DNA of 63,699 bases, counting the filler, from Octopus bimaculoides (Eukaryota): assembly GCF_001194135.2 (NCBI RefSeq). It is 6 parts of 6 records of this genome, joined end to end, with 100 filler letters (N's around TTAATTAATTAA, not from the genome) between each part and the next. Parts side by side here need not be neighbours in the genome. Positions count along the whole stretch, not along the records: positions 47,780 to 56,562 come from NC_068982.1; 5 more parts are not named here. One strand, written 5' to 3'. The first letter of the stretch is position 1. Each line of letters begins with the position of its first letter. The translations under genes and the position numbers were made by a program. Positions 1-63,699 of this stretch are shown one piece after another. The notes beneath the pieces were generated by a model that was not told the DNA's origin, ran no database searches, and saw nothing but the letters and a program-made list of their open reading frames with translations.

Positions 1-9
1 AATATCCCT

Positions 10-62
10 TCATCAGCTGTCTCTATTCTAACTTGACGTTTCGAAGATAAGACAGGACGTAC
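10..62 (-). ncRNA. Candidate hammerhead ribozyme, 5' portion (truncated by the window edge)
   Basis: Minus strand reads GUC-CUGUCU-(loop)-AGACAG-CUGAUGA-AGGG..., with a perfect 6-bp stem I placed directly between the NUH triplet and CUGAUGA. Confidence 0.4.
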
Positions 63-435
63 TCTAGAATAGTCTCTTCCTGAGTAGTGGATCAACCCAC
101 TACACAGAGGATTCCAAGGTGGCAAACACAAACCAAGACAGGAAAAATTGGACAGTAAAAACAACATTCAAAAGCCGTACGGCCAAACGCGAATCTGAGG
201 TAGAACGCTAGTAGTTCGTCTTGCCTTCACAGCGGCTGGAGTGAAAAGAAAGTTGACCACAGGTCACACGAGAGCAGAGAGGATGGTGGAGGGAGGAAGT
301 GGAACAAGGAGGAAGGGACAGAAGGGTATAGCAGTGAAGTAGAGGCCAGGAGAGAGGGATAGATAGAAAGATAGAGGAAGACAGATAGATAAATAGATAG
401 AGAGGATGGTGAGATATGAATATGTATGAATATAC

Positions 436-1481
436 AAGGTGGTATCAAAAGGTTTATGGACTAGTTATGTTTAATAAAAATTAACTTATTTACCTAAGTT
501 TTAACAGCATCTTCTTTGAAATAGTCACCTTGCACAGCAATACACAAGTTCCAGCATTCCTGCCACTTTTGGAGTCCAGCCTGGAAGCAATTTTCTGTAA
601 GTGAGAGGAGGATCTTCTGCAATTCACTCTTGATTTCGACAACAGTGTTAAAACAACAACCTTTCAGTTGCATTTTCATCTTGGGGAAAGATGGAAGTTT
701 GCAGGTGCTAAAACTTTACGATTAGGGTGGGTGCAGAAGCAATACCATATTTTTGGTGAGAAACAAGTGAGGAAAGTTCGGTGACAGGGTGCATTGTTGT
801 CATGAAGAATCCAATTCTTTGTATTCCACAGATCTGGTTGCTTTCACCAAATGTTCTCCCTCAAACACTTCAAAACGTTACAGTAGAACTCTTGATTGAC
901 ATTCTGGCCCTGGGGGATGAATTCTCGATGCACAATACCGGAGACGTCAAAAAGAATGAGGAACTGTAGCCCTTCCTCTCCATGCCTTCTTCAGTCATGA
1001 AGATGAAGGGCTCTTCCATTATGACGACTTCTGCTTTGTTTCAGGGTCATATCCATAGACCCAACTTTTGTCATCAGTGATGATCTGTGACATGAACGTG
1101 ATGTTCTTTCTGCCCAGTGGTCAGCAGGCAGGGGACATACTTAGCAGACATGCTGCATGTTCAATTCAGATGTTAGGATTGCCTACACAGACCCATACGA
1201 CAGACCAACAACATCAGCAATGTCATTGATTGTCCTCTGATGATCCTCATGCACAAGCTGACGAAATTTCTGCATATTTCCAAGGGTGACACTTGTGGCA
1301 GGTCATCATTTTCCAGGGATGTTCTTCTACTTTTGAAGCACCAGTGCTACTCAAAACATTGCATACGACCCATTGCCTCATCACTATAAGCTTGCCAAAG
1401 CACACTCAATATCTCTGTAGCAAACTATCTCAGTTTAATGCAAAATTTCATGTTTGCTCTTTGTTCTGATTTGCTGTTCAT
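436..1481 (-). mobile_element. Decayed mariner transposon (transposase pseudogene about 494-1481)
   Basis: Manual minus-strand translation gives EQRANMKFCIKL, ITDDKSWVYGYDPETKQ, FFDVSGIVHREFIPQGQNVNQEFY, WILHDNNAPCH, and FPKMKMQLKG...WQECWNLCIAVQGDYF, with many stops and frameshifts. A TIR-like tacaaggtggtatcaaaag lies near 433-455. Confidence 0.88.
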
Positions 1482-1827
1482 GACAAAATTGCAAACTACA
1501 GCATACATGTGATCACAAAAACCAAATTTCACAACTTACAAAGTAAACACAGTGATGTCACTTGGCACACTGCTTCATGAAAGTCACAGCTAGCTCTCAC
1601 TGTGCACACACCATATGCTGCCATCAATACAAATTACAAAACATATATAATAAAATAAGTTTGCATTTTGAAGATTTTGAGTGAAATATCATCAGGGCAA
1701 AAGAACATTAAGGAAGTTACATGTTGATCGGTCGAGGCATTCTAACAGACTAAGTAGATGAAAGTATGTTTAGTTATTTGCATGTGTGTGCGCGCGCGCG
1801 TGCGTTAATATTTTTCTTAAAATATAA

Positions 1828-3058
1828 TATCAGGTCATTAAGAACAAAATGTTTGATTTTGAACTGAAAGCACTGTAGTTAATCGAAGTATGCACCTAAA
1901 TTATCAACACAATATTGTCATTTTATTGGTAGCTTCTTTATGCCAGCAGTGAAGAATTCTGGAGAGCAAGAGGTGATGGAATCACAAAAGGCTGTTTTTG
2001 CATCTTCTTCAGATTTGAAGTTTTACATTGCAAAAGTTGTCTAATACCTGGAAAACATGATAGTCAGTTGGTGCAAGGTCTGATGAATATAATGGATGAC
2101 AGAGTACTTCCGAGTTCAGTTCCTGTAACTTAAGTAGCATTCTTTGTGCAACATATGGTTGAGCATTGTCTTGCAAGAGAATTGACCTATCTCTATTGAC
2201 CAATCTAGGTTGTTTAATTGCAAGTTTACTCATCATTTCATCCAGTTGATTGATGTATACATCTGCTGTAATTGACTTACCAGGTTTCATGAAGTTGTAG
2301 TGGATGAAACCAGTGCTGGACCACCAAACAGACATCATTAGCTTTTTTTGGTGAATATTCTCTTTTGGATTGTGTTTTGGCACTTCGTTTCTATCCAACA
2401 ACTGTACAGAACACTTGCTAATGTTGAAAAGAATCCATTTTTCATCACACATAACAATACAATACAAAAATCATTTGCTTTTATGCCATAACAGTAAAGA
2501 ACAGCAAGTTTCAAGATGACATGTCAGTTGATGCTCATTCAGTTCATGTGGTATCCACTTGTCCAGCTTCTTTACCTTGCCGATTTGTTTCAGATGGTCC
2601 AATACAGTTGGAATCGAAATATCAAACCTTGCTGCTAACCCATGCATAGTTTGAGATGTATTCGCTTTCACTACAGTTTCCAGCTAATCATTATCCACCT
2701 TGGTCTCAGGTTTACAACAGGGCTGATTTTCAAGAGTAATGTCATAAAGTCACCAGATTGGAACTTCTTAAATCATTGTGTGCTCATTCACCACATTTTC
2801 ACCAAATACCTATTGATGTTTCGAGCTGTCTGGGATGCATTGGTTCCACAACAGAACACATATTCAAACACATGAATTTTTGATTTATCCATGGGTTCAG
2901 CAAAATTGATTTACAAGAGAAAACTCACAATATAATCAGACACCATGAATTGCATTTCGAAAAGTGATGATGTAAAACTTCCATGTTATAAGACAAAGAA
3001 TGGCATAATTTCATTTTGACTAGAATTCTATAGACATACTTCTTGGTAATTTCAATGA
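1828..3058 (-). mobile_element. Decayed mariner (DD34D, Hsmar1/cecropia-like); transposase pseudogene 1879-2892
   Basis: ORFs 2471-2671 (KLDKWIPHEL) and 2009-2467 (CDEKWI...VWW...LLQDNAQPY...HPLYSSDLAPTDYH), with 34 residues counted between the last two Asp. Start MDKSKIH at 2892 and end GAYFD* at 1879. Confidence 0.93.
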
Positions 3059-3193
3059 GCATGTGTTGTCTTGTCGACTGTCAGCTGTGTGGTTGTCAGC
3101 TGCGTGCTTGTTCTATATGACATATCGAAGTGGAAAGAGGAAGCTAATGGGTTGTACGTCTGTTTTTGTGCATGTGTGTGTGCATGCTTGTTC

Positions 3194-3237
<44 letters not shown>

Positions 3238-4269
3238 CGTGCATGCTTGTTCTGTTTTTATATATTTATGTGTGTGGAATGTAGATATAACAAAAACAAT
3301 GTCACATCAAAGGACTGAAATCAAAAAGCAGAAATATTGCAACATGCATGGATAAAAGGAAAAAATGTAAATTAACACTTACTATTGATGAAAGGAAATG
3401 TGAAGGAAAGAAATATAAATGACATTGATTTCTATTATTTTTAAACCTAAATTAAACAAGATATGTGGGACTGTACATTGGATTTTATGAAATTCATAAT
3501 ACACACACACATATACAATCACGTGCATGCTCAGACACACACACACACAAAACATGTACAACCCATTAACTTCCTCTTTCCACTTCAATATGTCAAAGAG
3601 AACATGTATTAATATATTGACATAGGACTGGGGATAGGAATGGGAACAGAACTAAAATCAGAACAAAACAGGGAATGGGAATGGGACATGAAACAGTGTA
3701 ATAGGAATGGGAACTGGAAATAACCCCTGCTTTTCCAGGTATTACTGGGTAATTCAGTTATTAGTATATATGTATATANNNNNNNNNNNNNNNNNNNNNN
3801 NNNNNNNNNNNNNNNNNNNNNNNNNNNNNNNNNNNNNNNNNNNNNNNNNNNNNNNNNNNNNNNNNNNNNNNNNNNNNNNNNNNNNNNNNNNNNNNNNNNN
3901 NNNNNNNNNNNNNNNNNNNNNNNNNNNNNNNNNNNNNNNNNNNNNNNNNNNNNNNNNNNNNNNNNNNNNNNNNNNNNNNNNNNNNNNNNNNNNNTTAACT
4001 GCATACTTTTATTTCCAACATATGTTTCGAAGATTACAAATTATACCTTCCATAAGAATCGGCGATGTTAAAAATGTAATCTTCTCTTCAGGGAAATGCA
4101 TGGGAACCAGCTTAAACGTAAGACATTTTAACTGAATATAAGAACTATAGTTGGAGAAGGTTATAACGTAATTTATTTGAAAAGGCCGTTGGAGATTAGG
4201 ACGCTACCAGATAGTACGTTGGACAAGAAGGGAAGAAAAGAAAGAAAGAAAAAAGAAAGAAAATTCAGA

Positions 4270-4808
4270 GTGTAAGGTTGGGAGATAATAATATCTTCAA
4301 TAAGGAAGCTGACTTTTACAACTCTGCTTTATTAAAAGCAGGGTATAGAAAAAAAGTTAGCTATATTAATTCTACTTATGAAACCGATTCCCGTAGTAAT
4401 AATAATAATAATATAGATTTTAATATTAACAGCAACGATAAATACAATTATCATTCTCATCATAAAACTTTTGACGATAATAAGCAGCCAAACATTTCTT
4501 TACGTTATAGGGGAAGTAACCGCCAGTTTAAACCCTTTTTCAATAATAACAATAATAAATTGAAACTATTTAGAAATAATAATAGCAAACATTCTAAACC
4601 AGAATCTGATAAAAATATTTGGATGATAGTACCTTTTGGTAAAAATGTAAAATCAAACTTGGTTTCCCAGTTCCAAAATGCTATTAATAAGAATTTTCCA
4701 AAGCATTCTCATTATTTCGCAGTCATAAATACGCACAGGGTTAGATTCGGTTTCTCTAACACGAAAAACATCTCACAAATAATATCCGCACACAATTTGA
4801 GACTTTTA
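4270..4808 (+). mobile_element. Penelope-like element fragment (RT-to-GIY-YIG linker, Neptune-like)
   Basis: IFNKEADFYNSALLKAGY...NIWMIVPFGKNVKSNL...INKNFPKHSHYFAVINTHRVRFGFSNTKNISQIISAHN resembles the PLE linker IWFNPPYSxNVxTNIG...KHFPK...IISSHN (recalled motif). The frame stays open until the gap. Confidence 0.7.
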
Positions 4809-4908
4809 NNNNNNNNNNNNNNNNNNNNNNNNNNNNNNNNNNNNNNNNNNNNTTAATTAATTAANNNNNNNNNNNNNNNNNNNNNNNNNNNNNNNNNNNN
4901 NNNNNNNN
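4809..4908. other. Synthetic contig join (44N + TTAATTAATTAA + 44N)
   Basis: The identical 100-bp construct occurs five times in the window. Confidence 0.95.
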
Positions 4909-6267
4909 ATTCTTGCACTTTCATTTCATTCTCTCTCTCTCTCTCTCTCTCTTTCTCCCTCTCTCTCTCGCGCACACAATCCACCTTCATCCCCGCAACA
5001 TAACATTCTCTCTGCCTTCTACATCTTCCTGTTCCTTCTTTCTCTCTCTCACTAAAATCTCTCTTTCTGTTTCTTCTATCTCCCTCTCACTCTTCCATCC
5101 TCCCTGTCTCCGCCCCCCCCCTATTACTGTTTATTTTTGTTACACTTTCTCATTATCTAAGAACAGATTAAGATATTTATCACATATTTTCTCAGTTTAG
5201 AAACTTCTAAGAAATAATGGTTTTCTCTTTCTGTAATTCTTTAATTGTGGATGTGTTCATAGATGTGTGGTCAAGAAGTTCTCTTTGCAGCCATGTTCTT
5301 CAAAGACTGACCTCTGGCCAAACAGAAGCACCTTGAGTTAACAAGTGGGTCTCTACTGAGCCAAAGCTCAACCAAATCAGTGCTAGCTTAGAAGTAAAAA
5401 AAAGAAGAAGCACATAGGATGATGTATACCTAGATACACTAAAGCCTGAATGGTCATTTCAAGAATGCTTTTGAAGATAATTCTCTCAGATTAGAGCTGA
5501 GTTCTTGGAATGGTCAGCCCAAGACTATAGTAGAATTCTCTTGCCTAAGATGCTGTGCAGTGGGACTGAACTCCAAACCACATGGTTTCAAACCATCTTC
5601 TTCACTGCACAATTATGCTTGCATGTAAAATATCACTTTTTTTAATATTTAAAATGGTAATATAAGTATGATTTTGCTATTATTTTTAGCAGGCCAAACA
5701 CTGACATGAATATTTTACTATTTACCATTCTATATTTCTGCATTTCCAATAAATAATCCTTGTTTTTTCAGAGTTAAAAACGATTAATAAAACTCTCAAG
5801 CCCTTCCATTCAGTAAAAACTATTTCAATATCAAAATACTGTCGATGGTAGATAATCAATTTATTCGATTTTAAATTAAAATAAATAAAATTAAATCTAA
5901 ATAATAAAAAGTAATTTGCTATATTCTAAGACATTATGGTATTTGTACTCTTAAGCTCCTCTTTAGAGATATGAAACCTCTTTATTCTAACTTTTATCTT
6001 CATGGACATTAAACAATGTAGTCTTAGATAGACCATGTTTAGATAGAGTTAGTATTTTCTCTTCATTAGGTTTCATTTTTCTAAATATATTATTAGTATA
6101 AGACTGCATTCAAAGTAAAAAAGAGAAAAGAATATAATTTAATGAACGTAGAATGAAGGATAATACATCAAGTTAGAGTAATAGATTGTTCTTTATCTCC
6201 AAAACAACAACACAAAGAGATGCACAACAGCAGCAGATTAAAGCAATTGAAATGCAGAACGCGTCTT

Positions 6268-6627
6268 TTATTTTTTTACTTTTTTCAGTTGTTAGTCTGT
6301 GGCCAAGCTGGGGCATGTCTTGAAGGATTTAGTAGAAGAAATCAACCCTTGTACTTATTTTCAGTCAGTCTCTTTTCTCAAACCACTAAATTATGGGGAC
6401 ATAAACAAACCAACACTAGTTGTCATACAGAGATGAGGCAAACATAAACACAGACATATACAAACAGACATATAAGCCAGGCTTTCACACAGTTTCCGTT
6501 TACCAAATTCATTTGTATGGCATTAATCAACCTTGGGCTCAAACAGAAGATACTCAAACTGCTTTGCTGTGGGACTGAACCCAAAGCCATATGATTGCAA
6601 AGCAAGCTTCTTATGGACACAGCCAGG
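6268..6627 (-). mobile_element. SINE family A copy, CpG-decayed
   Basis: Same head and tail blocks as 43928-44374. Confidence 0.75.
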
Positions 6628-9043
6628 CTTTAAATATTTGAAATAAATTTTTCCTCTTCCAAAACGAGATGAAACAGGCTGGAAAAGACAAAAGGATAAT
6701 TTTAGTGAAAACAACTCATCCTCTACATTTAAATTGTTGAAAAACCGTATTTTCCTAGCAAGACTGCAGGAAATTTCAAGGTGGGTAACTTATCATTGAT
6801 TATGTGACATTAAGTGGATAGAATCTCTACCTGAAGTAACCTTCACATATCATCTGTCTGTTAAATGAAGCAGAGTATTGGAGAATTAAGTGTTGTGAGA
6901 CCTTAACTCTCGTGAGATGCTCACAGTTCAGATCAACTTGTCTGTTTGACATGTGGCTCTTGTAAGGTTCAAGACTTGAATGTTCATTGAGAAAACTCAA
7001 TCAGAGAAATGTCAGTGTTTGATACACTAATTTCTTCTGAGAAGGAAGGATGATGACTGACCATAGAGTAAGGATGCTAATTCTAAGAACTAAAGTTTAT
7101 GCAGGTTTTGAATTATACCTTTTAATATTCTTCTTGATTTTAATTTTGACTAAATAGGGATTTATGAAAATGTTAAAGAATCTAACCAGCCTAGAGGAAA
7201 CAGAGACTCTTATTTAAAATACAGGACTTCAAATACTGTAGTTCTAGATATCCTGCACCTTAAAAGAATATGGAATGGACAAATGACACAAATATCTGTT
7301 TATTATCTGAACCTGTTAAAAATAGTAGTCTTTAAGAATGATTTGCAGACAATCATTGAAAAATTATTTAATACCTTGACACATATATTGATTATTGCCA
7401 TGGAATGTCTGTGTGGCTTAGCCCAGCTTTCTATGCAGATAAGGTGAGGGCTCTTGGGTAAGAATTATACTCAATAGCCATAAGTCACAGGTTTTGAGGA
7501 GAGAGAGCAACAACATGAAAAATTTAATGATTATGGCAATGCTGTTGTTGAATGTGATGATGAGGATGACAAAGATGGTGATAGGGTAATGGTGATGGTG
7601 ATAATGACAATGATAATGATGGTGGTGCTGATGGTGATGATGATATTGATGATGATGTTTTGATCATAATACATATTTGTAGACTTCAACCACCCACACA
7701 TTTCACCATATAAAAACAAAGCAATGATGTTAACATGAATGGAAGGAGATGCCATATCATTACATACATTAACTAAGAATTAACAAATATTTTTGAATAT
7801 GCTTCTGTTTATTTTACATTCGCTTACAGGCATGGGATTCTGTGTTGAATATATGAATATAAAATGTGTGTGTGCATACGTGCATGTGTACATATGTATG
7901 TGCGTGTATGTATATATATGCATTTGCATGGCATGTGTGTGTGTGTGTGTGTGTGTGCATGTATATATCTATATGTATGTATATTTATGTATATATTTAT
8001 ATCTACACATACACACACATATATACATATATACAGGTATATATATATATATGTATGTATATGTATATATTTATATATACATATATATATACAGGTATAT
8101 ATATATGTATATGTATATATTTATACAGGTATATATATGCGTACATATATGCATGTATATAAAGAAATAATATATTTATGTAAAACATATTTAGGAAAAA
8201 AAGGAAAGACAAAAGGTAATGGCGAATATTTAAAAGTGTATTTAATTAACATGAAAATGAGAAGAAAAACAAAATACAAAACAATTATTAAAAGAATAAA
8301 ACAAAAAAATATCTATGGTACACATGGGCTAAATATATAAAGCAATTATTGAACTTCATGGCTTTTTAAAAAAATTTTTTATATTCAGCAAAGATCTGTA
8401 TCACTGATAGATTTTATTAAATCTAAACTGATATTAAATAAAACCGTCTTTTGATGCTATTGTAAGTTAGGATTAAGTGTAGTAGTTATTTGGTTGTTGT
8501 TGTTGTTGTTGTTGTTTTACCTTCTTCTTCCTCTTCAATTCATAGATAGAAAATTAAAATAAAAAATGGAAACAATAAACAAGAAAAAAAACATTAGAAA
8601 AACGAGGAAGCAGAGATAGAATATTGAATCATACATTATGAATTTAAACATGAATTAAAAATCAGTTTTAATGTAGACTAACATATATCTAAAAGACTTG
8701 TTTAACCATTTGGAACACAAAGCAAAAAGCAAAACTGTTAAGCTGAGCATAGAACAGCATAACACTGCAGATCACAGCACGGAAATAGCATATTGAGCAG
8801 AGTTCAAGTTGTAAAACAAAGAACAGAACACATACAATTTCAAATATATATATATTGTATGTACGTATGTGAGTGAGTGTATATACAGGGAGAGAGGGGA
8901 GCTACATTGCTTTGTACTGAGTCATTGTGGTGCAAAATATTGATTGCATCTGATTGGGTTGAAGTGTTGGGAAGAGACTGATGGAAAAAGTGAGAAAGTG
9001 AAACAAGCAAATGACCTTTTGTTTGAATGAGTTTTTTTTTGTA

Positions 9044-9074
<31 letters not shown>

Positions 9075-10517
9075 AAAGAGTGAATTGCAAGATAATTAGA
9101 GATGCAGTGATATCTCAAGATTTGCTATATCTTTATTTTCTTCCTTCTCCCCTTCATATTAATGTTTAAATCTCCATATTATTTCTGCCTCTGTCTCTTG
9201 CATGTTTGCTTTAACTCCCACTCTTATTCTCACTTAAAATCCTTTCTCTTACTTATTCTCCCTCTATTTCATCTCTTTTCCTCTAATGTTTTTTTCTGCC
9301 TCTTCCCTGTTAATGCCTTTCTCTCTTTACTCTTCATTACTCTCTATATCTTTCTCTATTCATCATCATTAACATGAATATCACAACAATTACCTCCACC
9401 ACCATTACTACTATAACAGGCAAATGCCTCCTCCTTACACTATTTTAGGTACTTCCTTAGCGTGACACAAAAAGTAGGTAGAAATATACGATTGCATTAA
9501 AAGTTATCTATGCTCATATAACACATGCGGGCGCACACGCGCGCGCACACACACACATGCACACACACATACAATGACCATAAAAGGGTAGAAACAATAT
9601 TCCTGCATATTCTGGATTTAATTCTCTGGTGGTAGCAGATCAAAACATGTGGTCCATGAGCAAGTAATCCACTATTTCGTTCATCTCTACATCAAAGGCT
9701 CCACATGTACATCACATGTTGCCCCTCTTATCACCGTCCTCATGCAAGTGATGCTCACACACTGTTACATTGACAGCAACATTATTAAGCACCAGCATGT
9801 AAATTAATTTTTGGTTGAATTATTTCTCTCAGACAAGAAAAAATAAATGAAATAACATAAAATAATTTTATTTTCTTGTTGGCTATTAATTTCTCTTAAT
9901 CTGTCATTTCATTTCTACATTCTATCTCTTGCCCTCCCTCCCACACCTCATTTTTCCCCACTTCCTTCTATCTCCTCTCTCCTCCACTCTCTTTCTTTTC
10001 ATCCTGGCAGTATTGTAATAAGTTATTTCAATCACAAACAAGAAACTAATCCCTGTGTGATTGCTCAAGGCTTCTGCAATGAAACTTGATAGAGATTAGA
10101 GGATACAAAAGATAAAGAAAAAAAAAACAACCTAAATAAACAAAACAAAAAATAATAATAATAATTTGGAAAATTCGATATCATAAAATTACGTTAATAT
10201 TTCCTCAACATACACTTTGGAGGTTGTAGCAGTAAGCTTTTGACTTCATAAATGTTAGCACTCATAAAAAAAGAAAAAGAAATATTTATTTAGTTGAGAC
10301 TCAAATATTGATGAAATGAAAAATGAAATAAACTAAAAATATATAAACATAAGCAGATATTCTTAATCCCAGCATCAATAATCAAAAATATATTATTGAT
10401 GTCTTAAATCATTTCCACTGTCTTAGATGACTCGGAATTATAATGAGACGAGCATGGAAAATAGTTTTTTCTTTCTGGTTGTAAATCAGAATGGAGATAT
10501 GATATATACATGACTGA

Positions 10518-10519
<2 letters not shown>

Positions 10520-10577
<58 letters not shown>

Positions 10578-10579
10578 GC

Positions 10580-10638
<59 letters not shown>

Positions 10639-10790
10639 TTATAGAAAGACAGACATATGTATGTATATACATAGATACACATTCATATTTACATACACAT
10701 ACACACACACACACATATATATATATATGTACATACATATGTGTATGTGCACATATATACATATATATGCACACACACACACCACACATA
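10520..10790. repeat. (CA)n-(TA)n compound microsatellite
   Basis: Direct reading of the sequence. Confidence 0.95.
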
Positions 10791-12379
10791 ATGTCTATGG
10801 GTTATGAAATCTAATATTCATATGAAAATATTTCAAATTATTTTGCATTTATTATTTCAGAGAAAATTAATTCACTGCAGATATTTAATCTAATAATAAT
10901 AATAATAATAATAATGATTATTATTATTATTATTATTATAATGTCCTGATTTGTTTACACATTAACTTCAACTTCCATTGCTTTTGTTTTCATTACTTTA
11001 TGAGATACAGCTGTAATAATCGCTTTGCGATATGTGTGATAATTATATTTAAAAAAAAAAGCAAAAAAGCAAATGAATAATTAAAAAAACAAAATGATTG
11101 ATGATTCTTTTGTAGAGTTAGTCCAAAGCCGTAGATCAGAAAAACATAAAAAAAAACCAGAAGAAATAATTGTAAATGAGTTGCAATTATAATGTCGCAC
11201 ATTTTGATAGCATTGAATATATTATCATTGCATAACTACAGTTTTACAGCATTTGGTGGAGTCATTTTCGTGCTGGTTGCAAAAAATGTTTTTATTCATA
11301 TTTTTTTTGCTGTTGCAATTTTTTTTTTATCTCTTGATATAGAATTTACTTTAAGCGCTTACAATATTCATGAATGAACTTTGAATAAGCAATAAACACG
11401 TCTATATTGCATCATTAACATGCAATAGTTTAGAGATGGCCTTCTGTGGACACATCAGTAAGCAGCATGGATTAGGTATATTTACAAGACTGAATGGTCT
11501 CTTTCAATGACTTTCTCTCATTTTACTGTGATCTCATGTCTATTGCATTACCCTTTAGCATGTTTCATGGATTTGCATAATCGTCTTTGTAAATACTCTT
11601 CCTCTCTCTCCTTCTCTCTGCCTCTCTCTCCTTCTCTCTGCCTCTCTCTATCTCCCCTTGTCTCTCTTTCCCTTTCACTTTCACCATGACTGCTTATGCT
11701 TTAACATAATCACCTCCATGGATGTAATGCCTCCCTCTCACATGTTAGTATTTTTTCTTTACTTTCTTCCAGTTTACTTTTCATTCATTTCAACTTCAGA
11801 ATGCTACATCTCCCACCACTCTCTCTCCCTCTCCATTTAATTTCTCATTCTTCCCTTCTTACTCTCTCTTTACTTTTCCCAGCTGTGTGATATTGAATCC
11901 TCAAATGAGAACTGACACAACACATAGCTAAATGCCTAATGTCATGTTTGCCATAAGTTAGCCATATCTATTAACCCAAGCAGTGGCTGGCAAATTGAAT
12001 TAAATGAGAAATTCTTGTAACCTGTATAACAGAAGATAGATGACAGGTTGATGACACATGCTATAAAAAAAAAAATTCAAAAAGAACAAACATTGTTGAG
12101 CAAAAATAAAAATGCAAAAGGTCTTTTTTTTTTTAATTCAATGAAATAGAATTGACATGGGATGATGGAAATATTTTGTTTTAATTTTGTTGTACAAAAT
12201 CTAATTGGAATAATAGGTGTCTTCTAGAAATGATGCGCAAAATAAGTGTTGCACTCAGATATAATACTTGATTGAAATGGTCTGGAACCAGTAGAATTTT
12301 CCACAAATAGTCATTTCTTTGTTTGTATTTTATTGGTGTGTACATGCACACACACACACACACACACACACGCACAAAT

Positions 12380-12545
12380 GTCAGGCTTCTTTTAATTTCT
12401 GTCCACCAAATTCACTCACAAGGCTTTGGACGACCCTTGGCTATACAAGAAGACACTTGCTCAAGGTGTCATACAGTGGGACTGAACGTGGAACCATGAG
12501 GTTGGGAAACAAACTTCTTACCACACAGCTATACCATTGCCTATA
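12380..12545 (-). mobile_element. SINE family A 5' half
   Basis: ccaaattcactcacaaggctttgg...gacacttgctcaaggtg...cttcttaccacacagc. Confidence 0.75.
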
Positions 12546-13540
12546 TATATAAAATGTTTGTATATGTATGTATGTATGTATTATATATGTATGTATATGT
12601 ATGTGTACATGGGTGTGTGTTTTTGTGTCTCATTGTTGTGACGTTGCTCAATAATTGCAAATGTGTAATGTTCTTTGTTTCCAATTTTATGTGGGACCTT
12701 TTATTGCCATGGGACAACTGTACTATTTGATCCATGCATGTCAAATCACTTCTGATTTTATAAGGAGCAGGGCTAACTCTCTTAATTTCAAAAGGTGACT
12801 CACTGATCACTTAAATTCCTAAAAAAGATTATTTCAATTTAAAACCTAACTGGGAATATCTATAATAAAACAAATATTATAACACATGTTTTAAAAGCTC
12901 TAGTAAAAACCGGTTGCACAAAAATTCTTTCCACCATGGCTGTATTTATCCATTTGTTTTGTTTTTGTTTTGTTCTTTATTTTATATAATATAATTTTTA
13001 AGTTGAGAAGATATATTCTAATAATATTATAACTGAAAGAAGTTTTTCTGAAAACCGATGTTGTAGCACAAAACTCCATGGTTAGTTTCAGAAAGTCTAA
13101 TTTTTTGAATATCAGAGAAAATAAATCATAAAAATAGAGAAAGCTATTAACGGTGATATGGGAAGGAGATTCATCTTCAGACTTTGTAAGATGAAGCCAC
13201 AATTACATCACATAGACTGATTAAAGTAGATTTCAGTTAGAGAATCTTGAAGGTAAGGATATGGGAAGAAACCTTGGGAAGTTAGAAGATAATTTAAAAG
13301 TTTTAAGGTTTAATTGGAATACTATTTGAAGTGATGTATTTTAATGTTGACTGCAAGAAACTTGAAGCTCATGTAATGAGTTTGGAAATTAACATTTTTC
13401 AAAGTTTCTTTTTTCCTTGCAAAATTTCAACTTCATAAATGTAATGTTTTTTCCTGTATTGCAAGAGAAAGAAGACTAGAGAAAGGTTTCGAAAGTAGAT
13501 TTAAAAATGGAAATCATTCAAATATAAATGAATTGCAATG

Positions 13541-13575
<35 letters not shown>

Positions 13576-13607
13576 AATAATGATAAGGATAATAATAATT
13601 AAAATAT

Positions 13608-13785
13608 AATCTTCCAAGGTGACTCGTTTTCTCCGTTTCAATTTGTAAATGCACTAATACCCATAACAATGAGACATAGAAAAGTTAAGATGGGTTACCG
13701 ATGTGGGAAGGAAGGCCCATCATTAAACCATCTTCTGTTTATGGATGACATGAAATTGTTTGGGAAATCTGAAAAACAAATTTTT
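13608..13785 (+). mobile_element. Dong/R4-like LINE reverse transcriptase fragment
   Basis: Translates as IFQGDSFSPFQFVNALIP...GYRCGKEGPSLNHLLFMDDMKLFGKSEKQI, containing the QGD-SP and FMDD RT motifs. Confidence 0.8.
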
Positions 13786-42790: not shown

Positions 42791-42829
<39 letters not shown>

Positions 42830-43927
42830 ATCATCACCATCGTTGTTTTAATGTCCACCTTTCCATGCCTGCATGGATCAGATGGAATTTACTGAAGCAG
42901 ATTTTCGACATCCCCTTCTACCACTGACACTTATTTCCAAGCAAGGTCATATTTCCCATGGTTAGACATGTTTACACAGAATATCGGGAATGAATGACAC
43001 TGCTGTTATACCAGTTGTGACACTCATTTGCAACAATCACATGATGTCGAGATAAGGAGACACAAACATGCTCACACCCTCCTAGAAATGCATACACACA
43101 CACACCATCATCATCATCAGCATCATTCAACAACTGTTTTCCATGCTAGCATGGGTTGGATGGCTTGACAGGAATTAGCATGGCCAGGAGCCACACCAGT
43201 CCCCATTGTCTGTTTTGACTTGGTTTCTATGGCTGGATGCCCTTCCTAACACCACACACATAAATAGATGTACACATATATACATGTATATGCATGCACT
43301 CACACACACAGACACACAGATAAACAGATGTACACATATATACATGTATATGCATGCGCACACACACACACACACACATACACACACATACACATTCAGC
43401 TTCTCTCAGTTTCTGTGTACCAAATCCACTTAAGATTTTGGTTGGCCTTATGTCATCAAGAATATGGAGGGGAAAAAAAAAACCATGGAAATATTTCCTT
43501 TTCAACATTGTTACAGAAGAAATAAAAGAATTGGGAGCATATGGCAAACATCTGTAGCTAATAATACTCAAAGATATTTAGCTTGATACTTTACATTTTT
43601 ATATTCAATTCTCACCAGGGTTAGGCTTTGCTTTCGTTATTCCCTTCTAAAGTCAATAAGATAACTACTGGTAATATATTGGATAGATCCCCTCCTTCAA
43701 AGAACTAGGTCTGCAAGAAAACAAAAAGGTATATTTTCTGCATACAAGCAATTCCAAATAAAATTCTAGAGAACAAAACAGATTTTTTTTTTAAGCTACT
43801 TTAAAGGGTTTTTATTTATTCTAAACTGACTAACATACACAGTCGGTGAAAGGAGCAGAAACATTTCATTTATTTTACTGTAGTTACTTTGTCACGAACA
43901 ATATAAACTTGAAAACATATATATGAT

Positions 43928-44173
43928 CATTTACTCTTTTACTCTCTTTTTACTCTTTTACTTGTTTCAGTCATTTGACTGCGGCCATGCTGGAGCACCG
44001 CCTTTGGTCGAGCAAATCGACCCCAGGACTTATTCTTTGGAAGCCTAGTACTTATTCTATCGATCTCTTTTGCCAAACCGCTAAGTTACGGGGACGTAAA
44101 CACACCACCATCGGTTGCCAAGCGATGTTNNNNNNNNNNNNGGGGGGGGGGGGACAAACACAGGCACAAACAT

Positions 44174-44206
<33 letters not shown>

Positions 44207-44374
44207 CACGACGGGCTTCTTTCAGTTTCCGTCTACCAAATCCACTCACAAGGCTTTGGTCGGCCTGAGGTTATAGTAGAAGACACTTGCCCAAGGTTCC
44301 ATGCAGTGGGAATGAACCCACAACCATGTGCTTGGTAAGCAAGCTACTTACCACACAGCCACTCCTGCGCCTAT
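43928..44374 (-). mobile_element. Near full-length octopus-type SINE (family A) with internal (CA)n and (AAAAGAGT)n-like tail
   Basis: Head ggctgtgtggtaag...cccactgc...ccttgggcaagtgtcttc. Shares long blocks with the copies at 23220, 27270, 53176 and 53999. Confidence 0.85.
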
Positions 44375-47300
44375 CAATAATAATTAATAAAAAAGAAATT
44401 GTTGTTGTCATTTAGCCCTAGTTCAGATCTGCTGAAGCAGACTTTTCATGAATATTTCAGCTGTGACTGTTTTATCACTTTTTTTTTCACCATATCCCAT
44501 ACATAACTAAAATTATGTTAAAGCAATGGGCATGCAGTTTAATGGAAATTTGGTTGCTACTTCTAGCATGCTGAGAAGGTGCCTAAAGGATTTCTCATTG
44601 ACTCCATTAAAAAGATTTATCTGTGGAAGTTGAATCCAAGGGGCAAAATAAATCACAATGGTTACAAAAGTCTCATGTGGAGGTGCATGGCTTAGTGGTT
44701 AGGATTTTGGACTCGTGATTATAAGATTGTTTTCAACTCCTGAACTAGGCAATGTGTTGTGTTCTTGAGCAAAACATTTCATTTTCACATTGCTCCAGTC
44801 AACTCAACCAATAAAAATGAGTAATTCTGCAATGGACCAAGCATCCCATCAAGGGAGAACTATATACACCAGAGAAACTGGGAATATGGCCCTACGGAGT
44901 AATGATGACTAACTATAACCACCAAAGCATCATATTCTAATAGAGTCAACATCATACGCTTAGCTTCTTGTAGCAATGCTTCTATGTATATAAATCAAAG
45001 CTGTTTATCAAAGTTGCATGTGTGTGTGTGCTCACGCGCATATACACACACTCAATCTATGTATCTGTAAACTTCAGTGTACAGACTACCTTAAAACATT
45101 CTATAATTACAATACATGCATCTCACACCTGCCGAATTGTTTCAGCACTGGATGATCTCACGCCCCTATTCCACTCTGAATTGTAATCCATCAACAAAGA
45201 AACAAAAGAAAATATAGGAATTAAATCTTGAAATACAACATTGCTCTTGGTTATTTTTTATGATTAACAAATCATTAATTAATAAAACAGTGTCGAGAGT
45301 TGTGGTTGAAAATATAGGTTTGTTGTTGCTGTTATTGCTGCTACATTAAGAATTCTGATTACCGAATATTCCGATTCCTGAATCTGCATATAGTATAGTG
45401 TAACATGATTGTGCTAACAATTAAATTTGCAAGAGTTGTTGACCTGTTATTTGTATGCAGAGAGCAATTTAATTACAAGTAGGCAAGTATGCATGCGAAG
45501 ATATTTCAATTAAGAACATTTATAGATGCCATATTACTATTAATTAAAATTAAAAGTTAACTGCCAGTAAACCTGAACAGAAATAAGTTACACAGCAGTC
45601 AAAGAATTAGATCTGTTTATTATTCATTGTAAAAAGTTTTTAAGATTTTCCATACTGCTTCTATAAATGGAAAATTATTTGAAATGAATATTGAAATACT
45701 AGAATTTTACCTGTCATATGGTGGATAACTTTGGAAGTATACTTTTGCCACTGTAGGTAATATTAAGAAATATGGCATACATGCCATAATTATAATAGGA
45801 ACATATGTATCAAACTTAAAGCTTAAATAACTGCTGTATTTGTCTATCCCAAAGTGAACACCACAGTTAATTAAGCTTTTAATGATGTATCTGCTTTAAA
45901 TATGATATACAGATTTCTGTTTTAAACTAATACTGCTTCTGCTACATATAACGAATTACCATAATTTATAATTTGGTTTTTATCAAATTTTTTAGTGCTT
46001 GTAGAAAATAAGAAAATAAATACCAATTTTCAGAAGAAAATGTTTATTACCCTAAAACAAAATTAAATAAAACAAATTTCTTATGTATCTTCTCCCATAA
46101 CAACTCTTACTCTTTCTCCTCTTCTTTGTCTCTATGCTTCTTTTTCTCAGTGTGTGTGTGTGTGTGCACGCATGTGTAGTGTTCCATTATTCATTGCCTG
46201 CCATCAAGCCTAGTATGATCATTCAGCCTGCACACGTTAACTCTCTCCCCCTCTCTCTATAATAAAGTGTGACGGCAGAACTCAACCAACCAACCAACCA
46301 GCATTTATATCGGTTAATATTATATTATATAGAGATATATGAACCACTAGAATTTTAACGACATTGCAGCTGTGTCTTAATGGAGAGATAGGGAGAGAGA
46401 AGAAGAAAAAAAAGTACAGTGAATGATTTAAGTGAATATTCTTTATTGGTAACCAATGAAGAACAAAATAAAACTCTACCAAGTTGGCAAAATGTCAGAT
46501 TCCGGAGCAGGGAGGTGAAATTTAATACAATATAGAAGATAAGATTTCACACTTCACTTCATTTTGTTTCACTGTGAAAGCAATCTTTGGTCTCTCTCAC
46601 CTAAGATTGATACACAAACTGAAACAACTATTCATTATTTGCTATCAGATAGAAATGTATTCTAACCCATCGCTGTCACAAAAGCTTGAAGGTGCCTTTA
46701 TGTGGTTACAGAACCTGCTAGAAATAGCAGCTAGATTTCCCTCAAATCACACAGGAGACATTGGGTGATGGAGTCTAAAGTACACTACAAACTTGACTCA
46801 GACATAAGTCTGTCACGAGTCCAAGGACTCGTGAGACTGGAGCTCAACCCAGTTTCTACACCATATAAATGACTGAGATATCAACACCTGACCCTTCCTG
46901 AATGGGACATTGGGCCATAGCAGGATTCACTTCCTGGTTATTGCTGGGACCCATTTTCATAGCTGAGTAGACTGGAGCAACATGAAATGAAGTGTTTTGG
47001 TCAAGTGCTCAATGCATCACCTAGTCTGGAAACTGAACCTATAATCTTACGACCATGGATGCAACACCCAAACCACAAAGCCATGCACCATCACATGGTA
47101 CACAATACCAGAGAAAAAGTTTTAAAAGGGATGGGTATGATGCTTATGGCTTTGATTGCAGGTCAGCTCAGTTAAGGCTAACCTAGTTAGTGCAAAACAC
47201 AAACACAGTAACAATAAAAAAACATATTCTAAAATAAATAAATGAACAAATGAATGAATAAATAAATAACCTACAACATGCTATCAATGGCACAGCCCCC

Positions 47301-47679
47301 ATACTCTGCTGATCAACAAATAAATAAAAGCACAGATAAAATTAATCAGCTTTTCAGATTATTCTCTTTACAGCTGGTCTATGAAGCATAAAAAAAATAA
47401 AAAAATGAAATACTGACTAAATTTAACAATGGCATAATATGATTCTTCCTTAGTTTTAATTGGTAAGTCTTGGTTTTATTAATTATGTTCTCAGAAACAC
47501 ACACACACACACACACACTAGCTGTAATGAAGTAAGGAATCAGAGTGCTGAATTTCACAGCTTAAATAGCTTATATTCCAGTACAGTTGCCATGTCTTGG
47601 ACAACATCTTGCTTGAGACTTTGTGGCTAATGAACCAATCAATGTACATTCCCTGCAAATGAATGAGATTATATATATA

Positions 47680-47779
47680 NNNNNNNNNNNNNNNNNNNNN
47701 NNNNNNNNNNNNNNNNNNNNNNNTTAATTAATTAANNNNNNNNNNNNNNNNNNNNNNNNNNNNNNNNNNNNNNNNNNNN
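47680..47779. other. Synthetic contig join
   Basis: 44N + TTAATTAATTAA + 44N. Confidence 0.95.
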
Positions 47780-47853
47780 GAAACAGAGGAAAATAGAGAG
47801 AAACAGAGGAAAATAGAGAGAAACAGAGGAAAATAGAGAGAAACAGAGGAAAA
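47780..47853. repeat. 20-bp minisatellite (GAAACAGAGGAAAATAGAGA) x about 3.7
   Basis: Direct reading of the sequence. Confidence 0.9.
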
Positions 47854-47926
47854 GAGAAAGAGCGACACAGACAGACTACTAATTATATTAAAAGATAATT
47901 CAACAGGTAAAAAAGAAAATTCATAC

Positions 47927-48010
47927 TCTTCGGAATCTTTTCACATCGTTGGAGAATCACGTGACCAATAGTACCCCCGAATCCAAAACAATTGATACCA
48001 ATTTTTCCAC
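47927..48010 (-). CDS. Ketosynthase C-terminal exon: (S)GKIGINCFGFGGTIGHVILQRCEKIPK
   Basis: Acceptor ttttgtattacag|GT and donor AAGA|gtatga; 84 nt, phase 1 to 1. Matches the KS C-terminal signature GNVGINSFGFGGSNVHIIL of FASN. Confidence 0.9.
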
Positions 48011-48623
48011 CTGTAATACAAAACGGTGCCAAAGTTAAGTATTTGGATGCGAGAGTGAAGAAAGCAAGTTGTAAGCAATCCGGCGTTTTCCTGAATAAAT
48101 TAACGATTCAAATGAGACTTATTTAATGGTCAAATTTTTCATACAGTATTTCTAATTAACTCGGATGAAAGATCTTATTCTGTTTTAGGATATTAAGGAC
48201 ATCAAAGACAAAATGGCACCCAGTTCTAACAACTGGTAAAATTTTACTATTTACCCGCCTCACAAAACGGGTGTAATCTCCCACTGGTGGACTTTCTGGC
48301 TTCCTCCTGTGAAACAAAATTTTGTCCAAACTATTTTTGTTTTCATTTGCTCCCACCGCCATTTCGTGCCTTTTTCCGTTGAATCTTTTCCATAAGTATT
48401 TCCATGGTCGTTGTTCTGATGATCTTTCTGGTTAAATATAATCCAGTTCTATATTTAAGAGATGAGGAATTATGTACATTATTTACATTTGACGGATAAT
48501 TGTCCTCATCTTGTTTGTTGTTAACAAGATGAGGACAAGCAGTGACCTGAATATAATAACAATAATAATAATAGTATTGTCAGATACTTTAGGAATGAGA
48601 ACCCAGGTTTGAAATTTCCTCAA

Positions 48624-48669
48624 GACACTTGATGAAGGCTGGCGGGTATATCAGCCGAAACGTTGTGTT
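48624..48669 (+). ncRNA. Minimal type I hammerhead-like motif (Penelope-type), with C3 changed to U
   Basis: gacac-TTGATGA-a-ggctg(loop)cagcc-GAAA-cgtt-gtgtt. Confidence 0.5.
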
Positions 48670-48984
48670 AACAAACAAGATGAGGACAAATATCCGTCAA
48701 ATGTAAATAATGTAAATATAATGTTAAGACCTTTAAACGTATCGCTAGCTTCAGTTTCTCGGTACATCGCTTCTCTGTTGAGTTGCTTCTTAGCCGTAAG
48801 TCTTTTTACTCCAATAGCTCTTTTCCTCGAACCGCTGCTATCAGGAACTCACTACTATCATCTTGTTTTCCTCTGGTCTCTGATATTCAGTCTTAAGCTT
48901 TCTGTCAATCGACAGATTTTAAAAAAATGTTGGCCCCTTCGTTTCCTTTTTTTTTTTGTAGTCCCTTATGTCACGGCAGCCTCA

Positions 48985-49260
48985 ATCCTTGTTTGGAAAA
49001 CATTCGTAAGAAAGCGTGAAAGAGATCTTGGAAAATCTCGCTCCCACATTTGGAATTGAAAGCTATACCAACCCCCGATCTGAACGGCTTGGGTTTCGGG
49101 AGTCCACGACATTTCAACATTCTGGCAAACATCTTCAGAGATTTGTGAGGTGTAGATGTGGAGGTCTTCAAAGAGCGCCTGGGCAAGAACCTACATCGCG
49201 GCAAGAGGTACAAAGAAGAACAGTTTTGTCCAACTCACTGCTTCCCCAGGAAGAGTCCAG
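48985..49260 (+). mobile_element. CR1-like LINE 3' fragment
   Basis: ILENLAPTFGIESYTN...SPRHFNILANIFRDL*GVDVEVFKERL...SNSLLPQ matches the recalled C-terminus GPRLFNILP...FKxxLDxxL...SNSLL. Frameshifted. Confidence 0.7.
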
Positions 49261-50044
49261 AAAAGAAAACAAACCACACTGAAGAGAGATGCTCCAGAAG
49301 ACGATAGAAAATATTGCATTCGTCTCAAGACGGTTGTAATTGTAATAAACGTACCCAATAACTTCTTAGCTTACATATTGTAGTTGATGAACAATAGTAT
49401 CGTTTGTGAGAGGTTGTCAATGGATCAATCACTGGGTTTCTGTATTTCTGTTAGTGAGAACGCCAGGGAGTGTTTGAAATTTTGTGCAGAACAAATATTG
49501 TAAGAGATTTTGTTTCGAAGATGCAGGTTTTTCGATTTCTCGTCAAAGTTTATATCTTATAAGAGGAACTCTATAATACACATGAAGGGCTTTTGCAGTT
49601 TCCTTCTACCAGACTATCGATCAACTCAGGGCCACGGTAGAAGGCACTTTCTCAAGAAGTCATTCAATGGAATTGAACTCAGAACTACGTGATTGCGAAA
49701 TGAATTTAACCACGGAGCCGTAGCAGTGCGCAGGGTAACTGGTAGCTGGGTGGGAGGAATTTCTACCCCTAAATAACTGGCTTTAATTGTTGCGTTCTCT
49801 CTGGAAAAGCTGTGTTTTAATTAAATGGTAATAAATGGCCCATTCTGAATACAAACATTAATTGATGCCCTTCTGCTCATCCTTTCTCTATAAGAGAGAA
49901 AAGAAAACAACAACAACAACGAAGGAGCAAAGAAATCTGTCAAACATTATATGAAAGTAATTAGCATTACGTAAGCAGCTGGAAAAAATATGTAAATGCA
50001 TTTAGTTATGGAAGTTCACCACGGTTTATCCATGTAAAAAAACG

Positions 50045-50407
50045 TCGTCGTGGCACTCCATCGGTTACGACGACGAAGGTTCCAGTTGATCCGATCATCG
50101 GAACAGCCGGCTCGTGAAATTAACGTGCAAGTGGCTGAGCACTCCAGACACGTGTGTCCTTAGCGTAGTTCTCGGGGAGATTCAGCGTGACAAGGCTGGC
50201 CCTTTGAAATACAGGTACGACAGAAACAAGAAGAGAGAAAGCTGAAGTGAAAGAGTACAGCAGGGTTCATCACCACTCCCTGCCGGAGCCTCGTGGGGCT
50301 TTAGGTGTTTTCGCTCCATAAACACTCACAACGGCCGGTCTGGGAATCGAAACTACGATCTTATGACCGCGAGTCCGCTGCCCTAACCAATGGGCCATTG
50401 CGCCTCC
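50045..50407 (-). mobile_element. tRNA-headed SINE (family D)
   Basis: Minus-strand head ggaggcgcaatggcccattggttagggcagcggactcgcggtc...tttcgattcccagacc with A- and B-box-like motifs. Confidence 0.75.
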
Positions 50408-52349
50408 NNNNNNNNNNNNNNNNNNNNNNNNNNNNNNNNNNNNNNNNNNNNNNNNNNNNNNNNNNNNNNNNNNNNNNNNNNNNNNNNNNNNNNNNNNNNN
50501 NNNNNNNNNNNNNNNNNNNNNNNNNNNNNNNNNNNNNNNNNNNNNNNNNNNNNNNNNNNNNNNNNNNNNNNNNNNNNNNNNNNNNNNNNNNNNNNNNNAT
50601 ACACATACATACATACATACATACATACACATACGATTGGAACATTTTTTTAATCATTGGCCAATTCAGTTAAGAACCACTTGGAGCTGAACAATGTAAT
50701 CCCCTCTTCTCGAAGACAAAAGGTTCACACGTTCTCGACGCGGATTCAGTCAGATATTTTCTGTGGATATTAGGCTGAAACAATTTTTGTCTCGAAAAAT
50801 TATAAACCCCTGCTAATCGTCCGTTGCCCTCAACAGTGCTAGACTACCAAATCCCACCTAATCGTACATTACCGTCAAAAATCCCAGATTACCAAATCCT
50901 CAGTGAAAGACTGGAGGGAGACATCGGGACCGGAAGCAAGGAGAAGTGACGTCAAGAAGCGAAGCATTTGAACAGTTTCTTCAATCGAGGGGAACAGTCG
51001 TGTGGAAAGGATTTCCGAGGGAGTGTAGTTTCTAGTCAGAGGTTGTCGTAGTATACACGTGTAGGCACGACCGACAAGGTCTGCTTGTCCTTGTGAAGCA
51101 GAAGCTGGATACACTGTTCTGATTTCGTCTCGCGCTATGAGCGTCTTTCCTTTTGCCTTTCCTTCTACGTTCCCCTAATCTGTCCCTTGCTCTCAACCAT
51201 ACCAGATTACCAAGACCTCACGCCCTTATTTGTCTTCAATAATCCCTTGTTTGGATGAGAAGACTTCGTACTACAGACATGAAATAAAAAGCGCACAGAG
51301 ACAGCTATCCGCTCGTAGTTTGTCAGTGATAATTCTCATATCGATTAAAAACATTCTTTTTAGTTTTATGGAGCCACAACAGCTGGCGGTGAAAGCAATA
51401 AACTAAAGCCGAATACTTTATTTGTTTAATCACAATCGCCCCGGGAAATGAAAGTTAGGTTTTTGTAGACTAAGCTAGGCAAAGGTCAGCTTCAACTGAA
51501 TTGAATTAAGTTTCACAACGTAAGGCAAATCTTTCTGCAGATCTAAGAATTATAAATAAATACGTAGTCAGTTAATTCACAAAAGATGTTGGTAGCCGAA
51601 GAAACTGGTGATCATAAGACCGTTTTCGCAGTATTATAAGCCTTTGGGTAAAACAATACACTGGGGGGGCCTATAGTATTTATTATGTATATGTGTTGTA
51701 GATAGAAAGCTACAGCGTATATACATAAGAATTAGGCTCCTCAGTCCGTGGGGACTCCACTGCACTGGAGCTTATAGTATTTATTGGTAATGGAATATAA
51801 GATCGATGAAAATAAACATTTATTTTGGTGCCGTTCTCTCATCTGCTGTTGAAATTAAATAATTACCACCATCAGACAAAATATCATGTGGAATTTACTC
51901 CATTACTTTTCTCAGCTAAAATCTACCCGGAATGGTTTAGTTTTAAAATATCTACCTATGTATCATAGTTAAAGTATATACACCATTGGAAAGCATAGAA
52001 CTGTGGTTTTCGCCCGAGAAAAAAATCTCTTCATAGATATACTGTGTTAAAAATATTAGAACGCGGCTAACATCGTCCAAGCAGTGAATCACAAGAGGGG
52101 CCGGACGCGTTTCGGCCTACTTGGACCAGAGGGGCGAATCATTCAGTTACTATGACTATCAAATCGTCATTGTCTCAGACCATCGACAGCTGTTTCTTCG
52201 CTATCGATTGACATAATTTCCTGTCTTCAAGACAAAAGTAATCGATAAATATCTAACAGCTAATCAATTATAAACAGCTGATTATAAATCAGTTGTCTCC
52301 AACAGAATTATAAAACAAAAACGTAAAAGAGGTTTCGAGTTTCACTTAC

Positions 52350-52493
52350 TTGGTAATTTGGTCGGTTCCGTTACAATCTTTAACTGATGCTTCATTATTT
52401 CAGCAATTTCTGGAATTGGTTGGTTGTAGCAGACATTTGGAGGAATTATACTATGTTGTATGGACATCACACATTTCAGCAAACTCACCAAAC
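52350..52493 (-). CDS. Ketosynthase exon: (G)LVSLLKCVMSIQHSIIPPNVCYNQPIPEIAEIMKHQLKIVTEPTKLP(S)
   Basis: Acceptor tttcttggttccgtttaag|GT and donor CCAA|gtaagt; 144 nt, phase 1 to 1. Matches FASN [46 protein letters not shown]. Absent from the ORF track and found by manual translation. Confidence 0.9.
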
Positions 52494-52749
52494 CTTAAAC
52501 GGAACCAAGAAATTACTTATGAAGAATAGCAAGCCACTAGGCCAAGCTACAGGTTGTTCAAAAGGCTCCTCATTGCAAAATAAATATTTATAAGATGGTA
52601 TAAGACTACAAAAGAATATATTAGACTTTACAAGACTTTAAATAACTTTATAAGAGGTGTTGAAAGTATCGTACTTCGCTTTGAATACATAAGTTGACTC
52701 TTCAACACAGGTTTTGAAATACATTTTGGAGAGTCTGATGCATCTTGGA

Positions 52750-53040
52750 GAGTCTGACGCGGTATGGACCGTGTGAAGGTTATGATTGCATCTTTTAGCT
52801 CATTAATGGTTTTCGAGCGATTCTTGTACACTGATCCTTTACTTGCTCCCCAGGAAAAAAAGTCTGGCGGTGTTAAATCAGGTGATCTTGGTGGCCAAAG
52901 TCCCTTCGAAATAATCCGTTCACCAAGAAACTCTTGAAGTAGCGCCATGGTGATGCATGAAATATGTGCTGTAGCTCCATCTTGCTGAAAGTATGTATTA
53001 CTAATTTCACATTCAGTGAGTTGGCCTAGAAATGGAGAGA
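52750..53040 (-). mobile_element. Tc1/mariner transposase fragment (rosa/DD41D-like motifs) in an intron of the KS gene
   Basis: YFQQDGATAH...WPPRSPDLTPPDFFSWG...VYKN...TINELKDAI. No TIRs recognised. Confidence 0.85.
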
Positions 53041-53175
53041 GACAATATTTGAGCAATCTGCGGAGAGACTTTTTGAACACTTTCTGCAAATTTATTGAGT
53101 CCATTTAATTTGCCCATAAACGCCGGGTTCTCAGAGAAATTCATTGGGTTCCCTCGCCCCCATTTATTTTAATCC

Positions 53176-53548
53176 TACTCAGTGTTACCTACTTGTTTTA
53201 GTCAGAATGCGGCCATGCTGGAGCACAGCCTTTAATAATTTAAGCCAAACGAATCGACCTCAGTACTTTTTTCCATTTAAGCCTCGTACTTATTCTATCA
53301 GTTACTTTTGCCGAATCGCTAAGTTACAGGGACCTAAACGTAACAGCACAGGTTGTCAAGCGGTAGTGTAGAACAAATACTGACACACACACACACACAC
53401 ACACACACATTTGTTTCCGCCTACCAAATCCACTCACAAAGCTTTGGTCAATCCGAGGTGAAAGACACTTAACCAAGGTGCCGTACAATGGGACCGAACC
53501 TAAAACCATGTTGTTGGGTAGCGAACTTCTTACCACACAGCCACCTCC
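53176..53548 (-). mobile_element. SINE family A copy
   Basis: gcggccatgctggagcac...ccaaatccactcacaaagctttgg...cttcttaccacacagcc. Confidence 0.8.
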
Positions 53549-53818
53549 GCAGTGTAAATCATGTAAATTAATAGGAAAAATGTTTTAAATCAATGTTTTG
53601 CGATTGTTTTTCTTTGTTTTTGTAACTTTATTTCTTCCCCTACAACTTGTTTATAGTTTTTGAAATTTGAATAGATTTTACTTCATTTCAAACGCATGAC
53701 GAAGAAGCGCCAAGTACAAAACAGAAAAGAACACAACAACAAGAACACCGATTCATCTGAGAACCAAATATATTGGAAGCGTGGACGAGAATTTTTGAAA
53801 GTCGGAACGTCATCTCAC

Positions 53819-53933
53819 CTGAACAAGCTTCTGTGTGTCCAAGATTACTTTTGCAAGAACCAACAAGTAAAGGCGACGTTCGGTTTTTGCAGAATACCTC
53901 AGCGAGTGCAGAGACTTCCATTGCATCATTGAC
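53819..53933 (-). CDS. Ketosynthase exon: VNDAMEVSALAEVFCKNRTSPLLVGSCKSNLGHTEACS(G)
   Basis: Long polypyrimidine tract ttttttctttttgttag|GTC and donor TCAG|gtgaga; 115 nt, phase 0 to 1. Matches FASN [39 protein letters not shown], including the KSNxGH motif. Confidence 0.93.
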
Positions 53934-53998
53934 CTAACAAAAAGAAAAAAGAAAAAAGTCTCCATTGACCTTGAAAATAAAAAGTAAATAAGTGCAGG

Positions 53999-54165
53999 AG
54001 TGGCTGTGTGGCAAGAAGTTTGCTTCCCAACAACATGGTTCCGGGTTCAGTCCCACTGCGTGGAACCTTGGGCAAGTGCCTTCTATAACCTCGGGCCAAC
54101 CAAAGCATTGTGCGTAAATTTGGTTGACGGAAACTGAAAGAAGCCCGTCGTTTGTGTATAGATGT
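53999..54165 (+). mobile_element. SINE family A 5' half
   Basis: ggctgtgtggcaagaagtttgcttccc...gacggaaactgaaagaagcccgtcg. Confidence 0.8.
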
Positions 54166-54271
54166 GTGTGTGTCTAATATATATGCGCGTGCGTGCGTGC
54201 GTGCGTGCGTAATATATATGTATGCATATATATGTATGTGTAATTTATATATTATATAATTGTACCATTGT

Positions 54272-56035
54272 GAAGGCGCATGGCTCAGTGGTTAGAGCGT
54301 CGAGCTAACGATTGTGAGGTCGTGAGTTCCAATCCCGGACCGTGCCGCGTGTTGTGTTCTTGAGCAAGACACTTTATTTCACATTGCTCCAGTTCACTCA
54401 TCTGTAGAAATGAGTTGCGACGTCACAAGTGCCAGGCTGTATCAGCCTTTGCCTTTCCTTTGGATAACACTGGTGGCGTCGAATTCGGCTTTGCCTTTCA
54501 TCCTTTCGGGGGCGTCGATTAAATAAGTACCAGTTATACACTGCGATTGATGTAATCGACTTAAATCCCTCAAATTTGAGGCCTTGTGCTTCCAGTAGAA
54601 ATGATTATCATTATCATGATGATAATAATAATAATAATAATTATTATTATTATTAGGGCGGTGAGCTGACAGAATCGTTTGCACGCCGGACGAAATGCTT
54701 AGCGATATTCCGTCAGTCGCTATATTCTGAGTTCAAATTCCGCCGAGGTCGACTTTGCCTGTCACCCTTCCGGGGTCGATAAATTAGGTACCAGTGAAAA
54801 ACTGGAGTCAATATAATTGATTTACCCCTTCCCTCCAAATTTAAGGTTTTGTGTCTATAGTAGAAAGCATTATCATCATTATCATGGCCGACAGCGGAAT
54901 CGATAGAATGCCAAGTAAAAGTGCCTTGCGGTGTTTGGTTACAACTGATTACTATTCAGTATTGAAAGCCATTCATTACATCATAGATATATTTCTGCAG
55001 TCTGCTTCGCAATCAATAGCAAGCATGAATGTTTAATTACCTTGATTCCTGTACCATCTGCTTCCACGTATACAACATCTTCTCCATTATACAGTTCACT
55101 CAGCAACTTAATTTGCGATTCTTCACTCGCATAATGAACACCTGCTTCAAAAGACAACGGAAAGAAAAAAAACACACGATTGAAAGCGCTGAATAATTAC
55201 TTTTATGTGACATCATTAATAACGCCTTTTATAAAATAAGAGATAAATAATTAAGTAAATTCTAAATTCATTGAAATTACATGTAGAAAATTTATAATTT
55301 ATGTTTTATTTTTTGTTTGATTTAGTCATTAAGCCGCAGCCATGGTGGAGCACCGCCTTGAAACGCTAAGTTACAGGGATTGAAGCGGTGATAGTGGGAC
55401 ACATTGTATTGTCCTTTATTTTGTCTCTTATGTTATTGTCTTTTAATGTGATTTTGTGAGCAGTTGGTGGCGAGCTGGCAGAACCGTTAGCACACTGGGC
55501 GAAATACTTTGCAGTATTTCGTCCGTCTTTACATTCCGAGTTCAAATTCCTTTCATCCTTTCGGGGTCGATAAATTAAGTACCAGTGCAACACTGGGGTT
55601 GATGTAATCGACTAGTCCCCTTCCCCCCACAATTTCAGGCCTTGTACCAATAGTAAAAAGGATTAATTATTATAATAAAGGCGGTGAGCTGGCAGAATCG
55701 TTAGCACGCCGGACAAAATGCTTAGCGGTATTTCGTCCGTCTTTACGTTCTGAGTTCAAATTCTGCCAAGGTCGACTTAATGTATAGACCTGGAAAGGGT
55801 GAAAGGTAAAGTACCAGTTGAGTACTGGGGTCGATGTAATCGGCTTCTTCCCCACCAAATTTCAAGCCTTGTGCCTATTGTAGGAAGGATTATTAATATC
55901 GTTGTTAAAGGCGGCGCGCTGATAGAATCCATGCCACAACAGACAAAATGCTTAACAGTGTTTCTTCTGGTTTACGTTTTCAGTTCAAATGGCGGCGAGA
56001 TCGACTGTCTTTCATTCATTTGGAGTTAATAAAAG
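54272..56035 (+). mobile_element. Cluster of same-orientation tRNA-derived SINEs: family C at 54272-54478; family B at about 54479, 54655, 55466, 55678 and 55907
   Basis: Repeated heads ggcggtgagctggcagaatcgttagcacgccgg and B-box gagttcaaattcc. The family C head ggctcagtggttagagcg is followed by a CORE-like tgttcttgagcaagacac. Confidence 0.85.
55041..55141 (-). CDS. Exon of a FAS/PKS-like ketosynthase domain: (G)VHYASEESQIKLLSELYNGEDVVYVEADGTGIK
   Basis: Acceptor tcttttgaagcag|GT and donor ATCAAG|gtaatt; 101 nt, phase 1 to 0. Aligns by eye to FASN GVTFPSGDIQEQLIRSLY...YIEAHGTGTK and splices in frame to the next exon. Confidence 0.9.
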
Positions 56036-56304
56036 AAGTGTCCGTTAAGCACGAGGGACGATATGATCCACTTATTCCTTACCTTAAAATTGTTGGCTTT
56101 CTGGTAAAATCTTACCCATTATTATTATCATCATCGCCAGATAATCTGATCATAGGTCTGCTCTGAACCGATTTGGGGTTAATCATCAACTCATTCGAAA
56201 TATTCTTTTTATCTCCAGGTTGACTATCGTCATGGAGGAAGAAAATGGTACTTCATTTTCACTGGTATTTCTAATCAAAGAAACCGAATCAGAGAGTAAA
56301 TAGA

Positions 56305-56562
56305 CACATGGTTCCGGGTTGAGCCCCACTGCACCTTGAGCAAATGTCTTTTGCTATTGCCTCGGACCGACCAAAGCCTTGAGAGTGGATTTGGTAGAAG
56401 GAAACTGAAAGAAGCCCACCGTGTGCGCGCGTGTGTATGTGCGCGTGCATGTAGTGCGTGTATATGTGCACGAGCGCGTGTTTTCCCCCACCCCACTCCG
56501 TTTGATGACTGGTATTGGTATGTTTACATCCCATCACTTGGCGTTTCGGCAAAACAAAAGTA
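56305..56562 (+). mobile_element. SINE family A copy truncated at a synthetic join
   Basis: cacatggttccgggttg...ggatttggtagaaggaaactgaaagaagccc... Confidence 0.7.
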
Positions 56563-56662
56563 NNNNNNNNNNNNNNNNNNNNNNNNNNNNNNNNNNNNNN
56601 NNNNNNTTAATTAATTAANNNNNNNNNNNNNNNNNNNNNNNNNNNNNNNNNNNNNNNNNNNN
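56563..56662. other. Synthetic contig join
   Basis: 44N + TTAATTAATTAA + 44N. Confidence 0.95.
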
Positions 56663-56701
<39 letters not shown>

Positions 56702-57129
56702 ATATTATTTTTTCCTTCTTAATGTATTCTTATATACACTAAAAATACACACAAGCGTTAATTGAAAGATGAATAGAATAGCATATATTCTTACAAAGAA
56801 ACTGTTGGTGGTTACCTCAATGTAGGGCTTTGTTGCATTCAACAGTTTAATTAAGGGGACGAAGACAAAACATGGAAGTAACTTCAATGCTTTCTTCATG
56901 AATATAATATAATTATAAACGTGAGCGCACTCTGATTGACCCCAGTATTTAGTTTTATGCCAAGCGCGTATTTTATTACTATCTTTTTGACTAACCGCTG
57001 TGTTAGATGGACGTAAAAGAGCAACACTAGTTGCCCCGTACTGGAGAGGGACATATACAAGCAGAAAGACACAGAGACAGATTCATGCATAAATACATAT
57101 ATCTATACATAAATGTGCGTGTGTGTGTC

Positions 57130-57330
57130 TATACAATGGGTGCTAAAAATTTCCCGGTTTTAAGGGTTTCGCGAAATGCCTGGTTGGTTGGAGGCCCACC
57201 ATTTCGAGTTCTTTCACAGGGCTTAGAAAAACTGAAGGACCTTTGCAATAAGCGTGTGAAACCGAGAAAGAATATGACGAATAAAATCATAATTAATTTA
57301 TCCTCCTGCAAAACCTTCTTCAGCAATGTA
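57130..57330 (+). mobile_element. Mariner-derived MITE-like remnant
   Basis: TIR-like tacaatgggtgctaaaaattt and aaccttcttcagcaatgta ends. The internal stretch resembles a transposase C-terminus (EKLKDLCNKRV). Confidence 0.4.
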
Positions 57331-57556
57331 ATTGCACACCTGGTTTTGGTGATTTTTCCCCCTCCTCTGAACGCTTCCTTTTTCCCCTTTTTCTTTCGGA
57401 AAAAGAGCTATTCTCGAAACGTCAAAAATTTCACTTTTTCTTCAACGTGAAACTAATACATTCCGTGCGCACGTCTTTTTGTGGTTTGTTATTGTTATTT
57501 TGAATGCTCGTTTATTTTATTTGACTCTCTCTCTACCTCTCTCTCTCTTTCTCTCA

Positions 57557-57588
<32 letters not shown>

Positions 57589-58446
57589 GTAATTATGAGT
57601 GTATGTATATATGACTATGTTTATATGATTATATGCATATATATGCATATACGCCGTACACATACACTAACAAATATATACACAGAAATACATGCACACA
57701 CAAACATGTACATAAATATATGCACATATGCACGAGATAATTGCTACAGGAATTTATTGATCATTCTAGGTGGTGCCCCAGTGTGGCCGCCACAGTCAAA
57801 TAAGTAAAAGTTAAAAACAAAGTTAAAAATAGATAAAAGTTAAAAGATAAAAAGATACTCCTACTTGAACATGATTGACCTGAAGCGAAACAAGTGGAAA
57901 GTACAATGTCAAATAATACAACTATTAATGTATTAAAAATGGTACTAAAAACGATACGAAACTTGAACTTCGTCATATACTGGAGAAAATATGTTACTGC
58001 GTTCTTTGTGGTACAGATAGTGTATATGGACTAAGTGTTTATACAATGTTTCCCACGTGAAATTCAATCAGTATATTTAATAAATGTTCTTAACACATCA
58101 AACCACTTGATCCCATCAAAAACATCGAAAGAATATAATTTGCAACAATTACTTTCGGGGAAATGAGGTTATTGGTGCTTTAATGAGGAAATTAGAACTG
58201 TCTTCATCGCCATTGCATGTATATATAGAAATATAAACTAGAAAAAAAAAACGTTAAAACAATAACAACAAACAGAAAAGTGGGGAGTACAACGGTCACG
58301 GAGTATTAACCCCAGACTTACTAATACAAATATGAATGATATTAAAACGCACGTCACATAACAATAATACAGAAATACATATGTAAGTACACACATACAG
58401 AAATACATATGTAAGTACATACATGCATACACACAGATACAAACAC

Positions 58447-58506
<60 letters not shown>

Positions 58507-58528
58507 NNNNNNNNNNGATATATGCATA

Positions 58529-58574
<46 letters not shown>

Positions 58575-58697
58575 CTTACACAGACATATATGCATACATA
58601 TGTATATATATATACATATATTGATATATATCAATCTGTGTATATGTGTGTGTGTATGTCTGTGTGTGTGTTTTATCTATCTATCTATCTACCTATG

Positions 58698-58740
<43 letters not shown>

Positions 58741-58750
58741 NNNNNNNNNN

Positions 58751-58786
<36 letters not shown>

Positions 58787-59000
58787 CATACATACATATA
58801 AGTATATATGTATGTATATACATATATAAATAAACATGTATATGCATATATATTCATATAAATGAATATAATTGTATGCTCCGTATCAATCTTACGTACA
58901 CGCACAAACCGGGCAATACAAACACATGCTGCCAGCTAACACACATACACACATGCACACACAAAAATACGCACACGAACACACACACAGACACACACAA

Positions 59001-59040
<40 letters not shown>

Positions 59041-59263
59041 CCATATAATATCGGTAATAAAGATTCAGCAACGTATCAATTTAATTTTCTGGATTGCGTG
59101 ATTATTTCAATAAATAATATGTTATTGGTGTTAGTTCTGACTAAACAACAAACATATGAAAACCTATATGTACCTACTTCATTATCTACCTGTGCGTGAG
59201 GCAAACGTAGTCGACTTCTATATAGATACATACATAGAAGCAAACACACTCACTGACATACAA

Positions 59264-59298
<35 letters not shown>

Positions 59299-62200
59299 NN
59301 NNNNNNNNNNNNNNNNNNNNNNNNNNNNNNNNNNNNNNNNNNNNNNNNNNNNNNNNNNNNNNNNNNNNNNNNNNNNNNNNNNNNNNNNNNNNNNNNNNNN
59401 NNNNNNNNNNNNNNNNNNNNNNNNNNNNNNNNNNNNNNNNNNNNNNNNNNNNNNNNNNNNNNNNNNNNNNNNNNNNNNNNNNNNNNNNNNNNNNNNNNNN
59501 NNNNNNNNNNNNNNNNNNNNNNNNNNNNNNNNNNNNNNNNNNNNNNNNNNNNNNNNNNNNNNNNNNNNNNNNNNNNNNNNNNNNNNNNNNNNNNNNNNNN
59601 NNNNNNNNNNNNNNNNNNNNNNNNNNNNNNNNNNNNNNNNNNNNNNNNNNNNNNNNNNNNNNNNNNNNNNNNNNNNNNNNNNNNNNNNNNNNNNNNNNNN
59701 NNNNNNNNNNNNNNNNNNNNNNNNNNNNNNNNNNNNNNNNNNNNNNNNNNNNNNNNNNNNNNNNNNNNNNNNNNNNNNNNNNNNNNNNNNNNNNNNNNNN
59801 NNNNNNNNNNNNNNNNNNNNNNNNNNNNNNNNNNNNNNNNNNNNNNNNNNNNNNNNNNNNNNNNNNNNNNNNNNNNNNNNNNNNNNNNNNNNNNNNNNNN
59901 NNNNNNNNNNNNNNNNNNNNNNNNNNNNNNNNNNNNNNNNNNNNNNNNNNNNNNNNNNNNNNNNNNNNNNNNNNNNNNNNNNNNNNNNNNNNNNNNNNNN
60001 NNNNNNNNNNNNNNNNNNNNNNNNNNNNNNNNNNNNNNNNNNNNNNNNNNNNNNNNNNNNNNNNNNNNNNNNNNNNNNNNNNNNNNNNNNNNNNNATAAA
60101 TACCTACACATATATACGCGTAATATATGCATATATATGTAGATATATAAATACATATATAAACAGTATATACATATGCATATATATGTATATATATATA
60201 TATATATATCTACACACATGTATATGTATGTATATATATCTACACGCACACACACACACACATATATATATACACGGTGGGAGAGAGGGAGATTAGAAGA
60301 GACGCGTTGACAAAAAACATTTCCAATCTCAAAAAACCGTGTGCGTATATATATATATATATTATTTAGCGTTAATGTATGTGTATCTGTGTGTGTATTC
60401 TGTGTATGCATGAACACTTATGCATATGTTCTTAATATAAAACATATATTTAGAATGAGGGGAAAATAGATGGGCACAAATTACTGATGTAAGTAGAATA
60501 TATACATGTATATATATGTATATATATGCGCATATGTCTATGGTTCGGTATATTTGCAAGTATGCGTATGTTTATATTTTATTGTCTATGTGTGCGTGGG
60601 GCCGTGTTTGTGTTGTTTTGTGTATGTTTGTGTTGATAATTAAGCAATAATATTTCATTTGAATATACCTTACAAACATGATCGTGTGTTTTTTCAAATT
60701 TTATTTTATTTTTATTATCCTAAGTGCTTTTAACACAAAATTCTTCTCCTGGGGATATTTAAAAGTTTTCTTTAATTATCTCTATTTATACATCGATATA
60801 TATCTTCCTTTGTATCTATATCTGTATACACTTATACACATAAATACAAGCATGCGTATTTGTGTACATGCTTATGTATATATATATATATATATNNNNN
60901 NNNNNNNNNNNNNNNNNNNNNNNNNNNNNNNNNNNNNNNNNNNNNNNNNNNNNNNNNNNNNNNNNNNNNNNNNNNNNNNNNNNNNNNNNNNNNNNNNNNN
61001 NNNNNNNNNNNNNNNNNNNNNNNNNNNNNNNNNNNNNNNNNNNNNNNNNNNNNNNNNNNNNNNNNNNNNNNNNNNNNNNNNNNNNNNNNNNNNNNNNNNN
61101 NNNNNNNNNNNNNNNNNNNNNNNNNNNNNNNNNNNNNNNNNNNNNNNNNNNNNNNNNNNNNNNNNNNNNNNNNNNNNNNNNNNNNNNNNNNNNNNNNNNN
61201 NNNNNNNNNNNNTATATATATATATATGTATGTATGTATGTATCATGCGTATGTATGTGTGTATGTGTTATTTACGTCTCCTTCATACTATTATACACAC
61301 AAACACTCTCGCATATGAGTACTTACCCAATTATTTAAACATTCTTATATCACTGTGTATATACCCACAGACATTACCTATGTAGCATATAACCCAAAAA
61401 CATGTGTGTGTGTGTGCGTGTGCGTGTGATTGTGCACGCGGGCGCCCGCATGTGTGTTAGAAATTTTGGAAATCTCAAACGCAGGAGAATAGCAAATGAA
61501 AAAATTTAGTAAATCGGGTAAAATACCCTTTTAGTCGGAAAAATGTGGCCAACAAGCCGCTAATTTCTGGCCACATCTGCGGTGCTTTTCCTCCATCACG
61601 GTTGTTCCTCACCAAAAAATATACACATACACAAAATTGCACATACACATACACACCCACACAAGCACACTCATACATACATATGCACGAAGGGTTTTTT
61701 CAGCTTACGTCAGCCAAGACTATAGCATAAGACACTTGCCCAAGATGCCAAGCTTTGGGACCGAACCCGGAACTTTATCGTTTTGAAACAAATTTCTTAC
61801 TACGTGCAGTCACATATACGTGTGTGTGTGTGTGTGTGTGTGTGTTGTGTGCAACGAAAACCTCCACAAGGTAAAAGTGAAACACTTAAGTAAGAGTTAC
61901 CGTAAGCCATAACCGAAACCCCAATGTTGTTCAATCCCGTAATGAATGATAGAATATTTTCAACAAACCCATCATAGACTAAGAACTCAAAGCTTCTTCA
62001 TAAGTTGAACACAATGAGAATGAAGGCCAATTCAGAACAGCGATATCACAAGATATAAATAATTCATAGTCAACATGGATATCAGACATATACCTTCATC
62101 AGCAGATGTCTACATACAGTTGTATGTAGGTGTATGATGAAAAGGAAGATATTAATATGAAAGTATGTCTATTAACACTTTATTCCTGTTAATGCTAATT

Positions 62201-62559
62201 GAATTACAGTCGATCCGCAGAACAAGTTCTGTTAAATGGGGTTTGAAACATTTAGAGCTCCCGAAAATTACACCAGAATATAAGAGTGAAATGTATTTCC
62301 AGAACGTTCCAAATTTTCATAAAATAACGTGGTATGCATTTCAAAAAAACATTAAATGTAATTAAGATATCAATTATCTTACACGATTAATACTAGATTT
62401 TATGTTTTAATTTATATCATTTTCCATGTGAGAGAATTATTGATGTGTCTTGTGGTATTTGCAACTAACATCAAAAGAGAAAAGGAAATAATATCAAGAA
62501 TACAGAATTTTCGAATATTGTTATAACGAAGAGGCTGAACGTAAGGGGGACATAGAAGG

Positions 62560-62765
62560 GGCTAAACATAGAGGGGACAAACACGGACAGGCAAAGGTAT
62601 TAAGTCGATTATATCGTCCCCAGTGCGTAACTGGTACTTAATTTTTCGACCCTGAAAGGATGAAAGGCAAATTCGACCTCGGCGGAATTTGAACTCAGAA
62701 CGTAACGGCGGACGAAATACCGCTAAGCATTTCGCCCGGCGTGCTAACGTTTCTGCCAGCTCGTA
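62560..62765 (-). mobile_element. SINE family B copy, CpG-rich
   Basis: gaaaggatgaaaggcaaattcgacctcggcggaatttgaactcagaacg...gtgctaacgtttctgccagctcg. Confidence 0.85.
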
Positions 62766-63209
62766 CTGATTGTATCGGTCTTCAACCGCTAAGGTACGCA
62801 GACGTAAAGAGACCTTCACCGGTGATGGAGCACAAATACAAACTCTCATAGTTATATATATAAAACAATATCTAACTATCTATACATACATACATACAAA
62901 CACATACGCATACAAACACATACATACATACAGATACATACATATATACATGCACATACATCATACATACATACATACATACATACACACACACATACAT
63001 ACATACACTCATAAATACACAAACACATGCACATACATACATGCATACATACATAAATATATGCATGCATACATTCATGCATACATACATGCGTACATAC
63101 ATACGTATACACAGTAGGCTTCTTTCAATTTTCGTTTTCCGAATCCACTCACAAAGTTTTGACTTGACGCGACTATTGCAGAAGACACCTGCGCTTAATA
63201 TCACGCAGT

Positions 63210-63453
63210 GGGACTGAACCTGGAACTATGTGGTTGGAAATCAAACTCATTATCGACACAGCAACGTCTTCACTGACATAACAGTAAGGTAGAGTCAAAT
63301 ACATTACATAAACTGTTATAATTTGGAGTCAGGGACTGAACCTGGAACTATGTGGTTGGAAATCAAACTCATTAACGACACAGCAACGTCTTCACTGACA
63401 TAACAGTAAGGTAGAGTCAAATACATTACATAAACTGCTATAATTTGGAGTCA
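63210..63453. repeat. Tandem duplication, 2 x 122 bp
   Basis: Units 63210-63331 and 63332-63453 differ at 2 positions by eye. Confidence 0.92.
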
Positions 63454-63699
63454 GGTTTTCCTTCATAACCACCTAAAGTAGAAAGCCAGATTCAGCCGTT
63501 AGGCGAAAATTGAAATAAAAGACAAATCTAATTTTTTGGCTTATATTTTCTGTATGTGCACTGTATATGTAGTTTGTTGTTCTTTCTCAGTCTCTTTGTT
63601 TCTCTACTACAGACGGGATAGGCTACATCGAACAAAGTAATTATATTTTTAGTAAATGTTCTCTATGTATATATATGTATGTAGGTAGGTAATCATTTT

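What the first reader, a model, noticed from the sequence alone, without database searches (positions are those of the whole stretch)
55041..55064. Catalytic His of EAHGTGT replaced by Asp (EADGTGI): candidate non-elongating KS0 in an animal
Seen: codon GAT at 55058-55056 gives E-A-D-G-T-G-I-K, one base from CAT, and the adjacent conserved Thr is Ile. The second His and the Lys of KSNxGH are kept. Established: KS catalysis uses a Cys-His-His triad (human FASN C161/H293/H331), and loss of the HGTGT His marks non-elongating KS0 domains in bacterial trans-AT PKS. Inference: this domain may pass or gate acyl chains without condensing them, or act as a structural or heterodimer partner (chain-length-factor-like). 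I am not aware of this being described for a cephalopod FAS-like protein, but I cannot search the literature.
Basis: partly seen in the sequence, partly recalled or inferred. Interest (0 to 1): 0.9.

Follow-up and report, generated by a model that had tools for sequence, protein, structure and literature searches.

The report
Octopus FAS-like ketosynthase lacking catalytic His
An octopus relative of fatty acid synthase really does carry Asp in place of a catalytic His in its chain-extending domain; the change is fixed in three Octopus species and kept by selection, but the protein has lost several other catalytic sites too, so it looks like a conserved non-enzyme copy rather than a specialised chain-passing domain.

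Summary
On the minus strand, codon GAT (55058-55056) gives E-A-D-G-T-G-I-K inside a well-spliced exon of a fatty-acid-synthase-like ketosynthase (KS) of Octopus bimaculoides. It is not an assembly error or a rare allele: O. sinensis and O. vulgaris have the identical GAT codon and the same loop (VEADGTGIKVNDAME). It is not a decaying duplicate either: dN/dS is about 0.2 for the KS (p about 1e-7). The gene matches the published mollusc "mo-clade 4" group of animal FAS-like PKSs, in which only KS, AT and TE are recognisable and the biochemistry is unknown. Other members of that group keep Cys-His-His, so the His loss is derived in octopods. The KS0 reading is only partly supported. The acyltransferase lacks its Ser, Arg and His, a trait shared by the family. 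No ACP or KR is detectable. The ER motif is gone. The thioesterase is cut off by a stop codon in O. vulgaris and O. sinensis. A more distant octopod has Gly at the KS nucleophile Cys while its exons stay under strong constraint (dN/dS 0.11). The most likely reading is a non-condensing KS fold kept for a non-catalytic role. Function was not tested. Moderately interesting.

The parts
55041..55141 (-). KS exon A: (G)VHYASEESQIKLLSELYNGEDVVYVEADGTGIK. AG acceptor at 55143-55142, GT donor at 55040-55039.
   Evidence: orthologous exon in O. sinensis L006 14839-14952 and O. vulgaris L007 16581-16814
55056..55058 (-). GAT = Asp at the position of the first catalytic His (human FASN His293). Same codon in three Octopus species.
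55044..55046 (-). ATC = Ile at the position of the second Thr of HGTGT
53819..53933 (-). KS exon B: VNDAMEVSALAEVFCKNRTSPLLVGSCKSNLGHTEACS(G). VGDP has become VNDA. Lys codon 53852-53850 and second His codon 53837-53835 are kept.
52350..52493 (-). KS exon C: (G)LVSLLKCVMSIQHSIIPPNVCYNQPIPEIAEIMKHQLKIVTEPTKLP
   Evidence: contains the PTKLP signature shared with the published clade 4 sequence
47927..48010 (-). KS exon D: (S)GKIGINCFGFGGTIGHVILQRCEKIPK. GFGG strand and end of the KS.
   Evidence: intact in O. vulgaris, disturbed in the O. sinensis assembly
55142..55186 (-). Intron sequence that NCBI model XP_052821873.1 reads through as AFNRVFFFFPLSFEA. This is an annotation patch: the true upstream exon lies in an assembly gap.
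50408..50598 (.). Assembly gap (N) inside the intron between exons C and D

Best explanation
The four exons encode the C-terminal half of the KS domain of an octopod member of the mollusc 'mo-clade 4' animal FAS-like PKS family. That family has a KS, a Ser-less acyltransferase, a long unrecognisable middle, an ER-like remnant and a thioesterase. In the octopod lineage the loop that binds and decarboxylates malonyl thioester has been rewritten (His->Asp, Thr->Ile, Gly->Asn, Pro->Ala). The domain most likely cannot perform decarboxylative Claisen condensation (inferred). The fold is kept, and the gene has been under purifying selection since before the split of O. bimaculoides from O. vulgaris (shown). 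The other catalytic sites are also missing, there is no carrier domain, and a related octopod has lost the KS Cys as well. I therefore infer that what selection keeps is a non-catalytic property of the KS fold and of the whole protein. Candidates are dimerisation or scaffolding, or binding of an acyl or other ligand, possibly together with a catalytically active relative. It is a pseudoenzyme rather than a working KS0 module.
For: Shown:
- Asp codon and loop are identical in three species.
- dN/dS for the window's KS exons is 0.20 (Fisher p 2e-4). For all available KS codons it is 0.19-0.21 (p 1e-7 to 2e-8). For the whole gene it is 0.21 (p 6e-20).
- The orthologue from an unidentified, more distant octopod gives dN/dS 0.11 (p 3e-12) and carries DTAGSSS, with TGT changed to GGA.
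- An AlphaFold model of the KS has pLDDT 84 and pTM 0.85. It superposes on human and mouse FAS KS at TM 0.81, rmsd 1.6 A over 406 columns.
- MAT Ser581->Gly, Arg606->Ile and His683->Asn, from the alignment to human FASN.
- Pfam finds only KS_N, KS_C and the KS-AT linker, with AT below the cut-off. There is no ACP, KR, DH or ER hit. TE is found in O. bimaculoides only.
- An in-frame TAA lies before the TE in O. vulgaris and O. sinensis.
- The KS is 45.6% identical to the published clade 4 KS, against 39.8% to human FAS.
- The protein is colinear with a full-length clade 4 protein whose AT also lacks the Ser.
Established: the HGTGT His is required for decarboxylative condensation, and its loss defines KS0 domains (PMC4661987).
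Against: No biochemical or expression data were available. Asp could in principle act as a general base, so loss of condensation is an inference. Octopus species keep Cys, Lys, the second His and the GFGG Phe, which would be consistent with a residual acyl-enzyme function. The Cys->Gly orthologue comes from short contigs of an unidentified sequencing run and might be a recent paralogue. The linker and AT region has dN/dS of about 0.6, not significantly below 1, so part of the protein is relaxed. Whether Octopus also has a canonical FASN could not be checked with the searches available.
Confidence: 0.6

Rival explanations
1. Working KS0: the KS is still acylated on its Cys and hands acyl chains on without elongating them. 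The recipient could be the C-terminal thioesterase or a partner enzyme, with substrates delivered in trans.
For: Cys, Lys, the second His and the oxyanion-hole Phe are kept in three Octopus species. The loop changes resemble bacterial KS0 domains. O. bimaculoides keeps a TE with GYSFGA, DGSP and GNH motifs in the same reading frame. Algal KS0 domains placed before hydrolase-like domains have been proposed to act in release (PMC4661987).
Against: There is no ACP, and no AT able to load one. The TE is cut off by a stop codon, and its core exon was not found, in O. sinensis and O. vulgaris, while the rest stays constrained. The KS Cys is Gly in another octopod that is under strong constraint.
Confidence: 0.2
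2. Still a condensing enzyme: Asp substitutes for His as the general base, and the KS extends chains with unusual substrates.
For: One proposed role of the first His is as a general base; the roles proposed for His293 are disputed in the literature (PMC11720392). The rest of the active site is kept.
Against: A carboxylate cannot donate the hydrogen bond that stabilises the enolate. Three further conserved loop residues are changed. There is no AT or ACP to supply an extender unit. The Cys is lost in a related species. Among 807 KS domains, Asp appears only here and in a wasp protein whose KS is otherwise wrecked.
Confidence: 0.1
3. Decaying duplicate (pseudogene) or sequencing or assembly error.
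For: NCBI models for O. bimaculoides are truncated and patchy. The O. sinensis copy of exon D carries a G/T-rich insert of about 110 nt and indels.
Against: The truncations coincide with N gaps in the assembly, and the missing exons are present in O. sinensis and O. vulgaris. The codon is identical in three assemblies. All four exons are open with canonical, phase-consistent splice sites. dN/dS is about 0.2, with highly significant excess of synonymous change.
Confidence: 0.04

Closest known systems
mo-clade 4 animal FAS-like PKSs (AFPKs) of molluscs (Lin et al. 2024, PMC10764717)
   Same: The KS is most similar to the published clade 4 sequence: 45.6% identity and 363 bits, against 39.8% and 288 bits to human FAS. 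It shares signatures such as PTKLPxG and QCLKIA. The protein is colinear over KS-linker-AT, the ER-like remnant and the TE. Only KS, a weak AT and TE are recognisable. The AT nucleophile Ser is absent here (GYGLAE) and also in the published representative (GQGIGS) and in Physella (GPGVGA). The paper reports the clade in Cephalopoda.
   Different: The published clade 4 sequences examined keep Cys-His-His (EAHSTGT, EAHGTST). The octopod proteins have Asp with a rewritten loop. They are about 1700 aa rather than 2900. The TE is lost behind a stop codon in two species.
KS0 (non-elongating ketosynthase) domains of trans-AT and other modular PKSs
   Same: The HGTGT His is lost, with accompanying changes in GTGT and GDP, while Asp and Glu of the loop and KSNxGH are kept (PMC4661987).
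   Different: KS0 domains sit between carrier domains in an assembly line and need their Cys. Here there is no carrier domain, the host is an animal, the replacing residue is Asp rather than Gln, Asn, Ala or Ser, and the Cys is dispensable in a related species.
Metazoan fatty acid synthase (FASN)
   Same: The domain order KS-linker-MAT is colinear with human FASN residues 3-852 (E 6e-104). The KS fold superposes at 1.6 A. The exon peptides align residue for residue.
   Different: KS identity is only about 40%, where true FAS orthologues are about 60% (human-beetle 61.6%). KS His293, MAT Ser581, Arg606 and His683 and the ER nucleotide motif are lost. No KR or ACP is found.
Chain-length factor (KS-beta) and KSQ domains
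   Same: These are KS folds kept without full catalytic equipment, working as partner or decarboxylase subunits.
   Different: CLF and KSQ lose the Cys (to Gln) and keep the His residues needed for decarboxylation. This domain does the reverse in Octopus.

Membership tests
Thiolase-fold beta-ketoacyl synthase (Pfam PF00109/PF02801) | Significant match to the KS N- and C-terminal domain models | tested here: met
   Window peptide: PF02801 at 91 bits and PF16197 at 47 bits. Full O. vulgaris orthologue: PF00109 at 154 bits and PF02801 at 87 bits.
Catalytically competent Cys-His-His condensing KS | Cys (DTACSSS), first His (HGTGT), Lys and second His (KSxxGH) all present | tested here: not met
   The first His is Asp in three species. 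Cys, Lys and the second His are present in Octopus. The Cys is Gly in another octopod.
KS0 non-elongating ketosynthase | HGTGT His lost with the Cys retained | tested here: met
   EADGTGI with DTACSSS in O. bimaculoides, O. sinensis and O. vulgaris.
KS0 non-elongating ketosynthase | Embedded between carrier protein domains so that a chain can be received and passed on | tested here: not met
   No PP-binding (ACP) hit in P0275 or P0279 at E <= 1.
KS0 non-elongating ketosynthase | Transacylation without condensation shown biochemically | not testable with these tools
   Needs an enzyme assay.
mo-clade 4 AFPK (Lin et al. 2024) | KS closer to clade 4 sequences than to FAS or other AFPK clades | tested here: met
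   Against the clade 4 representative: 363 bits, 45.6% identity. Against the human FAS KS: 288 bits. EcPKS1 and EcPKS2 score below FAS in the PDB search. These are pairwise scores only; no tree was built.
mo-clade 4 AFPK (Lin et al. 2024) | Only KS-AT-TE predictable, with the remainder lacking similarity to other proteins | tested here: met
   Pfam on P0275 and P0279. Colinear with the 2902-aa clade 4 representative.
mo-clade 4 AFPK (Lin et al. 2024) | Placement inside the clade in a phylogeny with the authors' data set | not tested
   The alignment files are only partly held. The pairwise evidence was judged sufficient for a provisional assignment.
Canonical metazoan FASN orthologue | Complete KS-MAT-DH-psiME-ER-KR-ACP-TE with catalytic residues and about 55-60% KS identity across phyla | tested here: not met
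   40% KS identity. MAT triad lost. No KR or ACP.

The most novel reading that the evidence does not exclude
Octopods maintain, under strong purifying selection, a large FAS-like protein in which almost every recognisable catalytic centre has been disabled; the thioesterase alone stays intact, in O. bimaculoides. The disabled centres are the KS His (and, in one lineage, the KS Cys), the AT triad and the ER cofactor site. No ACP or KR is present. The TE is dispensable in some species. This would be a megasynthase pseudoenzyme whose selected function is non-catalytic, for example pairing with and regulating an active FAS or AFPK through the KS dimer interface, or serving as a lipid-binding or structural protein.
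Probability: 0.5. Interest if true: 0.6.

Novelty: new variant of a known kind. Interest (0 to 1): 0.45.

Why it matters
Animal FAS-like PKSs were recognised only recently, and the mo-clade 4 branch, found in every mollusc class, has no known chemistry. This work shows that its acyltransferase lacks the nucleophile across the family. It also shows that octopods have disabled the ketosynthase yet keep the gene under constraint. That narrows what the proteins can be doing, and it gives a natural series for dissecting the family's function: intact Cys-His-His in the snail (Physella) and the published clade 4 sequences, His lost in Octopus, and Cys lost in another octopod. It also warns against counting such genes as biosynthetic capacity in genome mining. 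Finally, it shows that the fragmentary O. bimaculoides gene models are artefacts of assembly gaps.

Tried and rejected
1. The exhaustive representative search returned only multi-KS bacterial PKSs, because summed scores dominate the ranking. It was useless for finding animal relatives.
2. The word-indexed homologue searches did not list the orthologues directly. They were hidden as members of a cluster whose representative lacks the KS, and were recovered only through the listing of cluster members.
3. I first read the truncated NCBI models (missing N-terminus and a central exon) as evidence of gene decay. I rejected this once the N gaps were mapped and the exons were found in O. sinensis and O. 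vulgaris.
4. I considered that P0002/L001, which lacks both KS Cys and His, was a distant cephalopod orthologue. I rejected this because it is closest to wasp FAS-like proteins.
5. I tried to scan 10 kb downstream of the O. sinensis gene against Pfam by DNA reference.
6. A search for the run accessions in the literature, to name the unidentified octopod, found nothing.
7. Motif searches for EADGTG in the supplements of Lin et al. found nothing.
8. The intronic ORF at 52628-53104 gave no Pfam hit.
9. A-to-I RNA editing cannot restore His from GAT; editing the A would give Gly. This is an inference from the genetic code.

Full report
OBSERVATION. The finding lies on the minus strand. Reading 55064 to 55041 gives GAA GCA GAT GGT ACA GGA ATC AAG, that is E-A-D-G-T-G-I-K, followed by a GT donor. 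The piece (47780-56562) holds four exons with canonical AG/GT borders and consistent phases:
- A, 55141-55041
- B, 53933-53819
- C, 52493-52350
- D, 48010-47927

Spliced, they give GVHYASEESQIKLLSELYNGEDVVYVEADGTGIK | VNDAMEVSALAEVFCKNRTSPLLVGSCKSNLGHTEACSG | LVSLL...TKLP | SGKIGINCFGFGGTIGHVILQRCEKIPK. Pfam assigns this peptide to Ketoacyl-synt_C (E 7e-26) and to the KS C-terminal extension. The best solved-structure relatives by sequence are mammalian FAS (113 bits), ahead of the sea-slug AFPK EcPKS2 (100 bits). The alignment to human FASN puts the Asp at His293, and the Ile at the second Thr of HGTGT. VGDP has become VNDA, while Lys326, His331 and the GFGG strand are kept.

HOW UNUSUAL. His occupies this column 776 times. 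The alternatives are Gln (10), Asn (5) and Ala (4). Asp appears only in this Octopus gene and in a Polistes FAS-like protein whose KS is otherwise degenerate. The non-His domains are KS0-type domains of modular PKSs. They show the same pattern of accompanying changes in GTGT and GDP, with the loop's Asp and Glu retained.

SOURCE AND GENE MODEL. The piece is 100% identical to O. bimaculoides chromosome CM046602.1 (L004 17099-25881). It is bounded by assembly gaps. UniProt holds an 84-aa fragment. NCBI holds XP_052821873.1 (568 aa) and the older XP_014775589.1 (534 aa). These models lack the first 85 residues or so of the KS and a central stretch of about 45 residues. One of them reads through intron sequence (AFNRVFFFFPLSFEA; window 55186-55142). 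I first took this as decay, but L004 has runs of N exactly where the missing exons should be (13282-14682, 15222-15419, 16056-17098 and others).

ORTHOLOGUES. The cluster of the O. sinensis relative contains two useful members: XP_036356673.1 (O. sinensis, 413 aa, a complete KS) and CAI9716890.1 (O. vulgaris, 1401 aa). Both contain the exons missing from O. bimaculoides, and both read VYVEADGTGIKVNDAME. With their loci fetched (L006, L007), the codon is GAT in all three species. An assembly error or a rare allele is therefore excluded as far as assemblies can show.

SELECTION. Nei-Gojobori estimates on codons mapped through tblastn, with Fisher tests:

| Region and comparison | dS | dN | omega | p |
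|---|---|---|---|---|
| Window's KS exons, O. bimaculoides vs O. vulgaris | 0.19 | 0.037 | 0.20 | 2e-4 |
| All available KS codons | | | 0.19-0.21 | 1e-7 to 2e-8 |
| Linker plus AT | | | about 0.6 | not significant |
| Remainder of the gene | | | 0.12-0.16 | |
| Whole gene | | | 0.21 | 6e-20 |

Introns in the window are 77-90% identical to O. vulgaris. A Logan contig from an unidentified, more distant octopod (L008; exons 91-93% identical in protein, introns 75-79%) gives omega 0.11 over 159 codons (p 3e-12). The "decaying duplicate" rival is thus refuted for the period covered.

THE REST OF THE PROTEIN. The O. vulgaris protein aligns colinearly with human FASN from the KS to the start of the DH (E 6e-104). 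In that alignment:
- MAT GHSLGE is GYGLAE (Ser581 to Gly).
- AYWRG is AYLIG (Arg606 to Ile).
- AFHS is VYNT (His683 to Asn).
- The ER segment aligns weakly, and its HSGSGGVG is HPPYDVVY.

Pfam recognises only KS_N, KS_C and the linker. AT scores 18 bits, below the cut-off. No DH, ER, KR or ACP model matches. The O. bimaculoides gene is split into two NCBI models by another gap. The second (P0279, 1022 aa) continues into a thioesterase (78 bits) with GYSFGA, DGSP and GNH. In O. sinensis and O. vulgaris an in-frame TAA sits where O. bimaculoides has Glu (ADE*LLVMSPP). The TE core exon was not found in the 8 kb between that stop codon and the next recognisable TE exon in O. sinensis. In the unidentified octopod the KS nucleophile is Gly (DTAGSSS; TGT to GGA).

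STRUCTURE. An AlphaFold2 model of the O. vulgaris KS, built with a 32-sequence alignment, is confident (pLDDT 84, pTM 0.85). It superposes on human and mouse FAS KS (TM 0.81, rmsd 1.6 A over 406 columns, 40% identity). The fold is intact. Only the chemistry has changed.

WHAT IS KNOWN. Torres et al. 2020 noted that octopus has many FAS-type PKSs (PMC7280274). Lin et al. 2024 defined mollusc clade 4 AFPKs. In that clade only KS-AT-TE can be predicted, the remainder lacks similarity to anything, the biochemistry is called unknown, and the clade is reported in all mollusc classes including cephalopods (PMC10764717).

The Octopus KS is 45.6% identical (363 bits) to their clade 4 representative, against 39.8% (288 bits) to human FAS. 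True FAS orthologues are about 62% identical across phyla. The Octopus protein is colinear with their 2902-aa clade 4 protein over three regions: KS-linker-AT (33% over 624 aa), the ER-like remnant, and the TE (37% over 215 aa).

That protein and Physella P0162 also lack the AT serine (GQGIGS, GPGVGA). The dead AT is therefore a family trait. By contrast, their KS domains keep Cys-His-His (EAHGTST; the other representative has EAHSTGT). The His-to-Asp change is therefore derived in octopods. I found no paper describing it.

INTERPRETATION. The following is established knowledge: the HGTGT His is needed for decarboxylative condensation, and its loss defines KS0 domains (PMC4661987; the roles of His293 are discussed in PMC11720392). 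From this I infer that the domain does not condense.

A chain-passing KS0 needs three things: its Cys, a carrier domain, and something to pass chains to. Here there is no carrier domain, the AT cannot load one, the TE is dispensable in two species, and the Cys is dispensable in another. Constraint nevertheless stays strong. The best reading is a pseudoenzyme whose KS fold is kept for a non-catalytic role such as dimerisation, scaffolding or ligand binding (confidence about 0.6). The rivals are a residual acyl-transfer role (about 0.2), a still-condensing enzyme with Asp as base (about 0.1), and pseudogene or error (about 0.04). A-to-I editing cannot recreate His from GAU.

LIMITS. No reads, transcripts or assays were available. 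dN/dS comes from a simple counting method on tblastn-mapped codons. Clade assignment rests on pairwise scores, not a tree. The species behind L008 is unknown. Whether Octopus has a canonical FASN could not be determined, because the homologue searches were exhausted and biased towards short proteins.

VERDICT. The KS0 interpretation is partly supported. The gene belongs to a described but functionally unknown family, and represents a new, catalytically stripped variant of it. Interest is moderate (0.45).

Noticed in passing
L005 3950-4140 (O. sinensis, orthologue of window exon D 48010-47927): The O. sinensis assembly has a G/T-rich insert of about 110 nt plus small indels inside the last KS exon. 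NCBI splits the gene into two models there (413 aa and 919 aa). O. vulgaris has the exon intact, so this may be an unpolished assembly region rather than a real lesion.
   Followed up: partly
L005 46549-46551 and L007 68492-68494: O. sinensis and O. vulgaris share an in-frame TAA (ADE*LLVMSPP) where O. bimaculoides has Glu and reads on into a thioesterase with an intact Ser/Asp/His. The TE core exon was not found in the 8 kb between the stop codon and the next recognisable TE exon in O. sinensis.
   Followed up: partly
L008 1371-1532 and L009 989-1150 (Logan runs SRR11869390 and SRR11869391): An unidentified, more distant octopod has the orthologous exons at 91-93% protein identity, but with the KS active-site Cys replaced by Gly (DTAGSSS; TGT to GGA).
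   Followed up: partly
P0162 (Physella acuta) and the clade 4 representative SRR6832922 in Supplementary Data 11 of PMC10764717: The acyltransferase nucleophile Ser is missing across mo-clade 4 AFPKs (GPGVGA, GQGIGS, Octopus GYGLAE). I did not see this stated in the paper.
   Followed up: partly
L001 2540-3152 (Logan SRR24994258) and P0182 (Polistes fuscatus): Wasp-type FAS-like genes have a wrecked KS but an intact AT (GHSVGE). In L001 the Cys motif reads AGDVLGT and HGTGT reads SACGV. In Polistes they read QSECVGS and EADGTAV. This is an independent case of KS inactivation in an animal FAS paralogue.
   Followed up: partly
window 55142-55186 (-) and L004 gaps 13282-17098 and 36605-37592: NCBI models XP_052821873.1 and XP_014775589.1, and the split between LOC models P0153 and P0279, are artefacts of N gaps in the O. 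bimaculoides assembly. One model translates intron sequence to bridge a hidden exon.
   Followed up: yes
window 52628-53104 (-): A 158-aa intronic ORF has a motif (QQDGATAH...WPPRSPDLTPPDFF) that I recall from Tc1/mariner-type transposase C-termini. Pfam gave no hit at E 0.01. The introns also hold many copies of a short interspersed repeat that recurs dozens of times in the O. sinensis locus.
   Followed up: partly
P0279 residue about 137 versus P0275 residue about 848: At the position aligned by eye to the DH catalytic His (human DHTLDG), O. vulgaris has ITGHF and O. bimaculoides has ITGYF. Neither has the HxxxGxxxxP motif.
   Followed up: no
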